Shown: positions 1 to 64,000, counted from the first letter of the stretch. The stretch is 64,000 nt of DNA from Anaeromyxobacter sp. (GCA_049840735.1 JASGJN010000021.1:256001-320000), one strand, 5' to 3'. Notes: generated by a model not told the origin, from the letters alone. Numbers and translations: made by a program.

Positions 1-30
1 GGGTCATGATGGTCTCCGGCCCGCGTGCGC

Positions 31-510
31 TCAGGAGCCGCTGGTGTCGTCGTCGTCGATCAGCACGATCGGACCGTCCACGGTCTGCAGCACGGTGGCG
101 ATCTGCCCCTCGCTCGACAGCTCGACCAGCGCGAGCTCCTCCGGGCGCTGGGCTTCGTACTGAACGTACAGGAAGAGCGCCAGGGCCGCCAGCGCCGGGA
201 CGCCCGTGGCCAGCAGCGCCTTCCAGCGCAGCCCCAGCCAGCCCGGCAGGCCGCGGCGCACGGCCGCGGCAGGCGCCGAGCCCGGGTAGACCCGCTCCAT
301 CACCTGGTCCACGAACGGCGCGAAGTCGCGGGCGTTGGCCCGGGCCAGGAGCGCCTCGGAGAGCAGCCCGTCGGTGGCGGCCAGGTCCGCCGCCAGCGCC
401 TGGCAGCGCGCGCAGCCAGCCAGGTGGGTGGCCAGGTCCCTGGCCTCCTCCGGCGACAGCTCGCCCTCCCGGGCCCCGATCAGCGGTGCGTAGCGCAGAC
501 AGGCCGTCAC
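31..510 (-). CDS. Anti-sigma factor (zinc-binding HxxxCxxC domain plus one transmembrane helix)
   Basis: HLAGCARC zinc motif, a hydrophobic segment (ALLATGVPALAALALFLYV), and an overlap with the stop of the ECF sigma gene. Confidence 0.85.
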   Translation of the reverse strand: MTACLRYAPLIGAREGELSPEEARDLATHLAGCARCQALAADLAATDGLLSEALLARANARDFAPFVDQVMERVYPGSAPAAAVRRGLPGWLGLRWKALLATGVPALAALALFLYVQYEAQRPEELALVELSSEGQIATVLQTVDGPIVLIDDDDTSGS

Positions 511-1121
511 GTTCCTTCACCTTCCCCTTCGTCCCTCGGGTCGAGCCCGGCGTACTCGCGGAGCGCGGCCTGCATCTTCTTCCGGGCGTGGAAGAGCCGG
601 CTCATCACCGTGCCCTTGTGGATCCCCAGCTGCTCGGCCAGCTCCTCGTAGGAGAGCCCCTCCAGCTCGCGCAGCACCAGGATCGTCCGGTGCTTCTCGG
701 GCAGGGTGGCCAGCGCCGCCTCCATCTTGGAGGCCAGCTCGCGGCGCAGCGCGTTGGCGCCCGGATCGGCGCCCAGCGCGGTGGAGAGGATGCCCTCGCC
801 GGCGTCGGTGAGGTCGGCCTCGCGCAGCTCGTCCACGTCGTCCTTCTGCGACTGGCGCTCCTTGCGGATGGCGTCGATGGCCAGGTGCGAGGTGATCCGG
901 AACAGCCAGGTGGAGAAGGCCGACTCGCCCTTGAAGCTCTCCAGGCTCCGGTGGACCCGCACGAACGCCTCCTGGGAGACGTCCCAGGCCAGGTCGGGGT
1001 CTTTCACGATGCCCAGCGCCACGGCGTAGACCTTCCTCTGGTAGCGGACGACCAGCGCGCGGAAAGCGGCCTGCTCGCCGGACTTCACTCTCGTGATGAG
1101 GGCGAGGTCGTCTGCTTCCAT
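507..1121 (-). CDS. ECF RNA polymerase sigma-70 factor
   Basis: Region 2 motifs (DVSQEAFVR, FSTWLFRI) and region 4 (LSYEELAEQLGIHKGTVMSRLFHAR). Confidence 0.95.
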   Translation of the reverse strand: MEADDLALITRVKSGEQAAFRALVVRYQRKVYAVALGIVKDPDLAWDVSQEAFVRVHRSLESFKGESAFSTWLFRITSHLAIDAIRKERQSQKDDVDELREADLTDAGEGILSTALGADPGANALRRELASKMEAALATLPEKHRTILVLRELEGLSYEELAEQLGIHKGTVMSRLFHARKKMQAALREYAGLDPRDEGEGEGT

Positions 1122-1214
1122 GGGACGGACGGGGCTCCTGGGGGGAAATTCACCGGGCCGGTGACCCTATCACGGCCTCCCCGGCGCGGCACGCAGTCGC
1201 GCACCGCCGTCGGC

Positions 1215-1238
1215 GGAACCCCTGTCGTCATCGAGGTC
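1215..1238 (+). promoter_or_regulatory. Possible ECF-type promoter (GGAAC-N16-GTC) facing the DUF4175 operon
   Basis: GGAAC at 1215-1219 and GTC at 1236-1238, next to the divergent ECF sigma gene. The motif is short and could be chance. Confidence 0.25.
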
Positions 1239-1314
1239 GCCCGCCGGTGCCCCCCGCGTTATCCTTTCCGGACCCTGCCGCCGGGCTCTCGGCGGAGGCT
1301 CTCTCGAAAGGCTC

Positions 1315-4300
1315 ATGGCCGGCGCGTACCAGGATATCGCCCGCGTCCTTCGCGGGGCGCGTCGGCGCCAGGCGGGGGTGGTGATCGGCGCGGAGGTCGC
1401 CGCCGGCCTGGCCGTGGCGCTGCTGTGCCTGCTCCTGGGGGCCTGGGCCATCCGGGCCGGGGCCCGGTTGCCCTTCCGGTGGGTAGCCCTGGGCGGCGCC
1501 GCCGTGGCGCTCCTGCAGGCGGCCTGGCGCGCCTGGCGCGCCCTCCGGCGGGGCGCCTGGGACGACGCCGGCGCGGCCCGGACGGTGGGGGCCGGCCTGC
1601 CGGCGATCCACTCCGACCTGCTCTCGTCGGTGGAGCTCTCGCGCGATCGCGAGGCGCTGGCGGGGAGCGGCGGGTACTCGGCCGCGCTGATCGACGCGCA
1701 CGTGGAGCGGACCGCGGCGCGGGCCCGGGCGCTCGACCTCGCGCAGGTCATCCCTGACCGGCCGGCGCGGCGCGCCGGGGCGGCCCTGCTGGCGGTGGTC
1801 GTGGTCCATGGGGTGGCGCTGCTGTCGGGCGGGGCGCCGCTGGCGCACGCCTACCGGCGCGTGGTGGCGGGCGACCCGCCGGGCGCGCCGCCGCCGCAGC
1901 TCGATCCCATCACCGGCGACATCCAGCTCACCTACCGCTACCCGGCCTACATGCGCCGCGACGCGAAGACCGTGGCCGGCACCGGCGGCGAGATCCGCGC
2001 GCCCAGGGGCACCGAGGTGATCCTCGAGACCCGGGCCGACCGCGAGGTGGCCGCGGCGGAGCTGCTGATGGAGGGGCAGCCGGAGCAGGCGATGCCGGCG
2101 GCGAAGGCGGACGAGAAGCCTGCGGCCGCGCCCGCCGCACCCGCACACGCACCTGCGGTGAAGCGCTGGGCGCTCGCGGTGAAGGACGGCCGCGACCTCT
2201 CCGGCCGGCTGGTGGTGGAGGACGGCGGCAGCTACCGGTTCCGCTTCCTGGATCGCAAGGGGCGCGAGCTGGCGCTGGGCGCGCCGCTGCCCATCGTGGT
2301 CGAGCCGGACGCCTTCCCCACCGCGCAGCTCACCGCGCCGGAGCGCGAGGTGGAGGTGGACGCGGGCGCCACCGTCAACGTGGGCTGGTCGGCGGAGGAC
2401 GACGTCGGCCTGGACGAGGTGGCGCTGGTGCTGACGCTGCCCGGCGGCAAGGAGGACCGGCGCGTGCTGCGCAGCGGCGACCCGGTCCGCCGCGACGGCG
2501 GCGACCTCCCGCTGCCGCTCGGGCCGCTCAAGCTGGCCGAGGGCGAGGAGCTCACCTACCGGCTGGAGGCGCGCGACGGCGACACCGTCTCCGGCCCCAA
2601 GACCGGCAGCTCGGACACCCACGTCATCCGCGTCTACTCCGAGGCCGAGCACCGCCGCCGCATCCTGGAGAAGGCCACCGCGGCCTTCGAGGAGCTGGTG
2701 GCGCTGCTGGGCGACCGGCTGGACCTCTTCGCGCAGGGCTCGGTGGCCACCGCCGACCGGCTGCCGCTGGCCACCGCGCTGGACGGCCGCGCGCGCGGGC
2801 TGCACGAGAAGCTGCGCCAGGCGGCCCAGGAGATCCGCGCCGACCGGGCCGGGCCGCCGGAGGTGGCGGCGGCGCTGCAGAACGTGGCCACCTCGCTGCG
2901 CGTGGCGGAGCAGCGGGTCTCGGCCACGCGCGCGCAGGTGGCGCAGGCCTTCCGCATCCGCGTGCTGCCGGACCGCTCGGTGGTCCGGACCATGGGCTGG
3001 TTCGACGCCCAGCTGGACCGCGAGCTGGAGAAGGGGATCCTCTACCTCGAGCAGCTGCTGGACAAGCGGCGGGCGGAGGACCTGGTGCGGCTGGCCAGGG
3101 ACCTGAACGCCCGGCGCAAGGAGCTGGCGGGCCTGCTGGACCGCTACCGCCAGGCGCCCACCGAGGCCCGCAAGCAGGAGCTGGTGGCGCAGGTGCAGCG
3201 GATGAAGGAGCGGGTCCGCGACCTCTTGCAGCGGATGGCGGAGCTGTCGAAGGGGTTCAACGACGAGCACATGAACCAGGAGGCCCTGGCCGAGCTGGCG
3301 AAGTCGCAGGACCTCATGTCCGGGCTCGACGACATCGAGAAGAAGCTCGCCGCTGGCGACGTGGAGGGGGCCATGAAGGCGCTCGACCAGATGGCGGGCG
3401 CCATGGACCAGATGATGGCCGGCCTGCAGCGCACCGCCGGGCGCCCGGACGAGAAGGCCCAGGCGCTGCGCCAGGAGCTGATGGCGTTCCAGGAGGCGCT
3501 GGAGCGGGTCCAGAAGGACCAGGCCGCCACCGCCGCCGAGACCGGGAAGATCCGCGCCGCCTACCGCAAGCGCGCCGCCGAGCAGATGAAGAACCTGGAG
3601 GCGGACCTCAAGAAGCTCTCCCAGCTGGCCACCGAGGCGCGCAAGGACGTGGAGGCCACCGCGCCGGCGGTGACCCCGCGCACGCAGCCGGAGTACGAGG
3701 GCTCGCGCGACGCGCTGCAGGACGTGGAGAAGGCGCTCTCCATGCGCGAGCTGGAGGGCGCGCGCGAGGCGGTCGAGAAGGCGGACCCGCCGGTGCGGGG
3801 GCTGACCCTGCAGCTCGACCAGGACGCGCTGATGGGCTCGCGCTCGCTGGGCGGGCCGGGCGAGGAGGTGGCCGGCGAGGCCGCCCGGCGGGCCCACGGC
3901 GCGAGCGGCAAGGTGGCGGAGCTGAGGAAGAAGCTGGACCAGCTCTTCCCGGATCCGCGCGGCGTGCTCTCCAAGGACGAGCAGAAGCGGCTGGGCGAGC
4001 TGGGCGAGCAGCAGGCCAGGCTGGAGAAGGACGCCGCCAGGCTGCAGGAGCAGCTCGGCAAGCTGGCGCAGGAGGCGCCCATCTTCCCGCCCTCGGCGCA
4101 GGAGCAGCTGGGCCAGGGGCGCGGCCACATGGGCGAGGCGGCGGCGGAGCTGGGCGCGCGCAACCCGCAGCGGGGCCACGGCCACCAGCAGCTGGCCATG
4201 GACGCGCTGGAGCGGGTCAGGAAGGGGCTGGAGGACGCCGCCAGGAAGGGCGGGCAGGGCGGCGGCCAGGGCTTCCCGTTCCCGTTCGCCGAGAGCGGCG

Positions 4301-4479
4301 ACCAGGACGGTCAGGGCGACGGGCTGCAGGCCTCGCGCGAGAAGGTGAAGATCCCGGGCGCCGAGGCGCACAAGGTCCCGGAGGCCTTCCGGAAGGACCT
4401 GATGGAGGCGATGAAGCAGGGCGCGCCGGAGCGGTACCGGCAGGACGTGCAGCGCTACTACGAGGAGCTGGTCAAGTGA
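1315..4479 (+). CDS. DUF4175-like membrane-anchored coiled-coil protein
   Basis: N-terminal TM helices, YPAY motif, AEDDVGL and EARDGD Ig-like motifs, long coiled coil, C-terminal 'VQRYYEEL'; MoxR operon context. Confidence 0.8.
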   Translation: MAGAYQDIARVLRGARRRQAGVVIGAEVAAGLAVALLCLLLGAWAIRAGARLPFRWVALGGAAVALLQAAWRAWRALRRGAWDDAGAARTVGAGLPAIHSDLLSSVELSRDREALAGSGGYSAALIDAHVERTAARARALDLAQVIPDRPARRAGAALLAVVVVHGVALLSGGAPLAHAYRRVVAGDPPGAPPPQLDPITGDIQLTYRYPAYMRRDAKTVAGTGGEIRAPRGTEVILETRADREVAAAELLMEGQPEQAMPAAKADEKPAAAPAAPAHAPAVKRWALAVKDGRDLSGRLVVEDGGSYRFRFLDRKGRELALGAPLPIVVEPDAFPTAQLTAPEREVEVDAGATVNVGWSAEDDVGLDEVALVLTLPGGKEDRRVLRSGDPVRRDGGDLPLPLGPLKLAEGEELTYRLEARDGDTVSGPKTGSSDTHVIRVYSEAEHRRRILEKATAAFEELVALLGDRLDLFAQGSVATADRLPLATALDGRARGLHEKLRQAAQEIRADRAGPPEVAAALQNVATSLRVAEQRVSATRAQVAQAFRIRVLPDRSVVRTMGWFDAQLDRELEKGILYLEQLLDKRRAEDLVRLARDLNARRKELAGLLDRYRQAPTEARKQELVAQVQRMKERVRDLLQRMAELSKGFNDEHMNQEALAELAKSQDLMSGLDDIEKKLAAGDVEGAMKALDQMAGAMDQMMAGLQRTAGRPDEKAQALRQELMAFQEALERVQKDQAATAAETGKIRAAYRKRAAEQMKNLEADLKKLSQLATEARKDVEATAPAVTPRTQPEYEGSRDALQDVEKALSMRELEGAREAVEKADPPVRGLTLQLDQDALMGSRSLGGPGEEVAGEAARRAHGASGKVAELRKKLDQLFPDPRGVLSKDEQKRLGELGEQQARLEKDAARLQEQLGKLAQEAPIFPPSAQEQLGQGRGHMGEAAAELGARNPQRGHGHQQLAMDALERVRKGLEDAARKGGQGGGQGFPFPFAESGDQDGQGDGLQASREKVKIPGAEAHKVPEAFRKDLMEAMKQGAPERYRQDVQRYYEELVK

Positions 4480-6064
4480 CGCCGCCTGGCCCTCGAGGCC
4501 GCGCCCGCCCGGCGGCCCTGGCGGTCGCCCTGCTGGTGGCGGCGGTGGCGGTTTGGCCCGCCGCCGCCTTCGCCGCCAGCAAGGCCGAGACCGCCGCGCT
4601 GGCGGCGCTGCGCGCGCTGGCCGACGAGGACGTGGAGGGCGCGCGCCGGGCGCTGCAGCCGTTCGAGCCGCTCGACGCCGGTCCGCCGCCATCCTCTACG
4701 CCGCCGGCGCGCTCCGCTTCCACGAGCAGCGCTACCCCGAGGCGCTCCAGCTGCTGGAGACGTCGGGCGCCGGCAGCGCCGAGTACGTCGCGCTGGCCCG
4801 CGCGGCGCAGGCGGTCACGAAGGACCACGTCCGCGCCGAGGGCGAGCACTTCGTGGTCTCCTGCCCGAAGGGCAAGGACGAGGTGCTGGTCCCCTACCTG
4901 CTCGACGCGCTGGAGCGCCAGCGCGCCGCGCTGGTGAAGGCGCTGGGGCCGGTGCCGCCGGGCAAGGTGACGGTCGAGCTGGTCAACGACGTGAAGCAGC
5001 TGGCGGCGCTCACCACGCTCAGCGAGGCGGAGGTCCGCACCAGCGGCACGGTGGCGGTGTCCAAGTTCAACAAGCTGATGATGCTGTCGCCCAAGGCGCT
5101 GCTGAAGGGCTACGACTGGCTGGACACCGCGGCGCACGAGTACACGCACACGGCGGTGACGGCCCGCACCCGCAACCGCGCGCCCATCTGGCTGCAGGAG
5201 GGGCTGGCCAAGTGGTTCGAGGCGGCCTGGCGCGGCGGCACCGACGCGCTCACGCCCTTCTCGGCGGCGCTGGTGAAGGACGCGGTGGCCTCCAGGTCGC
5301 TGGTCACCTTCCAGGAGATGCACCCCTCGCTGGCCAAGCTCCCCTCGCAGGAGCGGGCGGCGCTGGCCTACGCGCAGGTGGTGCTGGCCATGGAGCACCT
5401 GGTCCAGGCGCGCGGGCCGCAGGCGCTGGGGCGCCTCACCGGCGAGATCGGCGAGGGCAAGCCGGTGGAGACCGCCGTGGCCGACGCGGCCGGCGTCCCC
5501 TTCGACCGCTTCCTCGCCGACTGGAGGAAGCACATGGCCACCCGCCCGCTGCCGCGCGGCGGCGACCACGAGCTGCGCCGGCTGCGCTTCAAGGACGATC
5601 CGAAGCAGGCCGGGGGCGAGTGGTCGGAGATCGGCGACCAGGAGGCGCAGGGCTGGGCGCGGCTGGGTGAGATCTTCCGGGCGCGCGGGCGCTGGGGCGC
5701 GGCGCGGCAGGAGTACGCCAAGGCCTACCAGAAGGTGGGCGCGCGCATCCCCATCCTCTCGGGCCAGTACGCGCTGGCGGCCAGCATGTCCGGCGCCAAG
5801 CCGGAGGCGGAGAAGGTGCTGGGCGAGGCGCTGGCCTGGAACCCGGACTACCCCGCCTTGAACCTCCAGCTGGCCCGGCTGCTGCTGGACCGCGGCCAGC
5901 TGCAGCAGGCCCGCGACCACCTGCTGGCGGCCAACCGCCAGGACCCCTTCGACCCCGAGATCCACGCTGGCCTGTCCAAGGTGCTGGAGGCGCTGGGTGA
6001 CCCCGGAGGCGCCTCGCGGGAGGCCCGCTTCGCGAGGATACTCACCGGCCAGGAGACCCCATGA
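4476..6064 (+). CDS. Secreted TPR / peptidase MA-like (HExxH) protein; single-base frameshift near 4680
   Basis: Signal peptide in frame 4476 joins frame 4553, which carries AAHEYTH and PIWLQEGLA gluzincin motifs and C-terminal TPRs. Confidence 0.8.
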
Positions 6065-7089
6065 GCACGCCCACCGCGACCCCCCCGCCGCTGCCCGTCA
6101 ACCCGGAGGCCGACCTGCAGGCCGTGCACGAGCTGCACGACGCCCGGCGCATGATCCTCTCGGAGATCGAGAAGCGGATCGTGGGCCAGAAGGACGTGGT
6201 GGACTCGCTGCTGGTGGCGCTGTTCGCGCGCGGCCACTGCCTGTTCGTGGGCGTGCCCGGGCTGGCCAAGACCCTGCTCATCTCCACGGTGGCGGACGTC
6301 CTCGACCTCTCCTTCAACCGCATCCAGTTCACGCCGGACCTGATGCCCTCCGACATCACCGGCACCGACGTGCTGGAGGAGGACCACACCACCGGCCGCC
6401 GCGCCTTCCGCTTCGTGCGCGGCCCCATCTTCGCGAACCTGCTCCTGGCCGATGAGATCAACCGCACGCCGCCCAAGACGCAGGCGGCGCTGCTGCAGGC
6501 CATGCAGGAGTACCGGGTCACCGCCGGCGGCGAGACCTACCCGCTCGACCTGCCCTTCCTGGTCTTCGCCACCCAGAACCCCATCGAGCAGGAGGGGACC
6601 TACCCGCTCCCCGAGGCGCAGCTGGACCGGTTCATGTTCTACGTGAACGTGAGCTACCCCACCGCGCTGGAGGAGCTGGAGATCGTCCGCTCCACCACCG
6701 TCTCCAGCCGCCCGCCGCTCCACCGCGTCCTCTCCCCGCACAAGATCCGCGAGCTGCAGGACCTGGTGCTGCGCGTCCCCGCCGCCGACCACGTCATCAA
6801 GTACGCCGTCGAGCTGGTGCGCCGCACGCGCCCCGGCGAGCCGGGCGCGCCCGACTTCGTGAAGGACAACGTCTCCTGGGGCGCCGGTCCGCGCGCCAGC
6901 CAGTACCTGGTGCTGGGCGCCAAGAGCCGCGCCATCCTCGACGGCCGCATGGCCGCCAGCGAGGAGGACGTCCGCGCCCTGGCGCGCAACGTCCTCGTCC
7001 ACCGCGTCATCACCAACTTCCGCGCCGAGAGCGAGGGCGTCACCAGCCAGCAGATCGTGGAGCGGCTGGTGGAGAAGGTCAGGGTGTGA
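6061..7089 (+). CDS. moxR: MoxR family AAA+ ATPase
   Basis: GVPGLAKT, RIQFTPDLMPSDITG, DEINRTPPKTQAALL, ATQNPIEQEGTYPLPEAQLDRF. Confidence 0.97.
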   Translation: MSTPTATPPPLPVNPEADLQAVHELHDARRMILSEIEKRIVGQKDVVDSLLVALFARGHCLFVGVPGLAKTLLISTVADVLDLSFNRIQFTPDLMPSDITGTDVLEEDHTTGRRAFRFVRGPIFANLLLADEINRTPPKTQAALLQAMQEYRVTAGGETYPLDLPFLVFATQNPIEQEGTYPLPEAQLDRFMFYVNVSYPTALEELEIVRSTTVSSRPPLHRVLSPHKIRELQDLVLRVPAADHVIKYAVELVRRTRPGEPGAPDFVKDNVSWGAGPRASQYLVLGAKSRAILDGRMAASEEDVRALARNVLVHRVITNFRAESEGVTSQQIVERLVEKVRV

Positions 7090-7140
7090 GGGGCGCAGGT
7101 GGTCGCCTCGGCTCCGCGGCAGGGGCCGGTTCACCCGAAT

Positions 7141-7748
7141 CCGTTCGGGCTGAGTCCTTCGACTTCGCGCCCGCGGGGCGGGCGCTACGCTCAGGACGAG
7201 CGGAGTCGAAGCCCAGGCGCTGTCGGTCCCCGTTCATCCTTCGACTCCGGGCCCGGAGAGTCGGAGGCGGCCGGGACGGAGCCCGGGCCCTACGCTCAGG
7301 ACGAACGGGATGCGAACGGCGCACGGGCCCAGGTGGCAGCTCCGGTCGGGCAGAGCGCAGCGGCAGCGGAGCGGCCGCGGAGTCGAAGCCCAGGTCGGCA
7401 CCGGGACCAGCAGGCTGTCGGTCCCCGTTCATCCTTCGACTCCGGGCCCGGAGAGTCGGAGGCGGCCGGGACCGAGCCCGGGCCCTACGCTCAGGACGAA
7501 CGGGATGCGAACGGCGCACGGGCCCAGGTGGCAGCTCCGGTCGGGCTGAGCGTAGTGGCCTGGCAGGCGAATCCGTTCGGGCTGAGCGTAGCGGCCGCGC
7601 AGCGGCCGCGGAGTCGAAGCCCAGGGATCGGCCAGGGAGCGGAAAAGGGCCGTGATACGGACCTGGGTCCGCGGTACGGACCCCATCCGTTCGCCCTGAG
7701 CGTAGCCGCCGTCCGCCAGGACGGCGGCGAAGTCGAAGGGGCGAACGG
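7141..7748. repeat. REP-like palindromic element cluster upstream of the GIY-YIG gene (about 8 copies, one nested pair, one ~135 bp duplication at 195 bp spacing)
   Basis: Repeated CCGTTCGNNCTGAGCGTAG...GAGTCGAAG and its reverse complement CTTCGACT...CTACGCTCAGGACGAACGG. Confidence 0.92.
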
Positions 7749-7785
7749 GATCCGCCTTCGCACGGTTCTTGAACTGCTCCGAGGC

Positions 7786-8815
7786 ATGAAGCCCTTCTTC
7801 GTCTACATGCTGGAGTGCGCCGACGGCACCTACTACACGGGCCACACCGAGGATCTCGAGGCGCGCCTCGCCGAGCACCAGGCCGGCGAGACGCCGGGGT
7901 ACACGAAGAAGCGCCGCCCGGTCGAGCTGGTGTGGTGCGCCGAGTTCGCCCGGCGGGACGAGGCGCTCGAGCGGGAACTCCAGATCAAGGGCTGGACGCG
8001 GGCCAAGAAGCAGGCGCTCATCGAGGAGGACTGGGGTGAGATCAGGCGGCTCGCGCGAGGGCCTGACCGCAAGCTGCGACCCCGTTCATCCTTCGACTTC
8101 GCTTGCCCTGAGCGTAGCGCCGCCCCGGCGGCGCGGAGCCGAAGGGCTCAGGACGAACGGGATACGAACGGCTCGCGGGCCCCGGGAGCAGATCCGTTCG
8201 GGCTGAGCGTAGCGGCCGCGGAGCGGCCGCGGAGTCGAAGCCCAGGCGCTGTCGGTCCCCGTTCATCCTTCGACTTCGGGCCCGGAGCGTCAGCGGCAGG
8301 CGGGACCAGGCCCGGGCCCTACGCTCAGGACGAACGGGATACGAACGGCTCGCGGGCCCCGGGAGCAGATCCGTTCGGGCTGAGCGTAGCGGCCGCGGAG
8401 CGGCCGCGGAGTCGAAGCCCGGGCGCTGTCGGTCCCCGTTCATCCTTCGACTTCGGGCCCGGAGCGTCAGCGGCAGGTGGGACCGAGCCCGGGCCCTACG
8501 CTCAGGACGAACGGGATACGAACGGCTCGCGGGCCCCGGGAGCAGATCCGTTCGGGCTGAGCGTAGCGGCCGCGGAGCGGCCGCGGAGTCGAAGCCCGGG
8601 CGCTGTCGGTCCCCGTTCATCCTTCGACTTCGGGCCCGGAGCGTCAGCGGCAGGTGGGACCGAGCCCGGGCCCTACGCTCAGGACGAACGGGATACGAAC
8701 GGCTCGCGGGCCCCGGGAGCGGATCCGTTCGGGCTTAGCGTAGCGGCCGCGGAGCGGCCGCGGAGTCGAAGCCCGGGCGCTGACCAGCGTCGAAGCCCAG
8801 GGAGTCACCGGAACC

Positions 8816-8823
<8 letters not shown>
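7786..8823 (+). CDS. GIY-YIG nuclease (small YhbQ/UPF0213-like domain, ~7786-8075); the ORF reads on through the 177 bp repeat array
   Basis: MKPFFVYMLECADGTYYTGHTEDLEARLAEH...ALERELQIKGWTRAKK contains the VY/YTG motifs, conserved Arg and catalytic Glu. First in-frame stop is 8821-8823. Confidence 0.9.
8081..8800. repeat. Four tandem 177 bp units, each an inverted REP doublet (REPIN-like)
   Basis: GTTCATCC recurs at 8084, 8261, 8438 and 8615 (exact 177 bp period). Confidence 0.95.
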
Positions 8824-9719
<896 letters not shown>

Positions 9720-9723
<4 letters not shown>

Positions 9724-11885
9724 ACCTGGGCTTCGTCAACCCGGCGCTCCTCTGGGGCCTGCTGGCCGCGGCCATCCCGCTGGCCATCCACCTGTTCTTC
9801 CGCCGCCGGCCGCGCCCCACGCCCTTCCCGGCCATCGAGTTCATCCTGCGCGCCCGCCGCGAGACCCAGCGCCGGGTCCGGCTGCGCAAGGTGCTCCTCT
9901 TCACCGCCCGCACGCTGCTGCTGGCCGCGGTGGCGGCCGCCATCGCCCGGCCGCGCACCGAGGCCCCGCCGCAGGCGGCCGCCGCGGCGCAGGGGCCGCG
10001 CGCCACCGCCCTGGTGCTCGACGCCTCCGGCTCCATGCAGTACACGCTGGGTGGACGCCGCCTCTTCGACCGCGCCCGCGCCGACCTGCTCGACGCGCTG
10101 GCGGCGCTCTCGCCGGAGGACCCGGTCACGGTGCTGGTCTGCGGGGCGGCCACCCCCAGCGCCGCGCCGCCCGGCTTCGACCGCGCCGCGGCGCGGGCCC
10201 TGCTCGCCCAGGCCGCGGTGGAGGCCGGCCACTCCGACCTGACCGCCTGCGCCAACGCCGCCGTGCGCGCGCTGGCCGCCGAGGCGGCCCAGGCGTCCCT
10301 GCCCAAGCGGCTCATCGTGGCCACCGACCTGGCCGCCACCGCCTGGCGCCTCGACGTGCCGCCCCCGTCGGTGGAGAGCGCCAGGGGGCCCCTCCGCCCC
10401 GAGGTGGAGGTGCTGGACGCCGCCCGCGGCGAGCCGCTCCCCAACCAGGCGGTGACCGGCCTGGAGGTCGAGCCGGATCCGGCCGCCGGCCCGCGCGGCT
10501 ACCGCTTCACCGCCACGCTGGCGCGCCAGGGGCCGGAGAAGGCCAGCGACGTGCCGCTGCAGCTCAAGGTCGGGCGTGGCCCGGAGCAGAAGGTGGCCAT
10601 CCGCGCCTTCACCGAGCTGCCCGCCGGCGGCGCCACCCGCAAGACGCTCCTGCACGGCTTCCCGGCCGGCGGCACCGCCGAGGTGGAGCTGGCGCTGCCG
10701 CCCGACCCGCTGCCGCTCGACGACGCGCGGGCGGTGGTGCTGCAGGTGCCGCGCGACGTGCGCGCGCTGGTGGTGGACGGCGCCCCCTCGCCCGTCAAGC
10801 TGCGCGACGAGGCCTACTTCGTGGAGGCGGCGCTGGCCTCGCCGGCCTCGCCGGTCCGGCCGCGGCTGGTGGACGCCGAGGCCTTCCCGCGCGAGGACCT
10901 GGCCGCCTACGACGTGATCTTCCTGCTCAACGTGCGCAACGCCGGCGCCCGCGCCGCCGACCTGCAGCGCTTCGTGGAGGGCGGCGGCGGGCTCTTCATC
11001 GCGCTGGGCGACCAGGTGGACCCGGAGACGTACTCGCGCGAGCTGGCCACCGTCCTGCCCATGGCGCTGCACGTCGAGAAGAGCACCGGGGCGCCGGGCG
11101 GCGGCGCCAGCGGGACCGCCCACCCGGCCCGCTTCGCCGAGCTGGACTGGAACCATCCGGCGCTCTCGGTCTTCGGCGGCGAGGCGCGCGAGGGGCTCCT
11201 GGGCACGCGCACCTTCCGCTACGTCCTGGCGCGCCCGGGCCGCGGCGGCGCGGAGGGGCCGGCGCCGCGGGTGCTGGCCGCCTTCGACGACGGCGCCCCG
11301 GCGCTGGTGGAGGGGCGGCGCGGCAAGGGGCGGGTGCTGCTGTTCACCTCCAGCGCCGACCGCGACTGGACCGACTGGCCCATCCGCACCTCCTTCCTGC
11401 CCGCCATGCAGCGCTTCGCCGGCTTCCTGGTGGGGGCGCTGGAGGAGCGGCGGGAGGCGCCCACCGTGGTGGGCGAGCGGCGCGCGCTGCGGCTCCCCGA
11501 GGGCGAGGCGCTGGTCGGGCTGGTGGACCCGGACGGCCGCGGCTGGTCCTTGGCCGACCTGCGGCGCACCGGGCTGGAGGAGCACGACGGCCTAAGCTGG
11601 GCCCCGCCCGCGCCCGGGCTGTGGCAGGTACGGGTGAAGGTCCGCGGCGAGGAGCGGATGGACCCGCAGCTCACCTTCGCGGCCTGGCCGGACGCGCGCG
11701 AGTCCGACACCCGCCGCCTGGAGCCCTCCGAGCTGACCGCCTGGTTCGGCGGCGAGGGGCACGCCAGGGTGGACGGCGATGCCCGCACCGCGGCCTCGCG
11801 CGAGCTGCCGCTCTGGTCGATCCTGCTGGTGGCGGGCCTGCTGGCCTTCGTGGGCGAGGGGCTGCTGCTCTCCACCCGCTCCTGA
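9720..11885 (+). CDS. BatA N-terminal / vWA domain membrane protein
   Basis: FVNPALLWGLLAAAIPLAIHL BatA motif, LDASGSM MIDAS-like motif, glutaminase-like middle region, C-terminal TM. Confidence 0.88.
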
Positions 11886-12052
11886 GCGCGCTGCTCCCGG
11901 CGGCGCGTCCGCCTCCCGCACGCGGCTGCCATCCGAAGCCCATCCCCGCGCGAGGCCCACATCCTGGCAGGATGGCCCGTATCCTGCGCCGCACCCCCTG
12001 CGCTCGCCTGCCCGCTACGCAGCGCGGCGCTCTCGGGTAGAGTGCCCGGGTC

Positions 12053-13151
12053 ATGCGGCCCAGCAGCCTCGATCAGGACGTCGCCAGCCTCTTCTGCGTC
12101 GGCTTCCACGGTCAATCCCCGTCCCTCGAGGTCCTGGACCTCATCCGCCGCGGTGTCCACGGCGTCATCCTCTTCGCCCGCAACGTGGGCGAGGCCGAGC
12201 AGGTGGCCGGCCTGGTGGCCGACCTGAAGCGGGCGGCCCGGCGGCCGCTGCTCGTGTCGATCGACCAGGAGGGCGGCCGGGTGGCGCGGCTGCGCGCCCG
12301 CCACGGCTTCACCGAGGTCCCGCCCATGCGCGCCATCGGCCAGACCGGCGACGAGCTGCTGGCGCGGCAGGTGGGCGGGCTGCTCGGGCGCGAGCTGCGC
12401 GCGGTGGGCATCGACCAGGACTATGCGCCCTGCGTGGACGTGGACACCAACCCGCAGAACCCCGTCATCGGCGATCGCTCCTTCTCGCGCGACCCGGGAC
12501 AGGTGGGCTGGCTGGGCGCGGCGCTGGCGCAGGGGCTCCAGGGCGCCGGCGTGGCTGCCTGCGCCAAGCACTTCCCCGGCCACGGCGACACCAGCCAGGA
12601 CTCGCACAAGGACCTGCCGCGCCTCCCGCACACGCTGGAGCGGCTGCGCCGGGTGGAGCTGCCGCCCTTCGAGGCGCTGGCCCGGGCCGGCGTGGCCTCG
12701 ATGATGACCGCGCACGTGGTCTTCGAGGCCATCGAATCCGTCGCGCCCGGCCACCATCTCGCCGCCGGTGATCCGCCTCCTGCGCGAGGAGGTCGGCTTC
12801 GAGGGCTGCTGCATCTCCGACGATCTGGAGATGAAGGCGGTGGCCGAGCACGTGCCGCTGGAGGAGGCCGCCCCCGGCGCGGTGCTGGCTGGCGTCGACG
12901 CGCTCCTGGTATGCCACACCGCCGCCGTGCAGCACCGGGCCATCGACCTGGTGCGCCGCGCCGTGGAGGACGGCCGGATTCCCCGCGAGCGGCTCGCCCA
13001 GGCGAGGGCCCGCGTGGCCAAGCTGCTGACCTGGGCCGGCCCGCCGCCTGATCCCCGTCAAGCGCAGCAGCTGCTGCGCACGCCGGAGCACCTCGCCCTC
13101 GCCGCGCGCATCCCCCCGCTGGCCACCGGCGAGGACCCTACCGCCGCCTAG
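12053..13151 (+). CDS. nagZ: Beta-N-acetylhexosaminidase (GH3); +1 frameshift at 12734-12738
   Basis: GVILFARN, DQEGGRV, KHFPGHGD..DSH, SDDLEM. Removing one A restores IDPSRPATIS. Confidence 0.92.
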
Positions 13152-13205
13152 TGCGCTCCACGGCCGCACCTGCGAACGCGGGGCTCGCTCGCTCGCCAAC
13201 GTTTG

Positions 13206-14273
13206 CTAGAGTGCGATCCGTGGCGAGCGGCGCACGCTTCCACGCTCGAACAGCCCAGCGCGCCGCTCGCCATTCTTCATGGGGCGGCGCCTGCCGCTCG
13301 GCCCCGGCCCAGCGTGCCGTCCCCGCTCCAGCCGCTCGAACGCGTCCGCGATGGCCTGCCGGATCGCCTCCCGGTGGAGCAGCACCGCCGAGACGTGGCC
13401 GGCCGGGAGCCAGCGCAGCTCGCAGCCCCAGTGGTCGGCGATCTTGCGCATCTCCGCCGGCGGCACCACGCCGTCCTCCGCGGTGCCCACCACGATGGCC
13501 GCCTCCGGCGCGCGCGGCGGCGGCAGCGCCTTCACGCTGAAGCGCGAGAGGTGCCGGCAGAGCGCGCGCCGCGCCTCCTCCGGCCCGGGCCCCAGCGCGC
13601 TCCAGCGGGCCACCTCGCGCAGCACGCCCTCCTCGAAGACCGACACCGGCGAGCAGCTCGGCGCCACCGGCACCACCGCGAGGGGGAAGCGCGTGGCCTG
13701 CCCCACCATCGCCGCCAGCTGCCCGCCCATGCTGTAGCCGGTCACGCCCAGCAGCGGCGCGGCGCCCGTCTCGCGCAGCCAGCGGAGCAGCGCGCGCGCC
13801 TCCTGCACCGTGGCGGCCGCCATGAGCTGGAGATCGGAGACGCAGCGCACCGCGTAGGTGGGCTGCCCGGGCGGCCGGCGGCTGCCGTAGAACGGGTTCT
13901 CCAGGATCAGCGCGCCGATCCCGCGCGCCAGCAGCGGCGCCGCCAGCAGCTGGCGGAAGCGGAAGCCCTCGTCCCCCGAGGCCGCCAGGTGCACGGCGAT
14001 CCCGCGCGCCTTCCCCGGCGGGACGAGCAGCCGGACGCGGGCCGTCCGCGCGGCGGGGGGCAGGCGCGGCTCGGGGCTCTCGAAGTGCCCCTCCAGCAGC
14101 CGGCCACCCCTCACCCGGCCGATCGGCGTGAGCCGCAGGCCGATCCGCGCCGGCCGGAGCCGGGCCAGCTCGACCGGCGCGTCCGAGGGCAGCACGGCCG
14201 GATCGCCCCAGCCATCCACGAAGAACTTCTCGCGGGGGCTGACGAGGCCGAAGAGGCGGTCGAGGAGGTGCAC
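13206..14273 (-). CDS. Alpha/beta hydrolase (ABHD18/DUF2048-like)
   Basis: FFVDGWG N-terminus, ENPFYGSRRP, GYSMGG nucleophile elbow, GHVSA. Confidence 0.8.
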   Translation of the reverse strand: MHLLDRLFGLVSPREKFFVDGWGDPAVLPSDAPVELARLRPARIGLRLTPIGRVRGGRLLEGHFESPEPRLPPAARTARVRLLVPPGKARGIAVHLAASGDEGFRFRQLLAAPLLARGIGALILENPFYGSRRPPGQPTYAVRCVSDLQLMAAATVQEARALLRWLRETGAAPLLGVTGYSMGGQLAAMVGQATRFPLAVVPVAPSCSPVSVFEEGVLREVARWSALGPGPEEARRALCRHLSRFSVKALPPPRAPEAAIVVGTAEDGVVPPAEMRKIADHWGCELRWLPAGHVSAVLLHREAIRQAIADAFERLERGRHAGPGPSGRRRPMKNGERRAGLFERGSVRRSPRIAL

Positions 14274-14368
14274 GCCTGCAATGTACGCACGAAGGGTCCG
14301 TGGCGCAGGGTCGCGATGCGTGCGGCGAGGCGGCCCAGAGGCGTTCGACCGTGAGGCGCTCCTGGCCT

Positions 14369-14973
14369 GGGCTTCGACTCCGCGAGCCCTGCGGGCTCGC
14401 TACGCTCAGCCCGAACGGCGGTGGACCACCCGTTCGCCTGCGCCCAGTCCGAACGGTGGTGGACCACCCGTTCGCCTACGCCCAGTCCGGACAGCGGTGG
14501 ACCACCCGTTCGCCTACGCTCAGGCCGAACGGCGGTGGACCACCCGTTCGCCTACGCTCAGGCCGAACGGCGGTGGACCACCCGTTCGCCTACGCCCAGG
14601 CCGAACGGCGGTGGACCACCCGTTCGCCTACGCCCAGTCCGGACGGCGGTGGACCACCCGTTCGCCTACGCCCAGTCCGAACGGTGGTGGACCATCCGTT
14701 CGCCTACGCTCGGCCCGAACGGCGGTGGACCACCCGTTCGCCTACGCCCAGTCCGGACAGCGGCGGACCACCCGTTCGCCTACGCCCAGTCCGGACAGCG
14801 GTGGACCACCCGTTCGCCTACGCCCAGTCCGGACAGCGGTGGACCACCCGTTCGCCTACGCCCAGTCCGGACAGCGGTGGACCACCCGTTCGCCTGCGCC
14901 CAGTCCGGACAGCGGTGGACCACCCGTTCGCCCTGAGCGTAGCCGCGGCGAAGCCGCGGCGGAGTCGAAGGGC
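14369..14973. repeat. Inverted REP pair enclosing 13 tandem 38 bp units
   Basis: GTGGACCACCCGTTCG recurs every 38 bp from 14421 to 14915; full REPs at 14369-14418 and 14924-14973. Confidence 0.95.
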
Positions 14974-14990
14974 GCTGCCTGCCTGGCCCT

Positions 14991-16340
14991 TCAGGTCCGA
15001 TCGAGGATCTTGAGCGCCACCAGCCCGTACAGGAAGCCGTAGACGGTGTGCTCCGGCCGCTGGGCCACGTGGATCAGCTCGGCCAGCGTGCGCGTGCCGT
15101 CCACCTTGGGCAGGAGCTCCGCCTCCCAGCGCTCCAACTCCACCTCGTGGAGGCCGAAGGCCGGCTCGGGCGACGGGATGAGCCGCTCCTCCGGCGAGAG
15201 CAGCTTGAAGAGCCGCTCCGGCTTGTACAGCTTCTTCACGCCGCGGGTGATGAGGTGGGCCGGGTGGAGGTCCACCTTGATCGACTCCTTCTCGGCTCGG
15301 TCGGCGAAGTGGAGGCGGTACTCGCCCTCCTCCCAGGCGAAGACCGAGTAGACGATGGCCTTCACCTGCTGTGCGACGTAGTAGAGCTTCTCCGCCTCCT
15401 TGAGGAGGCCCATCTCCACCAGCACGTCGCCGGTGCGCCGGCCGGTCTTGTCGGCCGCGGCCTGGCACAGCTCCAGCTGCGCCTGCGTGATCTTCCCCAC
15501 GCGCACCAGGAACGGGCCGAACCGGTCCGTCACCAGGTTGGAGATGGCGAAGCAGGGGCGGCCCTTCTCGAAGTAGATGGTCTTCTTGACCTTGCCCTTC
15601 TGCAGGGTCAGCTCACCGGTCTGCTGGGCCAGGTGGAAGGCCGTGATCAGCTCGGGGAGGTTCTCCTCCAGCTTCCCCTCGGTGTGCGAGAGGTCATGGC
15701 GCCGGGCCTGCACGTCGGCCGCGCGCGGCGGCTGGGCGGGGACGGGCGGCGGGCGGGCGGGGGTGCCCACCGGGCCGGCGGTGATGGTCTCGCCGCGCAT
15801 CACCGCCGAGACCTTGCCGCCCTCGGTCAGCGTCACGCGCCCGGTCAGCTCCATGGCCTCGACCGGCTCGTCGGTCTCGACCGCGACCTCCACGTCGAAG
15901 TCGTTCAGCTCGGTGACCGGGGGACGCCGGGTGTGGGGGCTGGGGGTGGTGAAGGTGGGGCGGGGCGGCGGCGCGGAGGAGGGCACCAGGCCGCGCAGCG
16001 CCTCCATCAGCTTGCGGGCCTCGAAGGGCTTCTCGAAGTAGCCCGCCGCGCCGTGCTGGGTGCGGGCGTCGGTGGCCGCCCGGCCCCCCTTGAAGACGCC
16101 GGTCATGAAGAGGAAGGGGACCTGCGCGTTCTTGAGGGCGTGGGCGACGTCGTAGCCCATCATGTCGGGCAGGAGCACATCCACCACCGCCGCCACCGGC
16201 TGCTCGGCGACCAGCTTGTCCAGCGCGGTCCGGCCCTTGGCCGCGGTCACCGCGACCCACCCCTCCGCCTCGATCAGCCGGGCGAGCAGCGTCAGCAGCT
16301 CCTGGTTGTCGTCCACCAGCAGGATCTTGTGAGGAGGCAC
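14991..16340 (-). CDS. Response regulator receiver plus DUF4388-like domain protein
   Basis: ILLVDD/DVLLP/KPF receiver motifs, Pro-rich linker, 'TGELTL..KTIYFEKG' and 'FAWEEGEY' DUF4388-type motifs. Confidence 0.82.
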   Translation of the reverse strand: MPPHKILLVDDNQELLTLLARLIEAEGWVAVTAAKGRTALDKLVAEQPVAAVVDVLLPDMMGYDVAHALKNAQVPFLFMTGVFKGGRAATDARTQHGAAGYFEKPFEARKLMEALRGLVPSSAPPPRPTFTTPSPHTRRPPVTELNDFDVEVAVETDEPVEAMELTGRVTLTEGGKVSAVMRGETITAGPVGTPARPPPVPAQPPRAADVQARRHDLSHTEGKLEENLPELITAFHLAQQTGELTLQKGKVKKTIYFEKGRPCFAISNLVTDRFGPFLVRVGKITQAQLELCQAAADKTGRRTGDVLVEMGLLKEAEKLYYVAQQVKAIVYSVFAWEEGEYRLHFADRAEKESIKVDLHPAHLITRGVKKLYKPERLFKLLSPEERLIPSPEPAFGLHEVELERWEAELLPKVDGTRTLAELIHVAQRPEHTVYGFLYGLVALKILDRT

Positions 16341-16493
16341 GGCGCGACCATACCGGGGGTGTGGTGCCCGATCAACGGCGCGTACCCCGGCCGAGCGACC
16401 GGCGCACCTCCCCGGCGGGTGCCCGGTCGTCAGGCGGGGTGCCTGCCCACCGGGCGGGCCCCGTCCTGCTGCAACCGCCCGTGCAGGCTCGCG

Positions 16494-16523
16494 TTGACAA
16501 GCCGCTCGGTAGGCAAGTAAGCA
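16494..16523 (+). promoter_or_regulatory. Putative sigma-70 promoter of the liv operon
   Basis: Perfect TTGACA at 16494 followed by AT-rich TAAGCAAAT; AGGAGG RBS precedes the ATG at 16607. Confidence 0.4.
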
Positions 16524-16606
16524 AATCTCCTCTCTTCAGCGACACCCCCATGGCGTCGATCCGCACCGCGGGTCCGCGGCCCTGGGGTGCCCACAGGAGG
16601 TAGGCG

Positions 16607-17744
16607 ATGGCGTACGTGCGCACGGCGGCGCTGGCGGCCCTGGTCCTGGCGGTCGGCTGCACCCGGAAGCAGGCGGCAGACGAGATCCTCATCGGCCACG
16701 TCGCGTCCCTGACCGGCACGGAGGCCACCTTCGGCACCTCCACCGACAACGGCATCAAGCTCGCCCTGGAGGAGGCCAACAAGAAGGGCGGCGTGAAGGG
16801 GAAGAAGCTGGTCCTCAAGACGCTCGACAACCAGGGGCAGGCGCAGGCCTCCGCCCAGGCGGCCAAGCGGCTGGTGGACGACAAGAATCACCGTGCTGCT
16901 GGGCGAGGTGGCCTCCACCCGCTCGCTGGCCATGGCGCCCATCGCCGACGCGGCCCACGTGCCGATGATCTCGCCGTCCTCGACCAACCCCCGCGTGACC
17001 AAGGACGGCGACAACACCCGGCCCTTCGTCTTCCGCGTGTGCTTCATCGACCCGTTCCAGGGGACGGTGATGGCCACCTTCGCGCACGACAACCTGAAGA
17101 TGACCAAGGTGGCCATCCTGCGCGACGTCGGGTCGGACTACTCGGTGGGCCTGGCCAACTACTTCGCGCAGAAGTTCACCGAGCTGGGCGGGCAGGTCGT
17201 GAGCGACCAGAGCTTCAAGGCCGGCGACCCGGACTTCAAGGCCCAGCTCACGCAGATCCGCCAGGCCAACCCCGAGGCCATCTTCGTCCCCGGCTACTAC
17301 ACCGACGTGGGGCTCATCGCCGTGCAGGCGCGCGAGCTGGGCATGAAGCAGCCGCTGCTGGGCGGCGACGGCTGGGACTCCACCAAGCTCTACGAGATCG
17401 CCCAGGGCGCGCTCGACGGCTCCTACTTCTCCAACCACTACTCCCAGGACAACCCGGACCCGGTCATCCAGGAGTTCGTGAAGAAGTACGCCGAGAAGTT
17501 CGGCGAGAAGCCGGACGGCCTGGCCGCCACCGGCTACGACGCCGCGCTGGTGGCCATCGACGCCATGAACCGGGCGCCGGATCTCTCCGGGCCGGCCATC
17601 GCCAAGGCCATCGCCGACATCAAGGCCTTCCGCGGCGTCTCCGGCACCATCAGCATCGACGCCAACCACAACGCCGTGAAGTCGGCGGTGGTGCTCGGCA
17701 TCGAGAACAACGCCGCCACGTTCAAGGCGACCGTCAACCCGTAG
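16607..17744 (+). CDS. Branched-chain amino acid ABC transporter substrate-binding lipoprotein; +1 frameshift at 16885-16889
   Basis: Lipobox AVGC, LivJ/K-type motifs (FRVCFIDPFQG, GGDGWD, GYDA); two frames joined by removing one A. Confidence 0.9.
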
Positions 17745-17791
17745 TCCCGGCGCCCGCCCGCCGCTCCCTGGCGGCCGGCGGGCGTTCCCGC

Positions 17792-18712
17792 GTGACCGAG
17801 TTCCTCCAGCACCTCGTCAACGGCCTCTCCGTCGGCACCATCTACGCCCTCGTCGCCCTGGGCTACACGATGGTCTACGGCGTCCTGAAGCTCATCAACT
17901 TCGCCCACGGCGACGTCTACATGGTGGGCGCCTTCTCCGGCTACTACCTGGGGACGGCCGCCATCCTGCGCGACCAGCCCAGCTTCATCCGGGCCTCGCT
18001 GGTGACGCTGGGCGCGATGGTCATCTGCGGCCTGCTGGGCTGGGCCATCGAGCGGTTCGCCTACCGGCCGCTGCGAAGCCGCCCGCGGCTGACCGCGCTC
18101 ATCACCGCCATCGGCGTCTCCTTCCTGCTGGAGTACGGCTTCCAGCTCCACTTCCCCGGGCTCTCGTTCCCGCCCGGCCCCACGCCGCGCCTCTTCCCGC
18201 GCATCATCCCCAAGGAGACCTTCACCGCCCTGGGCGTGAACGTCTCCAGCCATAACGTGATCGGCCTGGCGGTGGCGGTGGCGCTCATGCTCGGGCTGCA
18301 GTGGATCGTCTTCCGGACGCGGTTCGGGATGGCCATGCGCGCGGTCTCCTTCGACCCGCAGGTGGCCTCGCTGATGGGCATCCCGGTGAACCGGATCATC
18401 TCCTGGACCTTCGTGCTCGGCTCGGTGCTGGCCGCCGCCGCCGGGATCATCAGCGCCACCGCCAAGTACCGCATCGACCCGCTCTTCGGGCTCAACTACG
18501 GCCTCAAGGCCTTCGTGGCGGCGGTGCTGGGAGGGATCGGCAGCGTGCCGGGCGCCATGGTGGGCGGGCTGGTGCTGGGGTTGGCCGAGGAGTACGTGGC
18601 GGGGTACACGGCGTCGTCCTGGCGCGACGCCATCGCCTTCACCGTGCTGATCCTGGTGCTGCTGGTCCGGCCCGAGGGGCTGTTCGGACGCGTCACGGTG
18701 GAGAAGGTCTAG
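17792..18712 (+). CDS. livH: Branched-chain amino acid ABC transporter permease
   Basis: [38 protein letters not shown]. Confidence 0.93.
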
Positions 18713-19789
18713 TGGCCACCGCGCCCCCGTCCTCCCGCCGGCTCTCGCCCGTGCTCTGGCTGCTGCGATCCCTGCTGCCGTTCCTGGTCGGCGTCCCCCT
18801 GCTCTACGGCGTGCAGGTCGCGCTGGAGGCGGCCGGGCAGGGCTTCCTGGCCTACCTGCTGCTCCTGGCAGGCGTGAACGTCATCCTGGCGGTCTCGCTC
18901 AACGTGGTGAACGGCTTCACCGGCCAGTTCTCCCTGGGTCACGCCGGCTTCATGGCGGTGGGCGCCTACACCTCCGCCCTGATCACCCTGGCGCTCGGCG
19001 CCGGAGGCTCGCTGGGGCTGCCGCCCGCGCTGGGTAGCGAGCTGGTCTTCGCGGTGGCGCTGGGCGCCGGCATGGCCGCCGCCGCGCTGGCCGGCTTCCT
19101 GGTGGGCATGCCCTCGCTGCGGCTGCGCGGCGACTACCTGGCCATCGTCACGCTCGGCTTCGGCGAGAATCATCCGCAGCACCATCGAGAACATCCCGGC
19201 GCTGGGCCGCGCGGCCGGGCTCTCCGGCCTGCCGCTCCTCACCAACCTGCCCTGGGTGGGCGCGGGGGCCATCGCCACGGTGGTGATGGCCCGCCGCCTG
19301 GCCGTCTCCACCCAGGGGCGCGCGCTCTTCGCCATCCGCGAGGACGAGGTGGCCGCCGAGGCCATGGGCGTGGACACCACCGGCTACAAGGTGCGGGCCT
19401 TCGTCATCTCCGCCGCCTACGCCGGGCTGGCGGGCGGCCTGGTGGCCCACCTGATCCTGTCGATCGCGCCCAAGTCCTTCACGTTCGTGCAGTCCATCGA
19501 GGTGGTGGTGATGGTGGTGCTGGGCGGGCTGGGCTCCATCACCGGCTCGGTCGTGGCGGCGCTGCTGCTCACCTTCGGCCTGGAGTGGCTGCGGGCGTTC
19601 GAGCAGTACCGCATGGTCGTCTACGCGCTGCTCCTGATCGCCCTGATGCTGGTCCGCCCCCAGGGCATCTTCGGCACCCGCGAGCTGTGGGACCTGCCCA
19701 TCTTCCGCCGCCGCGGCCGCGCCCCGGCGCCGGCCGGCGCCCCGCCCACCACCGTGCGCGACGACTCGACCGCGGGAGGCCAGCCGTGA
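18712..19789 (+). CDS. livM: Branched-chain amino acid ABC transporter permease; +1 frameshift at 19167-19171
   Basis: [34 protein letters not shown]. Confidence 0.9.
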
Positions 19790-20614
19790 GCGCCGGCCCC
19801 TCGCTCCAGGCCGAGCACGTCACCATGCGCTTCGGCGGCCTGCGGGCCCTGTCCGACTTCAACCTCACGCTCCGCCCCGGCGAGCTGGTGGCGCTGATCG
19901 GCCCCAACGGCGCCGGCAAGACCACCGCCTTCAACGCCATCACCGGCGTCTACACGCCCACCGAGGGCGACGTCCGCGTGGGCGGCCAGCGCGTGAACGG
20001 GCTGCGCCCGCACCAGATCTGCGCCCGCGGCGTGGCCCGCACCTTCCAGAACATCAGGCTCTTCCAGGAGCTCTCGGCGCTCGACAACGTGCGGGTGGCC
20101 TGCCACGCCGGCGCGAAGAGCGGCTTCTTCGACGCGCTCTTCCTCACGCCGCACCACCGGGCCGAGGAGGCGCGCATCCTGGCGCGCGCCGAGCAGTTCC
20201 TGGAGGTGATGGGGCTCTCGCACCGGCGCGGCGAGACCGCCAGGAACCTGCCCTACGGCGAGCGGCGCCGGCTGGAGATCGCCCGCGCCCTGGCCACCGG
20301 CCCGCGCGTGCTCTGCCTGGACGAGCCCGCCGCCGGCATGAACGCCTCGGAGAAGGTGGAGCTGATGGCGGCTGATCCGCTCCATCCGCGACCGCTTCGG
20401 CCTGGCGGTCCTCCTCATCGAGCACGACATGCGGCTGGTGATGGGCGTCTCGGAGCGCGTGCTGGTGCTGGACCATGGCGTGACCATCGCCGAGGGGCGG
20501 CCGGAGGCCATCCGGAAGGATCCCAAGGTGATCGAGGCCTACCTGGGCGACGCCTACCTCGAGGAGCAGCGGATGGCCGTGCCGGCCCGGACGGACGGGG
20601 AGGGCGCGCCGTGA
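19786..20614 (+). CDS. livG: Branched-chain amino acid ABC transporter ATP-binding protein; +1 frameshift near 20368
   Basis: [31 protein letters not shown]. Confidence 0.9.
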
Positions 20615-21327
20615 GCGACACCGTGCTCCGCGTCAGCGACCTCCACGTCCACTACGGCGCCATCGAGGCGCTGCGCGGCGTGTCGCTCCAGGTCGCGAAG
20701 GGGCAGGTGGTGGCCCTGATCGGCGCAAACGGCGCGGGCAAGACCACCACGCTCCGCGCCATCTCCCGCATGCTGCGCGCCAGCAGCGGGGCGGTGGAGT
20801 TCGAGGGGCAGGACATCACCCGGGTCCCGCCGCACGCGCTGGTGGCCCGCGGCATGGCCCACGCGCCGGAGGGGCGCGGCATCTTCCTCAACCTGACCGT
20901 CCGCGAGAACCTCGAGCTGGGCGCCTACCTGCGCACCGACAAGGCCGGGATCGTCAAGGACGCCGAGCGCGCCTACCAGCTCTTCCCCATCCTGGCGGAG
21001 CGCAAGGCGCAGGTGTGCGGCACGCTCTCCGGCGGCGAGCAGCAGATGCTGGCCGTGGCCCGCGCGCTGATGAGCCGCCCGCGGCTGCTCCTGCTGGACG
21101 AGCCGTCGCTGGGGCTGGCCCCGCAGATCGTGGAGCGGATCTTCGGCGTGCTGCGCGAGGTGAACCAGGACGGCGTGGCGCTCTTGCTGGTGGAGCAGAA
21201 CGCGCACAAGGCGCTGCAGCTGGCCCACCGCGCCTACGTGCTGGAGACCGGCAGCGTGGTGATGCAGGGCACCGGCCGCGAGCTGCTGGCCTCGCCCGAG
21301 GTGCGCAAGGCGTACCTGGGGGAGTGA
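20611..21327 (+). CDS. livF: Branched-chain amino acid ABC transporter ATP-binding protein
   Basis: [36 protein letters not shown] end. Confidence 0.95.
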
Positions 21328-21342
21328 GGGCGCTCGTCGCCT

Positions 21343-21586
21343 GGCCTTCGACTCCGGGCTCGCCTGCGGCGAGCCCTACGCTCAGGCCGAACGGGGTCGT
21401 GGCCTGAGGCTGAACGGGGGCGTGGGCACAGGCTGAGCGGGGGCGTGGGCACAGGCTGAGCGGGGGCGTGGCCACAGGCTGAACGGGGACGTGGGCCCAG
21501 TCCGAACGGTCGGGCCCAGGCCGAACGGCCAGTGGACCGTTCGCCCTGAGCGTAGCCGCGGCGACGCCGCGGCGGAGTCGAAGGGC
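21343..21586. repeat. Inverted REP pair enclosing about 6 degenerate 23 bp units, between convergent genes
   Basis: REPs at 21343-21394 and 21537-21586; the CAGGCTGA(A/G)CGG-like unit recurs every ~23 bp. Confidence 0.88.
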
Positions 21587-21597
21587 AGGCCCGGAGC

Positions 21598-22332
21598 TCA
21601 CGCCCTGGGCGGCGGCGGCAGCCCGTGGATCTGGTGATAGGTGAGGCTCTGCGCCACCGCCTGCAGCGTCAGGATCCCCACGCCGGCCGCCTCCACCAGC
21701 AGCTGCAGCGCCGTCACGTCCAGCCCCGGCTCGTCGCCGATGGCGGCCAGCGGGTAGAGCAGGGCGATCCCCAGCGCAGGGACCAGCAGCGCCAGCGGCA
21801 GGAGCCGCCACCAGTGCGGCCGCGTCACCTGCACGCTGCGGACGAGCGCCTCGAAGCCGGTCAGCTCCGGCTCGGAGATCAGGGTGGGCACGGCCAGCCA
21901 GAGCAGGGTGAAGGCCAGCAGGCCGGGCACGATCAGCAGCAGCACGTGGGTGCGGAGGTAGGGCAGCAGCGCCACGCCGTAGGTGCAGAGCGTGACCAGC
22001 ACCAGCGACGGGAGCAGCGACCAGACCTGCCCCACCAGCTGCTTGCCCGAGGGGGTGACCCGGCCCTGCGCCCAGCGCAGCGCCGCGGCGCTGACCGTCC
22101 CCTGCACCACCGCCAGCGTCGGCACGCCCAGCACCAGCCCCACCAGCGCCGCCCAGGGGTCCACGCCGCCGTTGGCGGCCTCGAGCTGGTCCAGCACGCG
22201 CTCGGCGAACAGGTACGGCAGCATCAGGATGAGCGGGAAGAGCCAGCAGACCCGGCCGTTGCGGACCCAGAGCAAAATGCTGCGGCCCAGCACCTGCCCG
22301 ACCTGCGGGGCTGCGCCCGGGGTGGAAGCCAT
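21598..22332 (-). CDS. Multi-pass membrane protein, function unknown
   Basis: About 6 hydrophobic helices; 'ALVRSVQVTRPHWWRL' and 'SLTYHQI' patterns of uncharacterised membrane proteins. Confidence 0.65.
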   Translation of the reverse strand: MASTPGAAPQVGQVLGRSILLWVRNGRVCWLFPLILMLPYLFAERVLDQLEAANGGVDPWAALVGLVLGVPTLAVVQGTVSAAALRWAQGRVTPSGKQLVGQVWSLLPSLVLVTLCTYGVALLPYLRTHVLLLIVPGLLAFTLLWLAVPTLISEPELTGFEALVRSVQVTRPHWWRLLPLALLVPALGIALLYPLAAIGDEPGLDVTALQLLVEAAGVGILTLQAVAQSLTYHQIHGLPPPPRA

Positions 22333-22468
22333 GTGCGGACCGGTGTCGGACACGCGGGGCGAAGCGTGCCACGCGGGACGCGCAGGGGGCAAGCGCGACC
22401 ACTGGGCCCACCTCACGCGGGCGTGAGGGGCTATGGTGCCCCGGGCCCTACACCCCCGGAGCCGGACC

Positions 22469-24127
22469 ATGCGTCTCGATCGCGCCTTCCCCGCAGCCTT
22501 GCTGGTCTTCGCCCTGGCGGGCTGCGCCGCCCACACCTCCGCGCCCGGGCCCGCCGCCGGCGCCGCCCCGCCCTCGGCAGGGGCTCCGGCCGGCTGGCAG
22601 CTGGACTGGGCCCGGGACGCCGTCTTCTACGAGGTGTTCGTCCGCAGCTTCTCCGACTCGAACGGCGACGGCGTCGGCGACCTCCAGGGGCTCATCGACA
22701 AGCTCGACTACCTGAACGACGGCGACCCCAGGACCACCACCGACCTGGGCGTCACCGCGCTCTGGCTCATGCCCATCTTCAAGTCGCCCAGCTACCACGG
22801 CTACGACGTCACCGACTACGAGACCATCCAGCGGGCCTACGGCACCAACGAGGACTTCGGCCGGCTCTGCCGCGAGGCGCACAGGCGCGGCATCAAGGTG
22901 ATCGTCGACCTGGTGATGAACCACACCTCCTGGCAGCACCCGTGGTTCATGGTCTCGGTGATGGGGCCGGCCACCGGCGACCCCTCGAAGCGCGACTGGT
23001 ACCTGTGGCGCAAGGACGATCCAGGCTGGCTGCGCCCCTGGCTCCCGTCCGCCACCTGGCACCACCTCAAGGGGACCGACGGCTACTACTACGGCCTCTT
23101 CTACGGCGGCATGCCCGACCTCGACTACCGCAACGCCGAGGTGCGGGAGGAGATGCGCTTCGTGAGCAAGCTCTGGCTCGACCGCGGCGTGGACGGGTTC
23201 CGCCTGGACGCCGCCCGTTACCTGATCGAGACGCCGGACGGGCAGGTGCAGGACACCGAGGAGACCCACGCCTACTGGCGCGAGTTCTCCGCCCACGTCC
23301 GCTCGATCAACCCCGGCGCGCTGCTGGTGGGCGAGAACTGGACCGACACCGCCACCATCGCCACCTACTACGGCGACACGGCCAAGGTCCCCGGGGGCGA
23401 CGAGCTCCCCATGAACTTCGACTTCCCCGTCTCCGACGCCATCCGCGGCGCGCTGAAGACCGGGGACGCCGGCGGGCTGGCCGCCCAGCTGCGGGCGAAC
23501 CAGGCCGCCTACCCCGCCGGCGCGATGAACGCGCCGTTCCTCACCAACCACGACCAGATCCGGATCGCCACGCAGCTGGGCGGCGACGCCGGCAAGCTGC
23601 GCACCGCCGCCGCGCTCCTGCTCACGCTCCCCGGCACGCCGTTCCTCTACTACGGCGAGGAGGTCGGGGTCCGCCAGCCCGACGCCGGCGACGACGAGTT
23701 CAAGCGCACCCCCATGCCCTGGGGCCCCACGCCGGTCACGGTGGGCTTCACCACCGGCAAGCCCTGGATGCGCCCGGTGAAGGGGTTCGAGAAGGCCAAC
23801 GTGAAGGTGCAGTCCGCCGACCCGGCCTCGCTGCTCTCCCGCTACCGGACCCTGATCCGCGTGCGCCAAGGCTCGGCCGCGCTCCGTCACGGCACGCTCC
23901 AGCTGCTCCCCTCGAGCGGCGGCCTGCTGGCGTACGTGCGGAAGAGCGGTAGCGAGGAGGTGCTGGTGGTGCACAACGTCGGCACCGCCGCCGCCGGGCT
24001 GGAGCTGCCGGTGAGCGGGAAGCCGGCGCCGCTGCTGGTGGACGCGGGCGTCGCGGCGACCGGCGGCGAGCGGATCCGGGTGGAGCTGCCGGGGCTGAGC
24101 ACAGGGGTGTGGACACTGAAGAGGTAG
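22469..24127 (+). CDS. GH13 alpha-amylase family lipoprotein (copy 1)
   Basis: Lipobox [34 protein letters not shown]. Confidence 0.93.
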
Positions 24128-24145
24128 CGCGCTCGCGCGGATCCC

Positions 24146-24201
24146 CCGGTCGTGCTTCGACTCCGCGGGCCCTGCGGGCCCGCTACGCTCAGCATGACCG
24201 G
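24146..24201. repeat. Single REP-family element between the amylase paralogues
   Basis: CCGGTCGTGCTTCGACTCC-GCGGGCCC TGC GGGCCCGC-TACGCTCAGCATGACCGG. Confidence 0.88.
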
Positions 24202-24351
24202 GGTGGGGGCGGCAGGCTCAGGGCGAGCGGATTGCGCCGGCTCGAGCTCCCGGCGACCGGAGTGAACTCCCTGCGACCCCGTATCGCCCCTGCGTGAACC
24301 TGGCGCGCGGGCACGGGTGGGCTACCCTGTGCGCTCACCCTGGAGCCGCCC

Positions 24352-25995
24352 ATGCCCCGTCGCCTGGTCTCCCTGCTCGCCCTGCTGCTCGCCGCCGGCT
24401 GCGCCACCACCGGCACGCGCGGGGCCACCGCCTCGGGCCCCGCAAGCGCGGCCGGCGCGCTCGCGCCGAAGCCGGACCGCTGGCAGCACGACGAGGTGCG
24501 GGGGGCGGTCTTCTACCAGATCTTCATCCGCAGCTTCTCCGACTCGGACGGCGACGGCACCGGCGATCTCAAGGGGCTCATCGCCAGGCTCGACTACCTG
24601 AACGACGGCGACCCGAAGACCACCACCGACCTGGGCGTGGACGGGATCTGGCTCACGCCCATCTTCCACTCGTACAGCTACCACGGCTACGACACCGCCA
24701 GTTACGAGCTGATCGCCCGGGACCTGGGGCAGCTGGAGGACTTCGAGCGGCTCTGCGCCGAGGCCCACAAGCGCGGCATCAAGGTGGTGCTCGACTTGGT
24801 GCTCAACCACACCTCGTTCCTGCACCCCTGGTTCCTCGAGGCGCTCATCTCCAAGAACGAGGCGGACTGGCCGCACCACGACTGGTACGTCTGGCGGACC
24901 GACGATCCAGGCTGGGAGCAGCCCTTCGAGCCGCACAAGCGCACCTGGCGCAAGGTCCCGTCCGGCCTCTACTACTACACGCTCTTCTTCGGGATGCCCG
25001 ACCTCAACCTCCGCAACCCGGAGGTGCGCAAGGAGGCCAAGTACATCGCGAAGCTCTGGCTCGACCGCGGCGCCGACGGCTACCGGCTCGACGCCGCCAA
25101 GCACGCCATCGAGGGGCCCGACGGCGAGCAGCAGGACACGCCCGAGACGCACGCCTGGTGGAGGGAGTTCTCCGCCGACATCCGCGCCCACCGGCCCGAC
25201 GCGCTCCTCTTCGGCGAGAACTGGTCCGGCACAGACCAGATCGCGCCGTACTACGGCGACGTGACCAAGGTGGCCGGCGGCGACGAGCTGCCCGCCAGCT
25301 TCGACTTCCCGCTCTCCGAGCGGATCCTGGACGGCCTGCAGACCGGCAGCGCGCAGGGCGTCGCCGCCAAGCTCGACGAGATCGGCCGCGTCTACCCGCC
25401 CGGCGTGCTGGACGCGCCCTTCCTCACGAACCACGACCAGCTGCGCGTGGCCACCCAGCTCAAGGGGGACGCCGGCAAGCTGCGCACCGCCGCGGCCGTG
25501 CTGCTGACGCTGCCCGGCATCCCGTTCATCTACTACGGCGAGGAGCTCGGCCTGCGGCAGGTGCAGAACGGGGACGACGAGTTCAAGCGCACGCCCTTCC
25601 CCTGGGACGGCAGCGAGACCGGCGGCTTCACCACGGGCAAGCCCTGGTTCAAGTTCGCGCCCGGGAAGGACAAGGTGAACGTGGCCGCCGAGACCGGCGA
25701 CCCGGCCTCGCTCCTGTCCCGGTACCGGAACCTGATCCGGCTCCGTCACGGCTCGGACGCGCTCATGCGCGGCGAGCTGGCCGTGCTGCCCCCCAGCGGC
25801 GGCGTGCTGGCGTTCCTGCGTCGCTCCGGGAGGCAGACCGTGCTGGTGGTCCACAACCTGTCGGCCGCGCCCGGGACCGCCCAGGTGCTGTCCGACCGGA
25901 ACCTCACGCCGCTGCTCGTCGATCCGGGCGTCCGGCGCGACGGCGCGGGCGTGTCGCTCCCACCCCACAGCTCCGGTGTCTGGGAGGTCCGGTAG
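24352..25995 (+). CDS. GH13 alpha-amylase family lipoprotein (copy 2)
   Basis: Lipobox AAGC, DLVLNH, MPDLN, GYRLDAAKH, GENW, FLTNHD. Confidence 0.93.
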   Translation: MPRRLVSLLALLLAAGCATTGTRGATASGPASAAGALAPKPDRWQHDEVRGAVFYQIFIRSFSDSDGDGTGDLKGLIARLDYLNDGDPKTTTDLGVDGIWLTPIFHSYSYHGYDTASYELIARDLGQLEDFERLCAEAHKRGIKVVLDLVLNHTSFLHPWFLEALISKNEADWPHHDWYVWRTDDPGWEQPFEPHKRTWRKVPSGLYYYTLFFGMPDLNLRNPEVRKEAKYIAKLWLDRGADGYRLDAAKHAIEGPDGEQQDTPETHAWWREFSADIRAHRPDALLFGENWSGTDQIAPYYGDVTKVAGGDELPASFDFPLSERILDGLQTGSAQGVAAKLDEIGRVYPPGVLDAPFLTNHDQLRVATQLKGDAGKLRTAAAVLLTLPGIPFIYYGEELGLRQVQNGDDEFKRTPFPWDGSETGGFTTGKPWFKFAPGKDKVNVAAETGDPASLLSRYRNLIRLRHGSDALMRGELAVLPPSGGVLAFLRRSGRQTVLVVHNLSAAPGTAQVLSDRNLTPLLVDPGVRRDGAGVSLPPHSSGVWEVR

Positions 25996-26101
25996 CCCAC
26001 CCTGCCGCGGGGGTCGGCCCCGCGGGTTGGCCCCACCCACAGGCGCACCTGGGACCCGGGCCGACCCGGCAGTTTCCGCAGTGGTTCCGGGGAGCCGGCC
26101 C

Positions 26102-26117
26102 TGGTACGCCCTTCGCT
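26102..26117 (+). promoter_or_regulatory. Putative sigma-54 (-24/-12) promoter of the HDOD gene
   Basis: TGGTACGCCCTTCGCT has GG and GC at the canonical TGGCACG-N4-TTGC spacing. Confidence 0.4.
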
Positions 26118-26130
26118 GGCAAGGCCGGCC

Positions 26131-27051
26131 GTGACCTCGCCCGCGCACCGCATGAACCAGGACCTCACGGACTCGCTGCGCTACGCGCTGGCGTCTCCCA
26201 CCTACCGCCCGCCCATGCTGCCCGGGGTGGCGCTGGAGGTGATGCAGCTCTCGCGCTCCACCGACGAGGTGGAGCTGGCGGACGTCGTCAACCTGCTGGA
26301 GCGCGACCCGGTGCTGGCCGCGCGGGTGCTGGGCATCGCGCAGTCCGCCGCCTACACGCGCCGCGGCAGCGTGACCTCGCTGCTCCAGGCGGCGGTGCGC
26401 CTCGGGCTGGAGACGCTGAGCCAGGTGGTGGTCCAGGCGGCGCTGGAGCTGAAGCTCTTCCGCGCCCCCGGCTACGAGAAGTTCGCCGTCCGCCTCAACC
26501 ACCACGCCACCGCCACCGCCCACGTCACCCGCGACGTCTGCAAGCGCGCCGGCCTGCCCGCCGAGCAGGGCTTCATGTGCGGCCTGCTCCACGACATCGG
26601 CTTCGCCGCCAGCCTCACCGTGGCCATCGAGCTGGGGGTCGAGCTGGGGGTGACCGACTTCGAGGACCTGGCCCCCTCGCTGGACGTGGTCCACGCCGAG
26701 GTCTCCGGGCTGCTCGCGCGCCGCTGGAAGCTGCCCGAGCCCATCGTGCAGGTGGTCTCCACGCACCACCACGCCGACGTGAACGGCGAGCCCCGCCCCA
26801 TGAACGCGGCGGTGATCCTGGCCGAGCAGTTCTGCTGGGAGGCCGGCGCCGGGATGCTGCCGCCCCCGGAGAAGGTGGATCTCGGCGCGCCGGGGTGCCC
26901 GCCCCAGCCCATGGACGGCCTGGACGCCAGCTGGCCCAACGTGATCCGCCAGGCGCTGGAGGTGCTGAAGCTGGACGCCGCCGGCGTCAAGGCGGCGCGC
27001 GCGGCGGCGTTCGAGCGGGTGGCCGAGGTGCTGCCCGGCGCGAAGCCCTGA
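26131..27051 (+). CDS. HDOD domain signalling protein (start may be ATG 26152)
   Basis: LP..ALEV, DPVLAARVL..AQS, AAVRLG, GLLHDIG, WKLP. Confidence 0.88.
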   Translation: MTSPAHRMNQDLTDSLRYALASPTYRPPMLPGVALEVMQLSRSTDEVELADVVNLLERDPVLAARVLGIAQSAAYTRRGSVTSLLQAAVRLGLETLSQVVVQAALELKLFRAPGYEKFAVRLNHHATATAHVTRDVCKRAGLPAEQGFMCGLLHDIGFAASLTVAIELGVELGVTDFEDLAPSLDVVHAEVSGLLARRWKLPEPIVQVVSTHHHADVNGEPRPMNAAVILAEQFCWEAGAGMLPPPEKVDLGAPGCPPQPMDGLDASWPNVIRQALEVLKLDAAGVKAARAAAFERVAEVLPGAKP

Positions 27052-27069
27052 CCGGCGCTGCGCGCGGGG

Positions 27070-27723
27070 TCAGGCCAGCTCGCGCCGCGCCTGCGCCGCG
27101 GCGGCGGCGATGGCGAAGGCCAGGGCGGACACCGCGGTGAGCGGCAGGCTCGCGCTGTGGAGGGCCGCCGACGCGAGCAGGACCAGGCCAGCCACCGTCA
27201 GCGCGAGGTCCGCGATCCTGGGGCGATCGGCCGGCAGGAGCAGCGCGCCGGCCGCAGCCACGATCGACAGGTCGCGGCCCATCGCGAGCGGGCCGGGCCG
27301 GGCCGGCGCCGGCAGCCTGGCCCAGGCCTCCGCCAGCACCGGCAGCCCCAGCAGCACCGCGCCTGCCGCGAGGGCGAGGACCGCGCCCGCGGCGGCGTCC
27401 TTCACCAGTCTGGCCTCCGGCCGGCGCTCGCGCGTGTGCAGGTCGACCAGCGCCTCCAGCGCGCTGTTGAGCGCCTCGCCGGCGATCACGAGGGCGACGG
27501 CCAGGATCACCCCCACGCGCCCCCAACCTGGCAACGGCAGCTCGGTGCCGGCCAGCCCCACCGTCACGCCGGCCAGCAGGTGGAGGCGCATGTTGCGCTC
27601 ACGCGCGGCGACGTGCACCAGGCCACGCCAGGCGTGGCCGAAGGAGGCGAGGAGGGGGGTGCGCCGCGCGAGCGAGGAGGCCTGCTCCGGCTCACGCGCC
27701 ATCAGCTGCGGGGGGACGTGCAT
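27070..27723 (-). CDS. Diacylglycerol/undecaprenol kinase family membrane protein with C-terminal extension
   Basis: SFGHAWRGL, ERNMRLH, EALNSALEALVD, KDAAAGAV. Confidence 0.85.
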   Translation of the reverse strand: MHVPPQLMAREPEQASSLARRTPLLASFGHAWRGLVHVAARERNMRLHLLAGVTVGLAGTELPLPGWGRVGVILAVALVIAGEALNSALEALVDLHTRERRPEARLVKDAAAGAVLALAAGAVLLGLPVLAEAWARLPAPARPGPLAMGRDLSIVAAAGALLLPADRPRIADLALTVAGLVLLASAALHSASLPLTAVSALAFAIAAAAAQARRELA

Positions 27724-28041
27724 CTGCTCCGTGCTCCTTCGCGCGCCTGGCCCCGTGCAGCCTGGACCGGCGGCCGGGATCAAAGGTCGCACAGACTCAT
27801 CGCGCACTCGGCTCCCACTTGCCATTCGAATACCAATGGGCGAAAAAGCGAGACAGGGGGAACGGCACTCCAGCACAGGCTCCGGGTAGGGCGCTCGCGC
27901 TGCGCCCGGTCGCCTCGTCGGCTGATCGGACTTCTGCGAGGCCACGGGCGGCCCGCGGGTCCGGCCGGTTCGCGAAGCGGGCAGGGCGGCTCGCGTCGGC
28001 GGGGCGTTGCGGGAGGGGACCCCGGGATCTTCAAGGTAGCT

Positions 28042-28110
28042 CGCGCACGTCGCGTTGCCGGGTGTGGCCGCTTCCCCCCCCCCAGGCCTGCCCGAGACGC
28101 GACGTGCGCG
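28042..28110 (-). terminator. GC-rich stem-loop downstream of the lipid operon
   Basis: Perfect 14 bp inverted repeat CGCGCACGTCGCGT / ACGCGACGTGCGCG about 50 bp after the stop at 28163; no clear U-tract. Confidence 0.3.
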
Positions 28111-28162
28111 GGCGCTTCACCTCGCCTGGCGCGAGGTGCCTCCGCGCCACGCCGCGCCCGGC

Positions 28163-29179
28163 TCAGCGCAGCCCGTCCAGGAACCCCTTGACCGCCTTCC
28201 CGTAGGCCTCGGGGCAGTCCAGGTTCACGATGTGGCCGCAGCCGGGCAGCCCCACCAGCTGCGAGCCGGCGATGGCGCGGTGGCCGCTCTCGAAGACCGG
28301 GCGCGGGAAGCCGCCGTGCATGAACGGGTTGGGGATGAGGCGGTCCTGCTCGCCGAAGACGATCAGGGTGGGCGCGTTCACCTGCCCCAGGCTCTCGCGC
28401 ACGAAGTCGTTCTGCGACAGCTCCTGGACGCTGCGCACCTGGGCGTAGGCGTAGGGATCGAAGTCGGCCGCCTTGGCCAGCCGCACCCGCTCCTCCACCA
28501 TCCAGTACAGCTCCGGCCGGAAGTGCTGGAAGTTGGCCTGGCCGACCGTGCCCCAGATCCCGGACTCCGGCACGCTCTTCACCAGCGCGGTGGAGTAGAC
28601 CTGCTTGAACCAGGCCTTCTCGCGCGCCGTGAAGGTCTCGAAGCCGGCCGGCGAGGAGAGCACCAGCGCCCGCACCTCGTCCGGATGGCGGATGGCCCAT
28701 GAGAGCGCCGTCTGCCCGCCCATCGAGATCCCCACCACCACCGGCCGCTCGGCGCCCAGCCCGCGGGAGAGCTCGCGCGCCGCGTCGGCCATGGCCTCCA
28801 TGGTGTACGGGAAGGAAGCCGGCTTGTCCGACTTGCCGTAGCCGGGCAGGTCGAGCGCGATGACGTGCCAGCCGTCGGCGGCGAACGGCTCCAGCTGGTA
28901 CCACCAGAACTTGAGGTAGCTGCCCAGCCCGTGGATGAACACCAGCGTGCCCCTGGGCCCGCCACGGTTCAGCTCCACGTAGGCCACCCGGGGCGGCGAG
29001 GCCATGGCGTAGGCGCGGGCCGTCTCGGGCAGCTCGGCGTAGGCCACCGGCCAGGCCTGGCCGGTCGGGCCGACGTAGGGCAGGTCCTGGAACTCCAGCG
29101 GGCCGCGGGTCGAGTAGCGCGGGGCGCAGGCGGCCAGCAGCGCGGCCAGCAGCGTCAGCGTCAGGGTGCGCGTGGTCAT
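28163..29179 (-). CDS. Alpha/beta hydrolase lipoprotein (esterase/lipase-like)
   Basis: Lipobox LAAC, HGLG, DLPGYGKS, GISMGG, GH. Confidence 0.88.
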   Translation of the reverse strand: MTTRTLTLTLLAALLAACAPRYSTRGPLEFQDLPYVGPTGQAWPVAYAELPETARAYAMASPPRVAYVELNRGGPRGTLVFIHGLGSYLKFWWYQLEPFAADGWHVIALDLPGYGKSDKPASFPYTMEAMADAARELSRGLGAERPVVVGISMGGQTALSWAIRHPDEVRALVLSSPAGFETFTAREKAWFKQVYSTALVKSVPESGIWGTVGQANFQHFRPELYWMVEERVRLAKAADFDPYAYAQVRSVQELSQNDFVRESLGQVNAPTLIVFGEQDRLIPNPFMHGGFPRPVFESGHRAIAGSQLVGLPGCGHIVNLDCPEAYGKAVKGFLDGLR

Positions 29180-29189
29180 GGTGGGCTCC

Positions 29190-30824
29190 CTAGAACGCGT
29201 ACCAGGTGAAGGTGGTGTAGACCGCCCACGGGTCCTCCGTGACGCGGTCGTTGCCGTCGAACCAGTCGCCCTTGACCAGGTAGCCGCCGTGCAGGCCGAA
29301 GGTCATGAGGTAGCGGTAGGTGTACTTGAGCTCGGCGTTGACCTCGGTGCCCATGGTCTGGCCGCGCGACACGGTGGCGCCGGCCCAGGGCAGCGGCTTC
29401 GCCCAGGTGCGCGCGTAGCCGGCGCCGAGCTTGAGGTTCAGCTTGTTGGGGATGAGGTCGCGCGAGGCCGAGCCGAGCGCCGCCACCAGCCCGTAGCCCT
29501 GGTTGGAGAGATCGGTCACCGCGCCGCTGTAGTTGCCCACGGTGTTGGTGAAGGGCATGAGCAGCAGCATGCGGTGGTTGAAGAAGACCGCTCCCGGCAG
29601 GCCGTAGTAGTTGAGCGTGAAGGGGCCGGTGTACTTGCCGTCGGTCGGGTCGTCGTCGCCGTTGGAGGCCAGCGCCTCCAGCGTCACCACGTCGTTGACC
29701 GAGCGGCCGTAGTTCCAGAGCCCCTCCAGGTCGGCGCCGAAGCCCTGGACGTCCACCTTCTCGTTGAGCGCGGTGCCGGCCTTGTGCGACTCGTACTGGC
29801 CGGCGTTGAACATGAAGAAGCCGCTGGCGGCGAACCGGCCGGTGCGGAAGTCGATGTTGTGCTGGCCGTTCAGGCCGGCCCAGACCACCTGGCCGGTGGG
29901 GCGCTCGATTTGGAAGGGCTGCGTGCCGGTGAAGGCCGACAGGCCGCCCGAGGACGGGCCGGCGCGGACCAGCCCCTCGTAGGCGAAGGCGTCGCCCTTG
30001 GTGTCGTCGCGCAGGTACCAGAGCGAGGCGCCGAGCCAGGTCCCGGGGGCCAGCTCGCGGGCGTGGTCGAGCATGGCGATCCAGGTGAAGGCGATGCGCG
30101 GGTCGTTCTCCGAGGCCTTGTCCGGCTGCGCGCCGTCGAGCGGGTACCAGGCCAGGCGGCTCCGGCCGCCGCGCTGCGTGAAGGCCTCCACGCCGGTGGC
30201 GTCCGAGCCGGCGTAGGCCAGCTTGTAGCCGCTGCGCGTGATCTCGTCGAGCGAGGCGCGGGTGGGGTCGAGGACGTTGTCGTAGATGGCCTGGGTGCCC
30301 ACCAGGATCGTGAGCGCGTCCGGATCCTTCCACGGGTAGAAGGCGACGTTCACGTTCTTGGTCTGGATGTTGACCTGGTCGGCGTTGAGGCCGCCGCCCT
30401 CGTTCGGCTGGACGGTGTTGGCGGCCCGGCCCCAGACGTAGTCCACCTCGACCTGCGCCCGGAACGAGGCCCGGCCGTCCATGAAGTTGGGCGAGTACTC
30501 GACCACCGGGATCCAGCGCTGCTCCACGTAGGCGGCCGGGCCGGTCAGCCCGGCGTACACCATGCTCCCGGCCGGCATGCCGATGGGGCCGAGCGAGACG
30601 CCCTTGAGGCCGGACGGATCACCGATGGTGTTGGTGTAGCTCACCCGCGTGAAGAAGTAGTTGATGAGCCGGAACTGCTGGGGCTCGGCGTCCTTCTCGC
30701 GCGCGTGGCGGTCGTACCAGGTCGGGTAGTAGAGGCCCGGCATGGTCGGGGTCTGGCCGCGCGCCGGGGCGGCGCCGAGCGCGAGCGCGGCGAGGAGGAG
30801 GAGGGCGGGGACGCGGATCGCCAT
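29190..30824 (-). CDS. Putative outer-membrane beta-barrel protein
   Basis: Signal peptide, alternating aromatic beta-strands, C-terminal YTTFTWYAF beta-signal. Confidence 0.7.
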   Translation of the reverse strand: MAIRVPALLLLAALALGAAPARGQTPTMPGLYYPTWYDRHAREKDAEPQQFRLINYFFTRVSYTNTIGDPSGLKGVSLGPIGMPAGSMVYAGLTGPAAYVEQRWIPVVEYSPNFMDGRASFRAQVEVDYVWGRAANTVQPNEGGGLNADQVNIQTKNVNVAFYPWKDPDALTILVGTQAIYDNVLDPTRASLDEITRSGYKLAYAGSDATGVEAFTQRGGRSRLAWYPLDGAQPDKASENDPRIAFTWIAMLDHARELAPGTWLGASLWYLRDDTKGDAFAYEGLVRAGPSSGGLSAFTGTQPFQIERPTGQVVWAGLNGQHNIDFRTGRFAASGFFMFNAGQYESHKAGTALNEKVDVQGFGADLEGLWNYGRSVNDVVTLEALASNGDDDPTDGKYTGPFTLNYYGLPGAVFFNHRMLLLMPFTNTVGNYSGAVTDLSNQGYGLVAALGSASRDLIPNKLNLKLGAGYARTWAKPLPWAGATVSRGQTMGTEVNAELKYTYRYLMTFGLHGGYLVKGDWFDGNDRVTEDPWAVYTTFTWYAF

Positions 30825-30890
30825 GGCGGGCCTCCGGCAGCTCAGGGGAGACGGGGTCGGGCGGACGCGCCGCCCGGCCCCGGGAGCAAG

Positions 30891-31501
30891 CTAGTTGGGC
30901 GTGGTGATGCGGTAGGTCTGGACGGCGTTGCCGGTGAAGGCGGCGGCGTTGAGCGTCACGGTCGCCTCACCCACCGCGCCGTCGGCGCAGCGGTGGCCGG
31001 TGGCCTGGCCGGAGAAGAAGAGCTCCAGCTCCAGCGTGTCGCCGTCGTCCAGGAAGCGGCCGCGCCCCTCCTGCGCGAAGCCGGTGTAGGTCACGGTGAC
31101 GTCGAAGCAGGTGGCGTTCCCGGCCACGTTCTCGATCAGCACGTTGGTGGAGGAGAAGGGCAGGGTGGCCACGCCGACGTGATTGCACTCGCCCTCCTCG
31201 CCCAGGCCCGGGGAGCCGAGCAGCGTGCCGATTCCTCGGAGCTGACGTTCCAGGTGGTGCCGCCGACGGTGATGACGGTGGACTCGTAGCACTGCGTGGC
31301 GGCGCCGTAGTTCACGTCCTCGTTGTAGCCGTTGGGATGAGACGGGAGGTCCACCCCGGTCATGGTCAGGACCTTGCCGTCCAGGTAGGTGGTGATCTTG
31401 TCGGCCGTGCCCAGGTCGGGCGCGGTGGGGCCGCTGTCATCGCTCCCGCCACAGGCGTTGAGGAACAGGGCAGAGCAGAGAAGCGCGAGGGTCTTCTTCA
31501 T
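30891..31501 (-). CDS. Cys-containing lipoprotein; frameshift at 31230-31234
   Basis: AAGGAG RBS and lipobox LNAC; frame 31501 continues in frame 31292 (IGTLLGSPG...). Confidence 0.72.
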
Positions 31502-31503
31502 GG

Positions 31504-32794
31504 TCAGCTCCTTTCGAGCGGCTGCGACGGAGCCGGGCCCTGGCCCGGCGGGACTGCGGAGGCGCGCCGCGCAGCCGCGAGCGTCTCCGGTGGAGGGCGG
31601 ACCTGGGCCGGATCACCAGGATGGCCAGCGTCAGGACCGCAGCGCCGGCGACCACGCCGGCGAGGGCGTGCGGCAGGGGGAGGCCGCCCTTCCAGAGGGC
31701 GGCCACCAGCGAGGGGGTGCCGGCGGCCAGCAGCGCGCCGGCGTGGTAGACCACGCCCACGCTGCGGGCGCGGATCTCCGGCGGGAAGAGCGCGGTGAGC
31801 AGGAGCGGGGTGACGCCGGAGATGCCCGCGCCGAAGGCGCCGGCCAGCAGCGCCCCCAGCCAGAGCCAGCCCGGCGCGGCCCCCACGTAGAGCGGCAGCA
31901 CCGGCAGCAGGAGCGCGATGGGGACCGCCAGCGCCACCACCACGCCCAGCCGGCTGGCGGCGAGGCCGCAGGCGATGGCGCCGGCCATCATGCCCAGGTT
32001 GAAGAGGATCACCAGGTCGCGCAGCGTGGCCGGCGGCAGCCCCAGCCCGGTCTGGATCAGCGTCGAGTAGAGGGCCGTGAGGCCGTAGTAGATGCCGAAG
32101 CTGGCCGCCCAGAGCAGGCTGGCCCAGGCGATGCGGACCAGCAGCGCGCCGCGCAGCAGCGCCGAGAAGGGGATTCCGGAGGCGGCCTCCCTGGCCTTGC
32201 GCCAGTCCGGGCTCTCCTCCACCCAGAGCAGGATGGGGATCACCAGCAGGCCGGGTGCGGCCGCCACCAGGAAGAGCGTCCGCCAGCCGTGGGTCGGGAC
32301 CACCGCCGAGTAGGCCACGCCGGCCAGGATGAAGCCGATGGCCCAGCTGCCCTGCAGCACGCCGGAGGCCAGCCCGCGGCTCCGCTGCGGCCAGCTCTCC
32401 ATGGCCAGGGTGGCGCCGGCGGTCCACTGCGCGCCCATGCCGAGGCCGAAGAGCGTGCGCAGCACCAGCACCGCCGTGAAGGTGGGGGCGAAGTAGACCG
32501 CGCCGTCGCAGAGCGCGAACAGGATCACCGACAGCATCAGCGGGAGCTTCCGCCCCACCCGATCCGCCAGCCAGCCCGCGCCCAGGCCGCCGGCCAGCCG
32601 GAACAGCAGCGTGAGCGTGATGGACCAGGCGGTGGCCTGGTAGGTGACGCCGAACGCCTTCACGATGTCCGGCATGGCCAGCAGGAAGATGGTGAAGTCG
32701 AACCCGTCCAGCACCCAGCCGGACCAGGCCGCGCCGAAGGCGATCCAGTTCTTGCGGGTAGGCTCGCGCCACCAGGCCGGCTGCGTCGTCGCGG

Positions 32795-32798
<4 letters not shown>
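31504..32798 (-). CDS. MFS transporter (sialate/carboxylate symporter-like); 3' end uncertain (31437 as read, 31504 if one base is missing)
   Basis: GWVLDGFDF, GWLADRVGRK motif A, ESWP..RG..SG.LQ, LFPPEIRA. Confidence 0.85.
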
Positions 32799-34375
<1,577 letters not shown>

Positions 34376-34391
34376 CGACGCGCCCTCCGCG

Positions 34392-35384
34392 TTAGGCCGT
34401 CCAGCGCCACAGCCCGGCCGCCATGGCCAGGCCGCCGCCCGACGCCACCAGCATCACCAGGTCGCCGGCCTTCGCCTTCCCGGCCGCGAGGGCGTCGTCG
34501 AGCGTCATGGGGATGCAGCCGGAGCCGGTGTAGCCCCAGCGGTCCATGGTCCAGTGGGTCCGCGACATGGGCTGGCCCAGCGCGGCCATGGTGGCCTCGA
34601 TGGTGCGCAGGTTGAGCTGCGTGAACACCCACAGCGCCACGTCCTCGCGCCGGTGGCCGGCCCGGGCCAGCACCCCGTCGATGAGCGGCGGCCACCGCTC
34701 GGTGTTGAAGGTGGCCGGGAACTTGCGCACGAACCTCACCGCCGGCTTCCCGTTCGCGGCGGTCCACTCCGGCGTGGCCGGCTGGAGCGTGCCGCCGGCG
34801 TAGATGCCCAGCGCGTCGTGGTAGCCGCCGTGCGCCTCCAGCTTCGCGCCCAGGAAGCCGGGCCGGTCGCCCGCGCCCAGCACCACCGCCCCGGCGCCGT
34901 CGGCGAAGAGCGTGCAGGTCTTCTTGTCGCTCCAGTCGAGGTGGCGGGTCATGCCGTAGGCGCCCACCACCAGCACGCGCCGGTACTGGTCGTCGGCGGC
35001 GATGGTCTTGCTGGCCACGTCCAGGGCGGTGACGAAGCCGGCGCAGGCGCAGTTGAGGTCGTAGGTGCCGGCCCGCGCCGCGCCCAGCTTGTGCTGCACC
35101 ACCGAGGCGGTGGCCGGGCTGGGCTGGTCGGGCGTGTCGGTGGCCACCACGATCAGGTCCAGCTCGGCCGGCGTCACCTGGGCCCGCTCCAGCGCCTGGC
35201 GCGCGGCCGCCACCGCCAGGTCGCTGGTCACCTGATTGTCGGCCATCACGCGCCGCTCGCGGATGCCGACGTTCTCCTGCAGCCACTGGTCGACCGGCTC
35301 GCCCAGCCTGGCCTCCAGCTCGGCGTTGGTGATCACGCGCTCGGGCACGTACCGGCCGGTGGCCAGGATCTGGGCGTACCTCAC
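34392..35384 (-). CDS. 3-oxoacyl-ACP synthase III (FabH)-like enzyme with non-canonical active site
   Basis: GIRERR, NCACAG, LFADGAGA; HQAN is replaced by TQLN and GNT by GYT. Confidence 0.85.
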   Translation of the reverse strand: MRYAQILATGRYVPERVITNAELEARLGEPVDQWLQENVGIRERRVMADNQVTSDLAVAAARQALERAQVTPAELDLIVVATDTPDQPSPATASVVQHKLGAARAGTYDLNCACAGFVTALDVASKTIAADDQYRRVLVVGAYGMTRHLDWSDKKTCTLFADGAGAVVLGAGDRPGFLGAKLEAHGGYHDALGIYAGGTLQPATPEWTAANGKPAVRFVRKFPATFNTERWPPLIDGVLARAGHRREDVALWVFTQLNLRTIEATMAALGQPMSRTHWTMDRWGYTGSGCIPMTLDDALAAGKAKAGDLVMLVASGGGLAMAAGLWRWTA

Positions 35385-36031
35385 GGCTTCCTCCCGGGAC
35401 GGCGGGGGCGCGGCGAAGCGGCGGGGGCGCCGGCGTCGAGGGCCATGCCGTGGCGCACCAGCTCCAGCGCCGTCTCCAGCGCCTGGTCCAGGCCGCGGCC
35501 CCGGCCCCAGAGCACGTAGCGCATGCCCAGGAAGTCGGCGATGGCCATCAGGCAGTAGGCCAGCGCCTCGGGGTCGAGGGGGCGGACCTGCCCTGCGGCC
35601 TGGGCCAGCTGCAGGCCGCGGGCGTAGGGCTCGGCGAAGGAGCGGTAGTAGCGACGGAAGGTCTCCTCGTCCACGAACTCGGCCTGGCGCACCACCCGGT
35701 AGAGCAGCCGGTGGCGGGTGACGAAGGCGAAGAAGGCCTGGATGCCGGCCCGCTCCACCTCGAGCCGGTCGGTCAGGCCGTCGATGGCCTCTGCCAGCTC
35801 GCCGCGCAGGCGGGCGCCCAGCCCGTCCACCACCTCGACGAAGAGGGTCTTCTTGTCCTCGAAGTAGACGTAGAACGTGCCCAGCGCGACGCCCGCTTCC
35901 CGGGTGATGTCCGAGATGGAGGCGGCCTCGTAGCCCTTCTCCCCGAAGACGGTCTCGGCGGCCTCCACCAGCTTCTGGCGGGTGCGCTGCCCTCGACGGG
36001 TGGGCGGGGTAGAAGTTGAAGGTCGATTCAT
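35381..36031 (-). CDS. TetR/AcrR family transcriptional regulator
   Basis: N-terminal HTH (ASISDITREAGVALGTFYVYFEDK). Confidence 0.93.
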   Translation of the reverse strand: MNRPSTSTPPTRRGQRTRQKLVEAAETVFGEKGYEAASISDITREAGVALGTFYVYFEDKKTLFVEVVDGLGARLRGELAEAIDGLTDRLEVERAGIQAFFAFVTRHRLLYRVVRQAEFVDEETFRRYYRSFAEPYARGLQLAQAAGQVRPLDPEALAYCLMAIADFLGMRYVLWGRGRGLDQALETALELVRHGMALDAGAPAASPRPRRPGRKP

Positions 36032-36073
36032 GTTTCAGGTTCATGGGCTACGCTCCTCGAGCAGCGAAGTCAA
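36017..36073 (-). promoter_or_regulatory. Putative tetR promoter/operator
   Basis: Minus-strand TTGACT-N17-TAGCCC, followed by AT-rich TGAA repeats and the TGAA-N6-TTCA inverted repeat overlapping the start codon. Confidence 0.4.
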
Positions 36074-36175
36074 CGCGGGGAGCCCAACAGGGAGCGGGTC
36101 CGGGGGCGGGGGTTGGCTACCGTGCAGGGCGCAGCGCCCCGGCGACCCCGGGAAATCCCGTCGAGAGGAACGGAC

Positions 36176-36922
36176 ATGGAGCTTCGAGACCTGAAGGTGA
36201 TCGTGACCGGCGGCGCCCGGGGCATGGGGGCCCACTTCGCGACCCGGCTGCACGAGGCGGGGGCGCAGGTGGCGGTGGGCGACGTCAACGAGGCGCAGCT
36301 GGCGGAGCTGCCGGCGGGGATCCACCACCGCCGGCTGGACGTGACCAGTCCGGAGGACGCGAAGGCCTTCGTGGCCTGGGCGCAGCAGGCCATGGGCGGG
36401 CTCAACGGCCTCGTCAACAACGCCGGCATCCTGCGCGACGGGCTGCTGGTGAAGAAGGACCGGAACACCGGCGAGGTGATCACGCTCTCCGACGCGGACT
36501 GGGACGCGGTGCTGGCGGTCAACCTGACCGGCGCCACGCGCATGGTGCGCGAGGCGGTGGCGGCCATGGTCCGGGCCGGCGCGCGCCCGGGCGTGATCGT
36601 CAACATGTCCTCGGTGGCCCGCCACGGGAACCGCGGCCAGTCCAACTACGTCTCGGCCAAGGCGGCGCTGGCGGCCAACACCGTCACCTGGGCACGCGAG
36701 TTCGCGCCCTTCGGGATCCGCGTGGGCGCCATCGCGCCGGGCATGATTGAGACGCCCATGACGCAGGGGATGAACCAGAAGGCGCGCGACGCGCTGGTGA
36801 CCTCGGTGCCGGTGGGGCGCATCGGCCTGCCGGAGGACATCTGGAAGGCGGTCCGCTTCGTCTTCGAGTGCGACTACTTCGACGGCCGCTGCGTGGACGT
36901 GGACGGCGGGCTGGTGATGTAG
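36176..36922 (+). CDS. SDR oxidoreductase (FabG-like 3-oxoacyl reductase)
   Basis: TGGARGMG, NNAGILRD, YVSAK, VDGG. Confidence 0.92.
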   Translation: MELRDLKVIVTGGARGMGAHFATRLHEAGAQVAVGDVNEAQLAELPAGIHHRRLDVTSPEDAKAFVAWAQQAMGGLNGLVNNAGILRDGLLVKKDRNTGEVITLSDADWDAVLAVNLTGATRMVREAVAAMVRAGARPGVIVNMSSVARHGNRGQSNYVSAKAALAANTVTWAREFAPFGIRVGAIAPGMIETPMTQGMNQKARDALVTSVPVGRIGLPEDIWKAVRFVFECDYFDGRCVDVDGGLVM

Positions 36923-36968
36923 CGGCGGCTGAGCTGGCTGCGGTGCGTCGACCGGTCGCCCTGCGCCT

Positions 36969-37214
36969 GGGCTTCGACTCCGCGAGCCCAGCGGGCTCGC
37001 TACGCTCAGCCCGAACGGTCCGGGGACCGTTCGTCCTGAGGGCAGGGCCCGGGGCCACAGGAACCGTTCGTCCTGAGCGTAGCGCCCGCGGAGCGGGCGC
37101 GGAGTCGAAGGACAGGGATTTCCGCGGTCGTCCAGCGGTCCATCGTCGTGGTTCGACTCCGGGCCGGACGGAGGGCCGGCCGGCGCGAGCCGGCCCTGCG
37201 CTCATCACGGACGG
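36969..37214. repeat. REP cluster between convergent genes (2 full copies, 1 partial, 1 degenerate)
   Basis: Elements at 36969-37018, 37027-37040, 37064-37113 and ~37148-37214. Confidence 0.88.
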
Positions 37215-37237
37215 TGAGTGAAATCCGGCGCTGGAGG

Positions 37238-38370
37238 TCAGATTCTGCGCTGCGCCCGCCTCGGCCGGCGCCATCGCCGCCATCACCGCCCGGAGCGCCT
37301 CCACCTCGCCCTGGTCGGCGGCCAGGACGGTGGGGTGGAGGCCGCAGCGGGCCAGGTGGAAGGTGCGCAGCTCGCCGGCGGCGTCGCGCACCTGCGCCAC
37401 GACGGCGGCGGCGTGGTCCGGCTCGGTGGAGCCCGCCGCCCGCTCCAGCTCGACCCAGAGCGCGTGGCCGGGCGGGTGCGTCTGCAGCCAGGCGCGCATG
37501 CCGCCCTCGTACTCGGCCCGCTCGTCCGGCTCCAGGTACTCGCGCATCACGGTCTGGTAGGCCAGCACCAGCGCGCCGGGCTCCGCGGCCGAGAGCAGGT
37601 CCAGCCGCGCCGGGACGGCGCGCGCCGCCAGCGGCATCAGCACCGGGCCGTCCGGCCGCGGGCGGGCAGCCCGGAACGCCTCCAGCGCCGCCTCCAGCCG
37701 CTCGGCACGGGCGGCCTCGCCGGGCCAGACGCAGGCGCGGAGCCAGTCGGCGTCGGCCTCCAGGGTGGCGTCCAGCGGGGACGGATTCGAGCCCGAGCCG
37801 CGCCACCAGCCGGAGCCCGTGGGCCACCTCCACCGGTTCGCCGCTGGTGAAGGTCCAGGGGTTGGGCAGCGCGTCGGCAACCAGGTTCAGGCCGGCGCTG
37901 GCCCCCACGTCCACCAGCGCCAGCGGCCGCCGCCCGTCGCTGGCGCCGGCCAGCGCCGCCGGCCAGCGCCAGGCCACCGCGCGCGAGGTCTCGTTGGTCT
38001 GGACGCCGCGGTGCGCCAGCGCGTCGAAGACCCGCTCCCGCCGTCCGTCGAGCGCGGCCGCCAGCGCCTCGGCGGTGACCGCCCGCGCGTCGGGGTCGGG
38101 CGCCGCGAAGGCGCGCCAGAGCGGGTGGCCGGGCCCCTCGGCGCGGGCGTCGAGCCGGAGCGCGGCCAGCAGCAGCAGCGGGCGGTCGTAGGGCGCGAAG
38201 AAGCGGCGGTGCTCCCAGGCGGCGGCCAGGTAGCGGCCGGGCGCGCCGTCCAGCACCTCCGGCAGGAGCTCCAGCGCCCGGTCGTAGGGCGGGCAGCGCG
38301 CCGCCACGTAGGGCCGCTGCCAGGCCAGGTCCTCCGCCAGCCCCTCGATGCCCGTCCGCCCGTCCGCCAT
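37238..38370 (-). CDS. DUF2332 family protein; +1 frameshifts at 37784-37788 and 37241-37245
   Basis: VQTNE, DVGASAGLNL, LRACVWP motifs. Removing one A at each site gives GLDPSPLD and an in-frame stop at 37238. Confidence 0.8.
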
Positions 38371-38458
38371 GGCGCGCTCCTCCCCGTACGCGCCTGAATG
38401 TGCGGACGGCCGGTCAGCGCCGCCCGGCCTGGCGGGGTCCCCCTGGAGCGGCGTGCGT

Positions 38459-39697
38459 TCAGCCGGTGCGGGCCGCCGGGGCGCTGGCCTGGGCGCGCAC
38501 CTCCGCCAGCCGGCGCCTGCGGGCCGGTCCGGCCAGCAGGTGGCCGAGCGCGACCAGCACGCCCACGATCAGGCAGCCGAGCCAGAGAGTCGGCCCGCCG
38601 AAGCGCCCCAGCACCTCGCCGCCGATGATGGGCGAGAGCGTGAAGGCGACGCCCCAGGACATCGAGAACGCGCCCTGATAGCGGCCGCGCAGGTGCGCAG
38701 GGGCGAGGTCGGCCACCAGCGTCGAGGCGGCCGGGAACCCCACCACCTCGCCCACCGTCCAGAGCGCCATGCCCAGCGCGTACACGGCCAGGTGGCCCTG
38801 GATGGCGTTGAGCGCGAAGCCCAGCCCCACCAGCAGCGCGGAGACCGCCAAGAGCTTCACGCCGTCCTGGCCGGCCAGCCGCGGCGTGAGCAGCGGCTGC
38901 AGCACCACCACGCCCACGCCGTTGATGGCCAGCAGGAAGGCCCAGGCGCGCTCCGAGACGCCGTGCGCGGACAGGTCCACGGCGGCGGCCAGCTGGAACT
39001 GCGTGAAGATGATCAACATGGCCAGGTTGAGGAGCAGGAAGGCCAGGTACGGCCCGTCCCGCAGCACGCGGGCCAGCCCGGCCAGCGCCGGCTCGTGCAC
39101 CAGCCCGGCCGGGCGCGTCTCCGGCAGCCGCAGCGCGACCAGCGCCGCGAAGCCCAGCGTGGTGGCGGCGTCGGCGAAGAACAGCACCTGGAGCCCCCAG
39201 CCGGCCAGCAGCCCGGCCACGAAGAGCCCAAGCGCCCAGCCCAAGTTGACCGCCCAGTACACCAGGCCGAAGGCGCGCGCCCGGTCCGGCGGTGGCACCA
39301 CGTCGGCCACCGCGGCGTTCATGGCCGGCCGGTAGAGCTCGCCGGTGGCGCCGGCCAGGAAGGTCAGCAGCGCGAGCCACCCCGGCGCGTGGGCCAGCGC
39401 CAGCGCCGCCACGAAGAGCGCGCCCAGCACCAGCCCGGCCAGCATGGTGACGCGCCGGCCCACCCGGTCGGCCACCGCGCCGCCCACCGGTCCGGCCACC
39501 ACGATGCCCAGCCCGTAGAGCGCCACCACCCGCCCCGCCGCGGCCTCGGAGAACCCGCGCTCGCGCACCAGGTAGAGTGCGAGGAAGGTGATCACGAAGC
39601 CGGCGAGGCGGTTGACCAGCATGCCCCACCACAGCGTCCAGAAGACGCGCGGCAGGCCACCGGTGGCCTCGTCGAAGGTGCGGCGCAGCGGGAGCAC
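38459..39697 (-). CDS. MFS transporter (MdtH-like)
   Basis: GGAVADRVGRR motif A, about 12 TM segments, LRGRYQG. Confidence 0.88.
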   Translation of the reverse strand: MLPLRRTFDEATGGLPRVFWTLWWGMLVNRLAGFVITFLALYLVRERGFSEAAAGRVVALYGLGIVVAGPVGGAVADRVGRRVTMLAGLVLGALFVAALALAHAPGWLALLTFLAGATGELYRPAMNAAVADVVPPPDRARAFGLVYWAVNLGWALGLFVAGLLAGWGLQVLFFADAATTLGFAALVALRLPETRPAGLVHEPALAGLARVLRDGPYLAFLLLNLAMLIIFTQFQLAAAVDLSAHGVSERAWAFLLAINGVGVVVLQPLLTPRLAGQDGVKLLAVSALLVGLGFALNAIQGHLAVYALGMALWTVGEVVGFPAASTLVADLAPAHLRGRYQGAFSMSWGVAFTLSPIIGGEVLGRFGGPTLWLGCLIVGVLVALGHLLAGPARRRRLAEVRAQASAPAARTG

Positions 39698-39982
39698 GGC
39701 GACGGTGTAGCAGGCGGTGGCGGGTCGGCGCCAGGTGCGAGGGTGGGCGGACCCAGAAGCATCGACCTCGTCCCTGGGACGCCGAGCGCGCGTTGGCCTG
39801 GGGGTCTGTCCCTGGCCACCGCGTCATTCACTGACGGAGATGACAGGGGAGGACAACGCGCAATGCCGGTGCGCTGGTGGAACGCAGCGTGCGTGTCGGC
39901 CTCGCATGCTAGGTTGAGCACCGCCGCCGAACGCATTGGGTGGCGTTCATCGAAGCGAGACTCTCAACGGACGCCGCTGCGG

Positions 39983-40363
39983 ATGACGGTCATCTTCAGA
40001 GCGATGGATCGCGACACTGATGGTCTGCCCCGCGTCGGGGCAACCTTCAGAACCCTGGGCGCTCGTCCTGGAAAGGACATCCCGGTCGAGGAAGATGGGG
40101 CCGTGGAGCCGCATACTGGCGGCATGTCCGTGTTCGCTGACGACCCGATGGCACTCCCAAAGCCGCTTCGCCCCAGGTCGCTCGGAGGCGAGAGCCGAGA
40201 TACACTCTTCTGCATGGAGGCAACTGGACTGCCAGCCGACTTGGCGCTGCGTTGTCACCCCCCGGGGGGAGCCCACAACCTCGTGGAGCCGACGAAGCGA
40301 ACTCGCTTCGAGACGTACCAGGGAACCATCCACGGTACTCGGTCGAAGTGGAGGCAGCCATGA
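39983..40363 (+). CDS. Putative Tse2-like ADP-ribosyltransferase-fold toxin (126 aa)
   Basis: MTVIFRAM...GGMSVF...HNLVEP...YQGTI: Arg, Ser and His placed as in ART folds (recognised by eye, not searched); ATGA overlap with the next gene. Confidence 0.5.
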   Translation: MTVIFRAMDRDTDGLPRVGATFRTLGARPGKDIPVEEDGAVEPHTGGMSVFADDPMALPKPLRPRSLGGESRDTLFCMEATGLPADLALRCHPPGGAHNLVEPTKRTRFETYQGTIHGTRSKWRQP

Positions 40364-40629
40364 CGCCCCTGGAGAGTTACAGGAGCGACGAGCGGCTCCT
40401 CCTGCGAGTGCGTTGGTGTCATGCGGGCGGGCACTCACCGGAAGAGGACGAGATCCTCGAGCGGATGGCAGCGATCTGGTGGGAATTGTCAGACGAGGAA
40501 CGCGCTGGACTGAACAACGAAGAACCACGCTCCTTGATCCGAACAATCGCGGGCGTGGGTGCGCGAGCGCTTCACGACACCGACGTGTATGCGCGTCCCA
40601 ACGACGCGCCGCGCGCTGAGGTGGCCTGA
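40360..40629 (+). CDS. Small helical protein (89 aa), candidate antitoxin/partner
   Basis: GGAGG RBS, ATGA coupling, acidic helix EEDEILERMAAIWWELSDEER. Confidence 0.55.
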   Translation: MTPLESYRSDERLLLRVRWCHAGGHSPEEDEILERMAAIWWELSDEERAGLNNEEPRSLIRTIAGVGARALHDTDVYARPNDAPRAEVA

Positions 40630-41375
40630 TGTACCTGACGGCACATCGAGTGTTTTCGCGGGCGCGTGGGCGCCATGGCGTGAACGCCTTTCGATACGAG
40701 CACGGTGCCCAGCGAGTTGATGGGATTTCGTGGAACCATCCTGACCTCGACCTCATCGCGACCCAGCACCCGGGACAGTTGGTCGCAGATGACGTCGAGG
40801 TCGCTCCTGGAGGCAACGAGGTACTGAGTTACCTCGATGTGGCTGCGCGCGACGAAGTCTCGGACGACCAAGTCAGGGCGGCGCTCGAGGGATTCGCCTC
40901 CCAGGTTCGCGGCGCAAGTGCGTCGCACGAGACCGAGGACGGAATCGGGATCAGGTACTGGGCAAGCGCGGGTCTTGAGGGCCAGGAACGTGATGAGTTT
41001 CATGCGCTACGCGTCCGGGCCCTGGCGCTTCTCGGGCGCCGTGGGTCCGAGTGGCGGACACGTGAGCCGCTTCGCATTGTGGTGCGCTTGGGCGCCGAAG
41101 ATTTCACCGCCACACTCGACGCCGCCAGCGCAACTCGAGCTGAGCGCGCTCGCGGGCACCCGACGCCGCACGAGCGCGTGACCGTTTCGTGGGAGGCAGA
41201 ACTCGGAGTGGAAGCGCTCGTCCCCCATCTCACGCTCGAGTTGGCAGTGGTCCTGACCAGGCTCTCAGCTGACGTCCTCTTGTCCCTTGGCGGGGTTCGG
41301 TTCGTAGCCGAAGACGGGCGCACGTTGGGCGAATGGCCGGCACGCGGGTCCGATAACCAGGCCCAGCCCGCGTAG
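40629..41375 (+). CDS. Hypothetical protein (248 aa)
   Basis: TGATG coupling to the previous gene, GAGG RBS, protein-like composition. Confidence 0.65.
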   Translation: MYLTAHRVFSRARGRHGVNAFRYEHGAQRVDGISWNHPDLDLIATQHPGQLVADDVEVAPGGNEVLSYLDVAARDEVSDDQVRAALEGFASQVRGASASHETEDGIGIRYWASAGLEGQERDEFHALRVRALALLGRRGSEWRTREPLRIVVRLGAEDFTATLDAASATRAERARGHPTPHERVTVSWEAELGVEALVPHLTLELAVVLTRLSADVLLSLGGVRFVAEDGRTLGEWPARGSDNQAQPA

Positions 41376-41502
41376 GTGCGCTGACCGGGGACGACTGGTC
41401 CCTGGAGGAACGCCAGGGGGCACCCCACGGCCGCGCCGCAGACTGCTTCGCGCGGCGGACGGGCCCTGGACCCAGGCGCTGTCCGGCGGCGGGTGGCGGG
41501 CG

Positions 41503-42093
41503 CTACAGCTCGGTCTGCTTAGCCTCGCCCAACCCCTGGGCAGGCTTGATGGTCCGGGGCTCGCGCGCGCCGGCGTCGGGTGTGGGTGCAGCTGCGCAGG
41601 TCGCGGCCAGCTTCCTGGCCTCGGCCCGGGTGGTGCAGACCTTCATCTGCCCGCGCTCCCACTCGTCGAGCGTCTCGGCGTCCTCGTCGTCGTCCTCGTC
41701 CGGCGCGAACTGGAAATCCTCGGTCGGCTCGATGGTGAAGCCGAGCTCGCCGCAGGCCGCCTCGCGGTGCTGGTGGTCCAGGCAGTGGTTCGCGAGCCAG
41801 AGCGGCCCGTCGTGCGCCGTCACCGCCGGCTTGCCGGTCCGGCACCCGGTGACCAGCCAGGGCGCGTCGCCCAGCTTGTCCAACTGGGCGAAGTAGATGC
41901 GCCCCTTGTCCTCGTAGTGCCAGACCAGGCACTTCCAGGGCGGGACCCTCCGCCCGTCCTCGTCCTTGCCGCCGCCGCAGGTGAGGGCCTTGTGCTCGTC
42001 GGGGCGCCCGTGCTGCGCGCGCACCAGCTCGGCGGTGGGCGCCGAGACGTTGAAGCACGCCGCCAGGGCGATGGACGGGAGCAGCGCCAGCAT
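41503..42093 (-). CDS. Cys-rich hypothetical lipoprotein
   Basis: Short signal peptide with LAAC lipobox; 7 further Cys; GC-rich third codon positions. Confidence 0.6.
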   Translation of the reverse strand: MLALLPSIALAACFNVSAPTAELVRAQHGRPDEHKALTCGGGKDEDGRRVPPWKCLVWHYEDKGRIYFAQLDKLGDAPWLVTGCRTGKPAVTAHDGPLWLANHCLDHQHREAACGELGFTIEPTEDFQFAPDEDDDEDAETLDEWERGQMKVCTTRAEARKLAATCAAAPTPDAGAREPRTIKPAQGLGEAKQTEL

Positions 42094-42099
42094 GGACCC

Positions 42100-43567
42100 T
42101 CAGCCCTGCGTGTCGAGCCGCTTCCTCTCCAGCACCGCGTCGGCCGCCTGGGCGATCAGCTCCGGCCCCAGCGCCTTGTCCAGCACCGCGTCGGCGCCGG
42201 CCGCCTCCAGCCGCGGCTCGACGCCGTCCGCGAGGTGGCCGGTGACGGCGACGATGGCCAGGTCGGTCTCGCCCCCGGCCTTGCGGATCAGCCGGACCAG
42301 CTCCGCGCCGTCCATGCCCGGCATCACCACGTCGGTCACCAGCAGGTCGAGGGCCAGCAGCTCGTCGGCCAGCGTGCCCAGGCCGTCCTGCGCGTCCACC
42401 GCGGTCAGCACCTCGAAGCCGCGGTCCCGCAGCGCGTCGCCCAGCATCCGGCGCATCAGGTCGTCGTCGTCCACCACCAGGGCGCGGCGCGGCCGGGCCG
42501 AGATGTGGGCCATGGCGCTGGCCAGCGTGGCCTCGGCCTCGGCGTCGAGCTGGAAGCGCACGCCCATGCCGTTCCGGTTCACGAAGGCCACGGTGGCCTT
42601 GGCCCGGAGGTCGGCGCCGTTGGGGAGCCGCAGCTGCAGCTCCACCGGCGTGCCCACCGGCGGCGGCGTGGCGGAGCGCACGAAGGCGCCGCCCTGCGAG
42701 AGGTTCTCCACGAAGTCGGCCGCCAGCTCCTGGTCGGTGGCGTACTCGATCAGCGCGCGCGCCGGCCCGGGGCCGGCGGCGGCGGGCGCGGCGGGCTGGC
42801 CCGGGGTGACGATCTTCACCGGCGCGTTCACCGTGAAGCGCGGCGCGGCGCGGATCTCCTTGAAGTTCCCTTCGGCGATGGCGCGGGCGGTGAGGGCCTC
42901 GACCAGCCGCTCCGGCGGGTCGATCAGCTGCAGCGCGAAGCCGGCCGCCTGCCCCGGCCCGGCGGTGGCGGGGGTGCGCACCTCGGCCACCTGCGCCTGG
43001 ACCTCGAGCGGCCGCGGCTCGCCCGGCACGCGGACCACCAGCGGGACGGCGTCGCCCACCGGCGGCGCGATGGGCGCGGCCACGAAGAGCTGCTGCGAGT
43101 CGGCCGTCCAGCGCACGCCCTCCCAGCCCGGCCCGCCCACGTCCATGCCCATCACCAGGCCGCCGCGCGCGTCGCGGCGGCGGTCGGCGGCGGCGCCGGC
43201 GTCGGAGAAGAAGCGGGCGGTGCCGTCGAACAGCTGCGCCGCCGTCAGCCCCAGCTTCTCGTGGCCGGCGGCGGCCAGGTGGGCGTCGATTCTTCTGCCG
43301 GTCCTCGGGGGAGAGGCGCGCGACCTCCATGGCCCGGCCGCCGGAGCGGGCGGTCCAGAAGGCCAGCCGCTCGCGCTCGCCCGCCGAGACCCGCGGCGCC
43401 AGCCGGATGTTCACGCACAGGAACTTGGAGGAGGCGCGGAACTTCAGGTCGCAGTCCACGAACGCGCCCCCGACGAAGCGCGGGACCGCCAGGACCAGGC
43501 GCTCGGCGGCGTGGAGCCGCTCCCCGACCGCGCGGACGAAGATGCAGACGAACTCGACGTGGCTCAT
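42100..43567 (-). CDS. PilZ-like domains plus C-terminal receiver domain protein; +1 frameshift at 43288-43292
   Basis: RAAPRF, ENLSQGGAFV and GMGVRF PilZ-type motifs, then ALVVDDD/TDVVMP receiver. Confidence 0.8.
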
Positions 43568-43741
43568 GGACGTGCCCCTGCCTTCGGGCGGAGGGGGAGA
43601 CTGCAACGCCGGGGCCTGCCAACCGCCCAGCAGGACACCTGTTTCGTCCGAAGTGCGCCTACCCGGGGTTCCGTCATACCCGGTTCGCGGACCCGGAGCC
43701 AGGCCCGCCTGGTCCCGATGGGGGTGGGTCGGCTTCCGCGG

Positions 43742-44539
43742 TCAAGCCTGGGCCGAGGGCGCCGGCCCGCCCTCGGGTGCACCAGGGGCGGGGGCGTCGT
43801 CCTCCTGCCGCGGCAGCTCGCGCCGCCACGCGCTGGCCAGCTCCCCGACCTCGGTCGAGAGCGCCGCCTGGATCTCCAGCCGCTCGCCTCCCACCGCGCC
43901 CAGCGCGATCACCGGCGCGCCGGCCTCGCGGGCCAGCGCCTCGAACCGGGCCGTCTGGGCGGCCGGGAGCGACACCACCACCCGCCCGCGCTCCTCGGAG
44001 AAGAGCACCAGGTCCTTGCGCGCGGGGAAGGGGATCCGCAGCGCCGCGCCCAGCCCGGCGCGCGCGCCGCCGGCCGCCGGGAGCTCCTCCTCCAGGCAGC
44101 AGCGGGCCAGCGCCACCGCCAGCCCGCCCACGCCGCAGCGGCGCACCGACGACAGCAGCCCGGCCTCCAGCCCGTGCCGCACCGCCGCGTCCACCGCCTC
44201 GAGCCGCGCCGCGTCCACCGAAGGCGTGCCGGGCACCGCCAGGCCGTGCACCACGTGCAGATAGGCCGAGCCGCGCACGTCGCCCTGGATGGTCCCGAGC
44301 AGCAGCACCAGGTCGCCCGCGCGGCGGAAGCTGTCCGGCGCGTCCGGCAGCGGCACCTCGGCGCCGGCGCCCTCGGCCGCCTCCTCCTCCGCCGAGGCGT
44401 GCGCCAGCAGGCGCAGCAGCGCGCCCCGCAGGTCCTCCGTCTCCGGCACCTCCACCTGCAGCTGCGCTTCGTCCCTGCGCGCCAAGATCGCCTCCAGTCC
44501 TGCGGGGCCGTGCCCCTCCCCCTGCTCCGCAGGGGCCAC
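43742..44539 (-). CDS. Stand-alone PurL/AIR-synthase C-terminal-domain-like protein
   Basis: GDLVLLLG, GSAYL, GGLAVALA, LFSEERGRVVV; lacks the N-terminal PurL domains. Confidence 0.65.
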   Translation of the reverse strand: MAPAEQGEGHGPAGLEAILARRDEAQLQVEVPETEDLRGALLRLLAHASAEEEAAEGAGAEVPLPDAPDSFRRAGDLVLLLGTIQGDVRGSAYLHVVHGLAVPGTPSVDAARLEAVDAAVRHGLEAGLLSSVRRCGVGGLAVALARCCLEEELPAAGGARAGLGAALRIPFPARKDLVLFSEERGRVVVSLPAAQTARFEALAREAGAPVIALGAVGGERLEIQAALSTEVGELASAWRRELPRQEDDAPAPGAPEGGPAPSAQA

Positions 44540-44548
44540 ACTCCAGCC

Positions 44549-45592
44549 TCAGGGCCGAGCGGCCGCCGGCGCGCTCGCCTGCGCGCGGGCGGCCTCGACC
44601 GTCTCCCCCACCGCCACGGTGCGCACGCGCTCGGCGGTCAGCCCGCGCCGCCGCGCCTCCGCAAGAAGCCGCACCGGCGGCTCGTCCAGCGGCTCGTCCG
44701 TCAGCTTGAAGGTGCCCCAGTGCATGGCCACCAGCTGGCGCGCGCCCAGGTCCACCAGGGCCTGCACCGCCTGCTCCGGGTTCATGTGCTGCCGCTCCAT
44801 GAACCAGCCCGGGTCGTAGGCGCCGATGGGCACCAGCGCCAGGTCGAGGTCCGGGAAGCGGCGGCCGATCTCGGCGAAGCCGCCGAAGAAGGCGGTGTCG
44901 CCGGTGTGGTAGACCGTGCCGCCCCGCCCCTGGATCACGAACCCGCCCCACAGCGTCCGGTTGGTGTCGAACAGGCCTCGCCGGCTCCAGTGCTGCGACG
45001 GCACGAAGGTGATGGTGACGTCGCCGAACCGCACGCTGGACCACCAGCCCAGCTCGGTGCAGAAGAGGCCGCGGTCCCGGAACCAGCGCTCCAGCCCCAG
45101 CCCGGCCACCACCGGCGCGTTCACGGCCTGGAGCGTGGGCAGGTCGAGGTGGTCGTAGTGGCTGTGGCTCACCAGCACGGCGTCGATGTGCGGGAGCTGC
45201 CGGAGCTCCAGCCCGGGCGCCACGTTCCGGTCGATGCCGCCGAAGATCGAGGGGAGGAGCGCCGGGTCGATCAGCAGGGAGATCCCGTCCAGCTGCACCA
45301 GGAAGCTGGCGTGGCCCAGCCAGGTGACGCGGGCGGGCTCGCCCGGCCCGGGCGGCGTCGCCAGCCGGGCCATGTCCGGCGTCACCCGCGGCACCGGCGC
45401 GTGGTCCGGCGCCTTGCGCCGCTTGCCGGTCAGCCGGTCCCAGACCGCCCAGCGCAGCACGCTGCCGAAGGGCGGCGGGCCGGAGCCGTCGAGGTTGACG
45501 AAGCGGCCGCGCGCGTCGCGCGGCTGGACGAGGGCGGCATCGGGGGAGGTGGCGAGCAGGGTGGTCATCGCGGCCATCGCGAGCGTGATCAT
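44549..45592 (-). CDS. MBL-fold metallo-hydrolase (NAPE-PLD/RomA-like)
   Basis: WLGHAS, SHSHYDHLD, QHWSRR, GDT, PIGAYDP, HWGTF. Confidence 0.92.
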   Translation of the reverse strand: MITLAMAAMTTLLATSPDAALVQPRDARGRFVNLDGSGPPPFGSVLRWAVWDRLTGKRRKAPDHAPVPRVTPDMARLATPPGPGEPARVTWLGHASFLVQLDGISLLIDPALLPSIFGGIDRNVAPGLELRQLPHIDAVLVSHSHYDHLDLPTLQAVNAPVVAGLGLERWFRDRGLFCTELGWWSSVRFGDVTITFVPSQHWSRRGLFDTNRTLWGGFVIQGRGGTVYHTGDTAFFGGFAEIGRRFPDLDLALVPIGAYDPGWFMERQHMNPEQAVQALVDLGARQLVAMHWGTFKLTDEPLDEPPVRLLAEARRRGLTAERVRTVAVGETVEAARAQASAPAAARP

Positions 45593-46422
45593 AGGGCCAG
45601 GAGCAGCCTGGTCATGTCGTAGCGCACGTCTCCACGCTCGGAGATCGGCACGGGCGCGGCAGGGAGGCGCAGCCGCTCGACGATCCGGTTGTAGCCCAGG
45701 TCCATCAAGGTGCGGAGGTTCACGGCGTCGTGCAGGTTGTACTCGGCGAAGAGCCGCAGCGCGTCCCCGTCGCCTTGCAGGTGGGCGCGCCAGAGCCGGA
45801 CCGCGTCGCTCCCGGTGAGCCCGTCGAGGTGGGCGGGGCGCCCGACGCCGGTCTCCTTCTCCAGCAGCTTGAGGCCGCCCTGGAAGCCCAGCCGCCGCCA
45901 GAGGTGGAGCAGGTCCACGTGGGCGCGGGGCGCCCGCCAGCGCGGGAAGGCGCGGCGGATGGCCGGCACGTCGAAGGCCAGGCCGTTGAAGGTGACGAGC
46001 AGCTTCCAGCGCTGCGCCGCCTCGGGGAAGTCCGCCAGGTCGCGCCCGGCCAGGAACAGCCGCGGCCCGTCGGCGTCCAGCACGCCGATGCAGGTGAGCG
46101 CGTTGCCGTCGCTCTCCACGTCGAGGAAGGCGGCCTCGCGCGAGAAGGTGCCGTAGAGGCGCCAGCGCTCGGCGCGCGGGAGCAGCGCGGCCAGCGCCTC
46201 GGCGTCACCCCGCTGCAGCGCCGCCTCGGCCACCGGGATGGCGGCGCGGATGCGCGCGTCCACCGCCGGCGAGAGCGCCACCGCGGGCGCGGCCGGGAAG
46301 TCGGACCAGCGCAGCACCCCGGCGTTCCAGAGCCTGGACTCGAGCCAGGCGCCCACGCCCGGCGCGATGCGGAAGGTGCTGCGGATCACGGGGCGCGCAG
46401 TGTAGCGCGCGGGGCCGCTCAT
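45589..46422 (-). CDS. RNase H-like (DnaQ/YprB-type) exonuclease; start may be GTG 46389
   Basis: FLDVE, TFNG..FD, HVDL, GGLK..E, YNLHD. Confidence 0.85.
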   Translation of the reverse strand: MSGPARYTARPVIRSTFRIAPGVGAWLESRLWNAGVLRWSDFPAAPAVALSPAVDARIRAAIPVAEAALQRGDAEALAALLPRAERWRLYGTFSREAAFLDVESDGNALTCIGVLDADGPRLFLAGRDLADFPEAAQRWKLLVTFNGLAFDVPAIRRAFPRWRAPRAHVDLLHLWRRLGFQGGLKLLEKETGVGRPAHLDGLTGSDAVRLWRAHLQGDGDALRLFAEYNLHDAVNLRTLMDLGYNRIVERLRLPAAPVPISERGDVRYDMTRLLLAL

Positions 46423-47120
46423 CGCTCGCGGAGATTCCTGGGCTTCGACTCCGCGAGCCCTGCGGGCTCGCTACGCTCAGCCCGAACGGATCTGCGACGG
46501 TACCGAGGAGCCCTGCGACCGGGTCATCGCTCGCGGAGAATCCTGGGCTTCGACTCCGCGAGCCCTGCGGGCTCGCTACGCTCAGCCCGAACGGATCTGC
46601 GACGGTACCGAGGAGCCCTGCGACCGGGTCATCGCTCGCGGAGAATCCTGGGCTTCGACTCCGCGAGCCCTGCGGGCTCGCTACGCTCAGCCCGAACGGA
46701 TCTGCGACCGGTACCGAGGAGCCCTGCGACCGGGTCATCGCTCGCGGAGATTCCTGGGCTTCGACTCCGCGAGCCCTGCGGGCTCGCTACGCCCAGCCCG
46801 AACGGATCTGCCACCGTATCGAGGAGCCCTACGACCGGCTCATCGCTCGCGGAGATTCCTGGGCTTCGACTCCGCGAGCCCTGCGGGCTCGCTACGCCCA
46901 GCCCGAACGGATCTGCGACGGTACCGAGGACCCTCCGACCGGCTCATCGCTCGCGGAGATTCCTGGGCTTCGACTCCGCGAGCCCTGCGGGCTCGCTACG
47001 CTCAGCCCGAACGGATTCGCGACCGGTACCGAGGAGCCCTACGACCGGTTCGGGGGGATTCTGCAATCCGTTCGGCCTGAGCGTAGGGCCCGCCCTCCGG
47101 CGGGCCCGGAGTCGAAGGCC
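46419..47120. repeat. Six tandem 104-106 bp units, each with one REP, closed by one inverted REP
   Basis: TCATCGCTCG at 46419, 46524, 46629, 46735, 46840 and 46944; inverted copy at 47068-47120. Confidence 0.95.
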
Positions 47121-47154
47121 AGGCCTCGAGCGCGCCCTGACGAGAACGCGGCGC

Positions 47155-48307
47155 TCAGGCCTGCGCGGCCTGCTCCGCCAGCTCCGGCGCGGCCGGCAGC
47201 ACCACGCGGAAGGTGCTGCCCTGGCCCAGCTGGCTCTCAACCGAGATGCGGCCCCCGTGGGCCTCGGTCACCCGGCGCGCGATGTAGAGCCCCAGCCCCA
47301 GCCCCTCGGGGCGGCGGGCGCCGGCGGCGCGGAAGTAGCGGTCGAAGATGCGCGGCAGGTCCTCCGGCGCGATGCCGATGCCGCGGTCGCAGACGGCCAG
47401 GGCCACCTCCCCCGGCCCGGCCAGCTCCAGCCGCACCTGCACCGCGCTCTGCGGCGGCGAGTACTTGAGGGCGTTGCTGAGCAGGTTGACCAGCAGGCGC
47501 TCGATGCGCGGCCCGTCGGCGCGGGCGCAGGGCAGGCCCGGGGCGCAGGAGACCTGGATCCGGTCCACCTCCAGCCCGCCGCGCAGCCGCTCCAGCACCT
47601 CGCTCACCAGCTCGCGCAGGTCCACCGCGCTGCGCTGCAGCCGCAGCTGCCCGGCCTCCAGCAGCGTGGTCTCGACCAGGTCCTGGATCATGCCGTTCAT
47701 CCGCTCGCAGCTGCGGACGATGGACCGGCCGCGCTCCTGCGTGCGCGCGTCGGCGCTGCGCTGGAGCAGGTGCGCCTGCGTGTAGACCGCGTTGAGCGGG
47801 GTGCGCAGGTCGTGGCTGATCATCCGGACCAGGTCGTCGCGCGCCTCCTGCAGCTCGTGGACGGCGGTTCTCGTCGGAGAAGGTGGCCACCGCGCCCACG
47901 ATGGCGCCGTCCGGGCTGCGCACCGGCGCGGCGCTCACCACCAGCCAGACGGTGCGGTTGGCGCCGGCGGCGCGCAGCCGCAGGCCGCGGATGGTCTCGC
48001 CGGCCAGCGCCCGGGCGGCCGGCCAGTCCTCCAGCGTCGCGCCCGGCGAGCCGACGTCGATCTCCAGGTCGCGCAGCGGCGCGTGCGGGTCGATGCCCAG
48101 GTCGCGCAGCAGCGCCTCGGCCGGCGCGTTCATGCGGACGGGCGCTCCGGAGGGATTGTAGAGCACGAAGCCGTCGGACAGCGAGGCCATCACGGCCTCG
48201 AGCTCCACCAGCGCGTGCGCCCCCCCCGCCGCCGGCGCGCCGCCACCCTGGCTGGCCTGGCCCGCTCCCTGGTCGGGAGGGGCAGGTGCTGCAGCCTGCT
48301 CGTTCAT
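47155..48307 (-). CDS. PAS-domain sensor histidine kinase; +1 frameshift near 47869
   Basis: PAS-like N-terminal half; SHDLRTPL, NLLSNALKY, DRGIGI, GLGLGL. Confidence 0.87.
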
Positions 48308-48382
48308 CGCGTCCCCCCGGACGCAGGGAGCGTACCGCACTCGCGGTGCGAACGGGCGTGCCCCGGGAGGTTGCCTCGGTTG

Positions 48383-50242
48383 TTAGCGCTCCCAGGCGCT
48401 CCGCCAGGCACCCGTCTGCTCGGCGTGGCGGAAGAACGCCTCGAGGAACGGGTGGCGCGTGACGGTGGCGCCGTCGCCCACCACCACCAGCTTCTTGCGC
48501 GCCCGGGTGATGGCCACGTTGAGCCGGCGAACGTCGGCGAGGAATCCCACCTCACCCGCCTCGTTCGATTGGACCAGCGAGACCACCACCGCGTCCTTCT
48601 CGCGCCCCTGGAAGCCGTCCACGGTGTCCACCTCGAGCCCTCGCTCGAGCGGCTCCGCGAGGAGTGCGCGCAGCCGCTGCACCTGGGCGTCGTAGGGCGA
48701 GATGACCGCCACCTCGGCGGGAGCGACGCCCAGCGCCAGCACCCGCTCCACCTCGGCCACCACCAGCTCGGCCTCGCCGGGGTTGTGCTTGGAGTCGGAT
48801 CCCTCCGGCGTCTCCTCCTCGAAGCCGCGGCCGGCGGTGTCCACCAGCTCCAGCGGCGCGGCGTCGATGGCCCGGTGGGCGACCGCCGGGTGGGCGCGCA
48901 GCGCGCCGCCGTAGAGCGCGGCCGAGGGGAAGGCCATGATCTGCTCGTTCATGCGGTGCTGCTCGGCCAGCGTGACCTTGACGGCGTCGCCGTGGAGCTG
49001 CAGCAGCCGCTCGAAGAGCGACACGCCCAGCCCGCCGGCCTGCGCCGCGGCCGAGAGCACCGTGGGCGGCAGCTGCAGGTGATCGCCGGCCAGCACCACC
49101 CGCTCGGCGCGGAGCAGCGCCAGCGCCGCGGCCGGCTCGACCGCCTGCGTGGCCTCGTCCAGCACCGCCAGCGGGTAGCGCCGCCCGGCCAGCGCCGGCC
49201 CGTCCAGCGAGGTGAGCGTGGCCAGCACCACCTGGGCCCGGTCCAGCACCGCGGCCTCGGCCCGCGCCTCCAGCCGGCGCGCCTCGGCCAGCAGCGCGCG
49301 GGCGTCGCGCTCCTGCGCGCGCGCCTCGCTGAACCGCCCCGGCCCGCGACGCCCCTTGCGCTTGCGGGCGCTGCGGCGCAGGTCGATGGCCTCCTCCACC
49401 AGCCCGCGCGCGATGCGCGCCGACTCGTGCCCCTCCACCCGCGCCTCCAGCGTGTGCTCGAGCAGGGTGGGGAGCACGCGCGCCGGGTGGCCGACCCGGA
49501 CGCAGTCCAGCCCGGCCGCCACCAGCCGCTCCAGCAGGTTGTCCACGGCCAGGTTGGACGGCGCCGCGGCCAGCACCTGCTCGCCGCGCGCCGCGGCCCG
49601 GCGGATCAGCTCCACCAGCACCGTGGTCTTGCCGGTCCCGGGCGGCCCGTGCACCAGCGCCAGGTCCTCGGCGCGCTCGGCCAGCGCCAGCGCTGCGCGC
49701 TGCTCCGGGTTGAGCGGCGCGGGCAGCTCCGGCCCGCGCGGCGCGGCCAGGAAGCGCGGCGCCACCCCGCCCAGCACGCCGTGCCAGCGCTTCCCCTCGC
49801 GCGTGTCGCGCAGCCGCACCAGCCCCGCCGCCAGCCGCTCCCAGGTGACCGGCGACGGCTCCAGCTCCAGCACCACCCGGCCGTCGGTGACCCAGTCCGG
49901 CGGCGGCTCGTCGAAGGCCACCGCCAGCTGCGTCCGCGTCCGCCGCGCCACCACGCCGCTGGGCGCGTCGTCCCGCGCCTCGCGGCGGAGCCCGACGCTC
50001 ACCAGGCTGCCCACGCCCAGGCGCCCGCCCGGCAGCGGCCTGCCGCCCCGCGCGAAGGTCACCAGCGCGCGCCCCGCCAGCGCCCCCTCGCTCACCGCCT
50101 CGGCGTCGGCGATGGCCAGCCCGCGCACCTCGCGCTCGGCGAGCGAGAGCCGGCCGCGGGCCTCGGCCAGGCGCGCGCGCTCCTCGTCGCGCTCGGCGGC
50201 GAGCAGCTCGGAGAGGCGGGCCAGGTGGGGGAGGAGATCCAA
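48383..50242 (-). CDS. Superfamily 1 helicase (IGHMBP2/Upf1-like); start uncertain
   Basis: HGPPGTGKT, APSNLAVD, DEATQ, GDHLQLPP, QHRM, TVDGFQGREKD, RRLNVAITRAR. Confidence 0.93.
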   Translation of the reverse strand: MDLLPHLARLSELLAAERDEERARLAEARGRLSLAEREVRGLAIADAEAVSEGALAGRALVTFARGGRPLPGGRLGVGSLVSVGLRREARDDAPSGVVARRTRTQLAVAFDEPPPDWVTDGRVVLELEPSPVTWERLAAGLVRLRDTREGKRWHGVLGGVAPRFLAAPRGPELPAPLNPEQRAALALAERAEDLALVHGPPGTGKTTVLVELIRRAAARGEQVLAAAPSNLAVDNLLERLVAAGLDCVRVGHPARVLPTLLEHTLEARVEGHESARIARGLVEEAIDLRRSARKRKGRRGPGRFSEARAQERDARALLAEARRLEARAEAAVLDRAQVVLATLTSLDGPALAGRRYPLAVLDEATQAVEPAAALALLRAERVVLAGDHLQLPPTVLSAAAQAGGLGVSLFERLLQLHGDAVKVTLAEQHRMNEQIMAFPSAALYGGALRAHPAVAHRAIDAAPLELVDTAGRGFEEETPEGSDSKHNPGEAELVVAEVERVLALGVAPAEVAVISPYDAQVQRLRALLAEPLERGLEVDTVDGFQGREKDAVVVSLVQSNEAGEVGFLADVRRLNVAITRARKKLVVVGDGATVTRHPFLEAFFRHAEQTGAWRSAWER

Positions 50243-50324
50243 GGTGTGGAGCCTACACGCGCCGGCGCGCCGCGCCAGCGGCCGCTTCCGCGGCGCGGGC
50301 CCGCCCTCTATAGTCGGTCCCTCC

Positions 50325-50702
50325 ATGGCCGGCGAGTACGTCCTCTGGTTCGACGCGCGCTGCTCGGCGTCGAAGCGCGCGCTGGCGCTGCTGCGCGAGC
50401 GCGGGATCGAGCCCGAGCTGCGCCGCCACCTGGAGGAGCCGCCGTCGGCCGAGGAGCTGTGGGCCCTGCTCCACCGGCTCGGCTGCAGCGCGCACGCGGT
50501 GGTCCGCACCGACGAGGACGAGTACCAGGCCCTGCGCCTCTCCCCCCGCACGCCCGAGCCGGAGCTGGTGGAGGCCCTCACCGCCCACCCGCGCATCCTC
50601 GACCGGCCCATCCTGGTGGCGGGCGGGCGGGCGGTGATCGGGCGCCCGCCGGAGCGGGTGCTCGAGCTCCTGCCCCCCGGAGCTCCCCCCACGCCGGGCT
50701 GA
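50325..50702 (+). CDS. ArsC/Spx family protein
   Basis: RCSASKRA, HPRILDRPI, IGRPPE. Confidence 0.85.
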   Translation: MAGEYVLWFDARCSASKRALALLRERGIEPELRRHLEEPPSAEELWALLHRLGCSAHAVVRTDEDEYQALRLSPRTPEPELVEALTAHPRILDRPILVAGGRAVIGRPPERVLELLPPGAPPTPG

Positions 50703-50855
50703 TCCGGCGATATCTGCCGATGTCGGGCGATGACGCACGGAGTCCCCCGGCCGAGGTCACATGATCGGCGCATACCGCCGTGGCGCGGCCGCGTGGCAGG
50801 ATGTCACGCCTGCGCTGGCGCCCGCGCGCCGGAGGCAGCAGATCCGGGGGCAGCG

Positions 50856-51275
50856 GTGACCGACGAAGCCAAGCCAGGAACGGTGCAGGACAAGCCGAGG
50901 GGCCGGGTCCTGGTGGTGGACGACGACCCGCTGGTCGGATCGGCGCTCTCCCGCGCGCTCGCCAGCCAGCACGAGGTCACGGTGATGCAGGACGCCCAGG
51001 CCGCGCTGGGCCGGCTCACCGGCGGCGAGAGCTTCGACGTGATCCTCTGCGACCTGCTCATGCCGGCCATGACCGGCATGGAGCTGCACGCCGCCATCGC
51101 GGCGCGCGCGCCGGCGCTGGCCGAGCGCATGGTCTTCCTCACCGGAGGCGCCTACACCGACGCGGCCCGGGCCTTCGTGGAGCAGGCCGGCGTCACCTGC
51201 GTCGAGAAGCCGTTCGAGCTGGCCGGCCTGCGCGCGCTGGTGAACGCGCGGGTCCAGGCGGCGCGGGCCGGCTAG
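50856..51275 (+). CDS. Single-domain response regulator
   Basis: VLVVDDD, CDLLMP, FLTGG, KPF. Confidence 0.9.
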   Translation: MTDEAKPGTVQDKPRGRVLVVDDDPLVGSALSRALASQHEVTVMQDAQAALGRLTGGESFDVILCDLLMPAMTGMELHAAIAARAPALAERMVFLTGGAYTDAARAFVEQAGVTCVEKPFELAGLRALVNARVQAARAG

Positions 51276-52063
51276 AAGCTGAACGCGATCCCGACAGGCA
51301 GGACCGTCACCGTGGCCCCGGAGGCCGTCCCGCCGCTGCTGGCGCGCGGGTGGAGCAGCCGCGGCACGGCGATGCCGGCGGCGGTGCCCACCGCCGCGCC
51401 CACCAGCACGTCGGTCAGGTAGTGCTTGTCGCCGGCGATGCGCAGGTAGCCCACGCCCGCCGCGGCCGTCAGCCCCACGCCCCAGACCCAGGGCGCGCCC
51501 TCGTAGCCGCGCAGCTGCGCCACGGTGCCGGTGGCGGCCACCAGCGAGAAGGCCAGGCTGCTGTGGCCGGAGAAGAAGGAGAGGTTGTCGTCCGGATCGT
51601 GCGGGCGCGAAGGGTCGGCGTGCGCGAAGGGGCGCTGGCGGCCCACCGCGTACTTCACGAGCTGGGTCACGCTGGTGGCGACCGCCGTGGCCTCGGCCAC
51701 GTAGAGGACGTTCTTGCCGCCCTCCTCCCAGCTGCCGCCCTGGCCGTGTCCGGCCAGCAGCGCGTAGGCGGCCGAGGCCGGGACCATCGAGATCGCCAGC
51801 ACGTCAGAGGCGCGCTGGGCCCGCAGCGGGGAGCCTGAGAGCAGGGCGTTCCGGGCGGCGGTGTCGAGCGGGCCGGGGTTGCACCAGCGGCAGGTGACCG
51901 GGGCCAGCTCGCTCTTGAGCAGCTCGGTGGTGCCGGTGAACGCCAGCGCCGAGCCGGTGATGACGTAGTCGGAGGTCAGGTCGTCGTCCCCGCGGAGCGC
52001 GTGCCCCTGCGCGGCCGCGGCGGCGGGCAGGAGCGCGATCAGCAGGGCAAGGGCGCGGGACAT
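51272..52063 (-). CDS. PAP2 family phosphatase
   Basis: K..VGRQRP, SFFSGH, RIAGDKHYLTD. Confidence 0.88.
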   Translation of the reverse strand: MSRALALLIALLPAAAAAQGHALRGDDDLTSDYVITGSALAFTGTTELLKSELAPVTCRWCNPGPLDTAARNALLSGSPLRAQRASDVLAISMVPASAAYALLAGHGQGGSWEEGGKNVLYVAEATAVATSVTQLVKYAVGRQRPFAHADPSRPHDPDDNLSFFSGHSSLAFSLVAATGTVAQLRGYEGAPWVWGVGLTAAAGVGYLRIAGDKHYLTDVLVGAAVGTAAGIAVPRLLHPRASSGGTASGATVTVLPVGIAFSF

Positions 52064-52090
52064 GCGGGCAAGCTATCATCCCGCCCAGCC

Positions 52091-52408
52091 ATGGCCCACC
52101 CGCCGCGCGAGCCGGACGCAGCCCCCGGAGCCGAGCCCGGCCCGGACGAGCCGGTGGCGCTGCCGCTGGACGGGACGCTCGACCTTCACACCTTCGCGCC
52201 CTCCGAGGTCGGCGACCTGGTCCCGGAGTGGCTGGGCGCCTGCCACGCGGCCGGGCTGCGCGAGCTGCGGATCGTGCACGGCAAGGGGACCGGCGCCCTG
52301 CGCCGGAGCGTGCACGCGCTGCTGGCGCGGGATCCGCGGGTGGCGTCGTTCGCCACGGCCGGCGAGGACGGCGGCGGGTGGGGGGCGACGGTGGTGACGC
52401 TGAGGTAG
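52091..52408 (+). CDS. Smr/MutS2 domain protein
   Basis: LDLH, IVHGKGTG, GGWGAT. Confidence 0.92.
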   Translation: MAHPPREPDAAPGAEPGPDEPVALPLDGTLDLHTFAPSEVGDLVPEWLGACHAAGLRELRIVHGKGTGALRRSVHALLARDPRVASFATAGEDGGGWGATVVTLR

Positions 52409-52434
52409 GGCGGCGCTCGCGGCGCGCTTTCGAG

Positions 52435-52695
52435 CCCGTTCATCCTTCGACTCCGGGCCCGGTGGTCCAGCCCGCGCACGCCGCGCCGGGCCCTACGCTC
52501 AGGACGAGCGGAGTTGACGCCGGCCGGCGCACGGATTCACCCCCGGTCACCCTGGGCGTAGGCCTGCCCTACGCTCAGGACGAACGGGGTTGACGCCGGC
52601 CGGCGCACGGGTTCACCCCCGGTCACCCTGAGCGTAGGCCCCGTCATGCGTCGCGCGGACCCGGCTGGCGGGCCGGAGTCGAAGGGCGACCGGGG
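52435..52695. repeat. Inverted REP pair with an internal 76 bp duplication, between convergent genes
   Basis: GCCCTACGCTCAGGACGA at 52490 and 52566; terminal elements at ~52435-52511 and ~52618-52695. Confidence 0.88.
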
Positions 52696-52750
52696 GGCCC
52701 GAAGGCCGGAAGGCGATCGGGCTGAGCGCAACGGCTGAGAGCCGCTCTCC

Positions 52751-53950
52751 TCACACCCCCTTCGCCGCCTCCTCCAGCACCCTCTCCAGCGCCGCCACCT
52801 CCGGCCCGCTCCCCTGCGCCGCGTCCGGCGCGCCGCCGCCCTTGCCGCCCAGCGCCGCCGCGGCGACCTTGAGCCGCTCGCCAAGGTGCGGGCCCTCTCC
52901 GCGCGGGCGCGCGAAGGCCAGGTACGCCCGCCCCTCCTCCACCGCCCCCAGCAGCGCGATCCGTCCGCGGCCGGCCAGCGCCAGCGACACGGCCTTGAGC
53001 CAGGTCGCCGCTCCGGGCGCCGGCGGGGACAGCGTGGCCCGCACCACGGCCGGCGCGAGCGCGCCGAGCCGGTCGGCCTCGCCCTCCGCCAGCGCACCCA
53101 GCAGCCTCTCCACGTCCTTGCGCCGGGCCGACAGCTCGGCGCCGGTGCGCGCCGCGGCCTCCGGCACCTCGGCCGGCGCGCAGCGCAGCGCCGCGGCCGC
53201 CTCGGCCAGCCGGCTGCCGGCCACCGAGAGCATGCGGACCACCCGCCCGCCGCAGGCGAACTCGACGCGGCTGCCGCTGCCCCACTTCACCGCCCGGAGC
53301 ACGGCGATGGCCCCCACCGCGCCGGTGCGGCGCGGGTGGGTGCCGCCGCAGGGCGACGCGTCGATCACCGTGGCGTCGTCCGCGTCGCCCTCGCGCACCA
53401 CCACCACGCGCGCCCCCTTCTCCGGCGCCTTGCGGAGCGGCAGCCGGGCCAGCTCCTCAGGCGCGAAGGTGCGGACCGTGACGGGCAGGTCGGCGAAGAC
53501 CAGCCGGTTGGCCTCGGCCTCCACGGCCCGCAGCACCTCCGGGCCCAGCGCGCCGGGCGCGCGGTCCAGGTCGATGGTGCAGAGCTCGGCCCCCAGGTGG
53601 AAGGAGAGCGTGCGCGCGCCCGCCACCCGCTCGAAGGCGGCCGAGAGCAGGTGCTGGCCGTGGTGCTGCTGCAGGTGGTCGAGCCGCCGGGCGCCGTCCA
53701 CCTCGCCCGCCACGTGGCCGGTCGGCGCCGCCCCCTCCAGCGCGTGGAGCACCTCCCCCCCGACCTCCTGGACGTCCACCACCGGCACGCCGCCCAGCTG
53801 GCCCCGGTCGGCCGGCTGTCCGCCGCCCTCCGGGTAGAAGGCGGTCCGGTCCAGCACCACCGCCAGGCGCCCCGCCAGCTCGCGGACGGCCAGCACCTGG
53901 GCCTCGAAGCGGAGGAGCGACGGATCGTCGAGGTCGAGTCGGACGGTCAT
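52751..53950 (-). CDS. Alanyl-tRNA editing protein (AlaX-type) with DHHA1 domain
   Basis: TAFYPEGGGQPAD, QHHGQHLLS, CGGTH, GKGGG..AQG. Confidence 0.9.
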   Translation of the reverse strand: MTVRLDLDDPSLLRFEAQVLAVRELAGRLAVVLDRTAFYPEGGGQPADRGQLGGVPVVDVQEVGGEVLHALEGAAPTGHVAGEVDGARRLDHLQQHHGQHLLSAAFERVAGARTLSFHLGAELCTIDLDRAPGALGPEVLRAVEAEANRLVFADLPVTVRTFAPEELARLPLRKAPEKGARVVVVREGDADDATVIDASPCGGTHPRRTGAVGAIAVLRAVKWGSGSRVEFACGGRVVRMLSVAGSRLAEAAAALRCAPAEVPEAAARTGAELSARRKDVERLLGALAEGEADRLGALAPAVVRATLSPPAPGAATWLKAVSLALAGRGRIALLGAVEEGRAYLAFARPRGEGPHLGERLKVAAAALGGKGGGAPDAAQGSGPEVAALERVLEEAAKGV

Positions 53951-54019
53951 GGCGGGGCAGTGTAGCCGCGGGGCCGCCCACCGCCCACGCCGGACCATCC
54001 CCGTGCCCACCTTGGCGGC

Positions 54020-54424
54020 ATGAAGCTCGTCATCCACGCCCACCACCTGGCCCTCCCGCCGGACCTCGGCACGTTCCTCCAGAAGCACGTCACCCGGCCG
54101 CTCGCCCGGCTCCATGACGACCCGGCCGCTTCGCTCTCCGTCTTCCTGAGCGACACGCGCGCGCAGCGGGGCGGCGTGGACCAGGAGTGCCGCCTGGCCT
54201 TCCGCATCCCCGGCGCGCGCTCGCTCACCGTGACCAGCGTCCAGGCCGACCTGTACCAGGCGCTGCTCGACTGCACCGACCGGCTGAAGCGGCTCGTGAA
54301 GCGCGAGGTCGCCAAGATGCGGAGCGGCTCGCGCAAGCCCATGCACCGCCCGCTGGGCCGGAGCTGGCGCGAGCGCTCCTCCCGCACCGGGACCACGCCC
54401 GAGGGTGATCCGGCCGCGCTGTGA
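54020..54424 (+). CDS. HPF/RaiA family ribosome-associated protein
   Basis: Beta-alpha-beta-beta-beta-alpha pattern, DLYQALL...RLKR, basic tail. Confidence 0.75.
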   Translation: MKLVIHAHHLALPPDLGTFLQKHVTRPLARLHDDPAASLSVFLSDTRAQRGGVDQECRLAFRIPGARSLTVTSVQADLYQALLDCTDRLKRLVKREVAKMRSGSRKPMHRPLGRSWRERSSRTGTTPEGDPAAL

Positions 54425-54481
54425 GGCGTGCCGGGCGGGTCACGGGCCGCACAGGCCCGGGGTGCTGCTACCATCGCCCGC

Positions 54482-55162
54482 ATGGGCCTCACCTCCCGCT
54501 GTACCGCGCTCCTCGCCGGCGCCCTCGCCTGGGCGGCGTCGGCCTGCACGCCCTCGCGGAGCGGCGCACCGGTCCCCGGCACCGTCGCCGCGGTGGGCGA
54601 CTCGATCACGCAGGGCGTCGCGCGGGAGCTGCCCAACATCCACACGCCCTACCCCGACACGCTGCAGCGCAGGCTGGGGCCGGGCTGGCGGGTGCGGAAC
54701 TTCGGCGTGGGCGGCTACCGCGTGGCGGAGGTGGCGGCGCGCTGGGAGCGCCGCGTCCGGGGCCGGGGCTATGCGACGGTGGTGGTCCTGGCCGGCATCA
54801 ACGACCTGCAGCTGGGCGCCGCCGCGGAGGAGGTGTCGTCGCAGCTGGAGCGGCTGCACCAGGCGATCCGCGCGGACGGCTCGACCGTGGTGGCGGTGAC
54901 GGTGACGCCGTACCGGGGCTGGGCGCTGAATCCCTGGACCGAGGAGCGGCAGCGGGCGATCGACGCCGTGAACGCGCGGCTCCGCTCCTCCTGCACCCAG
55001 CCCGGGTGCCGGCTGGTGGAGGCGGGGGCGACGCTGGAGGACCCAGCCCGGCCGGGCGCGCTCCTCCCGGCCTTCGACCAGGGCGATCACCTCCACCTCT
55101 CCCAGGCCGGCCTGGATCGGCTGGCCGAGCTGGTCGAGGCCGCGCTGCGCCAGCCCCCCTGA
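54482..55162 (+). CDS. SGNH/GDSL hydrolase (probable lipoprotein)
   Basis: GDSIT, NFGVGG, GIND, DHLH. Confidence 0.9.
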   Translation: MGLTSRCTALLAGALAWAASACTPSRSGAPVPGTVAAVGDSITQGVARELPNIHTPYPDTLQRRLGPGWRVRNFGVGGYRVAEVAARWERRVRGRGYATVVVLAGINDLQLGAAAEEVSSQLERLHQAIRADGSTVVAVTVTPYRGWALNPWTEERQRAIDAVNARLRSSCTQPGCRLVEAGATLEDPARPGALLPAFDQGDHLHLSQAGLDRLAELVEAALRQPP

Positions 55163-55282
55163 CACCCGCCCACATCGGTGCCGACCCCAAGGTTGTAGCT
55201 CGTCGTTCCGCGCCTCCTTCACGTTGTGTGCTGGGACTTGGGGCGCGAACGGGTGGTTCAATCCCCCGCGGGAACCAGCCCC

Positions 55283-57784
<2,502 letters not shown>

Positions 57785-57822
57785 GCGGAGCCGCCGACGC
57801 GGTTCGCCCAGACGTGCTGACC

Positions 57823-58914
57823 TCACGGCGCCAGCAGGTGGTCCAGGTAGCGGCGCGCCTGCACGTCGAAGGAGAGCTTGGCGTGGCCGGCGATGGCCCG
57901 CCGCCGCTCCGCCAGCGCGGCCGGATCGGCCGCCAGCCGGGCCAGCAGCGCGCAGATGCCGTCGCGCGAGGGGTAGAAGAACGAGGACACCTCGAAGTCG
58001 TCCAGCCCCCGGAAGCTGCCGTCGCTGGCCATGGGGAGCTGGAACCCGAAGGACAGGTTGAAGGTGCCCGAGACCTTCAGGAAGGAGTGCCACTGCGAGC
58101 CGGGGTCGGGGTGGACCAGCGGCAGGATCAGGTCGCACCGCGAGACCCAGGCGTGGAAGGTGGGCCAGTCCACGAAGTCGCGGAAGCGCACGAAGCGATG
58201 GCCCAGCCCCCGCCGCGCCAGCTCCTCCTCCAGCGCCGGCCCGTCGCCGGCCGGGTGGTGCGAGGGGCCGAGCAGGATGAAGCGCACCTGCGGCGGCAGC
58301 GCGGCCAGGCCGGGGTCGTCCAGCAGCGCGCGGTAGTCGCGCCGCTTGAACTCCACCTGCCCCGGCACGCAGACCCAGAACGCGCCGGCGGGCTTCTCCA
58401 CCGCCACCTGCGCCGCCGGGGCGGGGTAGAGGGTCGGGTAGAAGGCCTCGGCCCGGCCGCCCAGGCGCGCCTTCACGAAGTCGTTGACGACGAAGTAGCG
58501 GGAGACGCCCAGCGAGATGAGCGCCTGGTTCAGGCTGTGGCCCAGCTTGCCGGCGTCGTGGATCAGCCCCGCCAGCCGCGGCCCGCCGGCCAGGTTGCGC
58601 AGCGCGAGCTGGGCCGCCGGCTTGCCCTGGGCGGTGTTGAGGACGGCGTGGCTCACCCGGTGCTCGCGCAGGTAGCGCCGGATGCCGGTCTGGGTGGCCC
58701 AGCTGCGTGACGACCCCTCGAAGACGTGCAGGTGGCGCGGCGCGAAGGGGAGCCGGGCGCGCAGCGTCGGCGAGCAGACCACGTGCACCTCGTCGAAGGC
58801 CTGCCGCAGGAACTCGTGCTGCGTGAAGAGGCACTCGAAGTGGCCGTCGGAGAGCTCGATCAGGGCTGCTGCGGTGGCGGGCATGGGCGCGGGCACGGGG
58901 TGCGGGTCACGCAT
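57823..58914 (-). CDS. Glycosyltransferase-like hypothetical protein (start 58914 or 58884)
   Basis: VPGQVEFKRRDY, FILLG, DLILPL, SG..NLSFGF..P pattern of a GT-B C-terminal half. Confidence 0.55.
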   Translation of the reverse strand: MRDPHPVPAPMPATAAALIELSDGHFECLFTQHEFLRQAFDEVHVVCSPTLRARLPFAPRHLHVFEGSSRSWATQTGIRRYLREHRVSHAVLNTAQGKPAAQLALRNLAGGPRLAGLIHDAGKLGHSLNQALISLGVSRYFVVNDFVKARLGGRAEAFYPTLYPAPAAQVAVEKPAGAFWVCVPGQVEFKRRDYRALLDDPGLAALPPQVRFILLGPSHHPAGDGPALEEELARRGLGHRFVRFRDFVDWPTFHAWVSRCDLILPLVHPDPGSQWHSFLKVSGTFNLSFGFQLPMASDGSFRGLDDFEVSSFFYPSRDGICALLARLAADPAALAERRRAIAGHAKLSFDVQARRYLDHLLAP

Positions 58915-59051
58915 CTTGAACGGAAGGTCCGGGCGGACGCAACGCCCCTCCGCCCTCAGCCCGCGACCGGCTCGACCGCCGCGAGCGCCTGCTCCAGCGC
59001 CAGGCGCAGCTCGGACGGCGCGCACCCTGTGAGGCTTCCCGGCCGCGCCGC

Positions 59052-60962
<1,911 letters not shown>

Positions 60963-62857
60963 GTCCACGCTCCGAGGTCGAGGCGGAGGCCCGCCGTGAC
61001 CTGCACCGAGGTGAGCCCGCCGCCCGGCGTCTGGCCGGAGGCCAGCAGGCCCGCCTCGAGGTAAGGGGTGATGCGCCGGCCGGGCCAGCCGGCCCCCAGC
61101 GCCAGCCGCGCCGCCGGCGCCCAGCCGTCGCCGGCGCCGGACCGGTCCCAGGCCAGCCCGGCGGTGCCGGCCAGCCACAGCTCCGGCCCGTGGCGCAGCT
61201 CGCGGCGCAGCTCGCCGCCGGCCAGCAGCGCCAGCAGCCGGCGGTCGCCGCGGTCGAGCTCGAGCCCGGCCGCCTCGAACCGCACCGCCACCGACACCTG
61301 CTGCGGCCAGGGCATGCCGGCGCCGGGCAGCGCCGCGTCGGCGGTGACGCCGAGCCAGGGCCCGGAGGGCCCGCCGCCGGTCTCCGCGGCGGCGCCGCCG
61401 GAGAGCAGCAGGGAGAGGCCGCGGGGCGGCGGGGCCAGCAGCAGGTCGGCCTGCCCCCGCGCGCCGCCCACCTCCGCCACCAGCCGCTCCGGCGTGCGCG
61501 CCGCCACCGCCGGCGCGCGGTAGCGGACCCGCCAGGCGTCGGCCCCGGCCGGCTCCAGGCCCCGCACCTTGCCGCGCTCCGCGCTCACGGCGGGGCGCTC
61601 GGCCACCGGGTTGCCGTAGCGATCCCGCACGCGGATGGTGAAGGCCACCTCGCCGGCGCCGTCGGCCTGGAGCACGTCGGCGCCCGGCGCGACCCGGGCC
61701 TCGGCGGCCGGGCCCGGCTCCAGCGGCAGCGCGCGGGCGCTGGCCACCGCGCCGGCCGCGGTCCAGGCCCGCACCTCCAGCGAGTGCCGCCCCGCCAGCC
61801 GCTCCGGCGCCGCCACCCGCGCCGAGATCGCGCCGGGCCCGGCCTCCACCGGCGGGGCCAGCAGCCCGCCGTCGGAGGCCAGCTCCAGGGCGGCCTCGGT
61901 GGCGTTGCCGGCCGCGTCCAGCGCCCGCGCCGTGACCGTCACCGGCTCGCCCCCTGCGGCGGCCGCCGACCGGTCGAAGGCGATGGCCACCGTGGCCGGC
62001 GGCCCGGGCAGCGAGGAGAGGCGCAGCACCACCCGCGAGGCGGCCAGGCCGGGCAGCCGCACCGTGAGCCGGTCCTCGCCGCTGGGCCCCGGCGGCAGCG
62101 TCCAGGTCCCCTCGAAGGCCCCCGGCTCGCGCGCCACCACCGCCGCCGTGCCGCGGGTGGGCTCCAGCGCCGGCGGGTCGTCGCGCCGGGCGGCGCCGTG
62201 CGGCGCGACCACGTAGGCCAGGAAGCGGACCTGCTCGCGCCGGTCGGCCTGGACGGTGGTCCGCTCGATCACGGCGTGGAGCAGGGGCGTCTCGGGGATG
62301 GAGAGGTCCACCGGCGTGAAGCCGTGGTGCCCCTCGCGCACGCCGGGCGGGACCACCACCGTCAGCCGCGCCAGGCCGTCCGGGCCGACGCGCGCCGGGC
62401 CGAAGGTGGCGTCGGCGATGCGGAGCGCCACCTCCTCGCCCGGGCGCCCCGGCACGCGCGCCTCTCCCTGGCCGGAGAGCGGCAGCGCCAGCCAGCCGTC
62501 CAGCGGGCCGCGCGGACCGCGCGCCAGCGCCGCCAGGATGGCCACCTGCGGATGGCGCTCGACCGGCGGCCTGTAACGGACCGTGAATCCGCCCCCCGGC
62601 AGCCGGCGCAGCCCCTCCAGCCGCCCGGCGCTGGCCGAGAGCGTCAGCTCCTCCACCTCGGGCGGCGCGGCGATGCGCACCTCGGCCCCGGCGCCGGCGC
62701 CCAGCAGCAGCCGGGGCGGCTCGGCCGAGAGGCGCAGCGCGCCGCCGCTCCCCGGCGCCACGTCCTGCGCGGCGGCCGGGAAGGCCGCCGCGAGCAGGAG
62801 CAGGGCCGTCCAGGCCCGGTAGCCACGGCCGCTGAAGGCGCCAGGCGGACCAGCGGC

Positions 62858-63040
62858 GCCCTTCGGCTTCGCCTGCCCTGAGCGCAGCGGACGCCAAGCG
62901 GACGCGAAGTCGATGGGCTCAGGGCGAACGGTCATGCCGGCACCGTTCGGGCTGAGCGTGTGAGAACCGGGGCGCGCGGTCATCCCGGCACCGTTCGGGC
63001 TGAGCGTAGCGAGCCCGCAGGGCTCGCGGAGTCGAAGCCC
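62858..63040. repeat. REP cluster (nested pair, 48 bp partial duplication, one full copy)
   Basis: Nested element at 62858-62931; CACCGTTCGGGCTGAGCGT at 62941 and 62989. Confidence 0.88.
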
Positions 63041-63073
63041 AGGCCAGGACCGTCATGGCGACCCAGGTCGCGC

Positions 63074-63475
63074 TCAGGGCGGGAGCGGGGCATTCCAGTC
63101 GATCTCCACGGTGGCGCGGGCGGCCTGGCCGGGGGCGCAGGCCGGGTCCTGCTCGCCCTCGGGCGGGCAGGCGGGGCGCGCCGGCGGCGCGCTGCGGGCG
63201 GCGGCGCGGACCACCGCCGAGGGCGTGACCTTGCCTCCCCGCCCGCCCTTGCGGGCGGCCGCGCGCCAGGCCTCGAGCGGCGGGGCGGCGGCCGGCGGCT
63301 GGGCCGCGGCGGCCGGGGCCGGCGCCGGGTCGGCGGCGGGCGGCGCCGGGTGCACGGCGGGAGCGGCGGCCCCGGGCGCGGCCTGGGCCAGCGCCGCCGG
63401 CTGGCGCGCCGCGCCGGCCAGCAGCAGGCCCAGCGCCACGGCCACGCCGGCCCGGATCCGGAGCCGGGTGGTCAC
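63074..63475 (-). CDS. Small Pro/Ala-rich exported hypothetical protein
   Basis: GTG start overlaps the upstream stop; signal-like N-terminus. Confidence 0.5.
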   Translation of the reverse strand: MTTRLRIRAGVAVALGLLLAGAARQPAALAQAAPGAAAPAVHPAPPAADPAPAPAAAAQPPAAAPPLEAWRAAARKGGRGGKVTPSAVVRAAARSAPPARPACPPEGEQDPACAPGQAARATVEIDWNAPLPP

Positions 63476-64000
63476 GGCGCGCGGGCCTCCGCCGCCGGGA
63501 CGGCGACGCAGAACTCGGTCACCGCCCAGGGCAGCCTGGCGGGATCGGACCCGTCCACCAGCCAGAGGGAGCCGCCGGAGCGGGTCACCAGCTGGCGGGA
63601 GAGGTGGAGCCCCAGCCCGCTGCCGCGGCCGGGCGCCTTGGTGGTGAAGCGCGGCTCGAAGAGGCGGGCCCGGTGCGCCTCGGCGATGCCCGGACCCTCG
63701 TCCGAGACCCGCACCTCCACGCCGGCCGGCCCGGGCTGCACCCGCACCGCCACGCGGCCCTGCGTCCCGTCCACCGCGTCGAGCGCGTTGGAGAGCAGGT
63801 TGGTGGCGGCGTGGACCAGCGCCCCCGCCGACCCAATCCCGCGCAGCGCCTCCTCGCATCCATCCATCGTGAAGCGGCGCGCCAGGGGCCGGACCCGGTG
63901 GGCCAGCAGCCCCACCGCGCGGGCCACCGCCGGCCCCACCTCGAACGGCGTGGCCGGGAGGTCCTCGTCGCGCAGCAGCCCCTCGAACTCGGCCGCCACC
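63472..64000 (-). CDS. Histidine kinase C-terminal (HATPase) part, truncated by the window edge
   Basis: NLLSNALDA, DEGPGI, FEPRFTTK, GSGLGL. Confidence 0.88.
   Translation of the reverse strand, partial: VAAEFEGLLRDEDLPATPFEVGPAVARAVGLLAHRVRPLARRFTMDGCEEALRGIGSAGALVHAATNLLSNALDAVDGTQGRVAVRVQPGPAGVEVRVSDEGPGIAEAHRARLFEPRFTTKAPGRGSGLGLHLSRQLVTRSGGSLWLVDGSDPARLPWAVTEFCVAVPAAEARAP

Follow-up and report, generated by a model that had tools for sequence, protein, structure and literature searches.

A small GIY-YIG nuclease gene that lies among crowded copies of a hairpin repeat raises the question of whether this nuclease is the enzyme that serves the repeat. The gene is found in a stretch of 64,000 nucleotides from Anaeromyxobacter sp. 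(GCA_049840735.1 JASGJN010000021.1:256001-320000; hereafter the window), which belongs to a 6.67-Mb assembly of about 74% GC and 94% completeness. What makes or spreads REPs that lack a RAYT has been an open question since CGTC REPs were reported, in the available text of that study, without a dedicated transposase (Di Nocera et al. 2013, PMC3733652). The work on Ssn raised GIY-YIG candidates, and its available text describes tests of cleavage and transformation only (Chenal et al. 2025, PMC11893778). For the window, the initial annotation proposed that the repeats are served, spread and amplified by a GIY-YIG enzyme instead of a RAYT. The comparative data indicate that, as far as association is concerned, the hairpin repeat that dominates the genome does have the nuclease gene as its dedicated partner.

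The cassette, its repeat and its protein

The cassette sits, where the initial annotation had placed it, between a moxR-type AAA+ ATPase gene (6061..7089, + strand; Pfam AAA_3, 7.5e-61) and a DUF58 gene (8816..9723, +; Pfam DUF58, 3.4e-43). From left to right, the junction holds a group of upstream hairpin elements that point both ways (7141..7619), which includes a 195-bp duplication and has no stops in the nuclease frame counted from a GTG at 7099; a left flanking element (7687..7748, +; DNA fold z -5.0); the GIY-YIG domain (P0001; 7786..8079, +; PF01541, 4.5e-19); an inverted right flanking element (8081..8160, -; fold z -2.8); and a tandem array of 3.6 x 177 bp (8146..8782), whose units are 98% alike and contain one + and one - element each. 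The two flanking elements are oppositely oriented as described before, fold as long hairpins and turn their 5' tags away from the gene. The earlier estimate of about 16 copies at this junction agrees with 16 CTGAG/CTTAG half-sites in 7090-8823 (9 +, 7 -), 13-14 of them in complete elements. The gene itself was rightly recognized at 7786, and its proposed end at 8075 was wrong: there is no stop codon at 8075-8080, and the frame from ATG 7786 continues through the 177-bp array to a TGA at 8821-8823, overlapping by 8 nt the DUF58 gene with its ATG at 8816. The full ORF (7786..8823, +) thus encodes 345 aa, the domain being followed by a tail of 59-aa units that the repeats encode.

About 20 further copies had been noted at seven other loci in the window, which match the 21 tag half-sites found there (15 complete). 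Specifically, these loci comprise a non-coding, tag-inward pair around a tandem run of 14 x 38 bp derived from the tag side (14372..14970), a pair with a tag-side 23-bp array (21346..21583), a single element (24155..24230, -), a tag-inward pair (36972..37110), a 105-bp tandem array of elements that terminates in an inverted copy (46443..47117), a pair with a 76-bp duplication in between (52445..52684) and an element whose tag side carries partial copies (62931..63037). Separately, the DUF58 gene lacks one base in a C run near 8931 (8925-8935), likely an assembly error, and a single-base frameshift in a glycoside-hydrolase-like gene (12053-13151) suggests a homopolymer assembly error of the same kind. 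Sequencing runs share at most 13% of the sequence words, and four that were compared come from other organisms.

Across the genome, a loose repeat pattern has 511 matches, compared with 47 for a reversed control, and there are 444 strict copies. They begin sharply at CCGTTC on the 5' side; an outer stem leads to GAG, a variable inner hairpin follows, and CGA then precedes the second half of the outer stem. GAG and CGA are invariant in all 444, these cores being part of the search pattern. The hairpin is maintained by compensatory changes, as two variable outer-stem pairs are Watson-Crick in 311/324 and 317/324 distinct copies (shuffle maxima 138 and 271); T-G occurs at one of these pairs in 4 of 444 copies and is not common at the other. 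In other taxa the inner part goes down to 5-6 nt, the tag, stem and GAG/CGA are retained, and the T and C preceding the stem are conserved at 92% and 85%. The tag takes the forms CCGTTC, CGCTC and CGTC, resembling CGTC/NTS repeats. Copies are mostly non-coding (23/316 inside crudely called genes), and a same-strand gene usually lies 5' of them (183 vs 49). Replication-strand bias is weak here (85 vs 64). Most close pairs are heterodimers with their tags turned inward, and 27 of the 90 close pairs are of this kind with a 9-11 bp spacer. Rfam gave no match in window positions 6900-9000 at E up to 1. Identity with GTAG-type REPs was considered and rejected: the conserved end is CCGTTC, and GTAG occurs only within the loop in this genus and is absent from most other taxa.

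GIY-YIG domains hydrolyse DNA. P0001 consists of a single such domain, with PF01541 as its only match and no second domain in its 98 aa. Y7, Y17, R27, H31, E64 and W70 are invariant in 65 aligned homologues (of 120 listed), a GIY-YIG fold is predicted with a pLDDT of 91, and the closest solved relatives, by sequence (1.6e-15) and by fold, are the UPF0213 proteins PDB 1ZG2 and 1YWL. NCBIfam assigns no family to P0001. P0001 is itself part of the clade profile, and its 150 bits therefore do not count as independent; independent scores are 144 bits for L465 and 132 for L466. The gene shows pN < pS in 5/5 pairs and is single-copy in most carrier genomes. Close matches on plasmids are few (3 of 63 records, on large replicons), and none were found in phages. 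The genome's two further GIY-YIG matches, a housekeeping UPF0213-like gene and UvrC, lack repeat flanks. One homologue locus (L053) carries a tandem pair of nuclease domains in a single frame ahead of a methyltransferase.

Gene and repeat are paired in at least six phyla

The pairing of gene and repeat is general and occurs in at least six bacterial phyla. Among the best 80 of 542 homologue loci, which span the host's phylum together with Pseudomonadota, Chloroflexota, Bacteroidota, Latescibacterota and Cloacimonadota, the motif lies within 300 nt in 69/80 and on both sides in 57, compared with 3/69 and 0/69 in distal control windows. A structure-based element definition was applied to 120 distinct loci (identical proteins dropped), 119 of which have full flanks. 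It places an element within 200 nt at 115/119 and on both sides at 89/119, with 67/89 tag-outward; the distal controls give 19/107 and 1/107. The initial annotation had suggested a comparison with YhbQ-like genes, and the enrichment is clear: housekeeping UPF0213-like paralogues have an element at 2/14 loci and on both sides at 0/14, and Ssn-like genes have an element of the P0001 type at 2/28 and on both sides at 1/28. The 120 loci represent about 61 different gene neighbourhoods; locus and genome counts include kin and hence are not independent. An even draw of 301 Alphaproteobacteria yielded 22 new loci, all 22 of which carry the repeat, 19 on both sides. In 7 genomes with two nuclease genes, each gene lies mostly beside its own repeat variant; because kin share repeat variants, this suggests gene-repeat co-evolution rather than showing it.

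Repeat abundance follows gene presence as well, as the initial annotation had expected, with exceptions. In a draw of 251 genomes from the phylum, 21 match the nuclease alignment, 15 of them with a gene of the P0001 clade and 6 with a housekeeping-like one. All 15 carriers have between 126 and 1205 pattern matches, and 7/236 non-carriers reach 126, a threshold that was set after the data had been seen. Among 61 relatives, the repeat-to-control ratio is 2.49 in carriers vs 0.96 in others. The seven repeat-rich genomes without a detected gene include the single-contig G023 (220 matches) and G527 (771), and a Pfam-family search of 5 of the 7 found no P0001-clade gene. Many copies in G527 are near-identical and form tag-outward pairs about 90 bp apart (loci L282-L311), and neither a P0001-clade gene nor a Y1 transposase was detected in its assembly. 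Since its contigs are often broken at the repeat, a nuclease gene might have been missed by the assembly. The genome-level link is weaker in Alphaproteobacteria, where 8/20 carriers vs 6/281 others have at least 70 matches (hand count).

No competing enzyme emerged from the searches for one. The genome has 6 Y1_Tnp and 11 RAYT-like matches, all under the RAYT cut-off and all outside the window, so that the earlier statement of no transposase in the window holds for Y1/RAYT-type HUH enzymes, the only kind searched. None of the 11 RAYT-like matches is repeat-flanked, the nearest element being 1,984-34,489 bp away. The repeat-rich genomes G004, G527, G573 and G575 have no Y1 match, and that of a fifth is unflanked. 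Inspection by eye of 49 close element pairs revealed no other recognisable enzyme gene bracketed by them. The proposal that the GIY-YIG gene rather than a RAYT is the partner of the repeats is thus upheld by cross-phylum flanking, by abundance, by empty junctions (below) and by the more than 1.9 kb that separate every RAYT-like match from the nearest element. Three HUH/Y1-like genes that are almost identical and share an upstream leader (G000:C7:245241-245642, C12:95690-96091 and C2:170791-171042, the C2 copy frameshifted) are likely a small IS-like family unrelated to the repeat.

Relation to Ssn, REPtrons and other repeat families

The nearest published counterpart is Ssn, in which cd10448 GIY-YIG genes are flanked by NTS/SRM hairpins. 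According to the available text, SsnA cuts single-stranded DNA upstream of its hairpin, needs 3 nt before the stem and ignores RNA; the sole in vivo role shown there is lower transformation in N. meningitidis, not repeat spread, and the authors liken the layout to IS200/IS605 and REP-associated transposases (PMC11893778). As this comparison is published, the idea behind the initial annotation already exists in the literature, put forward hypothetically for a different clade. In literature outside subscription journals, only the Ssn paper was found on GIY-YIG genes with hairpin repeats, and the pair of P0001 clade and repeat was not found described.

P0001 resembles Ssn in being a single-domain GIY-YIG protein of about 95 aa whose gene lies between its own oriented hairpin repeats; tag-outward flanks also occur at several Ssn-like loci. 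Its catalytic Tyr/Tyr/Glu occupy positions like those of SsnA Y6/Y17/E64, matched by motif and number, and its repeat resembles NTS in an unpaired 5' tag ending in TC and in hundreds of genome-wide copies. Unlike NTS/SRM, however, the repeat has a GAG/CGA internal loop and a variable inner stem, and unlike Ssn, the P0001 clade often reads through or fuses into the next host gene. Trees and profiles also place P0001 outside the SsnA/cd10448 clade: it falls in a separate tree group, the Ssn-like group has a support of 99/99 (95/99 without P0001), and P0001 scores 61 bits with the Ssn-like and 87 bits with the UPF0213-like profile. The SRM-flanked group is anchored by the NTS-flanked gene of A. 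lipoferum 4B (145 vs 64 bits), one of the 29 genomes that define Ssn in the available text (PMC11893778). Trees favour neither Ssn nor UPF0213 firmly as the sister of the clade: the grouping has a support of 65/25, the alternative has an AU p of 0.49, and P0001 as sister of the Ssn group is not rejected either (p 0.29).

The SRM pattern is found at 0/80 and 0/119 P0001-clade loci, nowhere in the window and at 9/28 Ssn-like loci. Only these 9/28 Ssn-like genes match SRM within 200 nt, and many have hairpin flanks that the published pattern misses, as seen at the Ssn-like loci L159, L163, L166, L169, L162, L167, L168, L172, L176, L209 and L221, so that Ssn-repeat pairing is wider than counted. 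E. arenosclerae is listed in the available text with 33 SRMs vs 31 expected, its SsnA being 'no' by tblastn and strict cd10448 and 'yes' by a loose PSSM (PMC11893778). A genome of this species, whose strain may differ from the published one, has one P0001-clade gene, no Ssn-like gene and 177 pattern matches.

In its organization, the system resembles the REPtron and RAYT-REPIN arrangement, with an enzyme gene between inverted repeats, many non-autonomous singles, heterodimers and tandem arrays; variant-specific pairing and one shared site within a genus are further REPtron-like traits. Unlike in a REPtron, the enzyme is GIY-YIG and not an HUH/Y1 tyrosine transposase, and the repeat is not GTAG-tagged. 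RAYTs, moreover, are described in the available text as vertically inherited, with trees congruent with those of their hosts (Bertels and Rainey, 10.1101/2021.07.10.451892), whereas at the shared site the P0001 gene and its hosts have discordant trees. CGTC REPs, as far as their description is available, share with the present repeat an unpaired 5' tag (CGTC in some variants, CGTTC/CGCTC in most), a stem starting with a purine, dimers and the lack of a tyrosine transposase nearby. The repeat's typical translations are unlike the REP-encoded peptides in the available text of that study (PMC3733652), a comparison made at the level of peptides, and the repeat may yet belong to one of the four published CGTC families. 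The UPF0213/YhbQ-YazA paralogue, finally, is near-universal, shorter, without W70 and the C-terminal DW helix, and not repeat-flanked; it falls in a tree group separate from P0001, and the window's genome has both genes. Taken together, the P0001 system is organized like a REPtron, is predicted to work like Ssn and is a member of neither as defined. The P0001 clade is likely a second hairpin-repeat nuclease family, parallel to Ssn. New with it are the 5'-side tandem duplications, the likely gene swap at one junction and the open frame into the next gene, which are described below.

Duplications, junction turnover and a candidate mechanism

Tandem arrays that abut the elements lie almost exclusively on the tag side. 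Under a filter symmetric for both sides, and with arrays of whole elements excluded, 40 of 316 elements have an array on the 5' side and 1 has one on the 3' side; tag-inward pairs share an array, so that the 40 cases are not independent. The polarity is also seen in singletons (14 vs 1 of 184), where at least 60 nt are non-coding on both sides (11 vs 1 of 96), in G527 (6 vs 0 of 26 elements) and, weakly, in three genus relatives (3 vs 1 of 34). No arrays were found on either side of 28 alphaproteobacterial and 29 Chloroflexota/gammaproteobacterial elements, and array ends mark no single cut position, ranging from -9 to +76 around the tag. As an indirect trace, the 5'-side arrays may be a footprint of cutting, on the same side on which SsnA cuts. 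Since G527 has polar arrays, the polarity needs no detectable nuclease gene.

The junction has turned over within the genus. Among 30 genus genomes with the moxR-DUF58 junction, 12 carry the nuclease gene, 11 have a gap of at most 21 bp, 3 have repeat remnants only, 3 carry a different cassette and 1 has other hairpins; the empty site that the initial annotation had proposed to look for thus exists in relatives. G004 is a thirteenth carrier, and 13 genus members share the one site. Tight empty sites occur next to occupied sister genomes, and presence is scattered on the moxR tree with 9 changes (207/500 shuffles as low). Identities at the moxR and nuclease genes are 96% vs 72% (nucleotide) for G010/G015, 94% vs 71% for G033/G007, and 93% vs 92% for G015/G018; the nuclease tree rejects G010+G015 (AU p 0.0002). 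Nuclease and host divergence are partly congruent (Spearman 0.33 over 66 pairs), with two close host groups in conflict. Gaps, scattered presence and the mismatch of moxR and nuclease identities therefore point to a cassette that is lost and likely re-acquired or swapped at this one junction, the swap having probably involved closely related hosts. The different cassette, at L142:1031-1363 (G025), L141 (G035) and L147 (G019), is a reverse-strand 23S rRNA-IVP four-helix-bundle gene (PF05635, 1.9e-20) with 6-bp tandem repeats on both sides; a second repeat-flanked small gene, then, uses the moxR-DUF58 site.

At the window's junction the nuclease frame contains 0 stops, the two alternative frames 15 and 8. 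The same frame is stop-free over a repeat linker of 41-748 nt at 11/11 DUF58 junctions, the window's included, its stop falling between -8 and +11 nt relative to the DUF58 start in all 11; the other frames have 22 and 28 stops and are open in 6/11 and 5/11. Elsewhere the nuclease is fused in frame to genes that we take to be TrmJ-like (18/20 loci) and MeaB-like (5/8), the former label agreeing with an 'RNA methyltransferase' annotation and an Atlas cluster name. Such fusions through a repeat-encoded linker were seen at L017, L022, L024-L029, L031, L036, L038, L052, L053, L056, L152, L154 and L222, and also at L012, L013, L015, L016 and L020; single-case partners (L035; L039) are presumably a pseudouridine synthase and a tRNA deaminase. 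The open frame may reflect selection against polarity on the host operon, and read-through would keep that operon translationally coupled. 'GIY-YIG / RNA methyltransferase' fusion annotations are explained as cassette read-through.

The explanation that we favour, and regard as probably correct, is an Ssn-like nuclease dedicated to the repeat, whose nicks would feed duplications and likely new copies. By analogy with SsnA, P0001 would bind the repeat in single-stranded DNA and place its nick a few nucleotides before the conserved CCGTTC tag, on the 5' side. Host repair would then turn nicks into local duplications and, likely, new copies, and dispersal to new sites would proceed through repair or recombination, not through enzyme-catalysed strand transfer. 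That P0001 binds and cuts the repeat as its cognate single-stranded DNA nuclease seems very probable from the parallel with SsnA; that it also drives the spread of the repeat, as the initial annotation had it, is a closer call, which we judge to lean slightly in favour.

Four other readings have to be weighed against this one. The nuclease could be domesticated, as a form of single-stranded DNA restriction or recombination control: it would cut at the repeat like SsnA and benefit the host by trimming single strands that come in or recombine, the repeats spreading through other host processes and being kept by selection. The sole in vivo role in the available text on SsnA is of this type (PMC11893778), and the single-copy gene in core operons, pN < pS in all five pairs, rarity on plasmids, lack of close phage matches and existence of repeat-rich genomes without the gene all suit it. 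Patchy presence (15/251), some 61 neighbourhoods, allele exchange and self-bracketing nevertheless fit a mobile partnership better, and host control alone leaves the tag-side duplications unexplained. We consider it rather unlikely as a full account; it and a repeat-dedicated, duplication-feeding nuclease are not mutually exclusive. Were the enzyme a transposase of new chemistry, able by itself to excise and insert the cassette or pairs of repeats in a true autonomous element, the tag-outward flanks (67/89), the tight empty sites beside occupied sisters and the tag-inward pairs with 9-11 bp spacers (27/90), which resemble circle junctions, would find a ready place. To our knowledge, however, GIY-YIG hydrolysis involves no covalent intermediate and no strand-transfer step, P0001 has no second domain, most carriers have one copy per genome, and 13 genus members share one site, which makes such an element very unlikely.

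Action at the RNA level, with repeats serving in transcripts as stabilisers or processing sites and the protein binding or cutting RNA to regulate its own message, would account for gene-oriented (183 vs 49) and mostly non-coding (23/316 in called genes) elements. It is highly improbable given variable stem pairs that are nearly all Watson-Crick, the lack of an Rfam match, duplications that are polar at the DNA level and an SsnA that, in the available text, ignores RNA (PMC11893778). Least credible is coincidence, in which a repair nuclease of the usual YhbQ-like type happens to lie in a hot spot of repeats that are spread by a RAYT. UPF0213 proteins are indeed the closest solved relatives, and the genome does have its 11 RAYT-like matches; yet none of these is flanked, the pairing holds in about 61 neighbourhoods, and the housekeeping paralogue exists apart from P0001, in this genome as in relatives, and has no repeat flanks. 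Flank comparison and RAYT-element distances largely refute this reading.

If the favoured explanation of a repeat-dedicated, nicking nuclease is followed further, small GIY-YIG nucleases might constitute a second, HUH-independent engine of REP-type repeats with at least two families (Ssn/CGTC and the GAG/CGA-loop clade), in which nicking on the 5' side of the hairpin would lead host repair to amplify the tag side and to seed further copies, and the cassette would re-invade conserved operon junctions, hidden from selection by read-through or fusion into the following host gene. We offer this broader view tentatively and stop short of calling it probable. A second clade with its own repeat does show that GIY-YIG/repeat pairing is general, and the 5'-side duplications provide a genomic read-out that is directly testable with a catalytic mutant. 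The clade additionally represents a large untapped set of predicted sequence-specific single-stranded DNA nucleases whose target has a free inner stem.

Two further arrangements of the repeat were observed. Long same-strand runs of single elements occur in G067 (C1, C2) and G066 (C1), with about 30 in a row in G067; replication direction could be their cause, the skew in 20-kb samples being too noisy to tell. The genome's largest array (G000:C19:65714-67757) comprises 9.5 x 217 bp with 18 elements and no enzyme gene between the copies.
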